Shown here: positions 1-64,000 of the stretch, in pieces
Numbering within the stretch: position 1 is the first letter of the stretch
How the letters are laid out: each line of letters opens with the position of its first letter
Origin: a virus
Lineage: Duplodnaviria > Caudoviricetes
Virus record (IMG/VR): IMGVR_UViG_3300031760_000024
Coordinates: 22,827-86,826 of that record
Direction: 5' to 3' (one strand)
Length of the DNA stretch: 64,000 nt
Made by a program: the position numbers and the translations under genes
Notes under the pieces: model-generated
What the model saw: only the letters and a program-made list of their open reading frames with translations
What the model was told of the DNA's origin: nothing
The model's database searches: none

Positions 1-2
1 CA

Positions 3-1316
3 TGGGGAATTCCTGCGCTTGACAACTTGTTACGTACTAACGAACTTCCTGTTTCATTTTTGTTTTTCCAAGAGCAAGTAATGTCAGTACTTAACTATGC
101 TGGATTTCCAATGGATGAATGTTATGGTATTATCAAAGCTATTGCAAAGAAACATCCTGAAAAAGTGAAACCATTAAAACAAAAGTTTATTGATGGATTC
201 TATAATAAATTATTGGAAGAAGGTTTGTCAGAAGAAGACGCGAGATCAAACGCAGAAAAAGTTTGGATAATCGTTAACGATAACTGTGGTTATTCATTTA
301 ATAGTAGTCACGCTTTCTGTATGGCGCTCGATTCATTATATCAAGCATGGCAGAAAGCAAATTATCCTTACGAATTTTATGAGGTATTGATGCAACATTA
401 TTCAGATAAGGGTAAAAAAGATAAGGTGGCTGCTCTGAAACAAGAAATGAGAATCGCTTTTGGAATTAATAGTGGTCAATATAAGTTTGGTAAAGATAAT
501 CGTGGATTTGTTGCAGATAAAGCTTCTAAATCGATTAACCCAGCATTAAAAGCAGTTAAGGGATTTAATGATGTGATTGCCAACGAACTCTATGATTTGT
601 CACAAAACTATCAATTTGCCAACTTTATAGACCTGCTTGAGAAAATAACGCAGGAGACAAGTTGCAATTCTCGTCAGTTAGATATTTTGATCCGCCTCGG
701 ATATTTCAGCAACTACGGCGAGATTAACGAGTTACTCTACAAGACCAAGTATTTCCAGTCGCTCTTTGACAAGACCAAAGGATACAAGAAACAGATCAAA
801 CTGTCAACTGCTAAAAAACTGGAGTTGGATACTGGGATTATTAATCAGTACTCCGAGTTTAAACCGAGTAAAACAAATGCGGATGATGGTAACTTTGCAA
901 ATTTATGTACAAAGGATATGCTTATGGCATTAAAATATAATGGTGAACCACGATCGGTATCTGCCATAATAAGAGATCAACAGGAATTTTTGTCATATAT
1001 TGACTATAAAGATACAAAAGCTAACCCTATGCTTGTATGTGTTACCAATTTGAATACAACGTATTCGCCTACTTTTACTGCTTACCGCCTGAAAGATGGA
1101 ACAACATGTAATTTTAAGGTACATAAATCATATAACCCTAAAAATAAGAGTGTTACAAAGGCATTTAACATGTTGCCGTTTGAAAATGGTGATATACTAT
1201 TTATAAAAAAATGGGAAAGAACTGTTAAGAAAAAGCCAGACGGTAATGGTGGTTGGGTGCCAGTTCCAAATTCATATGACTGGTGGATAAATGATTATGA
1301 TAAAGTAGGAAACTAA
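3..1316 (+). CDS. dnaE: DNA polymerase III alpha subunit, C-terminal part (5'-truncated by the window edge)
   Basis: Frame is open from position 3 (WGIPALDNLL...). DnaE motifs FQEQVM, GYSFNSSHA and KANYPYEFY are present, followed by the INPALKAVKG HhH-like region. Confidence 0.9.
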   Translation, partial: WGIPALDNLLRTNELPVSFLFFQEQVMSVLNYAGFPMDECYGIIKAIAKKHPEKVKPLKQKFIDGFYNKLLEEGLSEEDARSNAEKVWIIVNDNCGYSFNSSHAFCMALDSLYQAWQKANYPYEFYEVLMQHYSDKGKKDKVAALKQEMRIAFGINSGQYKFGKDNRGFVADKASKSINPALKAVKGFNDVIANELYDLSQNYQFANFIDLLEKITQETSCNSRQLDILIRLGYFSNYGEINELLYKTKYFQSLFDKTKGYKKQIKLSTAKKLELDTGIINQYSEFKPSKTNADDGNFANLCTKDMLMALKYNGEPRSVSAIIRDQQEFLSYIDYKDTKANPMLVCVTNLNTTYSPTFTAYRLKDGTTCNFKVHKSYNPKNKSVTKAFNMLPFENGDILFIKKWERTVKKKPDGNGGWVPVPNSYDWWINDYDKVGN

Positions 1317-1319
1317 CTA

Positions 1320-1348
1320 TTGCATTTGTACGATGAGTGTGATATAAT
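1320..1348 (+). promoter_or_regulatory. SigA-type promoter with extended -10
   Basis: TTGCAT (1320-1325), 17-bp spacer, TG at 1340-1341, TATAAT (1343-1348). Confidence 0.8.
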
Positions 1349-1378
1349 AGAAAATGAGCATATAAGAAAGGAGCTTTA

Positions 1379-1471
1379 ATGATTGTACAGTTAAGAGACT
1401 ACTGGTGCATTCGTATCTTCGGTAAAGACTTCTATATCAAAAAGCCAAAATGGAAAAGGAGAAAGAAATGA
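1379..1471 (+). CDS. 30-aa basic peptide (MIVQLRDYWCIRIFGKDFYIKKPKWKRRKK), not in the ORF track
   Basis: AAGGAG RBS upstream; its stop overlaps the next start as ATGA (1468-1471). Confidence 0.6.
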   Translation: MIVQLRDYWCIRIFGKDFYIKKPKWKRRKK

Positions 1472-2289
1472 ACCGAAGTAAAAATGTAGCCTGTGCACTG
1501 ATCGTTTTCATTATTCTAATGGTAACACTCCCGTTAGTGTTGACCGTCAGAGTTAAGGAATTCGATAACCTTGTAAAAGAAAAGAATGAAGTTATTGCGG
1601 AGTTGACTAATGAAAAGGCGTCATTAGAGGAGCAAATTAAACAACTACAAGATAACATCACTAATCTTGAAAAGGAAATATCACAACTTAATAATGACTA
1701 CGTAGTTGTATTACGCGACTATGAGGAACTCAAGCAAACGCTTGGAGAACCAGCAGAAGAGGAACAACAGGAAGAAACAGAAAACCAAGTAACTATTGAA
1801 AACAAGAAGAAAGAAGAATTATATGCTCAAAAACCAGAAACACCAACCACTCAAAGAGCGGTTGAAGAGACAACTGAATCAGTTGAAGAAATCACCAAAT
1901 CAACAGAGTCATTTTTCATCGAAGAAACAACGGATGATACAGAAACCACAGAAGCGGAACAGAGAACAGAGAACGGTATCACCCTTCTTTATTCCGAGAC
2001 GTATCCGAAGACGGATGGACACCTCACGAAGTCGAACGGAGTAGTATATTACAACGGTCACAAAGAGACGTGGTACTCAATCCACGAGCCGGGACAAACG
2101 GTAACTGCCCGTGATATTCCCGGCAAACACATAGCAGATGACGGTACGATCCGTGATGCCGATGGATATGTATGCGTAGCGTCATCTGACTTATCATTTT
2201 ATAGCGTCGTAATGACCACTGTAGGCCCCGGCAAGGTATATGACTGCGGATGTAGTCATGGTACAATCGACGTTTACACTAATTGGTAA
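1468..2289 (+). CDS. Membrane-anchored coiled-coil protein with C-terminal 3D-like (putative peptidoglycan-lytic) domain
   Basis: N-terminal hydrophobic helix, heptad coiled coil, E/T-rich linker, then DGTIRDADGYVCVAS...GPGKVYDCGC..GTIDVYTNW with spaced Asp residues as in 3D domains. Confidence 0.6.
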   Translation: MNRSKNVACALIVFIILMVTLPLVLTVRVKEFDNLVKEKNEVIAELTNEKASLEEQIKQLQDNITNLEKEISQLNNDYVVVLRDYEELKQTLGEPAEEEQQEETENQVTIENKKKEELYAQKPETPTTQRAVEETTESVEEITKSTESFFIEETTDDTETTEAEQRTENGITLLYSETYPKTDGHLTKSNGVVYYNGHKETWYSIHEPGQTVTARDIPGKHIADDGTIRDADGYVCVASSDLSFYSVVMTTVGPGKVYDCGCSHGTIDVYTNW

Positions 2290-2320
2290 AAGTAGAAAAC
2301 TAAATAAAGGAGCATAATTA

Positions 2321-2848
2321 ATGAAGGTAATCACTATTAGCGGATATGCAGAATCTGGAAAAGACACTGTTGCTAATCAAATTAAATGGCAGTTACAGGA
2401 TATGAAGTTTGACACAAGAATTGTTATTATCCATTACGCAGATATCCTAAAGTTTATTTGCAAACAATATTTTGGATGGGACGGACAGAAAGACAATAAG
2501 GGGAGAGAGTTATTGCAACATGTCGGGACAGACATTGTTCGTGCCAAAGACGAAAACTATTGGATTAATTTTGTTGTTCAGATAATTGATATGTTCAAAG
2601 ATGAATGGGATTACGTGCTTATACCTGATTGTCGTTTTCCGAACGAGGCGGATGTTATCAAATCTAAATTTGATAGTATAGCAATTCGCGTCGTACGACC
2701 GGGATATAAAAATCATTTAACCGAAGAACAAAGACATCATGCATCGGAAATATCTATGGATGGTTACAAGTTTGATTACATTATCAATAATCCGGGAACC
2801 GAAGGACTGGAGGAAAACGTTGCAGACTTCATTAGGAGACGCTTATGA
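2321..2848 (+). CDS. Deoxynucleoside monophosphate kinase (P-loop)
   Basis: GYAESGKDT P-loop, RELLQHVGTDIVR, IPDCRFPNE. Confidence 0.85.
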   Translation: MKVITISGYAESGKDTVANQIKWQLQDMKFDTRIVIIHYADILKFICKQYFGWDGQKDNKGRELLQHVGTDIVRAKDENYWINFVVQIIDMFKDEWDYVLIPDCRFPNEADVIKSKFDSIAIRVVRPGYKNHLTEEQRHHASEISMDGYKFDYIINNPGTEGLEENVADFIRRRL

Positions 2849-3411
2849 AAAGAGACTTATTTATAGACTTAGATGGCGTATGCTATGACACCATAGGACG
2901 CATATGTGCTTTATATAATGAGGACTTTCAATACTATGACGGGTTTGAGCGCATAAAACCAGAACAAATCACGTCATGGGACTTTGATGAATTGAGGCTG
3001 ACCACGAAATCGTATATTGACTACTATTTCTGTCAGCCTCGATTCTTTGAAAAACTTAAACTAATGCCTTTTGTGATCACATATATTGATAGGTTAATTA
3101 GCGATGGATATAAAGTTACGTTTATTTCCAAAGGCGAAAAACCAAATTTAAGATTAAAGAATATATGGATTAAGGATAACTTGCCACTTTGTAATTATAT
3201 CGGTGTACCGATACATCAAGACAAGTCGATAATAGATATGAGCGGTTGTATATTTATTGATGATAGTATAGCCAATCTGTCTACAAGCAATGCAGATTAT
3301 AAGATTTGCTTTGGCAAAGTATATCCGTGGAATGCTGATTGGGGAGGCATTAGATGTAAAGACTGGTTTAATGTTTACAAAAAAATTAGGGAGATTGAAA
3401 ATGAAAATTAA
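2845..3411 (+). CDS. 5'(3')-deoxyribonucleotidase, HAD family
   Basis: FIDLDGV motif I, FIDDSIANL motif IV, YPWN. Confidence 0.8.
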   Translation: MKRDLFIDLDGVCYDTIGRICALYNEDFQYYDGFERIKPEQITSWDFDELRLTTKSYIDYYFCQPRFFEKLKLMPFVITYIDRLISDGYKVTFISKGEKPNLRLKNIWIKDNLPLCNYIGVPIHQDKSIIDMSGCIFIDDSIANLSTSNADYKICFGKVYPWNADWGGIRCKDWFNVYKKIREIENEN

Positions 3412-3640
3412 ATTCCGTAGAGTTGAACAAATTGAATCGTTCTGTAAATTAGCAGAAAAGTATAATGGAGACGTGATAGTTAGTGAAGGTAGTGTTCAGG
3501 TTGATGGTGAATCATTTGTTGGTTTAATTCTGTTTGGTGTGAACAAAACTCTTGATGTAAAAATAGCCAATGAGTTTTCCGATGAGGGAAAAATCTTCAA
3601 AATGGAAATTGATAAACTTGGAATAAAAGTAAAGGAGTAG
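3401..3640 (+). CDS. HPr-like phosphocarrier-family protein (79 aa)
   Basis: Start at ATG 3401 overlaps the previous gene. VDGESFVGLILFG resembles the HPr VDAKSIMG Ser46 motif; size fits; no His15 equivalent. Confidence 0.6.
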   Translation: MKIKFRRVEQIESFCKLAEKYNGDVIVSEGSVQVDGESFVGLILFGVNKTLDVKIANEFSDEGKIFKMEIDKLGIKVKE

Positions 3641-3644
3641 ACGC

Positions 3645-4010
3645 ATGTACACATATCAAATGATCGGAGTTGCAGATGAAAACGGTAAAACATACAAATC
3701 CAAATACGGCACATATAACAAGGAAACTGGTTTCGTATTTCTTGAAGATGTGGATGTCGGGGCAGATCTTATCAATAGGCTTTTTCATGATGATATTTGG
3801 AAACTAGAAGAGCCAGAACGCAAGAAAATGAGTATTGCGGATATTGAGAAAGAGCTGGGTTACAGAGTACAGATTGCTGACCCTGAGTTTAATAAGCCGC
3901 AAGAAGAGAAGAAGGTGTTATCACAGAAGCACAAACAGGAAGTGGATGATGCGGTAGACTTCTTTAAGCGGTTTTTCGGGATTGAGTTAGATCCAAAGAA
4001 ATATTACTAA
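3645..4010 (+). CDS. Hypothetical phage protein
   Basis: 121-aa ORF with AAGGAG RBS, tightly packed in the operon. Confidence 0.75.
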   Translation: MYTYQMIGVADENGKTYKSKYGTYNKETGFVFLEDVDVGADLINRLFHDDIWKLEEPERKKMSIADIEKELGYRVQIADPEFNKPQEEKKVLSQKHKQEVDDAVDFFKRFFGIELDPKKYY

Positions 4011-4034
4011 AAACTACAGATTGGAGATTTGATT

Positions 4035-5303
4035 ATGAAAGTTGTCAAAAGAGATGGCCGGAAAGTCAACTTCAATAAGGAGAATATTAAAAATGCAATT
4101 ATAAAAGCCTTTGAAAGCGTTGACGGTGTTGTAACACCATATGCGGAAAACAAGGCTAAAGAGATTGCCACACATATTGAATCCCTTAATAGAAGATTGA
4201 CAGTCGAAGAAATACAAGACGAGATTGAAAATAAACTCATGGCTTCCAATAGGAAGGATGTAGCCAAGAGCTACATATTATATAGGGATGAACGAACTAG
4301 AGAACGAGAAAGAAAAAGCACACTTATTAAAAATGTAGGTGAGAAATTAAGAGCAGATAACGTACAGAATCAAAATGCTAATGTTGATGAACATTCATTT
4401 GGCGGCAGAAAAGGCGAAGCAGATAGTGAATTAATGAAAACATATGCCCTTAACTATTGTATGTCAGAAATGTCAAGAAACAACCATCTGAATAATGAGA
4501 TTTACATACACGATCTCGATTCGTATGCGGTAGGGATGCATAACTGTTTGACACTGCCGTTTGACAAATTATTAGCAACAGGATTCAACACTAGGCAGAC
4601 TGATGTAAGACCAGCTAATTCTGTTAATACAGCATTTCAGTTGGTGGCTGTGTTATTTCAATTACAGTCATTACAACAGTTTGGAGGTTGTTCCGCAAGT
4701 CATTTGGACTGGACAATGGTTCCGTATGTACGAAAGAGTTTTACAAAACACTTAGGAGACGGACTCGCATATGTAGAAAAGAAAAGCGAATATAAAGTTC
4801 AGCGATTTCATAAATGGCTAGAACATGATACAGAAAATCATCCTGATGGTACTATTCATTTTGATGATGAAGCGTTTAAAAATCTACATCCAGACGCATG
4901 GGAATATGCGATGGATTTAACAGAGCGTGAAACACAGCAAGCCGTTGAGGGTATGTACCATAACCTTAACACACTGCAAAGCCGTTCGGGAAACCAGTTA
5001 CCTTTTACGTCAATCAACTACGGTACATGTACACTACCGGAAGGGCGCATGGTAACTAAAGCGTTACTCGAAGGTTCGATAAAAGGGGTTGGGAAGTTCC
5101 ATAAGACGCCTATTTTCCCATGTGGAATATTTCAGTGTATGAAAGGCGTTAATCGTCATCCTGGCGATCCGAATTATGACTTATTTCAGTTAGCGCTTCG
5201 GTCTACATCGCAGAGACTTTATCCGAATTATGCTAATTGTGATTGGAGCGGCAACGAAGGATACGATAGGGATGATCCGAAAACATATTTTAGCACCATG
5301 GGT
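4035..5303 (+). CDS. nrdD: Anaerobic (class III) ribonucleotide reductase, exon 1
   Basis: ATP cone MKVVKRDGRK, HIHDLD-like IYIHDLD, HNCL, QQFGG, GNQLPFTSINYG, PIFP, YPNY; exon ends at ...TMG. Confidence 0.95.
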
Positions 5304-6073
5304 AAGCGTAAACTTATAGCTCATGTAAAACCTTTTGAACCGTTACTCGCGGGTGTGGCTTAGGCTGCTAACGGTTAGGACTCTCTGAGTTGAGACCGTG
5401 GGAAGATATACATTAGTCGGTCATGAAAGGATGGTTCATGGTCGAAACAAAATATAAAAATATCTTCGTTAATGAAGAAGATTTGGAAATATATAAGAGA
5501 ACAAAAACTGGTAGGATTATTAAATTAGGTAAATGGGTGGACTCACTTGGATATTATATGATTGCTTTTAAAACTGATGAAAAGAAATATTGGAAAAGAG
5601 TTCACAGATTAATAGCAGAAACACTAATTCCTAATCCAAATAATTATAAGCAAGTAAACCATAAAGATGGTTGCAAATTAAATAATAGTTTAAATAATTT
5701 AGAATGGTGTGATAATCAATACAACACACAAGAAGCTTATAATAATGGCTTATATAAATCCAAAAAAGAATGCCCTATAAGGGCAATAAATAAAGAAACT
5801 GGTCAAATATTAGAATTTAAAAGTATAAGAAATTGTGGAGAACAGCTCCACCTAAATAGGAAAACAATTACTTCAATCCTTAAAGGAGAGAAGAAAACAA
5901 ATAATTATGAATACAATTTTGAATATATTTGACCGAATAATGTATATAACCTGTATCGACTATCCCTGATGAATGTAAGGGAGTAGGGTTGGATATGAGT
6001 ACCAACTCGAAGCGGAAGGCTATCGAAAGATAGAAGATATAGTCAGTGCCTCTGGCGACAGAGGGTAAACATG
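5304..6073 (+). ncRNA. Group I intron in nrdD (770 nt) carrying an HNH endonuclease
   Basis: Exon 1 ends in U and the intron in G; splicing restores TMG|CRTAN. P1 = CAUGGGU/GCUCAUG (5319-5325). P7 = GACUAU with AAGAUAUAGUC (~6034-6044). A long stem (5407-5424 with 5930-5947) encloses the ORF. Confidence 0.92.
5438..5932 (+). CDS. Intron-encoded HNH homing endonuclease with C-terminal NUMOD1-like domain
   Basis: RVHRLIAETLIPNP..QVNHKDGCKLNNSLNNLEW; AAAGGA SD before ATG 5438 (alternative start at 5423). Confidence 0.9.
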   Translation: MVETKYKNIFVNEEDLEIYKRTKTGRIIKLGKWVDSLGYYMIAFKTDEKKYWKRVHRLIAETLIPNPNNYKQVNHKDGCKLNNSLNNLEWCDNQYNTQEAYNNGLYKSKKECPIRAINKETGQILEFKSIRNCGEQLHLNRKTITSILKGEKKTNNYEYNFEYI

Positions 6074-7078
6074 TGTAGAACAGCTAACGGCTTTGATATT
6101 AACGGCTTCGGGCAGTTAAAAGATGGGCGTGGCAACATTTGCCCAGTAACAATTATTATGCCAACATTGGCGATGGAGGCTATAAAACAACAGGAATATA
6201 ATCCCGCAAATGAACAAGCAGATGAAATTGCTAAAAAATTATATGTTAAACGATTCATGTTATTGTTAAACAAAAAAATCCACGAAGCCAAGGATATGCT
6301 TATTGAACGATTTGAATGGATTTGTTCACAGAGTCCTGCTTCAGCAAAGTTTATGTATGAGAATGGTACTATGGAAGGATATGTACCAGAGGAAGGCATT
6401 CGCTCTGCTCTGAAACATGGGACATTAGCAATAGGGCAGATTGGTTTAGCGGAGACATTACAGATACTTATTGGTTGCGATCACACAACGGAAGAAGGTA
6501 TGAAAGTTGCTAAACAAATCGAACAATTATTTAAGGACAAATGTTCTGAATTCAAGGAAGAATACAAACTTAACTTCGGCGTATACTACACTCCTGCCGA
6601 GAATCTGTGTTATACGGCGATGAAGAAATTTCAACAGGCTTACGGTTTAATTCCGAAGATTTCTGACAAATCGTTCCTCACAAACTCGATCCATGTGCCC
6701 GTCTGGTATGAATGTGATCCATTCACAAAGATTGACATTGAATCGCAACTCACTGGATATTCGTCAGCAGGATGTATCGTCTATGTGGAGTTTGACGCTA
6801 GCGCAAAACAGAATCTTGAAGCATTAGAGACGGTTGTTAATTATGCAATGGACAAAGACATACCTTATTTTGCCGTAAATGTACCCTGTGATACCTGTTT
6901 GGATTGTGGGTATACAGATGATCTTAATGATGTTTGCCCAGAATGTGGTGGTCATCATATTCAAAGATTACGTAGAGTCACCGGCTATTTAACTGGCGAT
7001 TACAAAACAGCATTTAATCTTGGTAAACAACAGGAAACAGAGATGCGATTTAAACATAGTAAGTTAATTAATAATTAA
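6074..7078 (+). CDS. nrdD: Anaerobic ribonucleotide reductase, exon 2 (spliced product ~757 aa)
   Basis: CRT, GRGNICPVTI, TPAENL, Zn-site CLDC/CPEC, glycyl-radical loop RRVTGYL. Confidence 0.95.
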   Translation, partial: CRTANGFDINGFGQLKDGRGNICPVTIIMPTLAMEAIKQQEYNPANEQADEIAKKLYVKRFMLLLNKKIHEAKDMLIERFEWICSQSPASAKFMYENGTMEGYVPEEGIRSALKHGTLAIGQIGLAETLQILIGCDHTTEEGMKVAKQIEQLFKDKCSEFKEEYKLNFGVYYTPAENLCYTAMKKFQQAYGLIPKISDKSFLTNSIHVPVWYECDPFTKIDIESQLTGYSSAGCIVYVEFDASAKQNLEALETVVNYAMDKDIPYFAVNVPCDTCLDCGYTDDLNDVCPECGGHHIQRLRRVTGYLTGDYKTAFNLGKQQETEMRFKHSKLINN

Positions 7079-7090
7079 CATAATAATCTA

Positions 7091-7187
7091 GGGATGACAC
7101 TCCCCCGGCTCACTGCCCTTATTTGGCAGGACGTCGGTGACAACAATTGGGCGAGGAGTGCGGTACGGTGGAGAGGGGTAATCGTAC
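7091..7187 (+). other. GC-rich nested stem-loop element (candidate structured RNA)
   Basis: About 60% GC in an AT-rich intergenic region. Nested pairs CACTCC/GGAGTG, CCGGC/GTCGG, CTGCC/GGCAG, followed by GTACG/CGTAC. Confidence 0.45.
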
Positions 7188-7309
7188 AATTAATATCTGC
7201 TATATTTAGTTTTTGCAGAATATTATTGAAAACCACGCACATCGGCAAAAAGCCATACAAATTGACAATGTGCGTACCAAACATTTTGTAAATAGAGAGG
7301 AAAACATAA

Positions 7310-7483
7310 ATGACAATGAGTGAGATACAAGAGGAAATCGCAAAGCTTGAAGAAGAGCGATTTCAACTAGATTTAAAGGATGAATGGGAGTGGGAGGATG
7401 AACGCCGAGCTATCTACATTAGTCGGAAAATCCGACAATACTACACCATCATTAATGGCGGTGGTTACTATGGACGGCATTAG
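7310..7483 (+). CDS. 57-aa hypothetical protein (MTMSEIQEEIAKLEEERF...), not in the ORF track
   Basis: GAGAGG RBS; overlaps the next start; typical phage small protein. Confidence 0.65.
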   Translation: MTMSEIQEEIAKLEEERFQLDLKDEWEWEDERRAIYISRKIRQYYTIINGGGYYGRH

Positions 7484-7643
7484 TTGGTTAGTGTTGGTTA
7501 TCATGGTTGTCATCATGATAGGTTCAGTACCACTGATCGAGTGGATATCTTTCAAGTGGTATCAGTATAAGTACGGTGATGAAGACGCACGATTTTTGTG
7601 GATGAAAAACAAAAAGGACAAAAAGGAGAAGAAACATGAGTGA
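7470..7643 (+). CDS. Small single-pass membrane protein
   Basis: MDGISWLVLVIMVVIMIGSVPLIEW hydrophobic segment and basic tail; overlaps the next gene. Confidence 0.65.
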   Translation: MDGISWLVLVIMVVIMIGSVPLIEWISFKWYQYKYGDEDARFLWMKNKKDKKEKKHE

Positions 7644-8403
7644 TTATAAGGTAGCCATTGTTGGGCATGGTCATGTCGGCGGGATAATGCACGAGTTATT
7701 CCCTGACGCAATTATCTATGACGAACCGAAAGGTATAGGAACGAGAGAAGAAGTGAATGAATGCGACTTTACATTCGTATGTGTACCAACACCAAAGGCG
7801 GAAGATGGACACTGTGATACGAGTATTGTGGATGATGTATTGGATTGGATAAAGAGTGATGTGGTCATAATTCGCTCTACAGTACCAGTTGGATATACAT
7901 TTTACAAACAATCCAAAGTACAGCCTCATCTTGTATTCCAGCCGGAGTACTACGGTGAAACAAAGAACCATCCATTTGCCGATCCACATAACCGCAATTG
8001 GATAACACTTGGTGGTTTTCCAACTGGAACAAGTCGAGTAGCGAATCTGTATAAGACCGTATTCACTTCTGATGTATTCATTTACGAAATCACATCGGAT
8101 GAAGCAGAAATGGCGAAGTATATGGAGAATTCCTTCTTCTCAACGAAAGTTACGTTCTGTAATCAGTTCTACGATCTGTGTAAAAGATTTGGTATTAACT
8201 ACGACAGAGTTCGTGAGGCTTGGTTATTAGACCCACGAATTGGGCGTTCCCATACATTTGTATACCCTGATAACCGTGGCTACGGTGGATCATGTCTGCC
8301 AAAGGACACGGCTGCTATCATCTATCAGGGCGATGAAATGGGCGTGGATATGAAACTGTTGAAATCAGTAGAGGAAATAAACGGAGGATATCATAATGAT
8401 TGA
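7636..8403 (+). CDS. ugd: UDP-glucose/GDP-mannose dehydrogenase family protein (lacks the C-terminal UDP-binding domain)
   Basis: GHGHVG, FVCVPTP, IRSTVPVG, PEY, AEMAKYMEN, catalytic GYGGSCLPKD. Confidence 0.85.
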   Translation: MSDYKVAIVGHGHVGGIMHELFPDAIIYDEPKGIGTREEVNECDFTFVCVPTPKAEDGHCDTSIVDDVLDWIKSDVVIIRSTVPVGYTFYKQSKVQPHLVFQPEYYGETKNHPFADPHNRNWITLGGFPTGTSRVANLYKTVFTSDVFIYEITSDEAEMAKYMENSFFSTKVTFCNQFYDLCKRFGINYDRVREAWLLDPRIGRSHTFVYPDNRGYGGSCLPKDTAAIIYQGDEMGVDMKLLKSVEEINGGYHND

Positions 8404-9274
8404 TAAGCGTATTTTTTACTGTTGGTTTGGTGGCGGAGAAATGTCCGACCTTAATAAGAAGTGTATGGAGTCATGGAAGAAGTGGTGTCCTGACTACGAG
8501 ATCGTAGAGATCAATGAATCCAACTTTGACTATCACATCACACCGTATGCAGAAGAAGCGTACGAGCATGGTAACTGGTCATATGTCAGCAATGCTGCAA
8601 GACTTGAGTTTCTGAAACATAATAGTGGCATTTACCTTGACACTGATATCCAGTTGGTAAAGTCGCTTGATAGCTTGCTTGAGTATGACGATGGTTTCAT
8701 TACAGAGTTTGAGTCAGGTCAGCCTGACTCTGGTATTCTTGGATGTTCAAGATGGCCGAAGTTTTACGATGAAGTATACAACCGTCTCGTGCCCGGAACA
8801 GTACTGCACAAGGAGTTTATTCAAGTAATGTATAGGGATTACAACATTCATGGTGAGAAAATCCTTAAGAACGACGATGGATTTGTTGTACTTGGCGAAG
8901 AGTTTATACCTACTGTACGTACAGGATTGTTTACACCGAACACTATTGCCATCCATCACTTCGAGAACACATGGGTAAAACAGTGGCGTAATATTACTGA
9001 TGGTTTCTACCCGTTCCCTCGGATCAAGGCTTATCTCGGTAACAAAGTGCTGCATGAGGATAAAGACCCAGAGGTTATCTTTATTTCCAAGAACCTGAAA
9101 AAGAAGTGGAGTGATGGTGACATGCTTGGTAAAATTAACTACTTTTTTAACCCGAAGGTTGTGCAGTTATCATGTAAAGATTTCGATGCACAGCGAATCG
9201 GATATGACAAGACGAAAGAAAAGCGCATGACTATCACACCGGGCGGTTTAATGGTTTGGTGGATTGCGGATTAG
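8396..9274 (+). CDS. DXD glycosyltransferase (GT32 / capsular-polysaccharide-synthesis type)
   Basis: IFYCWFGG, CMESWKKWCPDYEI, SNAARL, GIYLDTD. Confidence 0.85.
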   Translation: MIDKRIFYCWFGGGEMSDLNKKCMESWKKWCPDYEIVEINESNFDYHITPYAEEAYEHGNWSYVSNAARLEFLKHNSGIYLDTDIQLVKSLDSLLEYDDGFITEFESGQPDSGILGCSRWPKFYDEVYNRLVPGTVLHKEFIQVMYRDYNIHGEKILKNDDGFVVLGEEFIPTVRTGLFTPNTIAIHHFENTWVKQWRNITDGFYPFPRIKAYLGNKVLHEDKDPEVIFISKNLKKKWSDGDMLGKINYFFNPKVVQLSCKDFDAQRIGYDKTKEKRMTITPGGLMVWWIAD

Positions 9275-9295
9275 AAATATTAGGAGGAAAAGGAA

Positions 9296-9808
9296 ATGTC
9301 AGAGACAAGATATGAGAGTGTACCAGTTGGTGATAATGTTTGTAAACAAGTACTTAAACAGAATGAGTGTTCCGTTCTTAAAGTAAAGCGAGTGAGTGAC
9401 ACGGCTATTCTCCCAACACGAGGATCGGAGAAAGCGGCAGGGATTGATTTGTATGCAGATATACATGAGCCGTTTATTACCATTGCTCCTCAACAGACAA
9501 AGGTGATTAGTAGTGGAATAGCATGTGAGTTTCCAGAAGGATACTGGGGAGCGTTAATTCCACGTAGTTCTACTGGCATTAAGAAAGGTTTGTCATTGGC
9601 GAATAATTTAGGGTGTATAGATGAGGACTTTAGAGGCCCTATTATGATGGCATTCTATAATCACACCGATCATAGTGTTATTATTGAGCGTGGTGAGAAA
9701 GTAGCACAACTAATATTGTTACCATATTATTTGTACGACGTTGTAGAAGTCGATGAATTATCAGAAACTAAACGTGGAGAAGGCGGCATTGGTAGCACTG
9801 GTAAATAA
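9296..9808 (+). CDS. dut: Trimeric dUTPase
   Basis: AAGIDL, PRSSTG, GCIDEDFRG, AQLI, RGEGGIGSTG motifs 1-5. Confidence 0.95.
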   Translation: MSETRYESVPVGDNVCKQVLKQNECSVLKVKRVSDTAILPTRGSEKAAGIDLYADIHEPFITIAPQQTKVISSGIACEFPEGYWGALIPRSSTGIKKGLSLANNLGCIDEDFRGPIMMAFYNHTDHSVIIERGEKVAQLILLPYYLYDVVEVDELSETKRGEGGIGSTGK

Positions 9809-9856
9809 TACGCCTAAAATAATTGGCGTAAGATTATAGAAAGGAGTCGGATATGG

Positions 9857-10036
9857 ATGACCAATTACCTTAAACCAAAGGACATCCAATCCATATTAGG
9901 CTTTAATATGAAGAAAATATACTCAATTATCAACAGACCTGACTTTCCAAAAACAAAAGTCGGAAGACAGTATATCATTCCAGAGGATAAATTCTATGCC
10001 TATATGGAGACACGATGTTATAAAATTTTGTCTTGA
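9857..10036 (+). CDS. Excisionase-like helix-turn-helix protein (59 aa), not in the ORF track
   Basis: MTNYLKPKDIQSILGFNMKKIYSIINRPDFPKTKVGRQYIIPEDKF matches the HTH_17/Xis pattern; AAGGAG RBS; next to attP/int. Confidence 0.8.
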   Translation: MTNYLKPKDIQSILGFNMKKIYSIINRPDFPKTKVGRQYIIPEDKFYAYMETRCYKILS

Positions 10037-10061
10037 CAGGGTTCATATGATTTGATAATAT
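10033..10061 (+). promoter_or_regulatory. SigA-type promoter reading into the tRNA half / attP
   Basis: TTGACA (10033-10038), 17 bp, TG-n-TAATAT (10053-10061). Confidence 0.6.
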
Positions 10062-10116
10062 ACCCTTTGTGGTTACGGTAACAGACACCAAACAAATCTA
10101 AATCGGCTTAACCAAT

Positions 10117-10390
10117 GGGCGTAAGCCTGACACAAATAGGCGTAACTACTTGCAAGCCCTTATAAAATAAGGGCATAGGGGATTGGTCAAATGGTATGAT
10201 AGGGGTCTCCAAATTAAACTCCAAGGATTTGTAATTAATATAAAAATACATCCGTAAGCACTTTATTTACAAAGGCTTGCGGATTTTTTTGTTTAGTATT
10301 GTTTAGGCGTAACTAACGGTATTTAGAGGTATCTAACGGTATCTATTCCAGCGTAATTAGGCGTAAATTAGTCGCACGAATAGGCGTAAG
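10117..10390. other. attP region with arm-type repeats and core at a tRNA anticodon loop
   Basis: GGCGTAA direct repeats at ~10118, 10139, 10306, 10360 and 10383 flank a tRNA 5' half; 10-bp-period TAACGGTATC-type repeats at 10314, 10324 and 10334; lies between xis and int. Confidence 0.75.
10177..10213 (+). pseudogene. 5' half of tRNA-Trp(CCA), ending at the anticodon loop
   Basis: AGGGGAT-TG-GTCA-AATGGTA-TGAT-A-GGGGT-CTCCAAA; no 3' anticodon stem, T-arm or acceptor strand follows. Confidence 0.8.
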
Positions 10391-10394
10391 CCTG

Positions 10395-10424
10395 TTGACA
10401 ACCGAATCTTGGCTGTGATATATT
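10395..10424 (+). promoter_or_regulatory. Integrase promoter
   Basis: TTGACA (10395-10400), 18 bp, TG-n-TATATT; GAGGAGG RBS at 10433. Confidence 0.6.
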
Positions 10425-10447
10425 CCAACCAAGAGGAGGTGATTACT

Positions 10448-11608
10448 ATGAAGAAGCTTGCTAAATTACCAAGAGGAGAGGGTAGCTTTAATTACAGAGC
10501 AAACGGTTCTGTAGAATTCAAAAAATACGTCCATGTAGATAATGGCACAGTACGTCTTGTTGTGTATGGTAAAACAGAACAGGAATGTATGGAGAAGATG
10601 CGTCAGAAGGAAGCGAAGGTTAAAGAGAAAAGTCATTTCGTTTCCACAGAGTTATTAGGAGAAGCTTTAATTGAGTGGGTAAACAAAGTTAAAAAGAATA
10701 CACTTAAGAAACAATCTTATGACAGACTGATTGGAACAGCTAAACAGATCGGCAAAGCGGATATTGGTCATCATTTTTACACTGATATTGGCATTGTAGA
10801 GCTTCAGGATTACATTCAAAGCCTTATTGACAAAAGATACTCATGGTCAACCATTAAGAAATCCTATGATATTTTAAGAGCGTTCTACCGTTATGCTTCA
10901 GCAAGAGATCAGTTTCGTGATCCGATGTTGTTGGTTGTTATGCCAAGACGAACCAATGTAAAGGTTGAAGCCAAGGAGATTCAATGGTTCGAGGAAGATG
11001 ATATCAAGAAATTCACGGATGCATGTGAAGCAAGGTGGAATACAGGACGTCTCAAAAACAAATACTCATATGCACTTGCGGCGAATATATATCTCGGTTT
11101 AAGAGGCGGAGAGTTGCTTGCTTTACAGTGGCAGGATATAGATTTTGATGCTGGAACTGTGTATATCTCTAAAACACTTATTGAGTATAGAAAAGATGGC
11201 AAGACACACTTTGAGATTCAGGAATCTACGAAAAGAGACAAGAACAGATATGTACCAATGAATTCGAAAGCCAAAGATTTCTTGTTAAAACATAAAAAAG
11301 AATGCAAATTTACAGAACCTACAGACTATGTGGTATGTACAACTAACAGGAAAACGACAACACTCAAGAACATTTCTGATATGATCCGCAACATAGAAGA
11401 AGAGGCTGGTACAAAAGTAAGAGCATATAACTCACATATTCTCCGTCATACTTGTGCATCACTATATTTCAAGAAGGGTGTCCCCATCGAAACCATCTGC
11501 GCAATCCTAGGTAATACCAGAGAAGTATGCGAGAAAACCTATATTCATTTCGCAGAAGAACAACTCAAGAATGCTGCATCAAGGATTATTCCTGCAATAG
11601 AATTGTAA
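10448..11608 (+). CDS. int: Tyrosine integrase
   Basis: N-terminal RGEGS arm-binding region, GLRGGE, HILRH, C-terminal TYIH tyrosine; ILGN in place of the usual LGH. Confidence 0.92.
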   Translation: MKKLAKLPRGEGSFNYRANGSVEFKKYVHVDNGTVRLVVYGKTEQECMEKMRQKEAKVKEKSHFVSTELLGEALIEWVNKVKKNTLKKQSYDRLIGTAKQIGKADIGHHFYTDIGIVELQDYIQSLIDKRYSWSTIKKSYDILRAFYRYASARDQFRDPMLLVVMPRRTNVKVEAKEIQWFEEDDIKKFTDACEARWNTGRLKNKYSYALAANIYLGLRGGELLALQWQDIDFDAGTVYISKTLIEYRKDGKTHFEIQESTKRDKNRYVPMNSKAKDFLLKHKKECKFTEPTDYVVCTTNRKTTTLKNISDMIRNIEEEAGTKVRAYNSHILRHTCASLYFKKGVPIETICAILGNTREVCEKTYIHFAEEQLKNAASRIIPAIEL

Positions 11609-11618
11609 TCACAGCACC

Positions 11619-11666
11619 AAAAAAAGCCCAAGAGGACTCATTCCCCTTGGGCTATATTATTTTTTT
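11619..11666. terminator. Bidirectional intrinsic terminator between int and endolysin
   Basis: AGCCCAAG/CTTGGGCT stem with an A-tract before and a T-rich tract after, between convergent genes. Confidence 0.8.
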
Positions 11667-11714
11667 GCCAATAAAAAACGCGCATCTATCTTGGCACAGA
11701 CATCTTGACACAGA

Positions 11715-12947
11715 CTAATCTACCAAATATCCTTCACTGTCGAAGGTATATTCTTTACCGTCAATAATTACGGTCTCGTTCTTCGCATACCATCCGGTAT
11801 CATCTCCGAACCACCATTTCTTGGTGCCGTCCACTTCTTTCTCATGCCAAGCACCTACGTGCAGGTAAGTGAACTTGCCAGTCTTTCCGATCCAGTAGTA
11901 GCCACGTTTCTCGCCACCACCAACCGGGAAGTCATGAATCCACTCACTTTCAACCATGTCGCCATTCTTGTGGAAGTAATATGTAGCCTTACCTACCTCT
12001 TTCCAACCAACAGCCATAGAACCGTCGTTGTTGAGATAGTACCACTCGCCTTTCCACTTCTGCCAACCAGTCTGCATCAGACCGCTTCCTTTGAAGAAGT
12101 ACCACTTGTCATCAATGTACTGCCATCCAGTAACCATAGCGCCTGACTCATCCATGTAGTACCACTTGTTTCCTTCGTGTACCCATCCAGTCTTCATGAC
12201 GCCATCCGTGTCAAAGAAGTACCATTTCTTTTTGATCTTCTTCCATCCGGTAACGTATTCACCGTTAACGTAGAAGTACCAATTACCGTTCTCGTATACC
12301 CAGCCAGCTTTCTGGAGCAGAGCAGCAACGTCGTTGCGTACATCTTCCATGTTCTTGCCGATAATCTTCGGAAACCAATCGTATATATCGTCGTGGCCGC
12401 TCCCCAGGCCGAGCAAATAGGCATCCCAATGGCATAAGATCGTAGGTACTTTAATACCTTTGTAATCAATAAAACCGTGCGGATCTATGTCATATCTTTC
12501 ACACAGCCATGCGGTCATCTTAACAGCTTCATCGTATGCTTTCTGCGCATATTCGGGATCCTTCTTACTATCCTCTGCGATCTCCCACTGAATGTGCGTA
12601 TCATTCAGCGAACCTTTCTTTCCAGCGCCACATCCCCAAGGACGCCAATCCCACGGGCCAGTCTGGGTTGTGCCGACAGAACCATCATCAAAACAGCCAA
12701 CCCAAGAATTAAGTCCTGCCTGTTTGGTGGTATGATTCCAATCGTTTCCATACTTGTTTTTACCAAGTTTAGCAATCTTTTCGTCATAGTTAGCATCCCC
12801 GGCATACGGCTGTACATATCTCTTGAGCCACTTGTTATCTGCTCCCGTATCATGCCAGAGAATACCCAACGGCTTAAATGGTCTGGTCTTGCCATACCAA
12901 GTAGAGTGCGTCATAAAGCACTCAAACGGTTTCCAATCTAAAGCCAT
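11715..12947 (-). CDS. Endolysin: Amidase_2-type N-acetylmuramoyl-L-alanine amidase with choline-binding-type repeats
   Basis: ILWHDTG, HIQWEIAE, LCHWD..GHDD; C-terminal TGWQ..KWYYF repeats. Confidence 0.9.
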   Translation of the reverse strand: MALDWKPFECFMTHSTWYGKTRPFKPLGILWHDTGADNKWLKRYVQPYAGDANYDEKIAKLGKNKYGNDWNHTTKQAGLNSWVGCFDDGSVGTTQTGPWDWRPWGCGAGKKGSLNDTHIQWEIAEDSKKDPEYAQKAYDEAVKMTAWLCERYDIDPHGFIDYKGIKVPTILCHWDAYLLGLGSGHDDIYDWFPKIIGKNMEDVRNDVAALLQKAGWVYENGNWYFYVNGEYVTGWKKIKKKWYFFDTDGVMKTGWVHEGNKWYYMDESGAMVTGWQYIDDKWYFFKGSGLMQTGWQKWKGEWYYLNNDGSMAVGWKEVGKATYYFHKNGDMVESEWIHDFPVGGGEKRGYYWIGKTGKFTYLHVGAWHEKEVDGTKKWWFGDDTGWYAKNETVIIDGKEYTFDSEGYLVD

Positions 12948-12969
12948 ATTTATTCCTCCTTCTTATCCT

Positions 12970-13003
12970 AAAAAAGAAGAGGAGAGTAGTTGACTCTCCT
13001 CTT
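12970..13003 (-). terminator. Intrinsic terminator upstream of the endolysin
   Basis: AAGAGGAGAG/CTCTCCTCTT stem followed by a U-tract on the - strand. Confidence 0.7.
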
Positions 13004-13005
13004 GT

Positions 13006-13752
13006 TTATGGTTTACAATTTGTGATTATGTAATTCAGCGCAGCGTTTGTGTGATTTGTTAACCGAATAGTTGAAACCCCAATTTCTTCAAAATGTTGTT
13101 CTACTGATACATCCATATCATTGTTCTTTGTTATGTATGTGATTCCGCCCCACTGATCAAAAATAGCATATGTCGGTGTTGCCGACGTATCAGCTCTCGA
13201 CATTATCACAGTTCCACATCTTCCATCAAAGTCATATATAGAGTCCATCGTAGAATTATAGGCTAATGCTCCATACTGCACCTCAAATTTAGCAGCACTT
13301 GGAACTCCGTTATTGAAGTATACAGGCTGGTACGAATTGCCTACATTACCAGACGACAGTTGAGAAGCAGTAGTAGCACTTACAGCATTCGCTACGTTGT
13401 TAACGGTTACTTCCTGAATATCGCCAGTAGACGGCGTTAGTGTGAGAGTAGCGTCTTCTCCTGTCAGCGTGTATGTGGTATTCGTAACCGCATTAATCAT
13501 GTCGCTCGTCTTCTTAGAACTCCACACCTCATCAGTAGCAGTGCGGTTGTCATTAATAACCACTTCTTTCACAGGATCGACTTCTTCATCCCAATCATCA
13601 ATGTAAGCACCACGGTTCACATAGTTAGTCAACGGTTCGTTCTCAGGAAGCTCTACGGTATCAGCAGATACCCACGGTGATACTCTTTTGTAATCACCGT
13701 TGTCATCTACCTTGTGCAGTTTAACTGCATCATATCCACTTAAAATCGACAT
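13006..13752 (-). CDS. Tail-fibre-associated protein
   Basis: 248-aa T/S/N-rich ORF at the end of the fibre array; contains the fibre-like segment VGNSYQPVYFNNGVP. Confidence 0.65.
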   Translation of the reverse strand: MSILSGYDAVKLHKVDDNGDYKRVSPWVSADTVELPENEPLTNYVNRGAYIDDWDEEVDPVKEVVINDNRTATDEVWSSKKTSDMINAVTNTTYTLTGEDATLTLTPSTGDIQEVTVNNVANAVSATTASQLSSGNVGNSYQPVYFNNGVPSAAKFEVQYGALAYNSTMDSIYDFDGRCGTVIMSRADTSATPTYAIFDQWGGITYITKNNDMDVSVEQHFEEIGVSTIRLTNHTNAALNYIITNCKP

Positions 13753-13779
13753 TTGGTCATATCACCTCCTTAAAGCATC

Positions 13780-15288
13780 TTACGATATTGTCAGGGGATT
13801 ACGATCAATCACAACTCTAATAAGGCCATCTATATTTGTTATATGAGACTCGTCTTCTGAATTACACCATACTCCAACAGCCAATGGTGCACCATAATAG
13901 CTATTTACACCAACGTGCAAATGAGTACCTTTTGTATATTGCTGAGGTGTTTTATCGGTAACCGCAAATTCAAGTGTGTGTCCATATCCCCAACTACCAC
14001 TACCATAGGCTGATCGTCCAAAATATGATTCATACACACAATAGTCAACGTTATCATACTTATAAGTTATATAGTATGTGACCATAATACTCTGGTTATA
14101 ATCAAGATCGCCACCTATATCAACAGACCCTAAACCAGTTACATAAATCGTTTTTTCATATGTATCACCTAACGCAGACTTGATCAAATCCAAAATCGGT
14201 TGCTCACCCTGCGTGATATACTCCACCTCCATATCCCCCGTACTGCTCTCTATGTGGTTGTAGCCGGAGAGAGATTTGATAGGTAGGTTGGTGGGGGTGA
14301 CGGATGAGGTTGTGGGGGTGGCGAGTTCGTAAGCAAGCATTACACCATCAACCGCATTCGCGAAATCTGTAGCCTCTGTAAATCGGGTGTCTTTGAAATA
14401 GATTTCTCTGTAATTGTCTCTTGACTTATAGTAAGCCATGAATGAACAATCGGGCTTAGTAACGAGATCGGGAGTACCTGTCATCGTTGTTCCGACATAA
14501 TTATATGCGGAGCTTAACATGATAACATTGGAGACAAATTTATAATCCGGCAAAGTCGCATAGAATGTTCCTGTGATTGTACTTGACTTATTCCATGTCA
14601 AATCTCCCATATCAATGACGGTCATATCACTCGTCACTTCCCCCTTCACCACATCCTCACTCCCTCTATATATAGCAGAGGGGTAGGTGGTGGTGTGGGT
14701 GGTTCTTACATAAGGCTCGTAGTCATGTGGTGTTTCACCTTTTTCTACCATTACGTTATCAATGTTTTCTGTTCTAAAATCGAACCTTAAATATTTTGCA
14801 TTTGCAGGGCTTTCTCGTGTTGTAAAACTTGAATTTCCACTAATATATGTTTTACTGCTGTCATAAAAAGCAACGGCACAAGTAGATGTCTGTGGAATCG
14901 TTAGAGTGTATTTTGTTAATGGTTCAATTTCAATATAATCTGACAAACTCCATGACGTTGTTAAATAAGGATCTCCTGTATTCGGATTCAATGCTTTGCC
15001 TGTTAAAATGTCTGGATCATTTTTATCAAACAGATTCTTCCCCCTCACCTCAATCTCCCCCTCCGTATATGCCACGATAGGACGGATATTATCGGGTGAG
15101 GGTGTACCCGTGCCGCTCTGATATCCCATGATCTGTGTCACGCACTTCACAAGCGGCGCATCTGCTCCGTCTGTAAATTCTAAAACTCTAGAACCAGTTT
15201 CGCTTGTTGCTGTTCTTGTTGGGTCTGCTTGTATGTCATATATTTCATCATCAGGCATGAGCTTAATTTGTTTTATTGTTTCATTCAT
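13780..15288 (-). CDS. Tail fibre / receptor-binding protein
   Basis: GKNLFD, VMVEKGETPHDYEPY and LAYELATPT segments typical of siphophage fibre proteins. Confidence 0.7.
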   Translation of the reverse strand: MNETIKQIKLMPDDEIYDIQADPTRTATSETGSRVLEFTDGADAPLVKCVTQIMGYQSGTGTPSPDNIRPIVAYTEGEIEVRGKNLFDKNDPDILTGKALNPNTGDPYLTTSWSLSDYIEIEPLTKYTLTIPQTSTCAVAFYDSSKTYISGNSSFTTRESPANAKYLRFDFRTENIDNVMVEKGETPHDYEPYVRTTHTTTYPSAIYRGSEDVVKGEVTSDMTVIDMGDLTWNKSSTITGTFYATLPDYKFVSNVIMLSSAYNYVGTTMTGTPDLVTKPDCSFMAYYKSRDNYREIYFKDTRFTEATDFANAVDGVMLAYELATPTTSSVTPTNLPIKSLSGYNHIESSTGDMEVEYITQGEQPILDLIKSALGDTYEKTIYVTGLGSVDIGGDLDYNQSIMVTYYITYKYDNVDYCVYESYFGRSAYGSGSWGYGHTLEFAVTDKTPQQYTKGTHLHVGVNSYYGAPLAVGVWCNSEDESHITNIDGLIRVVIDRNPLTIS

Positions 15289-16229
15289 GAATCTACCTCC
15301 TTTTCATAATTAAAATATGGATACTCGGAGTTATCAGGTGGATACCATTCAGGATGAGTCTGCGGAGAAATTAAAAATTCATCGGACATAAGCCGATGAA
15401 TCGTTAGTTTATCACGCTCCTTAAATGGGATTCTTTTCATTGGTATATTATGCTCCCAAGCCCATTTATTCTTAAATAGATCATGACTATGTGTTTTAAG
15501 ATAATGATCCTCTGTATCCCATCCAACACCTCGATAATCAAAATGTTGCTTTCCATCGAATTCAATAATACAAGGATCATCATGAATATAAAAATCAAAA
15601 AAGCCGTAGTATCCAGTATCAGGAAACTTACAGCTTTCAAAGGTTTTATTATTAGTATATGTAATATTATTTTCTTTTAATAATCTCTTAATATGGATTT
15701 CGCCAATAGATACACCCATACATCCGCATGATCGAGTATGTTCGTTGCGGAGATTCCCACCGCTAACTTCTATCATACTACCACAACTACATTCACATAA
15801 AAACATGTGTTTATTATTTATGTATTTTGTGTGTTGGATAACTGTTAATTCACCGAAAGTTTTACCAATCATTGTATTTACATAATGATTTTTACAAGCA
15901 ATAGATTTACTATTTCTTAAGACAGAAGATGTATATTTGCATTCTTCTCCGCAACTACATTTACATAACCATATGGATCTACGCTTACTATCATTTCCAA
16001 TCTTTTTTAGTATAGTTAATTCTCCAAGCTTTTGCCCTGTTAAATCAAAACCGCCGTGTTTACCGCAACTTTTTGTATGACCGTTTTTTAAATCACGCCC
16101 AATAACAACCACATGATTCCCACAATCACACACACATTCCCAACATGCGCGTTTAAGATTATTTTCAACTCTACGCAAGACAACCAATTTCCCGAACCGC
16201 TGTCCTGTTAAATCTATCAGCTTGCTCAT
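15285..16229 (-). CDS. Free-standing homing-type endonuclease: three DLTG..FG.L/CxCxCG repeats plus a C-terminal PD-(D/E)xK-like domain
   Basis: DLTGQRFGKL..WECVCDCGN..TKSCG repeated three times; GEIHI..L..NNI, FDFY, IIEFDGKQH. Confidence 0.8.
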   Translation of the reverse strand: MSKLIDLTGQRFGKLVVLRRVENNLKRACWECVCDCGNHVVVIGRDLKNGHTKSCGKHGGFDLTGQKLGELTILKKIGNDSKRRSIWLCKCSCGEECKYTSSVLRNSKSIACKNHYVNTMIGKTFGELTVIQHTKYINNKHMFLCECSCGSMIEVSGGNLRNEHTRSCGCMGVSIGEIHIKRLLKENNITYTNNKTFESCKFPDTGYYGFFDFYIHDDPCIIEFDGKQHFDYRGVGWDTEDHYLKTHSHDLFKNKWAWEHNIPMKRIPFKERDKLTIHRLMSDEFLISPQTHPEWYPPDNSEYPYFNYEKEVDS

Positions 16230-16232
16230 ACA

Positions 16233-16592
16233 TTAATGCGTAGTGATAGTCAGCACTTTGTTCGATACACTAAATGTCGGCATAGCTGCGGCAACACCTT
16301 TACCGCTGATAGGAGCCTCGCTTGTTGCGCTATATGTGTGAACAACATCACTTGCAGGTCTAGCGTCTGTAAGTCTTGTATCATTACCTTTGACTACCTG
16401 ACTCGAAGATGCATTACCACTTGCCGCCACATCAAGAGCAGAAGCAGTACCAAGAGTCGGCAGTCCTTCCAGGTCGGCATAGTTACCACTAAACGTATCC
16501 AGATTATCAATTGCATCGGCAACCGCTTCTATCTGTGCTACTATGTCCTGACCAGTCTCATCTAATATAACTGGTTTTGTAATTTGACTCAT
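16233..16592 (-). CDS. Short fibre-like protein
   Basis: N-terminus MSQITKPVILDETG resembles that of 16986-19100; carries the LGTA..DV..SGNAS..QVV.GND.R repeat shared with 19115-20053. Confidence 0.7.
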   Translation of the reverse strand: MSQITKPVILDETGQDIVAQIEAVADAIDNLDTFSGNYADLEGLPTLGTASALDVAASGNASSSQVVKGNDTRLTDARPASDVVHTYSATSEAPISGKGVAAAMPTFSVSNKVLTITTH

Positions 16593-16620
16593 ATTAGATT
16601 TCTCCTTTTGTATATAATTA

Positions 16621-16653
16621 AAAAAGGAGTTGACACCGAAGCATCAACTCCTT
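16621..16653 (-). terminator. Intrinsic terminator; its stem contains a + strand promoter consensus
   Basis: GGAGTTGA/TCAACTCC stem with a U-tract on the - strand; TTGACA (16630)-17 bp-TAAACT (16653) on the + strand. Confidence 0.7.
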
Positions 16654-16696
16654 AAACTACATGTGACACGACGGGCGAACCGTCGACTAAAAATCG

Positions 16697-16773
16697 CTTA
16701 ATATAATTAAGTGAGAGTTATAAGATACTTAATAATGTTAAGCGTATGAATGTTTACACTTAACAAAGTAAAG
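16697..16773. repeat. Three palindromic CTTAA-N5-T(T/A)AAG boxes at 31-bp period
   Basis: Copies start at 16697, 16728 and 16759. Confidence 0.7.
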
Positions 16774-16814
16774 TATTTTATCCAATAAAATAATGGTTTT
16801 ATGGGGTTCATGAA

Positions 16815-16955
16815 TTAACTATGTTCTTTTGCTATTTTCTTAATAGCTTCCATAGTTAGTTGTTTTGTCTGCAACATGTTCCTGATTTGCAGCTCTCTGT
16901 CTTGTTGTACCATTTTTGGATCGATATATACACGACCAGAATCATCTGATTTCAT
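16815..16955 (-). CDS. 46-aa small protein (MKSDDSGRVYIDPKM...), not in the ORF track
   Basis: Strong AAGGAGGA RBS; TAA stop at 16815-16817. Confidence 0.65.
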   Translation of the reverse strand: MKSDDSGRVYIDPKMVQQDRELQIRNMLQTKQLTMEAIKKIAKEHS

Positions 16956-16985
16956 TGTTCAGTCCTCCTTAATGGTTTTATGGGG

Positions 16986-19100
16986 TTATTCAGAAACATC
17001 GATCTTCCGTTTCACAAGTACATTGATTTCATCACCCGTGTTAAAAGTTTCGACAGATTCACCCTCTGCGATGTTCTCCGCTGAAAGGGAACATACAACA
17101 GGCATCATGTAGAATTTGATCCGATTATCCACATTCGGCGGGAACCACGGACGGATATTTGTGATCTTGTTTCTGTCCCCATCCATCTGGAAAAGCTGAT
17201 TCGTTACACGATATTTTTCACCGAACATAATAACTTCATTCGCACGAACAAACCCATTTGTTTTCAGATTCAGATTTGTCCCGCCCTTCTTAACGATTGC
17301 GAAATTGTTATCCAGATCGACAGCATTCCATGACATTTCTTTGTTATTGATAATAACATTTGTGAAATATGGCGGATAACAAGCGACCATTGCTCCATGA
17401 CATTCGTCAAACTGAATATTATCCATGTTGATGACCAGTTTGTTTCTGTGTTCGATTTCGTTGTTTCCCTTCAAAACATAGTCGATGAAATTGAAACTTT
17501 CGATCACTGGTGAACCGTCAACAATAACCGGAATTGTTCCTGTGGTCTGTGTTCCGTCCGACAGATAATGCTTTACTTTTTCGGTGAACCTGAATTCATT
17601 TCCATATAACGGCGCGGTCATCGTTGTGGGATCAAATTCTTTTCCGTCAACAAAGAACAATGACCATAATGCTACACAACACCCGTCACCGGCTCCAACA
17701 TATCCCGAATGGTCAATGATGTTATGGATGAAATTCGTGTTGCCTTGCATCAGATTGTTTCCGTCTTTGTCCTGTATATATTCTGCATACCACACATCCG
17801 TTGTAACATAATCAACGCCGCCGATTGTCGATTCTGCGTGTACTTTTGTAAATGTATGCGTCAAATATCCACCTTCGTCCATATAGGAACGCACGGCGAA
17901 CTTTTTATCAGTTATCTTGTAAACTACTATTTTATGATCTGTGTTGTTGCTTTCCTTAAAACTTGCTAATGCTCCGTATAATTCGGGATATGAAACATAG
18001 ATGAAATGGTCACGATTTATTGAAAAGTTTGCGACTACATATTCCGTATTACTTGAAGTGTTCTTATATGTGACAAAGCTAACACTTCCGACGCCAGCTT
18101 CCAGACAGGAAAGGAAAACACCATTTTTGTCGGTCTTTGTCAATACAGAAACAATCTGATTTCCGTATAGATACGCGCTAAAAGTTGCCCCCGGTGGTAA
18201 AATTATCGGCTCTGTAATGTGATATGAACTGGATGAAACAACGGTGAGGGAATCTTTTTCAATATATCCTTCTGTATAGCTCAATTCATCCGTGATTTCT
18301 GTCTTTTTCAAAATGACATTATCTTGCACATTATATGCTGACATATCCGCTGTGGCAACGATGGCAGATCCTAAATGCTGAACATAAACAATCAATGTCT
18401 TGAATCCGGAATAATCATTTATGTCGATTATTTTTTCGGATACTCCATCGTATGACTGAAATTCACTGATAGTCGTTCCGACTGCAACATCTGCTACGGC
18501 TTTCGTTGTGTATGCTATACGAAAACGGTTGTTATTATTTGCTACAATATAAGCCCTTGCCCCGTGAATGTCGCTGATGTCAAACAGGGCAAGCCTTGAA
18601 TTTGTATTACTTGTGACAGCAGAACCTGTCATTTCTGCATTGTCAAGATAGACAACTGTCTGTTTATCCCCTATGTTTAATGCGGTTTGTTTCACTGCGT
18701 CTATATTTGTCTGTAATTTTGTATCACACCCCTGTACCATCGCCGCCGGACTACTATACTCTACCCCATCAAATCCTGTTTTGAGCGCTTTTACTTGGCT
18801 GTCGATCGCACGTACTGCATCTCCTGCAGTGTTGTATGTATTCCCCGAAGAGTCTACACGAATGTTGGTTAGTTCGGCATCACCAGTTGTAGAACCCGGT
18901 GTAAGTGCCGTGAAACTATCTATCTGACCCTGTAAAGAATCAAGGTTGTTTTTCAGATCGGTCTGGTTGGAGAGTGTACCTTTAACCTGACCCCACTGTA
19001 CTTTGTCCATGTTATTGATTGCGGTGGCAACACTACCGAGTGCCTGTGCCACGCTTTTACCAGTGTCGTCTAACATGACTGGTTTCGTTACATTACTCAT
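16986..19100 (-). CDS. Tail fibre / spike protein
   Basis: WGQVKGTLSNQTDL and TTGDAELTNIRVDSSGNTYNTAGDAVRA fibre motifs followed by a large beta-rich body. Confidence 0.75.
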   Translation of the reverse strand: MSNVTKPVMLDDTGKSVAQALGSVATAINNMDKVQWGQVKGTLSNQTDLKNNLDSLQGQIDSFTALTPGSTTGDAELTNIRVDSSGNTYNTAGDAVRAIDSQVKALKTGFDGVEYSSPAAMVQGCDTKLQTNIDAVKQTALNIGDKQTVVYLDNAEMTGSAVTSNTNSRLALFDISDIHGARAYIVANNNNRFRIAYTTKAVADVAVGTTISEFQSYDGVSEKIIDINDYSGFKTLIVYVQHLGSAIVATADMSAYNVQDNVILKKTEITDELSYTEGYIEKDSLTVVSSSSYHITEPIILPPGATFSAYLYGNQIVSVLTKTDKNGVFLSCLEAGVGSVSFVTYKNTSSNTEYVVANFSINRDHFIYVSYPELYGALASFKESNNTDHKIVVYKITDKKFAVRSYMDEGGYLTHTFTKVHAESTIGGVDYVTTDVWYAEYIQDKDGNNLMQGNTNFIHNIIDHSGYVGAGDGCCVALWSLFFVDGKEFDPTTMTAPLYGNEFRFTEKVKHYLSDGTQTTGTIPVIVDGSPVIESFNFIDYVLKGNNEIEHRNKLVINMDNIQFDECHGAMVACYPPYFTNVIINNKEMSWNAVDLDNNFAIVKKGGTNLNLKTNGFVRANEVIMFGEKYRVTNQLFQMDGDRNKITNIRPWFPPNVDNRIKFYMMPVVCSLSAENIAEGESVETFNTGDEINVLVKRKIDVSE

Positions 19101-19114
19101 ATTGTGTCACCTCC

Positions 19115-20053
19115 TTATGCAGTATATGTCTGGCAAAGTTTGCCATCGACTACCGAGAAACCAAGAGCGTCAAATGCTGCTCTAAGTGTCGGTTCATCAG
19201 TTACACGAGTATCATTTCCCATAACTACCTGAGTAGTGGATGCATTACCACTGGCAGGAACGTCCTTCACTGCCGCAGTACCAAGTCCAATGTTGGTACG
19301 AGCGTTAGACTTCTCTGTTGATGTAAGCCCCTGTGAAGCTACGGTTGATACTGCCTTAAAGTTACCTACGTTACCAAGACCAACATCTGACTTTGTAACG
19401 TTATGCGGATTACCGCTTGTTAATTGTGAATGGTCATATGCGGTCTTACCACGGTCACCACGGTAAGCAGTAGAAGAGGTCTCACCAAGTGCGAGGCTTT
19501 CGCTAATCTCTGCATACCCTGTACCGCTCCAACGGTATGTCTTGTTAGATACGAGGTCAATGTAGATTTTACCAGTAGCGCCAGTAATCTCTGTGGTATG
19601 TGCCGAATCCTCGTAGAATTTGTTGTTATAATAGTACCCCTCGATTACATCATCCACATAAGACGGGAGTTGTGAACTCGGAACCTTGCCGTTGGAATCC
19701 AGTTCGGCAACACCACCGTTTGCGCCCTTTGCAGTAGTAGCAATAGCACCCACTTCGGATGCGGTATAACTCGGCTTCGTAGATGCCTTTGCCCAAGCAG
19801 ATACATCGTTTGCCTGACGCGCGTCTGTAAGACGGGAGTCATTACCAAGTACCACTTGTGTAGAGCTAGCGTCACCAGTTGATGGGACGTCTTTTGCTGC
19901 GGCTGTGCCAAGAGTTGGTTTGTTTTTTATAAAGTCTTTCTTTGTGTTGTCCGATTCATTCCAGTCAGATTGAGGTATCTGATTGGGGATGTAGTCCTTG
20001 ATTTTGGAGTCATATCTGGACAACCCTGTATAGTCGAGAAACTCTTTCGACAT
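19115..20053 (-). CDS. Fibre protein
   Basis: FLDYTGL N-terminus, QSDWN..FIKNKP, GVAELDSNGKVPSSQLPSYVDDV, AYRGDRGKTAYDHSQ, NPHNVTK. Confidence 0.8.
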   Translation of the reverse strand: MSKEFLDYTGLSRYDSKIKDYIPNQIPQSDWNESDNTKKDFIKNKPTLGTAAAKDVPSTGDASSTQVVLGNDSRLTDARQANDVSAWAKASTKPSYTASEVGAIATTAKGANGGVAELDSNGKVPSSQLPSYVDDVIEGYYYNNKFYEDSAHTTEITGATGKIYIDLVSNKTYRWSGTGYAEISESLALGETSSTAYRGDRGKTAYDHSQLTSGNPHNVTKSDVGLGNVGNFKAVSTVASQGLTSTEKSNARTNIGLGTAAVKDVPASGNASTTQVVMGNDTRVTDEPTLRAAFDALGFSVVDGKLCQTYTA

Positions 20054-20195
20054 GTTATTGCCTCCTTTCAGTTTTTGGAGTGTGTATTTACGTTTGTAGA
20101 TGGTAGTGCATTTATTGTCTTACAAGACCGATTAATCATTTGTGCACGAGGTCTTGTAAAATAACAAATCGCTTACCAACCCAACTACCAATAAT

Positions 20196-20227
20196 AGGAG
20201 AGGGCGGTGATCAACCAACCCTCTCCT
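20196..20227. terminator. Stem-loop, probable terminator
   Basis: AGGAGAGGG/CCCTCTCCT stem downstream of 20262-21662. Confidence 0.55.
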
Positions 20228-20261
20228 GAATAGTGTTTATGAATAAGTAAATGTTTTTATC

Positions 20262-21662
20262 TTACGAAAACAGCGCCTCTATGGAAGCCTGTGGAATTTC
20301 CGATAAATCTCCCGGTTGCAAAGCTGTGTCGGCTAATGCTCCCTGAGCACTTGTCGCATACGCAGTAGAAGCTGTATACGCCGCACTACCAAGACCGTGT
20401 ACAGCAACGTCTGTACCATTAACGGCTACAGTACCGTTCGTAGCACCTTCAGCAACAGTTACATTAACTGCCTTGTTTACATCCGGTGTAAGAGCAGAGC
20501 CATTAACCTTAACAGTCTCAATGGTGTTAACCTGAGCGCCATCAGCAACATTAAGTGCCGTTCTGAGTTCAGAAGCCGTAATATTATCCTGAAGATCAAC
20601 GCCAGCAATAGTAGTAGTCTTCTTTACGAATTCTGCCTCATCGCCAACTTCACTCCAAGTAGTACCATCATAAATATATTCCTTGGCATTGTCAGACATG
20701 ACCACAACATCGCCAGCTTCAGGATCAGTAATTACACGAGCAATAGCCTGTGCATCAGTTTCACCAGTCTGACGAGTAATAACACCGCGGAAGTGCATAG
20801 CGCCTTCAAGACCAGCGATTTCAGTAGCTACGAATGCAGATACCTGAGCAGCGGTTACAAGGCTATCGTCAGAAGACTGCTCTGTAATAGCAGAAGTAGC
20901 GACGTCAGCATATGCAGCTGTACCAAGAGAATCCTCAACCGCATCTACCTGCTCATCCACATACCCAATTACGTCAGTTGCGGAAGAACCCTGAGGAATG
21001 GAACCGATGAAGTCAGCGATGGTGTAAGTTCTGTCGAAGCCAGCTGTGGCACCGATAGCATCTTCTACGTCATCAATGGAAACGCCGCTAGTAGACACCT
21101 CATAATCGTCACTGGTATTAATTAACAACACACCAACACCAGTGCCGACATAACTATGTAAATATCCATGTAAGAACTGACCTTCTGCTGGCACTTCAGG
21201 CCCAGGACTAACTGTACCATCATCGTTAGTAACAGCGACATGACCACTGTGCCACTCTTCTCCACCTCTCGGCATATAATCATCAGCCGCATCCGCAATA
21301 GCTTCGCCAATATAATCAACAACCGTCGTAGACTCAGCACCTTGTGGAATGGAACCTACAAATGCGTTGGTTGCGAGATCGGAGATAGCCGTACCGCTTT
21401 CGGATACCTCACCAGTAGCTGTAGAGGTTACGATCTTACCGCCTGTTGCGGAAGCAATTTTGGACATGAGCGAGGAGGTATCCGGCATATTCACGGTATA
21501 AGCAGCTGTTCCAGTCGCATCAGCCGTACGGTAGAACGATACGGTATTACCAGACACACTAATTGACTTGATAGAAGAGGCATTTTCCTCGCCAATGTAC
21601 TGCTTAATTAATCCGTCATAAACCTGAAGCCCGGAAATATCAAGATATTGTTTTGTTGCCAT
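20262..21662 (-). CDS. Fibre protein (head/tail fibre type)
   Basis: YLDISGL N-terminus, GAMHFRG, EYIYDG..WSEVG, GAQVNTIETVKVNG, LGSAAYTASTAYAT; C-terminal IEALFS. Confidence 0.8.
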   Translation of the reverse strand: MATKQYLDISGLQVYDGLIKQYIGEENASSIKSISVSGNTVSFYRTADATGTAAYTVNMPDTSSLMSKIASATGGKIVTSTATGEVSESGTAISDLATNAFVGSIPQGAESTTVVDYIGEAIADAADDYMPRGGEEWHSGHVAVTNDDGTVSPGPEVPAEGQFLHGYLHSYVGTGVGVLLINTSDDYEVSTSGVSIDDVEDAIGATAGFDRTYTIADFIGSIPQGSSATDVIGYVDEQVDAVEDSLGTAAYADVATSAITEQSSDDSLVTAAQVSAFVATEIAGLEGAMHFRGVITRQTGETDAQAIARVITDPEAGDVVVMSDNAKEYIYDGTTWSEVGDEAEFVKKTTTIAGVDLQDNITASELRTALNVADGAQVNTIETVKVNGSALTPDVNKAVNVTVAEGATNGTVAVNGTDVAVHGLGSAAYTASTAYATSAQGALADTALQPGDLSEIPQASIEALFS

Positions 21663-21777
21663 AGTTTATATTTCTCCTTTCGAAAGAATAAATATTTTCC
21701 ACATTTTAATCCTATCAAAAATGTGTTTTATTATGTGAATAGTTACTATCTATAATCACGCACATGCGTAACTATCA

Positions 21778-23325
21778 TTACGAAGCGCTAAACAGCGCAT
21801 CAATTTGGGCATTGCTAATACTGCCCGTCATTTCACCTACGTACGCTACAACGTTACTGGATGACGCACCTGATGGGATAGTGCCGACATAAGCCTTGGT
21901 TGCAAGATCATTAATGGTGTATCCTGTTGCCGCTAGTCCATTATCATCATTACCAACAGCGACTATCCGCCCAATTTTGTCACCATCATAGAAATACCCT
22001 GTGACTACATTTTCAGCCACGATGTCTGTCTCGGAAACAGTGCCATCCGAATTCGTTACAGCAACTCTATAACCATCCCAAGAGTTACCTAATGGCATAT
22101 AAACGTTACTAAAGCCATCGATTGTATCATTAATTGCATCAATAGCATCAGCAATTGTATTATCTCCGTCAAATCCATCAGTAGCAGCTACAGAGTCTAC
22201 AACACTTTCGTAGAATAAACCATTACCAAATCCAATAGTAGAACCGTCTGGACTTATAATGGGAATATACCCAGTCGTGTTAGTATCAAACGATATAAAA
22301 TCTCCGGTGGCATCATCAATTGCCTCGCTAATGTAATCAACTACATTAGTGGACGTAGCACCAGACGGGATACTTCCAACAAATGTATTAGTTGCAAGAT
22401 CAGAAATCGCAGTACTGGACTCGGCTACTTCACCACCAGAAGTAGTAGTAGCAATCTTTCCGCCAGTAGCATTGCTAATAACGTCGATCTTATCATCAAG
22501 AGCATCAGCAACCGTATGTTGATCGCTGAAACCATGAAGAGCTGCTACGGCATCTTCAATGGCACCCAGACCAGTTTCTCCCATATATACAGTACCATCA
22601 GAAGAAGTACCTACAATATATCCAGTTAACCAGTTAGTCCCTTTTGGCATTAAATCATCAATAGCATCTGACAAACCATCAATGGTACCAGCAATAGTAT
22701 TGTCTCCATCGAATCCAGTAGTTGCGGCTACCGCATCTTCAAATTCTCCGTATCCAATAGAAGTTGGCGCAATTCTGTGATTTTCTGCGTCCCAATATAA
22801 AACACTGTATCCTGTAATATTAGGATCAATATCAGCCTTATCTTCAATGGCTTCACTAATATAATCTACTACCGTCGTAGACGATGCTCCCGCTGGGATG
22901 CTGCCTACATAAGCATTAGTAGCAAGAGCAGAAATTGCAGTATCAGTTTCAGTAACTCCACCATTGATATTAGAAATAACAAGCTTTCCTCCGACTGGCT
23001 GAATTATTTTGTCCATTCTTGCATTAATGTTTCCCATCAGTGCATCAATGGTATATCCAGTTTCCGATACATCCCCAGAAGAAGTGGACTCAACTAAATA
23101 TCCACCATCTGCATATTCAATCTTTGGAATCAGCCCACTGGTATCCGGCAGAGTTATGGTATATGCGACTGTGCCAGTAGCATCCGTACTACGATAGAAG
23201 TTGACCGTATTACCGCTAATCGACATACTACGAATTGACTTTGCATCCTCTGTACCGATGTACTGTGTCATAAGGTCTTTGAAGGTTGATAAGCCCGTAA
23301 GGTCTAAAAATTGTTTTTGTGCCAT
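21778..23325 (-). CDS. Repetitive fibre protein, paralogue of 20262-21662
   Basis: Start at ATG 23325 with AGGAGG RBS; FLDLTGL N-terminus; internal GSIP.GA.S..VVDYI repeats; C-terminal IDALFS. Confidence 0.8.
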   Translation of the reverse strand: MAQKQFLDLTGLSTFKDLMTQYIGTEDAKSIRSMSISGNTVNFYRSTDATGTVAYTITLPDTSGLIPKIEYADGGYLVESTSSGDVSETGYTIDALMGNINARMDKIIQPVGGKLVISNINGGVTETDTAISALATNAYVGSIPAGASSTTVVDYISEAIEDKADIDPNITGYSVLYWDAENHRIAPTSIGYGEFEDAVAATTGFDGDNTIAGTIDGLSDAIDDLMPKGTNWLTGYIVGTSSDGTVYMGETGLGAIEDAVAALHGFSDQHTVADALDDKIDVISNATGGKIATTTSGGEVAESSTAISDLATNTFVGSIPSGATSTNVVDYISEAIDDATGDFISFDTNTTGYIPIISPDGSTIGFGNGLFYESVVDSVAATDGFDGDNTIADAIDAINDTIDGFSNVYMPLGNSWDGYRVAVTNSDGTVSETDIVAENVVTGYFYDGDKIGRIVAVGNDDNGLAATGYTINDLATKAYVGTIPSGASSSNVVAYVGEMTGSISNAQIDALFSAS

Positions 23326-23339
23326 ATCACACCTCCTCA

Positions 23340-23942
23340 CTATGCTTCTTCTTCATCGAAGAGTTCTTCAATGTCTTCTTCGGGGATCCCACCAATATTA
23401 GCCTCAATGTAAAAATTTACGAGGGGTTCGACAACGGGGGCAACTAACTCTTCAATTTCATCTTCGAGCTGTTCTTTCAGAATCTCAAACTTGTAGTCAA
23501 TGTACGCTTGATCCGCATAACCCTGTGCCTGAATCCACTCTTTGGTAGCAACTGTCTCACGAGTAACAGAGAGGTCTTCCTCAACAGTAGCGTCTTCGAT
23601 AGTATCAGCAGTAATTCGCTTTACTTTCTTCTTACCGTCAATGGTTTGTACTACGCACAGAATGTTTGACATACTGTAATACGTAGTCTCATCATCGGCG
23701 GTAATCTTATGTTGTCCACTTATCTCATACAATCCATCATCAAGAGATGAAAGAATAATCTGATTTTCATTTGTACCAACAAATGTCGGTATACCGATAA
23801 TCTCTAGCTCATTATTCTTATTGATAAAGCCATACTGACTACGATCCACAATCCAACAGTAAGCGGGATATTTGATTCTGCCATCAGCAATAGCTTTAAT
23901 GGTATTCTCATAATTACCATGTGTAAAAATAGGAGTCAGCAA
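23340..23942 (-). CDS. Fibre adaptor-like hypothetical protein
   Basis: 200-aa ORF; C-terminal IPEEDIEELF resembles the ends of the two downstream fibre genes. Confidence 0.65.
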   Translation of the reverse strand: MLTPIFTHGNYENTIKAIADGRIKYPAYCWIVDRSQYGFINKNNELEIIGIPTFVGTNENQIILSSLDDGLYEISGQHKITADDETTYYSMSNILCVVQTIDGKKKVKRITADTIEDATVEEDLSVTRETVATKEWIQAQGYADQAYIDYKFEILKEQLEDEIEELVAPVVEPLVNFYIEANIGGIPEEDIEELFDEEEA

Positions 23943-23961
23943 TTTTACAAAACCCCCTTTC

Positions 23962-24609
23962 TTAAACTTCTATAAAGTTGCCTTGTTGTGGTTCAGGTTC
24001 CGGTTGAACATCATCCAGATCAAAAATACCGTCCTTACTCGAATCCAACTCTTCAAATTGTGTTGGCATCAGAATCTCAACGCCCTCACCAATCTTTGTA
24101 CCATCATGTACCATGTGCAGATTCTCATTCTCACCAATCTCAAGGTCGGTCGGCATCTCTGCTTTCAGTTTAGCCAGCTCTGCCTTATATGCCTCAATAT
24201 CCTCGGAGTTAACGAAGTCGTTAAATCCATCAGGCTTATTGATACGGAGAGTAGTAGAGTTAGTCTCCAACTTAAGAACTTCCGGTTCCTCAGGGTCATC
24301 ACTGAAATCAATAAATGTAAGACGAAGCGTGATAGCTCCGGCAACACTTGTCAGCTGTGTATCAACTGGCAGTACATACCTGAGATAGTTTTTGTACATT
24401 TCTTCATCGCATGCCAATACTTCCGAATGAAAGTTCCCATTCGGGTCAACATACTTGAGTACAGCATTGAAATCTGCAATGTTAGGAATCTCGTCGTATT
24501 CAGGCGGTACTAAAAACTGTATTTTGTCCACCAAGGATTCCTTTTGGAAAATAGTTGTACGAACCGTAGTATTCAGGTTCTTATACTTATCCATTACTAT
24601 GGTATACAT
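23962..24609 (-). CDS. BppU-like baseplate/fibre-attachment protein
   Basis: IFQKESLVDKIQFLVP, LKYVDPNG, YVLPVDTQLTSVAG resemble the BppU N-terminal domain. Confidence 0.6.
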   Translation of the reverse strand: MYTIVMDKYKNLNTTVRTTIFQKESLVDKIQFLVPPEYDEIPNIADFNAVLKYVDPNGNFHSEVLACDEEMYKNYLRYVLPVDTQLTSVAGAITLRLTFIDFSDDPEEPEVLKLETNSTTLRINKPDGFNDFVNSEDIEAYKAELAKLKAEMPTDLEIGENENLHMVHDGTKIGEGVEILMPTQFEELDSSKDGIFDLDDVQPEPEPQQGNFIEV

Positions 24610-24640
24610 TCCTGTTTTCTCCTCCTTTCGTTTCTATTCA

Positions 24641-24670
24641 AAAAGGAGAGAGGAACGTATACCTCTCTCC
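24641..24670 (-). terminator. Intrinsic terminator
   Basis: GGAGAGAGG/CCTCTCTCC stem with a U-tract on the - strand. Confidence 0.65.
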
Positions 24671-24681
24671 GTTATAATTAT

Positions 24682-25833
24682 TTACTCGCCTTCCTGTGAA
24701 AATTCACTATTAGAAGAAGAGCTGTTTGTTGTTGGCTTAGTGTATCGGATGGTTAGATGTCCACTTGTCACATTCCAACTTGACGTGCCTGTGAATATTA
24801 GATTTTGGTTTGAATCTACTTTTATTCTCACAGATGGGTCAGGCAAAGCATACATTGTATTACTCTCCACCATGTATCCGTTATAATCAATCAGCAAGTT
24901 AATACTTGTAGATGATTCGATAGTATGGTCTGACCATGAGCCAACAGAGAATGAACCGAGATCAATAGTCCTTTCGTATACATCGCTTCCATCAATCCAT
25001 GTACCGACTCTGCGTTCTGTAATAGAATATGTAGGCGCCATATACGCCGTCACATCATCTATAATAGGAGTATATGTTTCTCCCCACAGCAACGCTCCAT
25101 TTGACGGTGGAACAGTGGCAGCGTTTTGATGGTACTGGATACCACTTAAGCATACCCACTTACCAGTATATGAATCAGGACTATCAGAAACCCAACACAC
25201 ATTCGTGCCAGCAGGATATAATACTCCAGTGGGACCTATAAAGCCACTTGTAGTAATAAATGGCTCATTGATGCGATATGTTGATCCTGCTGGAATAGGG
25301 TCTTGTTCTGTTGAAACTGGTAACTGATTAATTGATGTGGATTGCATCCATATCATTCCATGAGAACCATCATATTGACCAGCATCAATCCATGCTTTCA
25401 TTCTATAATAATAATCCTCTGCTGCATCCGAACGTGTTATCATATCATCCCACATAGAAGATTCATCACCGCTCGGAAGAGTATCATCAGTAACAGCAGC
25501 GCCCTCAATAATGATTGTACCTTTAATCGTACTGATGGTAACATCATCTTTATTCAACACAATCTGATAGTTAGATTTGCCGGGGTATGCTGTCATCTCT
25601 GCCGTTACTATAAACGTAACAGTGCTACCATCGATAGTACACGGCTGATCCACATAATGACCGTCAGGCTTTAACATTGTAAAGGTAGCGCTTACACCAG
25701 TAAGCTCCATCGGTTCATCATCATCTGTAATAGTAATCTCAACCGTACGACCTACATCATACTGATTTGCAAACACATATTCATAGGAGTGATTATTCAT
25801 AATATCCAACGAAAGTTTCTGTAAGTTCTCCAA
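24682..25833 (-). CDS. BppU-family upper baseplate protein with C-terminal fibre domain
   Basis: ANQYDVGRTVEITI, ATFTMLKPDG; C-terminal ERRVGTWIDGSDVYERTI. Confidence 0.7.
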   Translation of the reverse strand: MENLQKLSLDIMNNHSYEYVFANQYDVGRTVEITITDDDEPMELTGVSATFTMLKPDGHYVDQPCTIDGSTVTFIVTAEMTAYPGKSNYQIVLNKDDVTISTIKGTIIIEGAAVTDDTLPSGDESSMWDDMITRSDAAEDYYYRMKAWIDAGQYDGSHGMIWMQSTSINQLPVSTEQDPIPAGSTYRINEPFITTSGFIGPTGVLYPAGTNVCWVSDSPDSYTGKWVCLSGIQYHQNAATVPPSNGALLWGETYTPIIDDVTAYMAPTYSITERRVGTWIDGSDVYERTIDLGSFSVGSWSDHTIESSTSINLLIDYNGYMVESNTMYALPDPSVRIKVDSNQNLIFTGTSSWNVTSGHLTIRYTKPTTNSSSSNSEFSQEGE

Positions 25834-25846
25834 TTAATCACCTCCT

Positions 25847-26470
25847 TTATATTGTATAAGGAACCCAAATCTGGATTGTGGTTACCTTGTTATGTGTAGA
25901 GTCACCGAATGCGGTTTCTATCTTTGAAGATGGGATACCACACAGATAGATTTCACCACGATGCTCCCCATTTGGATGCATAATACAATTAAGCCCATAA
26001 AAATATCCAGCAAACTCCACTATTTCACATCCATAGATTGAAGCACCAGACGGTATCTTGGCAACTGTACGTCCCTGTGAATCAATATTATCGTCATATA
26101 CTTTTGCAAAGAATGCCTTGCCATCATTGTTAATTGATAACCCGTTGGAATATGTCTTCTTCAACTTCCAAATATATATTGTCGGTTGCTTACCGTTCAG
26201 CTGTGTCTGTATATTACCAGTGATTCCGTTGAGTTGATGCAACTCATCAAGTGATATTTGCGAGTCAGTAGTTATATCTCCGTTACTATCCGACACCATA
26301 ACACGCTCATGCACTTCCGCAGTCTTATCGAGTTTGTCGGCCATCTCATCCTCCACATCCAGCAGGTGATTTGCAAGCGTAGTTTGTGTATCTACATACA
26401 CGGCATCCGACGTTGTGCGAGGATAGATTTTATTCTTTAACCTATCTCGTAATGCTACTATATATGCCAT
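25847..26470 (-). CDS. Fibre-associated protein
   Basis: IYPRTTSDAVYV and ELHQLNGITGNIQTQLNGKQ fibre motifs. Confidence 0.7.
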   Translation of the reverse strand: MAYIVALRDRLKNKIYPRTTSDAVYVDTQTTLANHLLDVEDEMADKLDKTAEVHERVMVSDSNGDITTDSQISLDELHQLNGITGNIQTQLNGKQPTIYIWKLKKTYSNGLSINNDGKAFFAKVYDDNIDSQGRTVAKIPSGASIYGCEIVEFAGYFYGLNCIMHPNGEHRGEIYLCGIPSSKIETAFGDSTHNKVTTIQIWVPYTI

Positions 26471-26482
26471 TCACATCACCTC

Positions 26483-27004
26483 CTACGAAAGATCCCATGA
26501 AAAGGTTTTTGTAAATGAGGCGCCGGACGCAACAACAATCGGTTCATCTAGTTTATGCTTAATAAGCATAACGTTGGTATATTCGTCGCTGTTTGCATTT
26601 TTCCACACCTTTTTTGCAATACAAATCTGTCTGATTGTCTGCTCATAAGGGTTGACGCAAGTTCCACTAATCGTAACCGTCAACGTCGCTTTTCCATCTT
26701 CGGCGCCCGAAGTAAATGTGGTCGTCAGATTGAACGAGTTTGTGATGTTACTTGTTACGCTATAATCAGACGCAGCGGGATCGCCTTCGTCACTTGTCAA
26801 AATAACCGAAACTTCTTTCCACGCGACAAGATTGTTCGCAACTCTTGGATTGTCAGTCAGTGAGCCGTAACAACCATACTGCCAGTTCACGCTCGATCCG
26901 CTTGTATCTTTCAAGCCAATATCCGCAAACGCAGTTTCATCGCCTATTTTATAGTTATACCGTGGGACATTCCCGATAAAATTATAATAATTATTTAATA
27001 TCAT
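26483..27004 (-). CDS. Hypothetical tail/baseplate protein
   Basis: 173-aa ORF with GGAGG RBS inside the tail operon. Confidence 0.65.
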   Translation of the reverse strand: MILNNYYNFIGNVPRYNYKIGDETAFADIGLKDTSGSSVNWQYGCYGSLTDNPRVANNLVAWKEVSVILTSDEGDPAASDYSVTSNITNSFNLTTTFTSGAEDGKATLTVTISGTCVNPYEQTIRQICIAKKVWKNANSDEYTNVMLIKHKLDEPIVVASGASFTKTFSWDLS

Positions 27005-27017
27005 TTTTATCTACCTC

Positions 27018-27392
27018 CTATGCACTTGGCTCAGTTACAGTAATTGTACTAGTGACCAACTCACGATCCGTAATTACATACTCGTGAAAATAGTTACCGC
27101 CATGTATATTACTCAGGATTTCAGCTATATTAGTTTCAACCCAATTATTTGGTTGCCAAGTACCAGTAGAGCCATTTGTATTACATACATATAATTTTTT
27201 ATTATGTCTTCTTATAAATCCCTTATCACACTCTTCATCGGGATCATATTCAGGAGCAATCATAAACGAGCAATCAAACCCTACTTGATCTGCGGCCACT
27301 TTCTTTGTCCCGTTTGTCGCGCTATCGATTGCTATATAATCCGAAGACGATGCAGAGGAGGCGGATGTTAAATCTTTAATTCGTTTGCCCAT
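27018..27392 (-). CDS. Small tail protein with carbohydrate-binding-like module
   Basis: RIKDL..D..IAID...TKKV N-terminus; YDPDEEC.KG..RRHNKKLYVC..W...W. Confidence 0.6.
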   Translation of the reverse strand: MGKRIKDLTSASSASSSDYIAIDSATNGTKKVAADQVGFDCSFMIAPEYDPDEECDKGFIRRHNKKLYVCNTNGSTGTWQPNNWVETNIAEILSNIHGGNYFHEYVITDRELVTSTITVTEPSA

Positions 27393-27394
27393 TT

Positions 27395-30300
27395 TTATTC
27401 TCCTTCGCTAAAAATAATAGTGTCGCCATCAGACGTCTCAAGCACATCACCGTCAGATGTCTCAATAGCATTCGGATCAGTGCCGAATTGCCACGGCATC
27501 CATACACCGTTGATCTTACCCCAGACATTTGTTACAACACCATTAGAGTATTTCATATATATGTTCCCATTTACGCCAAGTGAAGCGGATGGGTTTGTTG
27601 TACCATATAAATTTGCACACGTTGTTGAGATAACATTGGTTGGAGAGATAGTAATGTTCTCGCCCGGAGTCAGTTTATCTTGCTTCTTATCTAAGTCGGC
27701 TTCAATATCCGCCACATCACTAATCGGGACAGTGTCACCATTTGACTTCCGTACCTCAACGTTATTACCAAGCATGATTTGGTCACCGTTAAAAGCGACG
27801 CCATAACCGCCTTCCTGACCATTACCACCAAATACAAACTCTCCGGTATTCAGGTCAATGTGACTACCTTTGTATACACCATTGCCATTATCAGACCAGT
27901 TCTCACTGTATATCTGACCAGCTATCATAAGTCCGGCAATTAACGCATCAGCCCTTACGCCGTATGTTGTTTTCTGTTCGCCATTCAGCGTGTACAATAT
28001 CTTACCAATGGCAGCTTTAACATGCTCCCAATTATCCTCTGTGAATTCCAACGTGTTACTGTTCATACGTAACTGTTCTGGTGAGTCCTTGCCTTCAATG
28101 TCGTCGTAATCCCTAAACAACATACCGTGTTCATCTATCACTACACGACTATTTGCTCCTGCAAGGATGTTATAGGTTGATGCGTCAACACCATCGTTCT
28201 TCATCTGTGTTACATCTGCATTTGCTTCATCACCCTGTTTTGCCTGATGTACCACATGGTTATATGAGCCAGCCATAGACTGTGCAGAACTCAATACCTT
28301 GTTTACATCATCAGCGATAGACATCATGCGATCCACATTAGAGAATGTGAACGTGATGGATTCAGGGCTACTATATGTGTAACTAACAGAGATAAGTCTC
28401 ATCTTGTACAGTTCGCCATCTGCCTCGGCAACAAGCCAGTCGCCTATATCAAACTTACCCTTGAAGTCCTTAAACTCTTTCAGGTTGAGCATGTTGTTAA
28501 TGGTTATAGAAAGCGTGAGTTCGATCTCACTTGCTTTAATAGCTTCATCCTGAGCAACCTCAAAGAATTCTCTCGCCTTATTTACCAACTCCGTGTTTTC
28601 GAGGTCGGTGGATATATAATTAGAGTTAGTGTATTCACCCTCCTTACGGTACATGCTCCATATCTTATAGAGGTCATCACCGAGAAATGCTACGAAGTCG
28701 AGTTCGTCTTCAATTGCTTTGCGTTGCTCATCAATAGCATCACGCAATTCTTCCTGTGTTGTAACCTGATCCGCACGTTTATCCATCTCTTTCTGTATAT
28801 AGCCAATCTTACGGTAATACGGTAGATACATATCTTCACGCAGGTTGAGTCCGAAGTAGTCTGTGGTCTCGGCAGCCTCATTCTTAGAAAGCGTTTCGCA
28901 CACCGCAGAGTAGCTGTTATAAAACGATTTAAGTCGTTCCAAACTGTACTTAGTGAGTTCTTCTTTAAACTGATCCTCATCCTTAATATCAAATAGAGTA
29001 GTAAGCCCGTAATCTGTGCGGTCTAACTGCTTAAGTATCTTTTGATGTAAGAACGTTTCATACGTGGAATCATCACCAATGATGGTAACTCCAACAGGAC
29101 TACTAATCGCTTGCCACTTTTCCTCGGTGTCTTTCTTGATGTCTTCATCAGTAGCACCAAGACTCTTTACCAACAGTCTGCCAGTCCATGTACGGCTCTT
29201 GGTAGATTTGTTATAGTCAGATAACTTGACGTTATTCTCATCGTAAATCTCAACTGTATAACGTGGATCAATTAACGCACGAGAATATGTCTTTACCGCA
29301 TTAGTGGCAGTATAAGCAGTAGCATGTTCACTGTCCTTTACCGCTACAGTTTCCTTGTCAGTGGAGCGTGTAAGTAAACTAACCAATAACTGTAATTGTT
29401 CCTTTGCCGTCGTCTCACCCGGAATCGGTGTCTCAGGCATCATGGTGTGTTCCAAATCCAGTATTGCATCCACATACCCATACCACTCATCTGTGAGAGT
29501 AGCATATGTTGGTTGCAAAGATTTATACAGTGTATTGTAATCATTTATCTTATCTACCAGTGCAGGAGGCATGTCGTGTAACATTGCATCTGAGAAGTGA
29601 TAGATATACCGTGAACCATTCGGATTCACATTGATTACGGTAGCAGTCATCAGATCATCTCCGGCAGTTAACCGTAAGCAGTTCTTGACGTTATCCGTAT
29701 CACCGCTAACGTTGATCTCCGTGGCATAGTTCTCGGTGCTTAAAAAGATACCAGTTCGATCCCCGTATCCTTCAATAAAAGAAGTGCCTCCACATTTGGG
29801 GCACTTATCTACCTTTGAATGACGGTAACCACACTGCTCACATTTATTATAAAGATCATAAGCGTTCACGGTTCTGTTAACACTGTCGAACGTGAACAAG
29901 CAATTGATTTCTTTACCAACCGTATTCGTGAGGAAGTCATATACCGCAGTATTATCGCAACTGTATGTACGCTGAATATTGGCAATCGTGGAATCCACAT
30001 GACCAATACTCCAGTCAGGACATTTATCTGCTAACACACGGTGCAGGAGAGAAGACCGTTTCTTCTTCTTAATCAAATCGGGCGAATCAGTTGGAGAAAT
30101 CGGACGATATAACACGGTAGCGGTATACCATTCAGTTTGACCATCCAGCAGATCACTTTCTTTATCCTTTGTATCGTACTCGAAATCTACTACACCCTTT
30201 GGGTCTTTCTCAACCGCCTTACCATCTTCAACGCCATATTTGCCAACATACAAAATATCAGTTTCGTCATTACAATGGAAGTCGTTCAGTTTACGGTTAC

Positions 30301-30628
30301 CCAGTTCGACTTCTCCAGCTGTCTTTGCTGTGACGTGCTTTACTGTGTTGTCCGTGTCATCAATGGTTACATATATCTCGTAATACGCTTTATGGTCTGG
30401 GATATAGATATATCTGAAACTAACAATCTCATCCCACAGACCACACTCTTTGCCATCCCAGTATTTGTTAACGTCAAATGACACCTCGTCTACCGAGTTC
30501 ATGTTAAATACTACATTGAGTCCTTCCGGTATATTGGTGATCGTACCAAGATGCTTATGCCATGTGGTAGACAGGATCACCAGTGGGTTCTCAATCTCGT
30601 ATGCCATGTCATAACTAAATTTACGCAT
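27395..30628 (-). CDS. Baseplate hub / Tal-like minor tail protein
   Basis: 1077-aa ORF directly after the Dit-like gene; coiled-coil core; internal CxxC..CxxC; C-terminal GTTNPSASLGVNGNIY fibre motif. Confidence 0.75.
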   Translation of the reverse strand: MRKFSYDMAYEIENPLVILSTTWHKHLGTITNIPEGLNVVFNMNSVDEVSFDVNKYWDGKECGLWDEIVSFRYIYIPDHKAYYEIYVTIDDTDNTVKHVTAKTAGEVELGNRKLNDFHCNDETDILYVGKYGVEDGKAVEKDPKGVVDFEYDTKDKESDLLDGQTEWYTATVLYRPISPTDSPDLIKKKKRSSLLHRVLADKCPDWSIGHVDSTIANIQRTYSCDNTAVYDFLTNTVGKEINCLFTFDSVNRTVNAYDLYNKCEQCGYRHSKVDKCPKCGGTSFIEGYGDRTGIFLSTENYATEINVSGDTDNVKNCLRLTAGDDLMTATVINVNPNGSRYIYHFSDAMLHDMPPALVDKINDYNTLYKSLQPTYATLTDEWYGYVDAILDLEHTMMPETPIPGETTAKEQLQLLVSLLTRSTDKETVAVKDSEHATAYTATNAVKTYSRALIDPRYTVEIYDENNVKLSDYNKSTKSRTWTGRLLVKSLGATDEDIKKDTEEKWQAISSPVGVTIIGDDSTYETFLHQKILKQLDRTDYGLTTLFDIKDEDQFKEELTKYSLERLKSFYNSYSAVCETLSKNEAAETTDYFGLNLREDMYLPYYRKIGYIQKEMDKRADQVTTQEELRDAIDEQRKAIEDELDFVAFLGDDLYKIWSMYRKEGEYTNSNYISTDLENTELVNKAREFFEVAQDEAIKASEIELTLSITINNMLNLKEFKDFKGKFDIGDWLVAEADGELYKMRLISVSYTYSSPESITFTFSNVDRMMSIADDVNKVLSSAQSMAGSYNHVVHQAKQGDEANADVTQMKNDGVDASTYNILAGANSRVVIDEHGMLFRDYDDIEGKDSPEQLRMNSNTLEFTEDNWEHVKAAIGKILYTLNGEQKTTYGVRADALIAGLMIAGQIYSENWSDNGNGVYKGSHIDLNTGEFVFGGNGQEGGYGVAFNGDQIMLGNNVEVRKSNGDTVPISDVADIEADLDKKQDKLTPGENITISPTNVISTTCANLYGTTNPSASLGVNGNIYMKYSNGVVTNVWGKINGVWMPWQFGTDPNAIETSDGDVLETSDGDTIIFSEGE

Positions 30629-30629
30629 T

Positions 30630-31424
30630 CTACAATCCCACCTTCCTTATACCTCGATAGGAGAGGGTAATCGTACAATCGCCTTCGACAGTAAACACGT
30701 TCTTGTAATCACCGTATTGATTACACAGGCGTGGGAATTGATAGTTGAAGTCGGACGAAAAGTCATGAGTAGTATTCGTTGACGTGATCTGTTTTGTATC
30801 TCCTCCGATGATCGTGATGACTTCACCGTCAATACAATTCTGAATCTCTGTTTCACGATTCTCGTAGGCATTAGTGATTCGTACGGTTCCGCCGCCTTGT
30901 TTTGTGATAACTACATCAGGATAGATATATCCTTCCTCGTCAGTTCTCACATACACAGTGTGCGGTTCAGAATTGTTCGTCCACGCTTGTTTTATTTCAC
31001 GAGTGAGTCCATATGGGCGATTTGATTCAACATGCAGCACAAGACCAATGATATCAGTACCGTATGCTTTCTTATCCATAGTGATACGTACCTCATGCCA
31101 TATCTCATCCTGCCCGATTTCATCTACCCATCTGAACCATTTATATTCTTTACGGCACAGCCATCGTGCCATCTCTGATATTTCATCATTTGTTAGATTG
31201 AGATCGCCGTCAGAACACGGGTTCTTCATGATCTCAATATCAACATGATAGTTTTCTGAATAAGGAGTGGCTACCTTATGGCTCAAATCAGATCGTGCTG
31301 CTTTCACGGTGGTGTATTCCATGCCGGATACAACACCATCTTCATCCTGCACACCGTCATGGATTATGATGTAACCCAAGTCGGAGAGTGCAATGTTATC
31401 AAAGACAAAATTCTCTTCGGTCAT
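30630..31424 (-). CDS. Distal tail (Dit-like) protein
   Basis: Position after the TMP; NFVFDNIALSDLG, RWLCRKEYKW, FPRL..G...N..TV motifs. Confidence 0.75.
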   Translation of the reverse strand: MTEENFVFDNIALSDLGYIIIHDGVQDEDGVVSGMEYTTVKAARSDLSHKVATPYSENYHVDIEIMKNPCSDGDLNLTNDEISEMARWLCRKEYKWFRWVDEIGQDEIWHEVRITMDKKAYGTDIIGLVLHVESNRPYGLTREIKQAWTNNSEPHTVYVRTDEEGYIYPDVVITKQGGGTVRITNAYENRETEIQNCIDGEVITIIGGDTKQITSTNTTHDFSSDFNYQFPRLCNQYGDYKNVFTVEGDCTITLSYRGIRKVGL

Positions 31425-31441
31425 AAGACATTCCTCCTTTC

Positions 31442-31747
31442 CTAATTGATTGCCTTCACCACCTCGGTTACGGCTTTGTTGTATTTCTTTATTATTTTGC
31501 TATCATTCTGACGAAGTTTAAAAAGTAGCTTTTGATATTGCTCCCTACAATCACGAAGATCTAGCAATAACTCATGGTATTCAGCCATCGTCTCATCAAT
31601 TACTTTCTCTTTGTCAGACCATTCTTTTTCCTTTAATTTCCACATTAATTCACTATCTTTATATTTTTGTATCTCGGCTTTAAGAGAATCGTTCTCTTTT
31701 TCAAGCCGCTCAATTCTCTTTTCGAGACGTTGTTCTTTCATAATCAC
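31442..31747 (-). CDS. Coiled-coil hypothetical protein
   Basis: 101-aa heptad-rich ORF between the TMP and Dit genes, with AGGAG RBS. Confidence 0.7.
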   Translation of the reverse strand: MIMKEQRLEKRIERLEKENDSLKAEIQKYKDSELMWKLKEKEWSDKEKVIDETMAEYHELLLDLRDCREQYQKLLFKLRQNDSKIIKKYNKAVTEVVKAIN

Positions 31748-31802
31748 TAATCTCCTTAATAGAAGAGGAGCGGGTGTCTTACCCGCCCCCCATATCTATA
31801 TA

Positions 31803-34800
31803 TTAATAGTTACCACGATTCAGCTTGCCTTTCCCAAGACTTTGACCGAGTGTGGTAGCCTGAATAAAGTTTGTAAACTTCGGGTCTTTCTGCAATGCAG
31901 TCTTAAACTCATCGTAATTCTTAACATTTGGCAATACGATTGTGATGTCATTATCGTTATTTACAGTACGTGCAGAAGCAGCAACAGCATTTGCACCAAG
32001 AATGGAAGGATTCTTTGCAATATCCCATAACTGTTTTGTCATATCATTTGTAAATACCATATCACCAGTATTTAAACGCGTAAGCATTGCTCCGTCAGAC
32101 TTACGATAAATAAGTTCTGATCCATTTTCTTGAGTCCATGCAATTTGATTTGACTTAATTCCGCTAGAACCAGTGGCATATCCTTTGATTTTCTTTGATG
32201 CTCCAGCCTCAAGCCCACTCATGACCAGATATCCATCCTTATCAAATGTATATTCTACGCCATCAATTGTATAGGTTGCGTCCTTTGCATACCAAGTAGA
32301 ATCGCCATACCACCAGCCCTTGGATGTCTTATGCCATTGCGCCATTTCACCAGACTTTGTGCCATTCTTGCCAAACCAATAACCACCAGAATATTGGTTA
32401 GTTACCATATATCCTTCATCATCAAAATGGTAGAACTTGCCACCAATTTCAACTGTTTCGTTTTTGGCATAAGAGCCATCGTCATATTGATACCAATATC
32501 CTTTGCTATTCTTACGCCAATTACCGCTGATACGACCAGTTCCCTCAGAATCAACAACATTCTTTGCATTCTTACCAAAGGCTAATTCATAAACTGCATC
32601 CTTAATATCCTTAATTGTAAGTATAGCGTCTGCCATCTTATCATTAAAGTCTTTATTAAAAGCACTTACCATTTCGCCCTCGCCGTCAAGAATATTCTGT
32701 GTCTCTTCGGAAATATCGTAACCATATTGTTCGGAAACTTCTTTGAGAGTATTGTTGATAAGCTCACTATTGGAATTGATATAACCAATCATATCTTCCA
32801 TAAGTTTATCAATGTCCTTCAGTCTTTCATTTAGAGTTTCCTCATACTTCTCATACATATCATCAAGCAGTTTTCCTGTTTCCTCAATGTATTTGTCCCA
32901 TTCGGTTTCTTTCAAACCTTCTTCGGCTTCTTTAAGAGATTGCGCTAAACGCTGAATAGTTGCTCTTGCTTCTTCGGAATCATCGCCGCGATATGCTTCG
33001 AGTTGTTTCTGTAAATCAGCAATGTTCTTTGTCTGTTGAGAAATATTCTTTGAATATTCATAAGCAGACTTTGCATTTGATAATGTTTCTTTATACTTAT
33101 CAATAAGTTTCTGTAACATTTCAAGATGCTTTGTGATTGCCTGACTTACCAAATCCTTGATAGCCTCTTTTTCCTGCTCTGCAGCCTTGATAGAATCTTG
33201 CTGAAGTTTCAACAAAGACTCACGACGTTCAATAAGATTCTTATCTACAACGCCATTTTTCTCCATCTCATCAGCAATCTCTTTTTCAATATCAGCCATC
33301 TCTTTTGCATATTCTTTTGACTTCTGCATATAAACATCATATTCAGTAGCCATAAGACCTGCACTTGCCCAACCACGACCATTGAATTTTCCGTTTTCCT
33401 CAATAAGATCATGCTGATCTAACATGTCAATTAAGAATTCAGCTTCATCAGTGATCAAGCCCAGACGATCAAGCCAATAATCAAATGCATCCCATTTGAG
33501 TTGACGAATCTCATTATTGAGTTTCTGGACAGAAGTAGCAGAAGCTTCGATTTCTTTACGCATAGCCATGATGGTTTGTGTCATCTCTGTATATGCCTCG
33601 GAACCAAGCTCAATTGCTCCAGTTTCCACCGCTTTGTCACGAGCCGCAACAAGTTTCTTATACTCTTCAATACGATGTTGGTTAGCTTCCTTCTCAAGTT
33701 GAATCTGTTGCTGATAATACTTCTGATTCACAAAGTATCCATGTTCTTGACTGCGGCTAATACGCTCATCAACAATATCTGACAAATCAGTAAAACCTTG
33801 AATAATCGCATCAAACTCTGATTTAATATGATCAAATCTGGTTTTGTTTAAATCACCAAGCTTAATCTTGTCGTCCTGAATAGCGTCTCCTGCGTCAACA
33901 GCTTTTTGATATAATTCTATATACTGATTAATGGTTTCAACAAGGTATTTGTTTTGTATCTGTTCAATATCATTTTTCCCAATCTTGCCTTCACGCACAA
34001 GCTTTTGATACTTACCAGAATTCCATTCCTCAATAGCCTTATCCCATTGCTGTTGATCATAATCATATTGTTTCTTGCTACCAGAATCTTCCTCATTCGG
34101 AGCGACATTAACATCTTCAACCTTCAGCTTATTTGCGTTTTCAAGATAACGCTTATAGGCATGCTCATGAACACCCATTTCCTCTGTAACTTTATCAAGC
34201 TCTTTAACAAGCGCTTTGTTACGGTCACTCCAATCTTCATAGGTATTGTTCATGGTTTTGTCAAGACGAGCAATAGCTTCATCAAGACGTTGGATTTTCT
34301 TTTCTATCCAGTCGAATGTTTCTTTAGTGTCTTCTTGAAGTTTACTTTTGCTACCATTACTGTTGCTTCCGTTACTAGAAGAAGAGGAGGAGGAACCACT
34401 TGGCTTAGAATAATGAGCACCAGCAATTTTAGAACCAACTTGATAACTAATACTCGGCACATAAATTTGCCCAGCAGTTGTCATGGTTTTATATGCTTGT
34501 TCACCTGCTTGAGCACCATACTGTTGTTTTAACTCTTGTAATGCGTTGCCATTATATGTTTTAATATCTACTGGCACCATATCTATTTTTGGCACAACGC
34601 CAATACCAGCCAAGATATTATTCATACTTTCTTGGGTAATTAGACCCATCTTAATCATGTGATTAAGACCTTCAATTACATTCTTATCATTAAATGTTGT
34701 ACCAATTTCAAGGCTGTCAAGATCAACGCCATCAATTAAAGCATTAATTTCATCACGTATACCGTTTATTGCTGAGGGATCGACATTTTGAATTTCAATT

Positions 34801-37800
34801 TGAGCAATTATTTGTTTTGATGCTTCACGCCTCAATTCATTAATTGCATCAACATCTCCATATGCGGCTTGGCGAATCATATCTAAATGTTCAATGATAA
34901 ACGATTCATCAAAATTAAAATCAAAATCACCGATCTTATTACCTTCGGCATCAATAAGTGTGAACATATCCTTTAATGTTGATTTAATTAAATCAATTCC
35001 ATCAAGATATCCTTGCCCAGCTGTTTCACCAGTTTCTAATGCGCTCCCATATAATCTAAACGCATCATTTAACCTAGACATACCACTTAATAATTGCTTG
35101 TTAGCCTTATTTAATCTCGTGGTAACAACAGCGTCGGCGTTTGTAATACCCATTGCCTCCAACTGTTCTTTTGCCCATTCTTGATTTGATTCATTTAAAT
35201 TATCCAGAACTTTTGTCTGATCAATATACGAATTAATTAAAGTGTCAATTGCTTTTTGAGCTGCGTCTGCATCATTAGGAAACTGTATCATAGTTTCTTC
35301 AAACTGCTTTAACGCAGTATTCATAGCCTTCGCCGCTTCATCATCAGATAAGAGTGAAATGTAATTATTAAATGCAGATTCAACAGAGTTAAGTAGTGCG
35401 GGGTCTGCGGCACCAACAGCTAAATCATTCGTATCGCTTTGTTTTAAGACAGTCCCATCTTCAGAAAGATATTTCTTATCCTTTTTCATCGCAAGCTGAT
35501 TCTTGACTGTTTGTTCCCATAGGTCTCCGAGACTTGCGACAGCAGTCTTCATATCTGCCATCGAATCAACCATTTTATCTGCATTAAAAGATAAGTCTAT
35601 TGGATGTGCATTAGCTTCAGCTTGTGCTTCTTCAATAATTTTGTATATGGTTTCTTTTGTAACAGCCCTCATATCTGTTTCATCTAACTTCAATTTGAGC
35701 TGTACCTTTTCATCCATAGATAATTTAGCGTATTCATCTTTTAGGATTTTTGATACTTCTTTATTCTTCTCTGCATAATCTCTAAACCATTCGTTTATAG
35801 ATTGACTTTTGCCACCAAGAATACTATTAAAGATATTATCATATCCTTCACGAAGACTATCACCGGGATTATATTCACGAATGCGCTCCTCAACTTCTTC
35901 TAAATTATTAGCGGCTTCGTCTAATGCTTCTTTGGTTTCTTGATTTGCATCAGATTCATATGCTTTAAGAGCTTTATTGTATTCAGTAACAGCGTCTTTG
36001 GCATCTTCTTCAAGACTATTTACAGAATCATTGGTATCATAAGCCATTTGAGCACGAACAGTATTTTCGAGCATCGTGATCATATTCTGATATTCTGTCG
36101 GGTCAAAATCTAATTTATTGATCGCATTTTCTATTGACATCACAAGATTTGTTTGTGCCTGTGTCCACTGTGTTTCATCAGACCCAAGTTGTTCTCGAAC
36201 ATCTTGTAATAAATCAGTTAACTGTTCATATGCTTCTTTTTTTGTTGTACCTTCGGCTATTAATATCCCTGAGCCATATTCTCCACCACTGGGGCCGTAA
36301 GGATCCCACCCGTTACCGTTCCATTCTGATAAGGCTGAATACTTTTTCAGAATGTCGTCCATTCGTATACCAGTAGTATTTAAATTTTTTCTTTTATTAC
36401 CAATATATAAATCTTTAAAAACATCTTCAAGAAAACGATCATCACTACCGACAGTGGCATTTATATAATCATTGGCTCTATCAATATCAGTAAGACCATA
36501 CTCATCTTGCTTTAATACGCCCTCTTTGCCGTATAAATAATCTCTTGCCTTGCTTCTATTAATATTTTCCAATAATTCTAATTGTTCTTGATATTTCCCA
36601 TTTACAAGATCAATATTTTCTGCCTCTGTCCCATATGATTCAACTAAACTATCTTGTATTCCAAGAAGTTCTTCTTTTAAAGATAATTCTTCGTCTATTG
36701 AAAGATTAGAATCTTTTAACTTTTCATGAAGCTCCTTATACTTATTTGTTAAATCACCTACATTTTTTGATGTTTCCTTATATGCAGCGGATGCTTCTTT
36801 AAGGTGGTTGATAGATTCTTCTGCTCTCTGATTCTTTGCATTATCAGTAAGCCAGTTGTCCCATATCCATTTACCAGCAGATATAATCAAGTTAGTTGCT
36901 TCGGCAGCAATATACCCAATAACTCCGCCTACAACTGCACCAGCCAAAGATGACAATAATGACTTGCCGACATCTAAAATAGACCTGCCAAGTTTTTTTA
37001 ACCCAGAACTAAATTTAATGCAATATGCTTCCGATAATTTTTGTCCTTCTTTGATTATGTTATTATTCTCTGTCCATGCTCTGCCGTATGCTTTTGCACT
37101 TTCAGTAACATTTCCTATATTATCGGCAAGACTATCCATTTGTTCTGCGCTAATATTACCGCCTTGCTCATCATATACTTCTTGTACTTTATCAAGATAG
37201 TCTAAATTAGATTGGTTTTTAATATCTGGACTTCCTTGGAAGAAGTTTTTAATACTGTTTCCCATTTTTGGGATAAATTTAAAACCACTTTGCCAGCCTT
37301 TCATACCACCAATAATGGCGCCAACGCCAATTAAGGCGGTTCCAAGCATTCCGACTTTATCTATAATGTCTCCAAGACCTTCCGAGATTTGAGTCAAAAA
37401 ATCAATAAAATTCTTAAACGAATCACGATTAACAGTATCTTGTAATACGCCAACCCATGTCTGCTTTAATGCGTTTAATTTGTATTCTATTGAATCTTGA
37501 ATAATGCTCATCTCTTTATCGGCAGAGCCAGCCGCACCTTCCATTGTTTCAAGTGCTCGTTCTACTTCAGAAAAATCAGATAATATTCCTGCAAGTACCT
37601 GACCTCCACGTTTACCAGCAATTGTCTCTAATAACGATGCTTGATTCTTATCTGTTAACTGATCCCATATTTCAGAAATTTCTTTCAAAAATTGATATGT
37701 ACTCTTATATGTTGTTTTTGTTTTATCCGTAAATAAAGAAATACCTTGTGGAGTAGAAGCTGTCTTGGTTAAGTCTGCTATTTTGCCTTTTATTACTTCA

Positions 37801-38199
37801 TAATCTTCAAGTGCTTCTTCTGTTTCTTCATCAAGACCTCTAATTCTCATTGAAACGGTACGAAATGCAGTGCCAGTCGTTTCCGCGTTTCTAGTAATTT
37901 CAACAGCGGCACTCTCCAGAGCTATCGTTTCTTCAAGTGAATTGTTGGCGGCTTTCATAGCAGCAGAAGAGCGGGTGAGCATTTCACCAATCTCGGCATT
38001 AGTCGTAGCAAAAGTATTACCAATCTTGTTAACATTATCCATTATCTTACGTTCAACATCATCGACAGCTATACCATATGCTTGCATAGTCGAAACAAGA
38101 TAATCGGTTGCATTATCCGTAGTCATGCCGGGAGATATACTTGTAAATTGAGAACTTAATTCAGCCATTCTAGTTGCGGCTTCGTTACTTGAGTAACCT
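31803..38199 (-). CDS. Tape measure protein, exon 2 (C-terminal choline-binding-type repeats)
   Basis: Continues the TP901-type TMP core (GYSSNEAA..MAELS..NTFATTNAEIGE..RGGQVLA); YWY..DGSYAKNET repeats near the C-terminus. Confidence 0.9.
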
Positions 38200-38476
38200 C
38201 GTTTTGTTACTTTTTGCTTTCGCAAAAGGGTAGGTCATTTCTGCCTACCTCTGCAATTTTATTAGACTTGCGTCTATCGATTATATTTGCAGACCAGACC
38301 ATACCTTTATCCTATAAAGGATACCCCCGTATGTCTAATCGTTGCCTTTTAGACTGTGGTCGTTGCGGGACGTGTTTTACATAACACATTACCCTCATGA
38401 TTATCCATCTCTGGACTTCCCATGATTTGAGAGGGTGTTTACCTATACGTTGCCATATAGGGGGCCTATTTTGTTA
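38200..38476 (-). ncRNA. ORF-less group I intron (277 nt) in the tape measure gene
   Basis: Exon 1 ends ...AGGCU and the intron ends ...AAAACG; joining gives WSRL|GYSSNE in frame. Core elements AUCAUGGGAA/AUCAUGAG (P4), GCAACGACCA and AAGGUAUGGUC (P7), CCCCC/GGGGG (P3), P9 hairpins. Confidence 0.88.
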
Positions 38477-41400
38477 AGCCTAGACCAAGCCGCTGCTTGG
38501 CTTATAATCTCACTTGTCGTAACACCAAGTTGTTTTGCCACATTAGAAGAGTTCTTATAAAACTCTTCTAATTCATAATTATTCATAGTAGTGGTTTTTC
38601 TTAAATCAACAAGTTGAGTATCAAGGTCTTTAATTGTTGATATAGCACTTCTTATAAATCCAACGATTCTGTAGAAACTTGCAAACGAGCCTAAATATGC
38701 TAATAATGATTTCCATCGCTTTGAAAGCATTTGGGTCATGGTTTGACCAGCCATACCAGCCCGTTCTGCTTCTCCCTTAATTTGCGCAAGTCTTTGCCAA
38801 ATCTTTGTTAGGGCTTTTTCAGCCTCTTTAGAATCAGCAGGAAGATTATTCAACGACGCTTCGAATGAACGCAATTCGTCACCATATACTTTATTAATCT
38901 GACCCTTATTTTGCATTTCACCAATACTCTTCAATAAAGACGCACGGCGATTTGCAATTTTTGTTTCCGTCTTTAATCTTTTTTCCTCTGCGCGTTCTTC
39001 TTCTTTTGCAGCCTCTTCAACTTTTTCCTGTTCTTTTTTCTTCGCATTAGCTACGCGTCGAGCAGATTCTTCAGCCGCCTTTGCTTGCGCATCCCTTAAT
39101 TTTTGAGTAGAATCAGCAGTACGTTCTTCAACTTTTTTTAACTGTTCTTCTGTTAAGGATACCTTTTTCAACTCATTTAAATAAGTTTCTAATTCTCGTA
39201 CTTTTTTCTGACGATCAGTAATACGGGAATCTCTTGGATTATCAGTATGATTATATAATGATTCTAATTCTGCATTAATCTTATTAATCGAATTAATTGT
39301 TTTTACTCTTGCATCAATGTTTTGCTGTTCTGTAGTTTTAGAAGCAATCGCCTCTTTAGCTTCATTAATTTGTTTCGTTGTAGCTTTTAACACAGTCGCA
39401 ACATCTTTTAATGAGTCTCCTTGTTTTGCCAGTTCATTGATAGCATTTAAGAATGAATTATCATTAATTGGCTCGTTCAGTATTTTCTTTATTGATTCTA
39501 AATTTTTAACAAGATTAGTAATCCTGTCCTTATCATTGTCAGCTAAATTGCTAATAATTTTATTCAGGTATTTAAACGCATCAGCCTCTCCACTTAATCC
39601 TTTTAATGATTCTACAATTGAAGATAGAACCTCTTTATTCGCAGAAACAAACTCGCGCTTACCTTCTGCAGCATCCTTTGATTTAGAAGCAACATCTTCC
39701 ATTTTATCTGCTTCTTTTTGTTCTGCATCGGCTGCTTGATTAGCAGAATCTACAACGGGAACGGCTTGATTTTGAGCATTCATTTGTTGCAATGTTTCAT
39801 ATGATGACTGCATTTCTTGTATAATTGAATCAATGCCTCCACCATTCATAACAGAGCTTTTCCAATCCTCAATAGGATTTGGTTTATTTTTCAAATACTC
39901 ATAAATATTACGAATTGCGTCTTGAGTTGTACCGGCGTCTTTAATAACATCACCAAATTGTTCTCTTAATTGTTGTAAAAATATAAGTGCATCCGGTTTA
40001 TCAAATGTTCCCATTTGAAAATTTTCAAGACCAATCACCCCACGAACCTTGGCAAATTCATCACCCGGAAACTCTTGACGATCCTTTTTATCAAAACCAA
40101 AACGCGAATGAGAAACAAAATCACGTACCTTTTGCCATGTATCATATTGTCCCTTTTGCAATTTGGTAATGCCGCTAGATCCTGATAAAATGTCTATAAT
40201 ATGTGCATATGAAGAAGTTTCAAGAGTTGTTCCATTTGATAACTCCTTGAATAAACTTTTTACCTCTTGTTTTAATTTTTCGAATACATCCTTTGAAGCT
40301 CCAAAGTTATCAATAATTTTATTTGCAACTTCACCAGACACATACTCTAGTCTTCGTTCTTCTTCTTCTAATTGTTCTATGGTTTTATCTGTTTTTGTAA
40401 CTGAATCAGCAGTAGTACCAGTAAACGATGATGATATATTTGTAATCGCTGTTTCTATTGTGGTTAATTTTTGCGCGATTGCGTCTAAAGACCCGCCAAA
40501 CAAATCTTTCTTTGAAATATCAGACAAAAGTTGTTTGATTTCTTTGAGTTGTTCAACTACTCCTTTGAGTTTGATTTGATTATCACTAATTTCAACTACA
40601 TCAGTTTTTCTTGTTTGCGTAATTTTACGCATATTAGCAAGATATGTACTTTCAGCATTTCCATTTGGTAATTTTAATCCTGATAAATCCATCATAAAAT
40701 CAGGATATGCGGCTGCATCCGCTAATATTTTAAAGAAATCAATGAGTCTATATATTTTATCTTCTACTGAACCTAATTGTTGTACGTTAATAGGAGAGTA
40801 TCGATCAATTAATGTCTGCATACCACCCGGCAAATTCAAAACATTATTTATAGATGCGAACAATAAATCTTCATTGCCAGCTCTTCCAACAACTCCTTCA
40901 TACATTTGTTGATATTTTGTATAGACGCCTCTTTGATAATTATTAACTTTATTTGCCATTTGCATGGCATCAACATTAGATATACTATTAATACGTTGAT
41001 TTGTTTCATCTAACTTCTTTAAAAGAGTATCTATACTTTGTATGATACTAATGAATCCATTGTTATCATCAACTGAACCTAATGTATTTTTAATTGATTC
41101 TAAATGTTGAGCAATTTCAGACAACATGGTATTAAACTGAGAAACCACTGATGGATCAAATACCCCATTAGCGCCGCCAGCTATACCATTGACAGAAGAA
41201 GAATTCGCTTTTTCTAAATCATGTTTTGTGTCAACTAACTCTTGTTGCGCCTCAGCGTCTCTACGAGCAGCTTCACCCTCATTATCAAATGCAGTTGTTG
41301 TTGAATTAGCAGACGTTTCAACATCATTATTTGCTTTGGCTGTACCACTTAAGTTTTCACGCGTACTTGCTAACTGCTGGTCAATTTCCTGTAGGGATTT

Positions 41401-43149
41401 CCTTGTACGTAAACCAATTACATTTCCTTTGTCATCAAATATTTTTTCTCCTGCAGTCTTTAACCTTTGCATTTCTTCGGCTACAAAGTCCACAACATCT
41501 GTTTTAATTCCTGAAAAATCCATAAAGTCTCTATAAATGGAATCTTGCAAATTCATTTTAGATGTTGTATTTTTGTCGCCAATTTCCTTTGTCGATTTTG
41601 CCAGTGCATCATATGCAGTATTTCTTCCTCCATTAAATTTCCACATTTCCTTTTGGAGGCTAATAATTCTGTACAAAGTGCCAATATATTCTTCCGACTC
41701 TTGATCCCCAGAATCATATAACATTTTTAAGTGTTCCATTGATTCTCGAAGAGCGGCATTAAGTTCATCGGAACCTTTTTTGATACCACTAATATTAATT
41801 AATTCATCAAATGTTTTATGTTTAACACCACCGGAAGTCGTACCACCTACCGCTTGCCCCTCAAGCTTTTTGGTTTTTTCTAATTCTTCGTTTAATCTAG
41901 CAACTTCTACTGCATGTTTTTTAACAAGTTCCGTCCTATCTGCTTCAGCATCACGCAATTCCTCTTCTAATGATGCAATACTTTTTTTTAATTCCCTTAC
42001 TTCTTCAACTTCAAGATTATAAGCCGTCTGGCTTACACTTGCGTATAATTCACGCTCACAATCTTCAAGCCTTTCCTTTAATTCTTCAATTTCTGCTTGC
42101 GCTCTAAAATATTTATCACCAACAGATTGCATATCACCAGCGGTGTACATGCTATCCATTTCTTCTTTTAAACGCCGAACAGTTGATTCTAACTCTTGTA
42201 TTTTCCCGTTTAATTCTTCTATTTTTGAAGCAGCACTACTATTTAGTATTGATTCCGGAACATAAACTCCTTCGGCAAATTTACCAAAAGCATCTTCGAT
42301 AGATGTAACATCTACATTCGCCTCTGTTAATAATTTAATTAATACCTTAAAGGCTTCTTGGATTTCAGAAAATTTACCAAGATCAACATCAAACATTTCT
42401 CCGTCTTTACGAGTTTCATTTATTTTATCTAATTGATCTTGGACAACATGTAAAGTTTCATTTACCTCTCTACGTTTGCTTTCTTCTGCGGCTTTAAATT
42501 GTGCTTCAGATTCTGTGATGGCTTTTCTTTGTGCTTCATTCACTTCATATGAGGCTTTTGCCATTTCAGTTTTAATTTGATCGCTGATACCAGCTAAATT
42601 TAAAAATTTCGCTACATAATCTTTATCTACACTTTTGAATATTGATTGTAATATATCTACATTAGAACCAACTTTAAGCGATATATAATCTGGACTTAAA
42701 CTTTTTACTACTTCATCAAATATACCCTGATATTTACTAGTTAGATCTTTTCCAAAATACTCACCAAATTTTTGAAGCTGCAAGAAAGACTTTGTAAAAT
42801 TTTCCGTTTGCTTATCTGTTAATTGTTTGCCATTTACTATTAATTTTTCATATGCCTTATCAAGTATTTGTGTTAATTGATTTACTTCTTTTTGTACAGT
42901 AGCATTATCAAAAATTTGCTGTTTTGTTGGTTTAAAATCTTTATCTAATTCTTCTTTGAAACGTTGAACCGATTTTTTACCAACCTTCAATCCGCTATCA
43001 TCAACTTCTATTTTCGCCTTATGTTTTTTTATGTCATCAAGCTCTCTTCCCAACTCTTTTGTTTTATCTGTGGCATTGAGGACAGCTTTTGCAAGGTCTC
43101 TTAAATCAGTTTGTTGTATCGAAGTATCAAATCTCATTGAATCTCCCAT
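38477..43149 (-). CDS. Tape measure protein, exon 1 (spliced product ~3689 aa)
   Basis: Long helical/coiled-coil ORF ending in the TMP core LDTQLVDLRKTT..LGVTTSEII..WSRL. Confidence 0.9.
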
Positions 43150-43161
43150 AATATAAACTCC

Positions 43162-43722
43162 TTATGTTAATAATTTGTCTACCGCTTTTTTTACTTTATC
43201 AATTATTTTGTTGTACTCATCCTGTTGTTTTGATCTTATTTCACTAACTTTTTTCTTCATTAAAAATTCCATTCTATTATATGGACTAAAAGTATATAAA
43301 GCGGGTCTGCCCCAATATTTAAATGTTGGGAATGGTCTTTTCCAATATGGAACACCCTCATGCGGATGTTCTTCCCCAAACTTTGTTATGCCGCTTCTAG
43401 CGCCACCATGATAACCTTCTTTCAATGAATTTTCATATATGTATTCATTGTATTCTCTTGAAATATATTGATCCATATAGGCCTTGTCAAAATTAACAAT
43501 CAATTCCGTGCCAACCAAATCAATCCTATAAGAATGCAATAAACTTTCTTCTCTTTCATAAAAGATAGGAGAGTATGATCTATACCATTGAACAATAACA
43601 TGATGGGCAATGTCTTCTAGTGCTTCTTTATACATTTTTGGGTATTTGTTATTCATTCTGTCAATATCTTCTTGTGCTTTGTATATCGTATCTAATGCAC
43701 GTTGAGCATCTCTTAACCGCAT
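43162..43722 (-). CDS. Hypothetical tail-associated protein
   Basis: 186-aa ORF immediately upstream of the TMP gene. Confidence 0.7.
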   Translation of the reverse strand: MRLRDAQRALDTIYKAQEDIDRMNNKYPKMYKEALEDIAHHVIVQWYRSYSPIFYEREESLLHSYRIDLVGTELIVNFDKAYMDQYISREYNEYIYENSLKEGYHGGARSGITKFGEEHPHEGVPYWKRPFPTFKYWGRPALYTFSPYNRMEFLMKKKVSEIRSKQQDEYNKIIDKVKKAVDKLLT

Positions 43723-43781
43723 AGTTATAATACCTCCTATCTGATAATTTATATTTATCGCACATGCGTTATTTTCATATT

Positions 43782-43817
43782 AAAAAAAGCCCAAGGGCGA
43801 TTACATCCCCTTGGGCT
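43782..43817 (-). terminator. Intrinsic terminator
   Basis: AGCCCAAGGG/CCCTTGGGCT stem with a U7 tract on the - strand. Confidence 0.8.
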
Positions 43818-43826
43818 AATAATCAC

Positions 43827-44210
43827 TTAGTTATTTTGTTCCATTTGCGACATTAATCGCTCAACTGCTTTACGATCTTTATCATCAACAGCCATATCCA
43901 TTACTTCTTGAAGTCTATCAAGCATCATTTCTTTGCTTTCAGTTCTTGAATAACCATTATTCATTCCGCGACCTCTGGAATAGGAACCTCCTCGATTATA
44001 CGCTGGCATCATTCTACCTGATCTACCGCGCATATAACCGTTCATTTGAGAATATCCATTGTCTTGAGATATACCAATTTGGTCAATATCTTTAATAATA
44101 TCAACAAACTTATCAATAAGCTCAACGTCTTTACTGTCAAGTTTTTCTTTCTTTGCTATATCATCAAGTTCACAAAACATCATATCATATATCTTATCTA
44201 ATGTATCCAT
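43827..44210 (-). CDS. Hypothetical protein with G/R/Y-rich linker
   Basis: MDTLDKIYDMMFCELDDI..IKDI; GYSR repeats; C-terminal helical EMMLDRLQE. Confidence 0.7.
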   Translation of the reverse strand: MDTLDKIYDMMFCELDDIAKKEKLDSKDVELIDKFVDIIKDIDQIGISQDNGYSQMNGYMRGRSGRMMPAYNRGGSYSRGRGMNNGYSRTESKEMMLDRLQEVMDMAVDDKDRKAVERLMSQMEQNN

Positions 44211-44224
44211 CTAATACCTCCTTC

Positions 44225-44659
44225 CTACGCAATCCTGTTTAAATCAATTATTGCCTGCTGAACGTCTATTGACTGTGTACTAGTATTAGTAATAGATACA
44301 TTCTGATAACAACCGCGAGGAATAGGTATTTCAACAGAACGACTAACATTGAAAAAGTCTCCAACCGCCACCGGAGTAACAACCATAGTCGTTGCTGGTT
44401 CGGTAACACCGTTTACTGTAACTGCCAAACTAATGGGCTCAACAGTACCGCCAGTACTAATTGCAATATTCGCACTAAAATCAATTGCAAGTCTCCCGTA
44501 AGAAGCACACGGGTTATTTACAATCCCACGAACCTGAAATAATCCAGAGTCGTTTTGATGTAAAATAAGTCCTTTGTTACACGGGAAAAAGTCATTACTA
44601 AATATAACAGTCCCGTTAGCTGGTACAGTTTGTGTTGTGTTTTCTCTATATTCTGCCAT
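44225..44659 (-). CDS. BclA-C-terminal-like (jelly-roll) protein
   Basis: Start MAEY at 44659; QTVPANGTVIF, SGLFQVRG, FSANIAI, FNVSRSVEI.IP, I.LNRIA. Confidence 0.55.
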   Translation of the reverse strand: MAEYRENTTQTVPANGTVIFSNDFFPCNKGLILHQNDSGLFQVRGIVNNPCASYGRLAIDFSANIAISTGGTVEPISLAVTVNGVTEPATTMVVTPVAVGDFFNVSRSVEIPIPRGCYQNVSITNTSTQSIDVQQAIIDLNRIA

Positions 44660-44807
44660 TATTATATCCTCCATTATTTGTAACTTAATCTTCAGTAAGA
44701 AGAAAAAGCTGGTACCAAGATTGACCAAAAGTCAAAAATTTCAATAGAAAAACGGATGTGGATTATATAATCTATATGACACGCTAAACACCTCCAGAAT
44801 AATATTC

Positions 44808-45341
44808 TTATTCGCTTTGCTCTTGTTTATTAAGTTCTTTTAAAACCGCATTGATCACTTCTTCTGACAAATTCAGACCTTGTTTTATATTGTAAAGTAT
44901 TGCTGTTGTACTATATTCATTTTTGCAAAAATCATCATATTTCATATCTAATAATGATGAAAATTCAATATATTCAGACTTAGGTATTGCAGAAATTAAA
45001 TCCTGTAAAGCACCAATTTTATTTAATTCATCATATTGTTGGATAAAAATACCGTCTTCAAAATTTATTTCAATATCTGTATATAATTCAATAAGTCTCA
45101 TCATAAATAAAACATATCTTGCTGATGTATTTAGTTTAATAAATTCATGATCACCATCTTTTACATGTGTAGTACATTCAACCAATTTTGTGCAATATGA
45201 ATCTTTCATAATATAATCAACATATTTATTAATGATATGTTTTTGTAAAAATTCATTAAATGTTTTTTCATTCACTTTCGATTGATTCTTATATGAATTA
45301 CAAAACGTCTCTACTGATATTTTTTTCTTTTCCATAATCAC
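44808..45341 (-). CDS. Hypothetical protein
   Basis: 177-aa ORF with GGAG RBS. Confidence 0.7.
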   Translation of the reverse strand: MIMEKKKISVETFCNSYKNQSKVNEKTFNEFLQKHIINKYVDYIMKDSYCTKLVECTTHVKDGDHEFIKLNTSARYVLFMMRLIELYTDIEINFEDGIFIQQYDELNKIGALQDLISAIPKSEYIEFSSLLDMKYDDFCKNEYSTTAILYNIKQGLNLSEEVINAVLKELNKQEQSE

Positions 45342-45364
45342 TAATTCTCCTTTTAATCATTTTT

Positions 45365-45559
45365 TTATTTAACCCAAAACTTAAATTGATAACCGTCATT
45401 CGTACTAATCAGATACTCGCCATTAGAAGAGAAGCACTTGATTTCTTTTATCTGTGTGCTCTCATTCGGGTTCATAATCTGCATACACTCGTCACTGTTA
45501 ACAATAAAATTCCGTTCTTTTAAAAATTGCTCGATCTCATTTGAATACATTGGTATCAC
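45365..45559 (-). CDS. Hypothetical protein
   Basis: 64-aa ORF with AGGAGG RBS. Confidence 0.65.
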   Translation of the reverse strand: MIPMYSNEIEQFLKERNFIVNSDECMQIMNPNESTQIKEIKCFSSNGEYLISTNDGYQFKFWVK

Positions 45560-45581
45560 CTCCTGATATCCATATATCCAT

Positions 45582-46067
45582 TTACTTCCTAATGCGGTTT
45601 ACCGCTTCGCCTATACATATAGCATCCGCCTCATCATCCGTTTTTGGGACAAACCCATAATGCTCCGTAACATACGCAATAGAGTATTCCTTTTGTTCTG
45701 GGCGATGCCCATTACGACCATTCGGAAATCCAGGTATATATTTGCGCCACGCACTCGGCATAATGAAGTGATACTCAACATCATGCGACAGGCACCAGCC
45801 CATCACTATACCGTGAAGTCGGCTTAAGCATTTTAATGTCTTCGGGTTATATCCTTTGAATGAATCCTCGCTATATACTACCGTAGGCTTAAAATAATCG
45901 AGCGCACTGATCAGCTTCTTACCCATAGCCTCAGTGCGCTCGTCTATATCTTTTATCTTCTCAAAGTCAATTACATATGACTCTTTATATTTCTTATTAT
46001 TCCAAACCGCTATACCGGATTTCTTTGTGGAGAGATCGAGGCTGACTAGTTTTTCTATCTTACCCAA
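45582..46067 (-). CDS. RuvC-like Holliday junction resolvase / endonuclease
   Basis: SLDLSTKKSGIAVW, VYSED, PSAWRK, DDEADAICIG. Confidence 0.8.
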   Translation of the reverse strand: MGKIEKLVSLDLSTKKSGIAVWNNKKYKESYVIDFEKIKDIDERTEAMGKKLISALDYFKPTVVYSEDSFKGYNPKTLKCLSRLHGIVMGWCLSHDVEYHFIMPSAWRKYIPGFPNGRNGHRPEQKEYSIAYVTEHYGFVPKTDDEADAICIGEAVNRIRK

Positions 46068-46534
46068 TCTTTCTTCTCCAATCTTTCAGCGTAGCCCCTA
46101 CGTATATGATTAATAGAGGCCACTGTTATTTCATTTTTAAAATCTGGATGTGAAGCCGTATATTCTTCATAACGCCTAATATCATCCATACATTGATCCC
46201 AAGAATCCTTGCTACATAGTTTACCACCTTGAAGATCATCTTCAAATCGCAGAATTCTTACTCTTATCGTAGTTGCTTGATTCTCGTCAATCTTATGTTC
46301 CAATTCCTTTAATTTTCTATCTGAGTTTTCAACCTTTTTATCAACGGCATCTACTTTATCATTTACTTCTTTTACACCAAGAAATTTACCAATCGCTCTT
46401 CCAATAGCAGACCACGGATTAATTTTTATCTTTGATACTTCAACAAACGACAATATCAAGATTATAATCATCGTAATCCAACCGGGATTATTCTTAATCG
46501 TTTCCCAGATACTATTCAGGGTCATTATTACCAC
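46055..46534 (-). CDS. Membrane protein of the lysis region (holin-associated type)
   Basis: N-terminal transmembrane segment, KIKINPWSAIG, RVRILRF, YEEY motifs. Confidence 0.7.
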   Translation of the reverse strand: MVIMTLNSIWETIKNNPGWITMIIILILSFVEVSKIKINPWSAIGRAIGKFLGVKEVNDKVDAVDKKVENSDRKLKELEHKIDENQATTIRVRILRFEDDLQGGKLCSKDSWDQCMDDIRRYEEYTASHPDFKNEITVASINHIRRGYAERLEKKDWVR

Positions 46535-46781
46535 CTTTTTCTATAAGTTGCTTAAATACCTGATGGAGTCCTGTAGCCGCTAAGCCACTAACCATTCCGC
46601 TCGTAAATGCCATAAAACTAAATCCTTGGGTTAAAAATCCAAATCCTGCACCAAGTATACCCATTATGAGAGGTATAAAACGATCAGGGATCTTATCTAT
46701 CTTTTTAATCATGTACCCGATACATAAACATGCAATGATTATGATTTGAACATAGTACTCACTAATAAAGCCTAAATCCAT
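46512..46781 (-). CDS. Holin
   Basis: 89 aa with 2-3 transmembrane segments; CIGYMIK, IPLIMGILG, GMVSGLAATGLHQ. Confidence 0.8.
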   Translation of the reverse strand: MDLGFISEYYVQIIIIACLCIGYMIKKIDKIPDRFIPLIMGILGAGFGFLTQGFSFMAFTSGMVSGLAATGLHQVFKQLIEKGGNNDPE

Positions 46782-46803
46782 AATACTTCCCCCTTTCTAT
46801 GCT

Positions 46804-47826
46804 TTAAATAAATGCTTCGTCTGCATCATCAGTATCTTCACGTATCACATAATGTTTAATGGTTGTCTCGCTACTTTCATGTCCCAACAGTTTTTGCGCC
46901 GTCTCAACCGATTTACCTTCATAAACAACAATGTTCGAAGCGCGTGATTCTCGGAGTATGTGAGGATGTATCCGCCTACCAACCAACTTGGTCAGTAGGT
47001 CTTTACACCAATCATTAAAAGTGGTTTCACTAACTTGGCGAACATTACCCTCATGATCCTTTGTTATAAACATGTACGGGCAATCATCATCTCCACGAAT
47101 CTCAAGCCATTTCTGCAGGGCTTGCATAGCATCTTCGCTAAACTGGAGTTTCCGTACTTTACCAATCTGGCTATGTCCTTTACATCTGATGTTATGTGTT
47201 TTATAAGATACCGACTGTGCCTTTACTTTATTTCCGTCTTCATCATTTATTTCTATTTCTTTCACGATAGGAGAGTAGTTAACCACTTCCTTGAGTAACT
47301 GTCTCGATTCCGCTCGTCTGCATCCGGTAGAATACGAAAACTTTAACCATGCGAGAATCTGCCACTTACCTAACTCCTCAAGCTTATGACACAGATCATC
47401 ATACTCCTGCGGTGTAAGCGGTTGCTTTTCATGTACGTATCCGGTCTGCACAACTTTCATACTCGATGTTACAAAACTCCTGAACATCGGATACTCGTCC
47501 TCATAATATTCCATCATATAATTACAAAGAGAACTAATAACCGACTTCCTTAATTTGATAGCAGATTCAGATAACCCTCTGTTAGTTAACCAATTAAGAT
47601 ACTTGATAAATTCTTTCTTCTTAATATCAAAAGCGTTCTTATCTCCAAGGTTCTCATGAACCCACCAAAAGAATATCCTTAGATTTGAGTTATACTGTAT
47701 TTTTGACTTATCAGATAACTCAATTTTGCTATCCAAAAATTCCTGAGCGAGGTCTCTATTGAACTCGTTCACTTGCTGCCACATTTCAGGCGTGACGTCG
47801 TCACACTTTTTTGCAATTGTCCCCAT
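46804..47826 (-). CDS. Second tyrosine recombinase (XerC/D-like)
   Basis: TGCRRAE, HPHILRES, LLGHESSETTIKHY. Confidence 0.88.
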   Translation of the reverse strand: MGTIAKKCDDVTPEMWQQVNEFNRDLAQEFLDSKIELSDKSKIQYNSNLRIFFWWVHENLGDKNAFDIKKKEFIKYLNWLTNRGLSESAIKLRKSVISSLCNYMMEYYEDEYPMFRSFVTSSMKVVQTGYVHEKQPLTPQEYDDLCHKLEELGKWQILAWLKFSYSTGCRRAESRQLLKEVVNYSPIVKEIEINDEDGNKVKAQSVSYKTHNIRCKGHSQIGKVRKLQFSEDAMQALQKWLEIRGDDDCPYMFITKDHEGNVRQVSETTFNDWCKDLLTKLVGRRIHPHILRESRASNIVVYEGKSVETAQKLLGHESSETTIKHYVIREDTDDADEAFI

Positions 47827-47858
47827 AAGACTTCCTTCCTTTTATTCATCTGTATATA

Positions 47859-47923
47859 CAATATATTAAATATATTGAACACAATATATAATTGCGCCAA
47901 AATATATTGTGTGTGATATATTC
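47859..47923. promoter_or_regulatory. Array of ATATAT(T/A) palindromic boxes upstream of the recombinase
   Basis: Cores at 47861, 47870, 47884, 47902 and 47916; perfect 11-bp inverted repeat 47879-47889 / 47902-47912. Confidence 0.5.
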
Positions 47924-47935
47924 GGCGCGTTATTA

Positions 47936-49054
47936 CTATCTAATCAATTCCAAGATACTTCCTAGTACATTGACAACGTCTTCCAATTCATCATACGTAT
48001 TCTGATTTGACAAAGTGAACCGTACACACTCATGTGCTTCTGCCTCTGTTAATCCATACGCTAATGCCACATGACTGGCTTTATCAGAATCAGTAGAGCA
48101 TGCTGATCCTGTCCCGATGTAAATGTTGTAATCATTTAACAGATTCATCAGTGTTAATCCGTTCACACCGGGAAAGCGGATATAGATATTGTTCGGCAAC
48201 CGGTTCTCTTTTGTACCAACCAGTACACCGCCAAGTTTCTCTAACTCCGCTAATAAAAAGCTAGTTTTATGTGCGAGTGATTCCACATCATAGTCGATCA
48301 ACTCAAATGCTTCTCCGAGACTTGCAATCAGTGGGGTAGCAGGAGTACCGCCTATTAACCCTTGTTCTCCAAAGATAATAGGAGATAGTTCGTTCGCAAG
48401 TATTTGACGTGCGTAAAATAAACCGCTGCCCTTTAAACCGCCAATCTTTTGTCCAGACATAGAAAGTGCATCAATACCCATCTCATCCACATTAATAGGG
48501 TAGTACGGTATATATTGTGTAGCATCACAGTGAAAAAAAGCCTTGTCATGCCGATGCACTATTTCAGATATCTGCTTCACGGGTTGTATTATCCCTGTCT
48601 CTGAATTCGCCATCTGGACACTGACAAGGCAATATTTCCCCACATCCTTACACTGTTGTACAAGGTTCTCTAACTGTTCCAAATCTACAATTCCACTTTT
48701 ATCCACGGCTACCAAACGCTTCGAATACGGCAGCCAGTTATATAATTCCATAATGTCGTTGTGCTCCACGGCGGAAGTCACAAATAAAGTCTCCGGATGT
48801 TTACGGATAAATCCCTGTATCAACACATTGTTTGACATCGTAGCACCAGATGTAAAATATATTTCGTCTTGATCACAAGACAATAACTCGCTGATTTTGC
48901 TATGCGTGTGAGACAGTACAGCATGTGCTTGCAATCCCATCGTATGCTGTGAACTGGGATTACCATACATGCCCTCGGCAACTTCTACGAACTTTGCCAA
49001 TACTCTCGGATTCACTGGCGTAGAAGCGGCGTTATCCAAGTATATTGGTTTCAT
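47936..49054 (-). CDS. iscS: Cysteine desulfurase (IscS/NifS family, PLP-dependent)
   Basis: YLDNAASTP, FTSGAT, VEH, HCDATQ, SGQK (PLP Lys), GTP, GSACS (catalytic Cys), RFTLS. Confidence 0.9.
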   Translation of the reverse strand: MKPIYLDNAASTPVNPRVLAKFVEVAEGMYGNPSSQHTMGLQAHAVLSHTHSKISELLSCDQDEIYFTSGATMSNNVLIQGFIRKHPETLFVTSAVEHNDIMELYNWLPYSKRLVAVDKSGIVDLEQLENLVQQCKDVGKYCLVSVQMANSETGIIQPVKQISEIVHRHDKAFFHCDATQYIPYYPINVDEMGIDALSMSGQKIGGLKGSGLFYARQILANELSPIIFGEQGLIGGTPATPLIASLGEAFELIDYDVESLAHKTSFLLAELEKLGGVLVGTKENRLPNNIYIRFPGVNGLTLMNLLNDYNIYIGTGSACSTDSDKASHVALAYGLTEAEAHECVRFTLSNQNTYDELEDVVNVLGSILELIR

Positions 49055-49058
49055 ATTA

Positions 49059-49277
49059 TTACCTCTTTTCTATCCATTCTTTATACGCTTCTTGTGTTGC
49101 ACTTTTTTTAAATACAAATATTATAATAGGCTCACCAGTTTTATTATCGTGTGACACGTAAATATGAACTGGCTGTATCCCCTTGTCCCAGTAGAACGCT
49201 GCCTGTTTTGGATTCACAATTATTATATTGTCATCAAAATCAATTGTTCTATTGGTCATACTGGATCGTATTTGCAT
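49059..49277 (-). CDS. Hypothetical protein
   Basis: 72-aa ORF with AAAGGA RBS. Confidence 0.7.
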   Translation of the reverse strand: MQIRSSMTNRTIDFDDNIIIVNPKQAAFYWDKGIQPVHIYVSHDNKTGEPIIIFVFKKSATQEAYKEWIEKR

Positions 49278-49301
49278 AACCGTTTCATTCCTTTCTAATC
49301 A

Positions 49302-49706
49302 CTATTCCTCTGTGTACTTAGGTCTACGCCTACGAGGTCTTTTATAAACAATTTGTTCATCAGTCGCATCTACTTCAACAGGCTTCTTCACATCGCTTGT
49401 ATTATTTTCAGTAATCTGTTTATTAATAACTGGAATTTCGTCTGCTTGATACTGCATGATCTTATCTACACTTGACTTAACCGAAGATGTGACATTATCC
49501 GAATTTACATTTAAAGACACTAGTTTATTATATGCATCTTCTTGCGTTATTATTTTCCCCTCATAATTACTACACGTTCTAAATATTTCGCGGCACACTA
49601 ATGAGCAATACGTTGCCTTCCAAGCTTCCTTCGCCGCATTTCCATTACAATGTGGGCAATATTTATATTTTTTCCCACATACCAAACATTCTCTTTCTTT
49701 TGACAT
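49302..49706 (-). CDS. Zinc-finger-like hypothetical protein
   Basis: CLVCGKKYKYCPHC...YCSLVC. Confidence 0.7.
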   Translation of the reverse strand: MSKERECLVCGKKYKYCPHCNGNAAKEAWKATYCSLVCREIFRTCSNYEGKIITQEDAYNKLVSLNVNSDNVTSSVKSSVDKIMQYQADEIPVINKQITENNTSDVKKPVEVDATDEQIVYKRPRRRRPKYTEE

Positions 49707-49731
49707 AATATATCCTCCTTTTGTTCTATAA

Positions 49732-49805
49732 AGCTCTCGGTGAGACTTGAACTCACAATCTACTGATTACAGGTCAGCCGCTCTACCAAATTGAGCCACA
49801 AGAGC
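49732..49805 (-). tRNA. tRNA-Thr(UGU), C at position 33, no encoded CCA
   Basis: GCTCTTG/CGAGAGC acceptor stem, GCTC/GAGC D-stem, GCTGA-CCTGTAA-TCAGT anticodon arm, GTGAG-TTCAAGT-CTCAC T-arm. Confidence 0.85.
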
Positions 49806-49807
49806 AT

Positions 49808-49837
49808 AAAAAGGAGCAGTATATTTCAACCGCTCCT
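49808..49837 (-). terminator. Intrinsic terminator directly 5' of the tRNA
   Basis: AGGAGCGGT/ACTGCTCCT stem plus U5 on the - strand. Confidence 0.65.
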
Positions 49838-49845
49838 CATTATAA

Positions 49846-50235
49846 TTATTGTTCAAACTCAAGTCCGGTAAGATCAAGTACCATCGTTTTCTCTTCGGTT
49901 CCGCGCTTCTGAATAATACTAAAATTCTCTGAAACATTTGGTTCAACCAAGAAAACAGTATGCTTGTTTTCAAGATTAATGATTTCTTCATATTCAGTCG
50001 TTGGCAGAATCTGAACTAAAACAGATGTTACTGTCGGATCAATGTCCTCATACCGAAGTGCAATAAAGTAACCCTCACCCATAGCTCGTGCAAGAGGCGA
50101 AGTCTCTCTATCCTGATAGTATAATGTACCAGTAATAGCGTTGTTTGCAACTACCACATTACTCTGTATATCACTAACTTGAGTGCCGTGCATTTCTACC
50201 TCATCAGCCTCGGCAATAACTGTGAGGTCAATTAT
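49846..50235 (-). CDS. Probable C-terminal extension of the major tail protein via -1 frameshift (or a separate gene from ATG 50193)
   Basis: The -1 frame is open across the MTP stop (GGA ATA ATT GAC CTC ACA GTT...), reading IIDLTVIAEADEVEMHG; a G5 run precedes the stop. Confidence 0.6.
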   Translation of the reverse strand: MIDLTVIAEADEVEMHGTQVSDIQSNVVVANNAITGTLYYQDRETSPLARAMGEGYFIALRYEDIDPTVTSVLVQILPTTEYEEIINLENKHTVFLVEPNVSENFSIIQKRGTEEKTMVLDLTGLEFEQ

Positions 50236-51068
50236 TCCCCCTCTTCTTCTGTTACAACCGTCTCAACGATTTCCTCATCAGGATAGTAGATGTAATACAG
50301 AACCTTAGAACCAGAGCAGTAATCTACCTGAAGAGTACCATTAAAGTCTGTCTCCTGATTCTCGGAAGAAAGATTCAGAGTGATAGAAGGATCAGCCATG
50401 AAGTTAGGAATAACAACATAAGCAGGCTTCAGAGTCTCTGAACAAGGATCAACATAAGATACATACAGTGTAAGAGTAACTGCATCCGGGAACTTATCTG
50501 CAGTGTTTGTAAGCTTAATACCACTCTCAACCTCTCTTGTGTACATTACAAGATAGCTAACAGGGTAGTCTACACCAGCTGTTGTTCCAGTTGCAGGAAG
50601 AGTGATCTTAGAACCAACAACCTGAAACTTAAGTGTATCAAATGATGCTGTATCAGTTGTCTTTGTAAGCGCTTCAGAGTTAGCGCCATTACCATAGATA
50701 CCAATTACCTTGATTGTATCAGTATCTGCTGTTTCATCGGTGATCTCTGCACCCGGAGCTGCGATAACAACCTTCGGCATGTCAATCTTCTTTGTAGAAG
50801 TTGCAGACTCGATTGTAGAACCAGAACCAGCATTCATGATTGCAGGATGAAGGAACGCATTAGTAGATGCGAACTCACCGTTCTTAGATTTGTAAATACG
50901 ACGAACTACGTTGCCGTTCTTATCAGTGATCTCACGAGGATCAGAAGAAATAGTGATGGTTGCATTAGACAGCTGATCTACTGTATAATAAATCGTGCTC
51001 TGAGCAAAGTCAGTTGCAACTGCCTGAAGAATCTCATCAATAGTATGATTTCCTAAAATGAAAGACAT
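50232..51068 (-). CDS. Major tail protein
   Basis: 278-aa acidic, T-rich ORF with strongly biased codon usage; position after the head-tail genes. Confidence 0.75.
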   Translation of the reverse strand: MSFILGNHTIDEILQAVATDFAQSTIYYTVDQLSNATITISSDPREITDKNGNVVRRIYKSKNGEFASTNAFLHPAIMNAGSGSTIESATSTKKIDMPKVVIAAPGAEITDETADTDTIKVIGIYGNGANSEALTKTTDTASFDTLKFQVVGSKITLPATGTTAGVDYPVSYLVMYTREVESGIKLTNTADKFPDAVTLTLYVSYVDPCSETLKPAYVVIPNFMADPSITLNLSSENQETDFNGTLQVDYCSGSKVLYYIYYPDEEIVETVVTEEEGE

Positions 51069-51145
51069 AGTGTTCTCCCCTTTCTAACAATAATCAAACA
51101 TATATGTTTATATGAATGTCGATACTTAATCACTCGCATTATTCG

Positions 51146-51976
51146 TCAAATAGGTTTCATGAAATTATATTCATCAGCCTTTATCTTGCTGCCGTCAATC
51201 ATACCAGAATACATTCCCTTTTGTAATGCAGTGCATGATTCATAGACTTGTAATCTTTTAACACTGTCATAAAACTGGAATATCCCCAATTGGCGCAAAC
51301 TATCTGACCTATATTTAAAACCCGGATGATTACAACAAGCAGATATTAATGGCAATAATCCATTATTATCATCAAAATCACCGTTGTTAATTTTAAACTC
51401 TAAATTCTTTAACTCGCGTTTATCTTTCTCAATAAACCACTTTTTCATAATAGAATCATTAGTTAATTTTTCATCAGGGTTAATATTAAAAACTGCTCTT
51501 AAATATTGTGATATATGAAAATATACTTCTTCATTAATTTCTATTCGGTTATTAATATCATATAATACCTTAACAGTATCTTCTGTATCTGGAAGTTTTT
51601 TTTCATATATACCAAAATCAGTAAAATCAATATCAGGTAAAAATGTTTGATATACTTCCTTATCCGCAGACGAAATAAGTCTCATAAATAACTCAAAGTC
51701 TGATACCTTATTCCAATCCATACCTTTTTCCCATAATTGCAATCGAAACGCAGTTGTATTTGTTGTGAACAAATTTAACGTGTTATAATATTTTTTTTCA
51801 CCTATTGAAACAATGTCGCCCAATGATGGTTGAGTCATAACTATAATGCCATCTGCGGAAGGAACATCAATAACGTATTTATCTCTAAAAAATAATTTGA
51901 GTTTGTCAAATTCTATTTTAGGATTTCGTGATTTTATTTTTAATGTCTTTCCTTTATTTAACTGCTCTTTAGCCAT
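51146..51976 (-). CDS. Head-tail / tail completion protein
   Basis: Position; conserved-looking ISACCNHPGFKY...QFYDSVKRLQ. Confidence 0.6.
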   Translation of the reverse strand: MAKEQLNKGKTLKIKSRNPKIEFDKLKLFFRDKYVIDVPSADGIIVMTQPSLGDIVSIGEKKYYNTLNLFTTNTTAFRLQLWEKGMDWNKVSDFELFMRLISSADKEVYQTFLPDIDFTDFGIYEKKLPDTEDTVKVLYDINNRIEINEEVYFHISQYLRAVFNINPDEKLTNDSIMKKWFIEKDKRELKNLEFKINNGDFDDNNGLLPLISACCNHPGFKYRSDSLRQLGIFQFYDSVKRLQVYESCTALQKGMYSGMIDGSKIKADEYNFMKPI

Positions 51977-52575
51977 TATGTACGAATCTCCTTCGTTACA
52001 ATTCTTGATTGTTCACCATACTGGGTTTTAGTTACATTGTTATCTGTGGCTTGTGTAAATACTAATGTTCGACATGGCCAATGGTCATCAACAACAGACT
52101 CATTATCTGCAACAATTTGAATTCTTCTGCCAAAATAATTAGTAAAATTAAATTCATTTTGAATTAATGCCGCTAATAAATCATGTCGTGCAATGCCGGT
52201 GTCTCTGTCTTTTATATTCTTTTGCTCACACAAAATTACAAACGTTATATGTAAATGACGTTGTAAATCATTGTACATACGAGAAGAGTTAGTAAAATTA
52301 CGTTCAACGTTCTCATATCCAACAGTAAAACAAATATAATTTTGCGAATCAGTTTGCGTGTCTGGAATAAAATAATACGGTAATATATTTACTCCAAAAT
52401 ATTCATCATTTTCAGCTTCAGCTTCTTGTAATTTTTTATTATCAAGAACATGAATAATATCATCATTATCAAGTAACTTTCGCTTTATGATTTCTTTAAT
52501 GCGTATATTGTCATTATCAGTTTCATACTTAAGATTTGCGAGGCGTTTTGAATCTTCAGATGTCCATTCTTTCAT
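51976..52575 (-). CDS. Tail terminator-like protein
   Basis: Start MKEW at 52575 with AGGAGG RBS; PYYFIPDT, RHDLLAALI. Confidence 0.6.
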   Translation of the reverse strand: MKEWTSEDSKRLANLKYETDNDNIRIKEIIKRKLLDNDDIIHVLDNKKLQEAEAENDEYFGVNILPYYFIPDTQTDSQNYICFTVGYENVERNFTNSSRMYNDLQRHLHITFVILCEQKNIKDRDTGIARHDLLAALIQNEFNFTNYFGRRIQIVADNESVVDDHWPCRTLVFTQATDNNVTKTQYGEQSRIVTKEIRT

Positions 52576-52585
52576 ATGCGCCTCC

Positions 52586-53241
52586 TTATAATGCAACTAT
52601 TTGCAGTTGCAATTCTGCGACTATTTTGCCGCGAGTATTTTTTACAGTCAGTACCTTTCCTAAATAAGATTCATCACCTAAAAACTTTATCTTAATCGTA
52701 TTACTAGACGACTGTTGTTGAGAGATAACTTTTACTAACTCCGAAGCATCTGTGTCGTCTATAAAGTACGACCATTCACCCGGAGTCTGATCATTAAGAA
52801 GTTCGTTAGAATTATAATAGGATACGGTTACTGCTTTATATGTACCGTTTACTTTGATATGTGGCTCTGATCCAGCATATGTTATTACTGCATAACTACC
52901 GTAATCTCTTGGATCAGGAGTTGGTGGATTATCAGACGGGAGATTAGACTCTTTAAAATAATTAGCCCACATACCCACTATATTGCCATCTTTATCCTTT
53001 TCAATATAATCATGATGAGGGTCAAACGTATCTTGCTTCAACGTGTACAAGATATTACCTCGATTTGCAAACGGCTCAACTTTACTAATACGCCAAGCGA
53101 GTGGTTGCAATAGATCTACAGAAATAATTAATCTATTATCGTAGAATAGATTTTTGGTAATATCATTGTACGGCAGAATACATTTTGTAATGTTGTCAGG
53201 GCTTTCGAATACCCTGTCCATCCACAGGCCGCTCGTATTGA
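52586..53241 (-). CDS. Head-tail joining protein, exon 2
   Basis: In frame with exon 1 after splicing (SQSS-F-NTSGLWMD); LPYND, RLIIS, WRISKVE. Confidence 0.75.
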
Positions 53242-53262
53242 CAATGTTACTTTAACAGTTCG

Positions 53263-54267
53263 TTAAGCTGTTAAAGAATTATTTATATTATAATAATTAC
53301 AATAACGATCATACTTTCTTTTAAGATATATTTCTGCATCTTTATATAACCAATCCAAAAATATTTTACATACATTTCTTCCACTAATAGTAAAAACTTT
53401 TGTAATTCCATTATGGCAAGATGCATCGTAAACAAAAGAATTTAATTTTAATTTTTCCTTACATATATCTTTTAATTTTTGACAAAAAGAATTGGTTGCG
53501 GTAATGGTAACAACTATAGGTTTATTATCTTTACTTTTAATTTGTTGATATATACTTCCATCACCATCAAAAACACCACGTATATAATGAGATATTAAAT
53601 CTTCGTCAAGCCATTCTGGAAACCCAATTACAAGGCTTTTATTTGGAACAATACCTTTCTCCGCTAATTGCTCACACATATGTATGCTAAACATTTGCAA
53701 CTCATAAAGATTTTCATAATCATACCCAAAAGTATGCTTATTAGAATTGTCTATAAAACGCAATGGTTTTTCGCTTCCAATTTCTAATCTAATTTTTTCT
53801 AATAAATCTTTATCAGACTCTTGCAACCCGATAGATACAGTTCCTTTATCCATTTTATTACATCCATCAGCGTGTAACAGCCCTAATATATAAGCTTTAT
53901 TTGGAGCGTCAATTATATCAAAATAATTTTCATTTAATTGGTATTTTCGATGAAATCTTTTAGCATCTCGATGAATACCATGTTCTTCTAAAACTTTTAA
54001 TATAACATGATGACCACAATTATATTTCTTTGCTATCACAGTACAAGAACTTCCCTCTTGATATAATCTAACTATTTCATCTTTTTGTTCTTGGGTTGCA
54101 TATCTAATGTCAAATCCATGTTTAACATTATGAGTTTTTCTAAGAAGCTCATATATTACGGTATCACAAACCCCATATTCTTCTTTTAAATCTTTAACCA
54201 TCTCACCATTAAGGTATCTTTGTATAACTTCGTTTTGTTGATCGTTTGTTAATTTTGGTTTATTCAT
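53263..54267 (-). CDS. Intron-encoded double-motif LAGLIDADG endonuclease with N-terminal HTH repeats
   Basis: AYILGLLHADG and HYIRGVFDGDG; start MNKPK at 54267 with GGAGG SD. Confidence 0.88.
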   Translation of the reverse strand: MNKPKLTNDQQNEVIQRYLNGEMVKDLKEEYGVCDTVIYELLRKTHNVKHGFDIRYATQEQKDEIVRLYQEGSSCTVIAKKYNCGHHVILKVLEEHGIHRDAKRFHRKYQLNENYFDIIDAPNKAYILGLLHADGCNKMDKGTVSIGLQESDKDLLEKIRLEIGSEKPLRFIDNSNKHTFGYDYENLYELQMFSIHMCEQLAEKGIVPNKSLVIGFPEWLDEDLISHYIRGVFDGDGSIYQQIKSKDNKPIVVTITATNSFCQKLKDICKEKLKLNSFVYDASCHNGITKVFTISGRNVCKIFLDWLYKDAEIYLKRKYDRYCNYYNINNSLTA

Positions 54268-54275
54268 TGTATATT

Positions 54276-54370
54276 CCTCCGAAAAATAATCAATATAAAA
54301 AAGACAGTAATCTTCGCATTCGGAGTACGAAGAAAGGGGAGCTACCCCATGTCCTGTCTTTGTTATCAAA
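54276..54370 (-). ncRNA. Structured leader RNA, copy A (three-way junction plus SD pseudoknot)
   Basis: P1 AAAGACAG/CUGUCUUU; P2 GGGG-UAGCU-CCCC; P3 8 bp with loop CUCCGAA complementary to UUCGGAG over the SD. Confidence 0.7.
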
Positions 54371-54615
54371 TCAATATAAATAATTTTTCTGTACCTCTCG
54401 GCACAGTCCAGATCATATCAACACCATATCTATTGACTTAGGTGGTTCCCATTACCTCACTTGAGGACTTGATCGTTGAACCTTCCCTTTCGGGCTTGGC
54501 TGCTGATTGTCTCTATCTATTAGATTGTTACACTTCGGTACTAATAGCCTAACAAGAGTTCCCAGCAATTAGAGAACTTTCGACATAAGGTTTCCCTTAT
54601 GAAGCGCATACATTT

Positions 54616-55159
54616 ACGAACTTTGCGACCTTTCAACTCCCCACATCTCACATTTCTTTCCATTATAAACCCATTGGAATTTATGACCACATGGAAGAAT
54701 AGACCATGTCGGGAAATCATGATTAATTGCATCAGCCGTAGAAACTACGAGCCAACGATTCCAAATACCATGTTCATCTGCGATATCCAGATATAGCCCA
54801 GTCGGGAAGACCGAATCGGTCGGTTCCTCAAACAATTTATGGTAATATGGAACGTTACACTGATAATTTGGCTTAAACATAATACGGCTATCAACCTCGT
54901 CCTTATTTAACGTACGGTAACTATTCAGAATATACTTCAGTTCTACTGGCGTTTTTGTTTTAGACTGTTCTGGGTTCAATCCTTTGTTTTTGTTCGGTTC
55001 ATCGTCGTGGGTGTAGTCGTACAAATACCCAACACAACTCGCCGGATCATCATACCATGTAGCCTCAATTATATCCTGTGCCTCATAACTATGCCGTTGA
55101 CCAGTGGTGTTAATACCACTACAAATACCGTGTGCTCTCTTAAATGCGTTGATATCCAT
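54616..55159 (-). CDS. Head-tail joining protein, exon 1 (spliced product ~399 aa)
   Basis: Ends WGVERSQSS at the intron; PTGLYLDI, NRWLVV, WSILPC. Confidence 0.75.
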
Positions 55160-55173
55160 TTATACACACCTCC

Positions 55174-55542
55174 TTACTCCGTCAGTTTGCACTGTGTTTC
55201 AGGGATGCACATCACTTTTGCACCCGCATCTAAAATAAGTTTACGATATTTCCTTAAATCAAAGTCTGGTTTTATTAATGTTTTGGCTTCTTCTAATAAA
55301 CTTAACACAGTGACTATTTCCTGTGGTTCATTTAACAGTTTATTAAAACCATCAATTTGCCATAAGAGAGTAGTGTGTGCCGTTTCTAAATCTACATCTG
55401 GAAACTTTTCTTTGGTTTCCAAATCCTCTGCTACAAGCAATAGGAAGAATATTCGTTTTCTTAATATGTCTTTTGTTTCAGCTAATTGAGCCTGTGAAAA
55501 TTCGCCATACTTATGTGGAATTTTTAATACATGTGTTGCCAT
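55174..55542 (-). CDS. Hypothetical head-tail region protein
   Basis: 122-aa helical ORF, coupled to the upstream gene. Confidence 0.7.
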   Translation of the reverse strand: MATHVLKIPHKYGEFSQAQLAETKDILRKRIFFLLLVAEDLETKEKFPDVDLETAHTTLLWQIDGFNKLLNEPQEIVTVLSLLEEAKTLIKPDFDLRKYRKLILDAGAKVMCIPETQCKLTE

Positions 55543-56003
55543 TATTTATTACTCAAATAAGAATTATAAATATAACCTTTGTCTCGAAGCATAGAGCGAA
55601 TTTTATGTTCAGTGTCAGCCTTTAATTCTCGCAATTGAGCCAAGTGCTGTTGCTGTGAGAAAAATCTCTGTTCCTTACTATTAGTAACCATTTGGTTAAT
55701 TAATGTGGTGGTTTGAACCTTTGGGGTAACCCACTCTAAAACCAAAGCATTACCAAGTAATTCCTCTACAAAATTTTTGTCAGCATACTCATCAGCTGAA
55801 TTAATTAAAACATATTCCATAGTTGCTAATTCATCATCAGCAGAAAACGAAGCGAATATTCTATAGATGTATGGATGACTAATGGCAGAGCGAAGCCAAT
55901 CAAGCATCTGCGCAGTCATATTTGGTTCGTCAAGATTTGCGAATTCATAATCACGTATCTTATTCATAAACCTAGAATAAACATCATTATAAGAAGATGT
56001 CAT
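55542..56003 (-). CDS. Head-tail connector (adaptor)-like protein
   Basis: TSYNDVYSRFMNKIRDY N-terminus; position downstream of the capsid gene. Confidence 0.65.
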   Translation of the reverse strand: MTSSYNDVYSRFMNKIRDYEFANLDEPNMTAQMLDWLRSAISHPYIYRIFASFSADDELATMEYVLINSADEYADKNFVEELLGNALVLEWVTPKVQTTTLINQMVTNSKEQRFFSQQQHLAQLRELKADTEHKIRSMLRDKGYIYNSYLSNK

Positions 56004-56021
56004 CTATACACCTCCTATGTG

Positions 56022-56549
56022 CTACTGTGTTGAAAAAAGTTCACCAATAAGGTTAAGGTCTGTCCCAAATAATTCATCCAGAGCCTTAATCTTTTTCACA
56101 CTGTCAAGACGTCCATTTGCCACTTGCGTTGACGCAATAGTCTTTAAAGATGAGATAGCAGTTGGCGGAAGATGATTAATTGCCTCAACCATTTCCCTAA
56201 CCGGAAGATCAAGAATATGTTTTAAATCTCGTAATGAAACCTGATCCTCGTAAAATTTAGTTAATGCTGGGAATTCAGCAATAAAATCATTATCCTCAAT
56301 CACAAAATACGGATTATAAACATACTCCGACTTTGTTCTGACCGCAGCTACTAAATCACGATATTCAATATCTGTTACATCACCATAGTCAGAGAAAGAG
56401 TAAAGCATTCCAGTTTTAGGCCCCTCAAAGTATAAACCGCCCTGAATAACTGATTTACATGCCACACCATCTCCGGGTGCAAATTCTTTCTTAACAACTT
56501 CTTCTAGTGTCTCTTCATCAACAATTTTCTTTTGCATTGCTCTCGCCAT
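56022..56549 (-). CDS. Hypothetical virion-associated protein
   Basis: 175-aa ORF immediately after the capsid gene. Confidence 0.7.
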   Translation of the reverse strand: MARAMQKKIVDEETLEEVVKKEFAPGDGVACKSVIQGGLYFEGPKTGMLYSFSDYGDVTDIEYRDLVAAVRTKSEYVYNPYFVIEDNDFIAEFPALTKFYEDQVSLRDLKHILDLPVREMVEAINHLPPTAISSLKTIASTQVANGRLDSVKKIKALDELFGTDLNLIGELFSTQ

Positions 56550-56573
56550 AATTTGTTCTCCTTTTAATCATAA

Positions 56574-56598
56574 AGAGGAGAGGAATTCCCCCTCCTCT
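56574..56598 (-). terminator. Stem-loop after the major capsid gene
   Basis: AGAGGAG/CTCCTCT stem; short U-tract. Confidence 0.5.
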
Positions 56599-56613
56599 GT
56601 TAAATAACCATTA

Positions 56614-57720
56614 TTAGATAGTCCACTGACCAAACTGACGACCGATTACTGTTGCTACACCAAAGCGTCTCTGAACCTCGTAGGTCTGGATATCGCTTGT
56701 GTAATCACCACGTTCCATCTTCTCCAAAATTTCAGTATCACCTTCGTCAACAAACTTAACGAATTTTCCAGCTTCACCAATTGCAGGAAGAATCATAAGA
56801 ACGTTAGACGGGAATACTTTAGCCGTAAATGTTTTGTCCTTAAATCTATTCGGGATAGTAACAAGCTTTGTACCTTCATAAATACCAATGTTACCAGTAT
56901 TCATTACGGAATCCTTCTGACCTGCAGCTGCCCAATATACATCAGCAAGAGCACTGATCTTTGACAGAGCAGACTTTGTACCCATAATAACTACATCTGC
57001 ACCATTGTTTGCTGCAGATACGTTCTCAACAATTGCATCAAACTGTGCCTTTGTTGCCTGTGAAAGTGTACCAGTACCAACGAAACCAGCCTGTACAGGA
57101 AGCTTTGAAGCCGCTGTAGATACTTCAGCATATACCTGAGCCTGAATCTCTGCGATAAATGATTCTGTAATCTTACCAACAAGCTTAGCCCAATCAATCA
57201 TACCAGTCACATAACGGTTAATATCTTCACCAACCTTGATTACAAACAGATCAGTATGAACGCTGAAACGTTCGCCAGCACCGATTCTCTGAATAATGTG
57301 ATCATGATGAGATGTACCAGCCTTTGCTACTGCAAGCAGTGCCTCATCTTCAACATAGAAATCAAGTCTGTCATGATAAGCAATAGACTTATCTTCAACC
57401 AGTTCCTTATACCAATCAGTTGCCTGCAGACCTACTGTTACAGATACATCTACAGTATCTTCAATAACATCAAACCACTGACGATGATTGTCTCTGATTG
57501 CTCTACGAACTGCCTTTGCATCCTTAACATCAGTAATTCCAAGCATCTTATGTGAGAAATCTAATACCTTAGCATTAGCCTCTGCCGTAGAAATTTTCTC
57601 GCCGTTATCAAAAATCTCACGACCAAGCGCAAGATCCTGCATAAGATTATTCATGCTATCATAATCTGTATCCATTGCTGCGAATACAGCCATTGTACGC
57701 TCATTAAATGTCTTACCCAT
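56614..57720 (-). CDS. Major capsid protein
   Basis: 368-aa ORF after the protease and decoration genes; strongly biased codon usage. Confidence 0.8.
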   Translation of the reverse strand: MGKTFNERTMAVFAAMDTDYDSMNNLMQDLALGREIFDNGEKISTAEANAKVLDFSHKMLGITDVKDAKAVRRAIRDNHRQWFDVIEDTVDVSVTVGLQATDWYKELVEDKSIAYHDRLDFYVEDEALLAVAKAGTSHHDHIIQRIGAGERFSVHTDLFVIKVGEDINRYVTGMIDWAKLVGKITESFIAEIQAQVYAEVSTAASKLPVQAGFVGTGTLSQATKAQFDAIVENVSAANNGADVVIMGTKSALSKISALADVYWAAAGQKDSVMNTGNIGIYEGTKLVTIPNRFKDKTFTAKVFPSNVLMILPAIGEAGKFVKFVDEGDTEILEKMERGDYTSDIQTYEVQRRFGVATVIGRQFGQWTI

Positions 57721-57744
57721 TATATCTCTCCTCCTTTCCTAGAA

Positions 57745-58227
57745 TTATGCTCCGACCTTATACTTACCATTTTCAAAAGTAACGGTCTTTCCGGCTACCG
57801 GTGTGCCAGTGAAACCTTCCTTGGAAACTTCAATAACATCACCAATGCAAAGAACGGCACCCTGAATAACATCGCCCTCTTCATTAACGAACAGACGCTC
57901 ATCCTGAAGTTCTTTTTCAACATATTCGCTAACTGCGCTATTATACATATAAAGAACTTCGTCATCCGGAAGTGCTGTAACCTCTACATACCAGTAATCC
58001 TTATGAGCACGAGAAGCCTCGTTGATTCGTCCTGCAAATCCTTTAGGAAGATCATCCTGCTCATACTGATCAAAAGAAACATAATCTCCACGACCGCAGA
58101 GAGTTCCGTTATCAACCTCATCATCAGTGATGACGATATTATAAACATGCTTATACATGTCATTCATGGAAGCTACCTTAGACGGGAAGCTCGCCATATG
58201 AAAATTTTTAGAAATATCAATCTTCAT
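57745..58227 (-). CDS. Capsid decoration / cement-like protein
   Basis: VDNG, GDVIEVS.EGFTGTP..G motifs; between protease and capsid genes. Confidence 0.65.
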   Translation of the reverse strand: MKIDISKNFHMASFPSKVASMNDMYKHVYNIVITDDEVDNGTLCGRGDYVSFDQYEQDDLPKGFAGRINEASRAHKDYWYVEVTALPDDEVLYMYNSAVSEYVEKELQDERLFVNEEGDVIQGAVLCIGDVIEVSKEGFTGTPVAGKTVTFENGKYKVGA

Positions 58228-58268
58228 TGATTCCTTACTCCTTTCGTAAAATAGGGTATTACCCTCTA

Positions 58269-60008
58269 TTATTTTCTAAATATCCCACCATATCTGGATT
58301 TCTTGCCAGACTGGTTTGTTAAAGAGCTGCCAAAAGACTTGGTGCCAAATGTCTTCTTTGTATTATTATCAGAATTAATCTGAACACCATTTACCTTTGC
58401 ATACTCAAGCAACTGCTTATCCAGTTCTGCCCTAACTTCATCAACAGACATTGTGAAGTGAGTATCCTGCTCTGCCAGTTTCTTGTATGCTTCAGTATCA
58501 GCGATCTGTGCATAGCACTTTTCAGCAAGTACCGCTTGCTTTTCAGGTTCAGCCTTAAACGATGCTAATTCTGACTCGATAGAAGAGTAGTTAGCCTTCA
58601 TAGCGTCCAACGTTTTCTCTTCTTCAGGCGTTACATAGATAGCCTTAACTTCTACGCGCTCGTCTACGAGAGTATAGTTATTCTTCTTAACCTTATAAGA
58701 TTGCCTATATGCTCTACCAGACCAATATCCACGCATCACAACTTCCTTGGAGTCATCGTAAACAATGACATCATAAAAGTCACCGTCTGCATCAGCATAA
58801 GTGTTGTTGACAAGAGAATACAAAGCCTCAATCTTATCATTCAGAGAAACTGCAAATGTTTTTGTTTCATCTCCCTTAGTGATTGTCATGGAGTAGTAGT
58901 TCACTTCTTCTTGCTCACCATCAGATGCATCATTGTTAGCATTATTAGCATCATAACCAGTCTCCTGATTTACATTCTGATCGGGCTGATCATTCTGATC
59001 CGGTTCATCCTGCTGATCATCAGACTTATCATTGTCTTGATCATCATTCTGTCCATCATCGTCTTGATCATCATCCTTGTCATCATCCTTGTCATCATCA
59101 CCTGAATCATCGCCTTCACCGGAAGGAGTTACATCGTCATCCTCACCCTTCTTTTTCTTTTTGGGTGCGTCTTCAAAATGCTCTGCAAATAACGCCTCAA
59201 GCTCCTCGTCTGAAAGCCCTTCATACTCAAAGTCAATCTCTTCGACTGTCTTGCTATACTTCTTTAAAAGTTCTTCAAACAACGGTTTATTACCTCCTTC
59301 CTTTGTTTCTCGTTCGCCCACAGAATAAGAGGCTATATATTTTTCAAGAGATTGTTTTAACTCTTGAATAATATCAATCATTTGTCGTTCTCTACTATCT
59401 TCATCAATAGAGAAAACTGTAGCGTGTGCTTTTGCCATACCCGGTTTAGTATCTTCTCCAAGAAGAGTAACAGCACACATAGTCATTTTGTCCACTTGTA
59501 ATACTTTGTCTTGAGCATCATAAGATATTTCTTCACAACTAATCTCAGCCGACACTGATGTTGTTCCACCACGATGCTCTAAAATATCTGCACAATAATT
59601 ACCATAATCACGATAAATAAGTGCATCAACCCATACATAATCATTACCAGTTTCTTCATCTGGAATGATTTCAAAATTATTATTCTCGGGAACAACCCCT
59701 ACAACTTTCTCATCATAAATGATTCGTTCATCACCAGTGAAAAAATCTTCCTCAACATGCATATCATGTGAACCATAATCCATATGTTGATTACCATCTT
59801 TATCAGTAGTAATTATCACATTCGCAAGTATTGGTATGTTTGCGAATGTGTTTTTAGCCGCTTTGATTACACTAGTTGTAAATTTTGAATTGTTCAAATT
59901 CTTACCAGAGTGCATAACTGCTATTCGAACCCTCATAAAGCGGTTATCTTGGAATGAATCATCTACTTTAAATAGAGAAGGTGTTTGAATTATGTGCTTT
60001 TCCGACAT
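58269..60008 (-). CDS. Prohead protease-scaffold fusion
   Basis: Start MSEKH at 60008; VMHSGKNLNNS, SVSAEI, AVTLLG..PGM protease motifs; D/Q-rich linker; helical C-terminus. Confidence 0.8.
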   Translation of the reverse strand: MSEKHIIQTPSLFKVDDSFQDNRFMRVRIAVMHSGKNLNNSKFTTSVIKAAKNTFANIPILANVIITTDKDGNQHMDYGSHDMHVEEDFFTGDERIIYDEKVVGVVPENNNFEIIPDEETGNDYVWVDALIYRDYGNYCADILEHRGGTTSVSAEISCEEISYDAQDKVLQVDKMTMCAVTLLGEDTKPGMAKAHATVFSIDEDSRERQMIDIIQELKQSLEKYIASYSVGERETKEGGNKPLFEELLKKYSKTVEEIDFEYEGLSDEELEALFAEHFEDAPKKKKKGEDDDVTPSGEGDDSGDDDKDDDKDDDQDDDGQNDDQDNDKSDDQQDEPDQNDQPDQNVNQETGYDANNANNDASDGEQEEVNYYSMTITKGDETKTFAVSLNDKIEALYSLVNNTYADADGDFYDVIVYDDSKEVVMRGYWSGRAYRQSYKVKKNNYTLVDERVEVKAIYVTPEEEKTLDAMKANYSSIESELASFKAEPEKQAVLAEKCYAQIADTEAYKKLAEQDTHFTMSVDEVRAELDKQLLEYAKVNGVQINSDNNTKKTFGTKSFGSSLTNQSGKKSRYGGIFRK

Positions 60009-60025
60009 AATTATGCTCCTTCCTG

Positions 60026-61309
60026 TCAATTATTAATTTTAAATTCTTCTTTAATTCGCCAATAATATCCCCGATATTTTCTGTTATTATTCATCGCATT
60101 AATTAATTGGTGATGTACATCTGTTGTATTAAAATAACGAGCAACACTTTTCCCACTAGGAAATTCCTTAACTACATTCATATTATCATCGATCATTTCA
60201 TACGTTTTATCTATTCTGTTTAATTTTCTCACTAACGGTTGATTGTATGGTGTAATTAAATATCCTTTACAACTACCACCTCTTTTTAGCACCTTTGCTA
60301 TTTCACCGCTTGGACATTTTAAAAAATCTTCCGCTTCTTTATAACAAGAGCATCGAGTAATATACCAACCTTGTAAGTCATAAATTTTGACTGCTCGTAA
60401 CTGTCTAGACATTGGATATTTATTAAAATCATCACCTTCATAGCGTAATACATATCTCTTATACTTTAATTTCTTACCAATAACATTATCTCTAAGTTCT
60501 TCAGTAGATATACCAATATAATGACATGCGTCAATAAAATCATCATATGTATTTAATAATTCACCAAAGGCATTATAAACACATATACGTCGACCATCCC
60601 ACCAAGAACTTCTATCCAATTTACGTTGTTTCTTAATTTCTTTTGGCATTGCTTTGCTTACATAAGGTTTTTTAATACGTTCTTTTTTTGGATGTTCTTT
60701 TTCCCATTTTTCCCAATATATACGAGATTTTTCATATCGATTTTTGATACCAGTTTCATAATCTGGAGCTATTGGATCATCATCTTTATATGCCCAAACA
60801 AAACCAGCAGCAGTATAATAATAATGGTGACATACAGCCCATATCGTTGCATTGTCAATATTGTTGTCTTTTGCAGCATTCATTATTGAATCGTATTCTT
60901 GTATTGGGTTTAAATCTTTATCATACTTAATCACATGACGGCCACTGACATGTTTATTATCTCCGCCAGCTTCTGTATTATATCCATTACACAACGGATC
61001 ATATATACAAGTATGATATTTAGATATATATTGTTTTTCTAATTCATTTAATTGTTTAATTAATTCATCTTTATTTACAGAAGTTATTTTTTCAATTTCT
61101 TCTATATGAAATTGATCTCTGCCATAACATCTCATTGCATTGTATAATATTGATTTTCCTTTATAATCAGAAATACATGCTGTTTTATGACCATGCCAAC
61201 GTTCTTTAATAGTACTATATGTTTGACCAATATATAGCTTATCATTTACATTATTCCAGATCTTATAAATAAAACCTTCCCACATGCCAGTTTCTTTGTT
61301 ATATGCCAT
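60026..61309 (-). CDS. Free-standing GIY-YIG homing endonuclease with NUMOD1-like repeats
   Basis: GFIYKIWNNVNDKLYIGQT, ERWHGH, ELEKQYI, GYN; repeated (K/V)YD..G....Y.S..A modules; start at 61309 or 61315. Confidence 0.88.
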   Translation of the reverse strand: MAYNKETGMWEGFIYKIWNNVNDKLYIGQTYSTIKERWHGHKTACISDYKGKSILYNAMRCYGRDQFHIEEIEKITSVNKDELIKQLNELEKQYISKYHTCIYDPLCNGYNTEAGGDNKHVSGRHVIKYDKDLNPIQEYDSIMNAAKDNNIDNATIWAVCHHYYYTAAGFVWAYKDDDPIAPDYETGIKNRYEKSRIYWEKWEKEHPKKERIKKPYVSKAMPKEIKKQRKLDRSSWWDGRRICVYNAFGELLNTYDDFIDACHYIGISTEELRDNVIGKKLKYKRYVLRYEGDDFNKYPMSRQLRAVKIYDLQGWYITRCSCYKEAEDFLKCPSGEIAKVLKRGGSCKGYLITPYNQPLVRKLNRIDKTYEMIDDNMNVVKEFPSGKSVARYFNTTDVHHQLINAMNNNRKYRGYYWRIKEEFKINN

Positions 61310-61316
61310 AATCATT

Positions 61317-61420
61317 CCTCGTTTCTCCTCGTTCTAAATAATAAAAGACAAGGACGCGGCGAACGAGGTTACCGCATTATTATGGGTAGCTACTCCCATA
61401 ACTCCTTGTCTTGTTATTAA
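61317..61420 (-). ncRNA. Structured leader RNA, copy B (three-way junction plus SD pseudoknot)
   Basis: P1 AAGACAAGGA/UCCUUGUCUU; P2 UUAUGGG-AGUAGCUA-CCCAUAA; P3 GCGG/CCGC with loop CCUCGUUC complementary to GAACGAGG at the SD. Confidence 0.7.
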
Positions 61421-61458
61421 CAAAATAAAATAGGAGACAGACATACTATCTGTCTCCC
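61421..61458 (-). terminator. Intrinsic terminator after the portal gene
   Basis: GGAGACAGA/TCTGTCTCC stem followed by TATTTTATTTT on the - strand. Confidence 0.75.
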
Positions 61459-61521
61459 AACCGTAATCAGTACGGTTATCTTCTAATTTGATGTTAACGC
61501 TCCCAGTGTAGCCGGGAATCG

Positions 61522-63123
61522 CTATTTATTTCTTGAACGATCACCTGATGGAGATAATTCCGTATCATCTTTTTGTGGCGCACCACCAGTATTATCTCCA
61601 TTGTTGCTCGTTGTATACGAACTCTGTAATGGATATTTCATCATATCCTGTAATTTCAGTACATTAGTTTCAAAAGCCAACTGTGCTAATGTTTGTCGTT
61701 CAGTAAATCCTAATAAAGTACCATAAGCCAATCTATAAGAATAACTATATTGATTTGCCTCCAATAATGATTTTCTATATTCGTCTTTTGTATGAATTGT
61801 AACTGGCATTAAATCTACATTACACGGATTAGAAACATGTAATATTAATTGTAAATTTGTCCAAGCTGTTATTTGTGGTAATACGCTATTCAGTACATAT
61901 GACGACTCTGAACGTAATGCCGCATTAATTAATGCAGTATTATTGACCATCTTGTTTCCGTTGAGTAACGCTCCAATACCACCTGACGAACCAAGAATCT
62001 GTTGCTGTGAATTTTCTACTCTATTTACATCATCAGAAACATTGTCAGAAAAATCAATAGTCTTTAATTCTTTTCCGGGAATAACAGCAGTAGACACATT
62101 TGCAGGGATTGCCTTATCTGCTGCAATCTCAAAATAATCTATTGCCAAGTCAGGAGTTACTTCAAATTCATCTGGATTTCTTGCACCACTTAACGTTGGA
62201 AGTGGAAGATATATCATTCTATAAAACGATAATTGATCCGCAGAACTCTGTGTATCAGACAAGTCATTTAAATTTGCCAACGGTATTAAATCATGTAATA
62301 ACGGTGGTATAATTGCATTTATCATATCTGTATGAAATTTTAAAACACAACTATACTCAGCTGGTACGTGAATATATTTAATGCCAGTACGTTCATATTC
62401 TTTCCACATTGATGTTAATGGTTCGCCAAGCCATTCAATTAATTCTTGTCTTTGTACTGATTTCCATCGGCTCATATCTAACGCCATGCCATAACATGTT
62501 CCACCATATACCGTATATACCGAATCTATTATTGCTTCATTTGGATCAATCCTCCAAAACATACTGCCAGTATCATCTTTAAAAAATAGATTAAACGAAA
62601 TATCATCAATCCACATATTAACTAATGGAGCATTCATGTTATTTTGCAAACTTAATACATCCATAAAGTTAATTGTTGCATCAAATTGTTTTAACATATT
62701 TTCCGGTGAATTATCTTTAACCAAAGAATAATCTGGCGTTATCTTTCTACAATCTAGACAATACATTCCAGCAATCGTATATATCATTTTGTTATATATT
62801 GGTGATCTATAAAATAAATATCTACTTGCATTAATTAGATTTTTAGAGTTCGCATAAAGATTTCCGGTTAAATATCCGCGAACAGTATCTCTATTGATAG
62901 AAGATAAAGTGATTAACTCCGCATTTTTAGTTACATCACGAATTGTTCTCATCACCTTTTCTTCTTTAGCATTAGCATATCTTTTTACTTGTCGTTCTTC
63001 CTCTAATTTAAATTGTTCTCTTATAGCGGCTACCGATTGATTTGGTCTACCAACTTGCTCTTTGATGGTAGCCACTTTTTTGTTCGAGACGCTTGTTGCG
63101 TCAACACCATTTTTCTGCGCCAT
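61522..63123 (-). CDS. Portal protein
   Basis: 533-aa ORF between terminase and protease; SRYLFYRSPIY..I; C-terminal PLQSSYT..GGAP. Confidence 0.8.
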   Translation of the reverse strand: MAQKNGVDATSVSNKKVATIKEQVGRPNQSVAAIREQFKLEEERQVKRYANAKEEKVMRTIRDVTKNAELITLSSINRDTVRGYLTGNLYANSKNLINASRYLFYRSPIYNKMIYTIAGMYCLDCRKITPDYSLVKDNSPENMLKQFDATINFMDVLSLQNNMNAPLVNMWIDDISFNLFFKDDTGSMFWRIDPNEAIIDSVYTVYGGTCYGMALDMSRWKSVQRQELIEWLGEPLTSMWKEYERTGIKYIHVPAEYSCVLKFHTDMINAIIPPLLHDLIPLANLNDLSDTQSSADQLSFYRMIYLPLPTLSGARNPDEFEVTPDLAIDYFEIAADKAIPANVSTAVIPGKELKTIDFSDNVSDDVNRVENSQQQILGSSGGIGALLNGNKMVNNTALINAALRSESSYVLNSVLPQITAWTNLQLILHVSNPCNVDLMPVTIHTKDEYRKSLLEANQYSYSYRLAYGTLLGFTERQTLAQLAFETNVLKLQDMMKYPLQSSYTTSNNGDNTGGAPQKDDTELSPSGDRSRNK

Positions 63124-63144
63124 TATGCGTCTCCTTTCATATTT

Positions 63145-64000
63145 TTATATTCCAATACCACCTCTGATTTGAGAAGCAAGTTTGGATAATAGTGTCTCTT
63201 TATTTGTTTTTGGTTTTTTCAAGATAAGTTTACGTCGTTCTTCCATTAAGGCGTGACCAAGCATACAACAAGTATATGCGCGATCATCATGAAGACGGTT
63301 TGCTTTTTCCGCTACTAACTCAAAAGAGTCCTTTCCAGATTCCCGTTTCTTTCTGACTATGTTCAACAATTCCTCTTTGAGCGCGTCTATATTTGCTAAT
63401 GCAATTTTATCTTTCCAATCCAACTTTATTGTTTTTGTATTAACAGACTGAACCTTTCCTAGTTCTTCCTGTAACTTTTCTTCAAACTCGTTTTCATTTA
63501 GTTTTTCTTTTTTTAACTCTTCTGAAATACGAGCACGTTCCTTATCTAACTTCTTTTGGTCAATATCAAATACAGTAAGATATTCTTTATTGTCATAAGT
63601 TGCAGTAAAGCTGATTTTATCTTGTGTTAACATTTCAATTAAGGATTCATACATTTCAGACTTATATTTTGTAGGACTCATCATATGAATTTTATCTACC
63701 GCATTCGGAAACTGAGATACATAATCGGCAGAGTATTCTTTGTCAATTAGACCCCTGTGTACAATTCCATCCGAGGTTTCCCAATCAGGCATTAAAAAGT
63801 CAGCTATATTAACACCGCCTCCTCCGGAACCAGCATCAATCCATATACCTACAATGTTGCCGTATGCATCTGCTCCAGCATTATAATCAAGTATAATTTG
63901 TTTCAAATACTCGATTTGGTCTGGCGTTCTCATCGGACTTTTAATCTTTTTGCCAACATCAAGAAGGTTAATACCATTTACTATCTTTGCTCGCTTATCT
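63145..64000 (-). CDS. terL: Terminase large subunit, C-terminal nuclease domain (5'-truncated by the window edge)
   Basis: Frame is open to the window end; IWIDAGSGGGG and HDDRAY acidic RNase H-like motifs; upstream of the portal gene. Confidence 0.8.
   Translation of the reverse strand, partial: DKRAKIVNGINLLDVGKKIKSPMRTPDQIEYLKQIILDYNAGADAYGNIVGIWIDAGSGGGGVNIADFLMPDWETSDGIVHRGLIDKEYSADYVSQFPNAVDKIHMMSPTKYKSEMYESLIEMLTQDKISFTATYDNKEYLTVFDIDQKKLDKERARISEELKKEKLNENEFEEKLQEELGKVQSVNTKTIKLDWKDKIALANIDALKEELLNIVRKKRESGKDSFELVAEKANRLHDDRAYTCCMLGHALMEERRKLILKKPKTNKETLLSKLASQIRGGIGI

Follow-up and report, generated by a model that had tools for sequence, protein, structure and literature searches.

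In the preQ1-II, preQ1-III and SAM-II riboswitches, a loop pairs with the Shine–Dalgarno (SD) sequence as a pseudoknot. The int-alpA motif (RF02996 in Rfam), which is said to go back to Weinberg and colleagues in 2017, is an orphan for which we found no functional study in the literature searched. The nuclease genes of T-even phages, such as those for I-TevI, I-TevII, I-TevIII, segB and Aeh1 mobE, are preceded by hairpins that sequester the ribosome-binding site (RBS), and in T4 the loss of the I-TevI hairpin reduces td splicing, the ORF running into the intron structure (PMC2988022). Loop–loop contacts of a GACG tetraloop are known from MuLV dimers (PMC5874298).

The leader RNA described here, copy A, is located on the minus strand in the late gene block of a gut-type phage. 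The window, that is, the whole stretch of 64 000 nt that was analysed, is part of an 86.8-kb linear viral record. Judging by its capsid protein, to which large Bacillus, Lactococcus, Staphylococcus and Clostridioides phages have distant relatives, a Firmicute is the most likely host. The same block contains a tRNA gene (49732-49805, minus strand) and a cysteine-desulfurase-like ORF (47936-49054, minus strand). A whole-window Rfam scan at the gathering threshold returned a single tRNA and missed both group I introns, which were detected by narrow Rfam scans of sub-regions. One of these introns harbours copy A, a location that the preliminary description of the element, made from the sequence alone, had omitted. 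Its features are as follows:

53242-54615, minus strand: group I intron of 1374 nt, hosted by a gene of the virion head-tail region
53263-54267, minus strand: gene for a 334-aa HTH and LAGLIDADG endonuclease (Pfam LAGLIDADG_3, HTH_7; phrog_4645)
54373-54385, minus strand: 5' strand of P9.1, 13 nt that exactly complement the ORF end and are kept in homologues (-9.7 kcal/mol)
53250-53289, minus strand: 3' strand of P9.1 (53289-53277) and P9.2 hairpin (53276-53250), from the fold of the intron 3' domain

The catalytic core at 54628-54389 matches RF00028 with 69.1 bits (E 4.5e-17, narrow scan) and displays P/Q/R/S, a U ending the 5' exon and a terminal G. Excision of 54615-53242 fuses two ORFs into a single open frame of 399 aa, and splicing at these positions is predicted from the core match together with the restored frame. 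Within the intron, the core is followed by copy A, the nuclease gene and the 3' splice site; because leader and HTH/LAGLIDADG gene both lie between core and 3' splice site, copy A, which sits in the P9 extension, is the leader of a homing endonuclease encoded by the intron. The nuclease is ~28-30% identical to Staphylococcus phage (intron) endonucleases, and the last codons of its ORF overlap the P9.1 3' strand and P9.2, the latter including the stop codon.

Several further observations concern the introns. P7 (54389-54480, minus strand) reads GAUCA/UGAUC in place of the usual GACUA/UAGUC, with compensatory changes beside the G-binding site, and further P7 variants are present among intron homologues. 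One homologous intron (L005, also L391 2858-3200) has an intact leader and a nuclease ORF internally deleted to 68 aa, which retains the N-terminus and the P9.1-forming C-terminus; another (L135) has kept the leader and lost the SD target and the ORF start. The second, ORF-less intron core of the window (38275-38486, minus strand; RF00028, 37.7 bits, E 3.7e-8, below the cut-off) sits between two long ORFs of a putative tape-measure gene.

Copy A itself consists of the following parts:

54295-54366, minus strand: three-way-junction leader RNA copy A (P1 with AU extension, P2 and P3), from fold and covariation
54361-54354 paired with 54307-54300, minus strand: P1, with the AU extension 54366-54363/54298-54295
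54336-54348, minus strand: P2 hairpin, loop UAGCU with the self-complementary core AGCU, a putative kissing loop
54311-54333, minus strand: P3 hairpin, with the 7-nt anti-SD loop CUCCGAA at 54325-54319
54276-54283, minus strand: pseudoknot target UUCGGAG (54283-54277), overlapping the SD GGAGG (54280-54276); the AUG is at 54267
54288-54299, minus strand: right copy of a 12-bp direct repeat, comprising the U-rich linker and the P1 extension

The letters, helices and complementarity reported for copy A in the preliminary description were all found in place. The three-way junction is both the minimum free energy and the centroid structure (-24.1 kcal/mol, z -3.7, 0/200 shuffles), with the P3 loop unpaired in the predicted ensemble and the sole local hairpin over the SD being weak and GU-rich. 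It is well supported that copy A is a real cis-regulatory RNA.

Relatives were collected by pattern scans of viral and metagenome contigs, and the main sample was drawn with a pattern in which P1 alone is fixed and either loop may vary, a choice made against circularity. The fold filter was passed by 41 distinct elements, and intron core marks lie upstream of 39 of the 40 that come from other contigs. With P1 fixed in the scan patterns, the sample of the family is narrow and consists of related sequences; given this common descent, the covariation counts below are not independent events, but identical loop types do recur in distant parts of the nuclease tree. Fifteen scan matches were removed by the fold/SD filter, four of which later proved to be true members. 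A pattern scan of GTDB gave 119 matches, nearly all noise after the fold filter, with one plausible copy (L256), and a search for loci related via the GIY-YIG protein (see below) gave one distant locus.

Across the 41 elements, the P3 loop finds a complement in the downstream region of its own element, the mean run being 6.9 bp, compared with 4.4 bp when loops are swapped. For the 17 distinct P3 loops, the mean is 6.8 against 4.7 +/- 0.25 upon permutation (0 of 5000 permutations). The target starts 13-20 nt past P1, mostly at 16-19 nt (~17 nt), and always overlaps the SD. In the alignment, both sides change at 7/7 pseudoknot pairs and 6/8 P3 pairs, P2 and P3 covary and slid-structure controls are ~50% paired; as some of P2 and of the tail is shifted by one base in the MAFFT alignment, the pair counts are conservative. 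P1, which is fixed by design in the main sample, covaries at 7/7 pairs in a broader set, whose alignment was fitted to the model. Within 320 nt upstream and 200 nt downstream, the intron family shows no enrichment of another partner or parking site with which the P3 loop could pair. In copy A, the loop/target duplex amounts to -9.0 kcal/mol, close to the ~-9.5 kcal/mol of pairing with the anti-SD. Collectively, these patterns support pairing of the P3 loop with the SD region as a pseudoknot. The preliminary description had proposed such an SD-capturing pseudoknot and had named failure of the loop–SD complementarity in further homologues as grounds for abandoning it; the complementarity is maintained, and covariation backs the proposal.

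The 12-bp direct repeat (54288-54299 and 54369-54380), which the same description read as a hint that the unit is itself mobile, fared differently. The corresponding reading, a small mobile cassette bounded by a 12-bp target duplication, draws on the exact 12-mer that flanks both sides in this window and on a locus (L079) in which a P1 identical to that of copy A stands in front of a GIY-YIG gene, showing that the module moves between genes. However, 40 homologues and the second leader of the window, copy B, lack the repeat, and the longest word shared by the two flanks averages 6.6 nt for own pairs and 6.3 nt for swapped pairs, reaching 12 in this window only. The repeat is AT-rich and not above chance at one mismatch (three found, 2.1 expected), and its left copy lies mostly within the 13-nt P9.1 5' strand and is fixed by that pairing. 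We conclude that the repeat is incidental and no target-site duplication; the cassette reading is refuted as a general feature and, for this window, very improbable.

The tail of the element invites another reading, namely, that P1 and the ensuing U-run form a leaky intrinsic terminator, freeing a target-less junction RNA that acts in trans. Six or seven U's occur within 8 nt after the P1 core in 40/41 copies, and the int-alpA consensus likewise ends in a U-run and is typed as sRNA in Rfam. Yet a terminator scan returned nothing at copy A, several of the U's are paired in P1 and the uninterrupted run is just 3-4 in 15/41 copies. Moreover, a U-run terminator cannot be strong, because strong termination within the intron would remove exon 2 and the downstream virion genes. 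On this evidence, attenuation is improbable.

Leaders of this kind are not confined to introns. The second one in the window and its gene are:

61317-61420, minus strand: copy B, a divergent leader with P2 loop AGUAGCUA and targets 61334-61327 and 61323-61317
60026-61315, minus strand: free-standing gene for a GIY-YIG/NUMOD1 endonuclease, flanked by the portal gene and by a putative scaffold/protease gene of 586 aa

Copy B folds strongly (z -6.1) and its loop matches two downstream sites, in line with the recurrence previously reported ahead of the GIY-YIG gene, but it is a divergent member rather than a sequence duplicate: the narrow model gives it 13 bits, whereas a broader model, from which it had been left out, gives it 20.8 bits (E 0.05), the best score in the genome after copy A. 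In the stretch 61334-61307 (minus strand), the two SD-like targets are accompanied by AUGs at 61315 and 61309, both in frame, so that each target has an AUG at a suitable distance. Directly upstream, after the portal gene, lies a strong terminator-like hairpin of 13 bp (61459-61431, minus strand), and the copy B transcript may have its own start or depend on read-through. Identity of copy B with freshwater-2 was rejected (19.7 bits against a cut-off of 49.9). Elsewhere in the window, a hairpin at 13009-12948 (minus strand), a weak match to the leader model that has neither P2 nor P3, carries a pyrimidine-rich 3' arm that could alternatively pair with the SD of a 410-aa ORF at 12947.

Looser patterns and model searches recovered free-standing copies before GIY-YIG and HNH genes, as well as leaders ahead of DUF1376 and of an AAA-domain gene, probably in proteobacterial phages, and ahead of a KilA-N gene and a tail chaperone gene. 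The portable module posited earlier is, accordingly, upheld across LAGLIDADG, GIY-YIG and HNH contexts and reaches beyond nucleases to DUF1376, KilA-N and tail chaperone genes; the P1 shared between copy A and L079 likewise implies that it is portable between nuclease families. The int-alpA-type leaders of four loci (L285, L338, L341, L354) precede ~140-aa genes, that of L285 encoding a phage tail assembly chaperone (Pfam) and the other three being similar by eye; the int-alpA-type motif thus extends beyond selfish or regulatory genes. Several phages have two leader copies. Two of them (L391 in G004, L392 in G014) carry two intron/LAGLIDADG-type leaders ~2.4 kb apart, with different P2 palindromes in G014 (UUGCAA, AGCU) and the same one in G004. 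In large gut phages, matches to the Rfam 'drum' RNA at the cut-off (L046 2732-2828, L019 6570-6666, L385 1132-1228) precede leader copies by ~300-370 nt.

Neither copy A nor copy B matches any Rfam family; for int-alpA, neither gives a hit at E<=10, and the genome has no int-alpA match. Nevertheless, a relative with the same P2 loop (L034) passes the int-alpA gathering cut-off of 35.8 bits with 36.1 bits. The earlier remark that the element was not recognized as a named motif, accordingly, holds for the two copies by score but overstates the novelty, since same-loop relatives pass the int-alpA cut-off. A literature search by motif letters returned primers only, and the leader family may be among the unnamed candidates of Weinberg 2017 or of the 2023 viral candidate set.

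With the P2 loop left free, its cores are AGCU, GGCC, UGCA and GAUC, with AAUU and CAUG found in second copies, and each core differs from another by a double change that preserves self-complementarity. A palindrome of at least 4 nt is present in 8/9 distinct P2 loops, where 2.2 are expected, the sole exception in the family, UUGCUA (L090), being halfway between two palindromes. Among int-alpA-type elements, again with loops free, 9/15 distinct P2 loops are palindromic (2.2 expected); some (UCGCU, UCGCA) have no 4-nt palindrome, and the commonest non-palindromic loop is GACG. The signature of a kissing loop, self-complementarity kept through compensatory change, is evident here. Loop type does not cluster on the nuclease protein tree (9 changes against 9.4 upon shuffling), and two near-identical nucleases (L077, L093) have different types, which suggests that loops are exchanged or switch repeatedly within a small set of allowed states.

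This variation bears directly on the proposal that a protein or ligand recognizes the UAGCU loop: because the loop varies by double substitutions that keep its self-complementarity, a fixed UAGCU binding site is unsupported. A switch that reads either the P2 loop or the conserved junction would account for the retention of the junction bases GACA and UUA even where P1 has changed, and for AGCU being the commonest loop from Firmicute to proteobacterial phages. However, at least five loop cores occur in one family and differ even within one genome (L030, L043); furthermore, the downstream proteins are unrelated, which makes a single autogenous binder unlikely. Such a switch appears to us a poor prospect.

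We consider pairing between leader molecules, tip to tip through their P2 loops, to be the simplest account of the palindromes and, by a little, a probable one. The main competitor is a static repressor in which the pseudoknot brakes translation and P2 is merely structural, its palindromes stemming from template switching at inverted repeats, which could generate them neutrally, or from a compact two-base loop after a bulge. On paper, indeed, the brake requires no P2 pairing; the one-step double changes and their scatter over the tree fit template switching; and the self-duplexes of some P2 loops are weak (-0.8 to -3.5 kcal/mol), that of copy A comprising no more than 4 bp (free duplex, -3.5 kcal/mol; -4.5 for A with B). 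A swapped-strand P2 duplex, by comparison, is favourable (-22.9 vs 2 x -7.0 kcal/mol). What speaks against the static repressor is that palindromes remain near chance in P3 loops of the same RNAs (3/17, 2.5 expected) and in terminator-like loops (11/45), that the one or two bases left unpaired on the 5' side of the palindrome are retained rather than corrected away and that inner and outer loop positions both co-vary (GC to AU twice). We regard the static repressor as rather unlikely.

Taken as a whole, the data are probably best explained if copy A acts in cis as a brake on translation of the homing endonuclease, and a braking effect as such is likely. In the scheme we favour, the leader forms the three-way junction, as folding and covariation show, and the P3 loop, on the evidence of covariation, pairs with 7 nt spanning the SD ~17 nt past P1. 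The resulting pseudoknot would compete with 16S rRNA and, in all likelihood, keep translation low. This would limit a toxic nuclease and, by keeping ribosomes off P9.1/P9.2, with which the last codons of the ORF overlap, allow splicing of the virion gene. The P2 loop would then, with a probability slightly above even, pair with the same loop on another leader, be it a copy A or copy B with its AGCU core, so that the brake would depend on the amount of leader RNA. More speculatively, the likelier direction is that more RNA means tighter repression, which cannot be read from the sequence of the one-site copy A; in two-site relatives, a leader's own loop would park on the proximal site and the SD would be covered by that of a partner in tip-to-tip contact. 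That int-alpA-type leaders including copy A are RNA-only dosage sensors, in which docked tip loops decide whether the SD is covered, is a tentative extension that we rate as somewhat less than probable. If true, a message would regulate its own translation by counting its own copies, and interchangeable palindromes would give the different selfish genes of one phage orthogonal addresses; no report of translational control by such leader dimerization was found in the literature searched.

The scheme offers a concrete and cheaply testable mechanism for an orphan Rfam motif that heads nuclease, DUF1376, KilA-N and tail chaperone genes in many phages, and it suggests a way in which splicing of an essential virion gene may escape jamming by the intron nuclease without a T4-type hairpin. 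Should the palindromic loop indeed pair two messages, it would constitute bacterial translational control by mRNA dimerization, as well as a compact, reprogrammable part for synthetic biology in which anti-SD and docking loops vary independently.

Compared with known systems, copy A resembles the T-even leaders in that an RNA structure, here recognized by covariation, would hide the RBS of an intron-encoded or free-standing nuclease and in that the ORF's 3' terminus overlaps intron structure, here P9.1/P9.2, so that repression would also protect splicing. The T-even elements, however, are simple stem-loops with the RBS in the 3' arm, whereas copy A combines a junction, a loop–SD pseudoknot and a second conserved loop. 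T-even hairpins are released via an embedded late promoter, which yields a transcript without the inhibitory strand; at copy A, no sigma-70 site was found that could serve as a release promoter, and a -10-like hexamer, present in 24/41 copies at 3-12 nt ahead of P1, falls on the P9.1 strand. SD-capturing riboswitches differ in another way: the leader has no Rfam riboswitch match or link to a metabolic gene, its loops vary and its downstream genes are unrelated. The retroviral dimer-initiation loops (HIV-1 DIS, MuLV GACG tetraloops) are likewise hairpin loops with palindromes of 4-6 nt, often with flanking unpaired purines (PMC5874298), and GACG tetraloops recur in int-alpA-type relatives; but the retroviral loops serve genome packaging, whereas the pairing inferred here concerns a phage mRNA leader, no homology being implied.

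The closest counterpart is int-alpA. Both families have a three-way junction followed by a U-run, a P3 loop complementary to the downstream RBS region (visible for int-alpA in the Rfam consensus, with a target site of at least 5 bp in 30/36 int-alpA-type copies vs 27% upon swapping), self-complementary P2 loops, often of the GUAGCU type as in L034, L262, L303, L327 and copies A and B, and a phage and mobile-gene context. They differ in the junction bases, GACAU/UU/UUA in the copy A family vs UAG/GAAAAG/CU in int-alpA, the consensus int-alpA junction CCUAG, CGAAAAG, CCUG being absent from the family alignment (GACA, UU, UUA), and in P3, which has 8 bp as opposed to 4-5. Furthermore, the copy A family, unlike int-alpA, resides inside a group I intron in AT-rich Firmicute phages and has mostly one target site (34/41), whereas int-alpA usually has two; two tandem targets occur in 19/36 int-alpA-type copies vs 4% upon swapping, and also in copy B and several free-standing copies. 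No profile bridge to proteobacterial int-alpA was obtained with models R1 and R2, which miss L009, L034 and L040 and give L013 18.9 bits only. By its sequence features, copy A would function like int-alpA, yet it is a non-member by score; it is a new AT-rich, intron-borne, one-site variant of this orphan motif.

Follow-up and report, generated by a model that had tools for sequence, protein, structure and literature searches.

A three-armed leader RNA with tandem antisense targets precedes a phage GIY-YIG homing-endonuclease gene and most likely limits its translation

Introduction

Phages have to hold down the expression of homing endonucleases, which are selfish nucleases, and, to our knowledge, only simple hairpins that mask the ribosome-binding site (RBS) have so far been described for these enzymes. 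Sequestration of the RBS is documented for the phage homing-endonuclease genes I-TevI (T4) and mobE (Aeh1) (PMC3014915). The icd/ant operon is the target of the c4 RNA of P1/P7, and the two are transcribed together, from one operon (PMC8198154). The CI region of phage P4 belongs to the same Rfam family, C4 (RF01695), which it matched with 74.9 bits as our positive control; the targets of this family are catalogued as c4-a1b1. The CI RNA of P4 and its target sites are described in terms of seqA, seqB and seqC.

Two further systems bear on the present locus. The int-alpA motif (RF02996), which reportedly stems from the 2017 survey by Weinberg and colleagues, is an orphan candidate RNA, typed as an sRNA in Rfam, that has a U-run after its outer helix P1; we found no functional study of int-alpA in the literature searched, and nothing there on the apex hairpin sequence described below. 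The dimerization initiation site (DIS) of HIV-1 is a kissing-loop site in which a 6-nt palindrome lies in an apical loop, preceded by unpaired purines.

Here we analyse a 64,000-nucleotide stretch of phage DNA (the window), which is part of an 86.8-kb IMG/VR virus record. A sequence-only reading had proposed that a conserved leader RNA, with a pseudoknot that captures the Shine-Dalgarno (SD) sequence, occurs twice in the window: as copy A inside an intron and as copy B before a GIY-YIG gene.

Results

Copy B is a three-way junction

The segments of copy B that had been quoted were all present on the minus strand, base for base, and so were helices P1, P2 and P3 (Table 1). In an 81-nt core, the three-way junction (61343-61412, minus strand) was both the minimum free energy and the centroid structure given by RNAfold. 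The core reached −30.9 kcal/mol, as compared with −14.5 ± 2.6 kcal/mol for shuffled sequences (z −6.3), and 0 of 200 shuffles were as stable. P1 can be extended through its A-rich flank to 61418, and P3 to 61377/61354 by U.G and A-U pairs; all 10 pairs of P1 were kept in three sequences, copy B and its close relatives L131 and L140. We conclude that the leader before the GIY-YIG gene is a real three-armed RNA fold. When a longer stretch was folded, RNAfold favoured a competing pairing of the 3' strand of P1 with the first target site, T1, leaving the second, T2, 61% unpaired.

Table 1. Positions of the leader elements and of the gene that follows copy B
Feature	Position in window	Strand	Description
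Copy A (A-type relative)	54295..54368	-	inside group I intron before LAGLIDADG gene; L2 UAGCU
Intrinsic-terminator-like hairpin with U tail	61431..61459	-	13 pairs, then TTTTATTTTG
P1	61412-61403 with 61354-61345	-	AAGACAAGGA with UCCUUGUCUU, 10 bp
P2 hairpin	61401-61380	-	7 bp, UUAUGGG / loop AGUAGCUA / CCCAUAA
P2 apex	within 61380..61401	-	UGGGAGUAGCUACCCA, 16-mer common to about 45 other leaders
L2 (P2 loop)	61394-61387	-	AGUAGCUA, contains palindrome UAGCUA
P3 hairpin	61375-61372 with 61359-61356; whole 61354..61377	-	GCGG with CCGC
L3 (P3 loop)	61371-61360	-	UAACCUCGUUCG, 12 nt
L3 antisense core	61368-61361	-	CCUCGUUC
U-rich tail after P1 3' strand	61344-61336	-	UUAUUAUUU
T1	61334-61327	-	GAACGAGG, exact 8-nt complement of L3 core
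T2	61323-61317	-	AACGAGG, 7-nt complement of L3; SD region of GIY-YIG gene
Conserved start codon	61309-61307	-	AUG, from comparison with L131 and L140
GIY-YIG + NUMOD1 homing-endonuclease gene	60026..61315	-	ORF behind copy B

The terminator-like hairpin lies directly upstream of the leader, between it and a portal-like gene, and in L131 its place is taken by another hairpin, which ends in a U8 tail. Directly after P1 comes UUUUAUUAUUU. A scan restricted to sigma-70-type promoters on the minus strand (61200-61600) found none.

Two other candidate assignments were rejected. A 21-codon ORF within the junction (AUG 61399-61397) was discarded as a leader peptide, its stop being shifted by a 1-nt indel in L140 and the ORF being missing from the other members of the family described below. 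The Rfam freshwater-2 model scored 19.7 bits on copy B against a threshold of 49.9; this score comes from the P3 stem and the SD, has no counterpart in copy A, and was attributed to chance. A scan of viral contigs with the exact motif ATAACAA..GGA..GTAGCT gave only chance matches besides the window's own record. A collection of phage GenBank records contained nothing matching either the copy B locus or a GC-rich member of the family.

The leader and the nuclease gene form one cassette

The GIY-YIG protein has about 70 relatives. In the contigs that were fetched, several of them from human gut samples, the gene follows the terminase and portal-size genes, as far as the locus includes these, and is followed in turn by YonD_N and YonB genes, a neighbourhood that indicates an SPbeta-like structural module. 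In agreement with its description as conserved, the leader is also found ahead of the gene in two relatives from metagenomes: L131, whose protein is 93% identical, and L140 (71%). In both, the first AUG of the ORF (61315-61313) reads AUA or AAA, which leaves the second AUG as the conserved start. Identity to the L140 leader is about 94%, as against 77.7% for leader and coding sequence together, and homology to L140 begins at the 5' edge of the leader. This pattern indicates that leader and nuclease gene are one cassette, moving together, of which the leader, judged by these identities, is the more constrained part. L140 carries a G-C to A-U double compensatory change in P3; position 50:71 is a U-A pair in L140 and unpaired in L131. 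The copy B subtype offers just three near-identical sequences, so that covariation within it is minimal (shuffles 169/500).

The junction is missing from more distant orthologues (about 50% identity). Three of these (L133, L136 and L142), GIY-YIG genes at the same genomic position in other phages, have a plain hairpin formed by the SD and an anti-SD strand, arriving at the same outcome by a different route; in two others (L141 and L143) a terminator is present and the SD is open. Upstream of the SD-masking hairpin, L133 (2880-2960) and L136 (1880-1960) have a second conserved hairpin (AGAG..AUGGGA..UCCCAU..CUCU), the AUGGGA/UCCCAU stem of which resembles copy B P2 and may be a remnant or a precursor of the junction.

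Other features of the cassette and its surroundings were recorded. The GIY-YIG gene of L140 (1327-2622) is apparently broken into a 37-codon ORF from the proper start and a separately called 373-aa ORF; its leader is intact nevertheless, and an RVT_1 gene lies upstream. For the orthologue in L141 (1501-2772), translation yields the database protein only if TAG is decoded as Gln, which points to a phage with a recoded stop codon. In L123, a relative with a 72% identical portal, no nuclease cassette follows the portal gene; at 4612-5200 there are instead about 600 nt, structured-looking, with no long ORF on the plus strand and a 102-aa ORF on the minus strand (4809-5117). The window itself contains a third homing-endonuclease gene, an HNH_3 gene on the plus strand (5423-5932), which is flanked by 4029-5363 and 6071-7078 and splits an anaerobic ribonucleotide-reductase-like gene. 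No leader of the copy B family lies ahead of it; the 60-nt gap before it is structured-looking and might be an intron start. A search of species genomes with the YonD-like protein, aimed at assigning a host, gave no match, and a pattern combining the P2 apex with GTCTTTT had two matches in species genomes.

The P3 loop faces two target sites

The P3 loop had been said to be complementary to two SD-like copies, and both matches hold, over 8 nt at T1 and 7 nt at T2. T1, SD-like as it is, lies at least 13 nt from either AUG. It is the nearer and stronger partner: the predicted duplex energies are −14.1 kcal/mol for L3:T1 and −12.3 kcal/mol for L3:T2, compared with −12.5 kcal/mol for the 16S anti-SD with the SD. 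In L131 and L140, an A-to-G change in T1 retains a U.G pair with L3. A single L3 is unable to cover T1 and T2 at once in the same molecule, and pairing with T1 alone would leave the real RBS free.

Copy A represents a separate subtype

Copy A adopts the same fold as copy B (RNAfold, z −4.4), and its L3, CUCCGAA, is matched to the SD UUCGGAG. It lies just 3' of the group I intron core (RF00028, 69 bits, 54389-54628) and before the LAGLIDADG ORF; being outside the RF00028 match, the leader is not part of the intron core, in line with the earlier proposal. The two copies have their topology, the GUAGCU loop, the ends of P1 and the logic of the P3 loop in common: P3 and target differ in sequence and still match each other, again as proposed. 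The palindrome of copy A, AGCU, is shorter than the UAGCUA of copy B.

Covariance model R1, for which copy A and the intron relatives L126 and L127 were used, found copy A and its relatives at 95-105 bits and gave copy B 14.6 bits, through P1 and the A/U flanks only. This was no better than ordinary terminators in the window, and nearly the same score was obtained on the reverse strand. By this test copies A and B are not one sequence family; that R1 fails to detect copy B indicates that they are different subtypes. The superfamily model R2, described below, did align copy B.

At least 16 viral contigs contain A-type leaders (17 pattern matches, with L156 among them int-alpA-like), and all of the ORFs examined behind them are of the HTH-LAGLIDADG type. 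Their P3 loops follow the SD together with its 5' flank: CCUCUAU/AUAGAGG, CCCUAA/UUAGGG, CUCCGAAA/UUUCGGAG, CCUUAAA/UUUAAGG and CCUUCAA/UUGAAGG.

Copy B belongs to a wider family of leaders

Viral contigs were scanned with the 16-nt apex of copy B P2 alone. The scan matched 103 stretches; the matches listed comprised 68 distinct contexts, 63 after flank filtering, and on reading these about 45 of the 63 were leaders with the same P1-P2-P3 plan. In this plan the complement of the P3 loop lies 8-16 nt past P1, and a second copy of that site is usually present. P1, P3, the targets and the start-codon spacing were none of them contained in the query. As read from the same list, the spacing from the end of T2 to the start codon was 2-7 nt in each of the 13 two-target members that were examined. 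Tandem targets are a family trait, and many are not SD-like: GUAUUGG, CAUUAGC, CUUAGC, GUCAGU, GAAGCGA, ACUGCGA and GGGAUAG each occur twice in their leaders. With L3 taken as a fixed 15-nt window after P2, a member's own L3 had a complement of at least 7 nt downstream in 26 of 49 cases (53%), compared with 5.2% for the regions of other members. This comparison shows that complementarity between L3 and its target is selected across the family.

The genes behind these leaders encode HNH_3+NUMOD4, GIY-YIG+NUMOD1, DUF4379+CapR, DUF7487, DUF1376 and DnaG-type zinc-ribbon (primase) proteins, with the GC-rich members preceding the replication genes (DUF1376, primase). Several AT-rich members begin just after a TAnnTTTG box, which we take to be the Bacteroidota −7 promoter motif; an element placed directly behind it would form the 5' end of the mRNA.

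When parsed one by one, 21 of 22 members had all three helices, the exception being L270, in which no P3 was found. Model R2, built from 22 apex-found members, aligned copy B end to end with 37.3 bits, a score that is partly circular as the model includes the 16-mer used to gather the members. A further R2 match in the window (18225-18298) lies within a 704-aa tail-fibre ORF and was dismissed as chance. In a covariance-model alignment of 50 superfamily members, P2 was well supported and P1 and P3 weakly (45% and 54% paired), because the helix registers differ among members.

Two variations on the theme were observed. Six sequences (L181, L187, L204, L206, L207 and L218) have no P3 hairpin and carry a single-stranded UCUCUACAC between P2 and P1, complementary to two downstream GUGUAGA(GA) sites, with an additional anti-SD stretch after P1. 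In L189 (9353-9368, minus strand), the same 16-nt apex caps a long hairpin directly upstream of an Rfam freshwater-1 RNA (9263-9325), inside a tRNA array with a GOLLD RNA at 7072-7506; similar sequences occur in L226, L237, L251, L263 and L269. Hairpins of this type indicate that the apex is a module reused outside the leader family.

The P2 loop is palindromic, with interchangeable palindromes

Some members of the family also match int-alpA. L177 scored 37.1 bits with RF02996, above the gathering threshold of 35.8, and L161 24.6 bits, both being GC-rich. Copy B had no match to RF02996 at E<=10 (cmscan of 61200-61560 and 61280-61440), and none of copy B, the A-type and the AT-rich members reached any Rfam family.

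A second scan, in which the int-alpA junction strands were fixed and P2 was left free, yielded 113 distinct members. Their P2 loops fell into the classes AAGUCAUGAG, AGUAGCUA, ACUAAUUAC, AGUAAUUA and CUUGAUCA, with several GAUC loops. A hexamer palindrome, of five different sequences, was present in 68 of 95 loops, as compared with 6.1% of shuffled loops; the remainder had a tetramer palindrome (25/95) or none (2/95). The P3-loop segments had no hexamer palindrome in 94 of 95 cases. As five palindromes interchange and shuffled loops are rarely palindromic, L2 is selected to pair with itself and not to show one particular sequence. Such a loop bears the signature of a kissing-loop dimerization site and suggests that the leaders dimerize.

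L179 has two leaders on opposite strands, at 1499 (plus) and 1935 (minus), with different L2 palindromes (UAGCUA and UAAUUA), and L190 and L193 have the same arrangement; with their near-identical elements, the three are probably the same or closely related phages.

Beyond what had been proposed, then, copy B is part of a large family that overlaps int-alpA, its GUAGCU loop is a selected palindrome, and tandem targets, often not SD-like, are found family-wide.

Discussion

We favour, with a probability of roughly 60%, the reading that copy B serves as the 5' leader in a mobile cassette of leader and GIY-YIG nuclease gene and acts there as a built-in antisense regulator. The leader most likely limits how much nuclease is translated, and translational repression by antisense pairing, analogous to that by the P1 c4 and P4 CI RNAs, is its most likely function. 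The three-way junction would present two loops, L2 and L3, of which L3 would pair with one or both of the tandem downstream sites. On T2 it would cover the SD region, bar the 30S subunit and keep nuclease synthesis low, while T1 could serve as a second clamp or as a competing decoy (or switch partner). The L2 palindrome would let two leader molecules kiss, perhaps bringing a second L3 so that both sites are covered. Masking of the RBS by L3 is supported by the predicted L3:T2 duplex, which is as stable as anti-SD:SD, by the position of T2 next to the start codon, by the simple SD-masking hairpins of the orthologues, and by the precedent of I-TevI and mobE (PMC3014915). The arrival of a second L3 in trans is plausible in view of the palindromic L2 and the U-run after P1.

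A different division of labour, which we regard as doubtful even though it is the alternative that survives best, would have the junction become a separate small RNA, by termination at the U-rich run or by processing, that acts in trans on read-through mRNAs as c4 and CI do. L2-L2 kissing would nucleate the interaction and L3 would then cover T1 and T2, blocking translation and possibly causing premature termination. The CI RNA of P4 is likewise a three-way junction with an antisense loop in its second hairpin, and the CI region scores well with C4, but copy B has no C4 match at E<=10 and the junction layouts differ. The c4 target icd/ant shares an operon with c4 (PMC8198154), as L3 and its sites share a transcript; both copy B targets, however, lie downstream and do not flank the RNA. 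A U-run follows P1 in copy B, as in int-alpA with its sRNA typing, but the terminator scan does not call P1 and the U-run, there is no CCA-like tail for RNase P, and the apparent Bacteroidota-phage members have no U-run after P1. Two targets for a single L3 would make more sense if additional L3 copies existed, and the GC-rich members stand before DUF1376 and primase genes as the CI RNA stands before the P4 replication operon.

Antisense repression in cis can also be elaborated into a more speculative scheme, to which we give rather little weight, in which the leader is a self-dimerizing dose sensor. L3 would be parked on T1 as a decoy; abundant transcripts would kiss via L2 and place the partner's L3 onto T2. 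If this were so, the more transcripts or genome copies there were, the more fully translation of the nuclease, and elsewhere of replication genes, would be shut off, and different L2 palindromes would provide orthogonal channels within one phage.

That the L3:T1 pseudoknot is instead the stable state, keeping L3 off the RBS, is unlikely. The fold would then be a cap at the 5' end that stabilizes the mRNA by shielding it from 5'-to-3' decay, or else a structure that provides standby binding or activation. Members whose targets are not SD-like weigh against this, as their T2 matches L3 no worse than T1 does and directly adjoins the start codon, which is hard to explain if only T1 counts; the use of simple SD-masking hairpins by orthologous genes argues in the same direction. 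What speaks for it is that T1 is nearer to L3 and pairs more strongly, that many GC-rich members have T1 as the better complement and a weak T2, and that the apparent Bacteroidota-phage members start right after the TAnnTTTG box, at what would be the very 5' end of the mRNA.

It is very improbable that the element acts mainly as a branched intrinsic terminator, or as an insulator, separating the portal gene from the nuclease cassette, with an incidental SD match. With model R1, copy B scores solely on P1 and the adjoining A/U flanks, about as high as ordinary terminators do, and the tail after P1 is U-rich, but a regular terminator is already present 20 nt upstream, loop and target covary family-wide with non-SD sequences included, and selection of a palindromic L2 has no role in a terminator. 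Least credible of all is a riboswitch or protein-binding element that senses its ligand via the junction or L2: canonical members do keep the junction strands CUAG, GAAAAG and CCUG, yet these strands are missing from copy B and the A-type leaders, and the occurrence of five L2 palindromes, with two classes in one phage (L179, L190, L193), argues against one sequence-specific partner.

A leader far more elaborate than simple RBS-masking hairpins, combining a three-way junction with an antisense loop, tandem targets and a palindromic loop, accompanies nuclease genes from at least three catalytic families that are unrelated to each other, and phage replication genes as well, in viral contigs that range from AT-rich to GC-rich. 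Under the favoured reading, antisense repression by L3, the orphan Rfam motif int-alpA would gain a concrete, testable mechanism, and the family would offer a natural set of orthogonal loop/target pairs.

Among the described systems, I-TevI and mobE are close, in that an upstream anti-SD pairs with the RBS of a selfish nuclease gene and so restricts how far read-through transcripts are translated. In copy B, by contrast, the anti-SD lies in the loop of a separate junction arm and its pairing is long-range, of the pseudoknot kind; the SD is not in the stem of a local hairpin, such as is seen in L133, L136 and L142. Copy B differs further in its tandem targets and dimerization-type loop, and no internal late promoter was found there by the sigma-70-type scan. 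The likeness to the HIV-1 DIS lies in the apical loop, where unpaired purines come before a 6-nt palindrome, and in the way different palindromes replace each other among relatives, whereas copy B sits in the mRNA leader of a bacterial virus and its dimer is a prediction.

The c4 and CI RNAs resemble copy B in being small three-way junctions whose second hairpin loop is the antisense element, in having target sites on the same transcript, as L3 has T1 and T2, and in silencing genes that must stay off, which is akin to the role proposed here. C4 RNAs, however, have no J1/2 or J2/3 strands and a UUCG-type P2 loop that is not a palindrome; their targets flank the RNA (a1b1/a2b2), whereas those of copy B are both downstream; and they are matured by RNase P with a CCA-like tail, of which there is none after copy B P1. 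With junction layout, target placement and model scores all differing, the relation is one of analogy and not of membership.

The likeness to int-alpA goes further. Both are three-way junctions in which P1 encloses two hairpins; in both the P3 loop is complementary to sequence past P1 and the U-run, the Rfam consensus pairing CCuU with AgGG; the P2 apex of the members that reach or approach the Rfam score (L177, L161) is that of copy B; the P2 loop is self-complementary in both, as UAGCUA within AGUAGCUA in copy B; and the context is phage. Copy B departs from it in its junction strands (G / UAAU / G instead of CUAG / CGAAAAG / CCUG), in its longer, AT-rich P1 and P2, and in its position before a homing-endonuclease gene of an SPbeta-like (YonD/YonB) phage, not before integrase, alpA or replication genes. 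We conclude that copy B is a divergent subtype of a catalogued, functionally unstudied RNA family that overlaps int-alpA.
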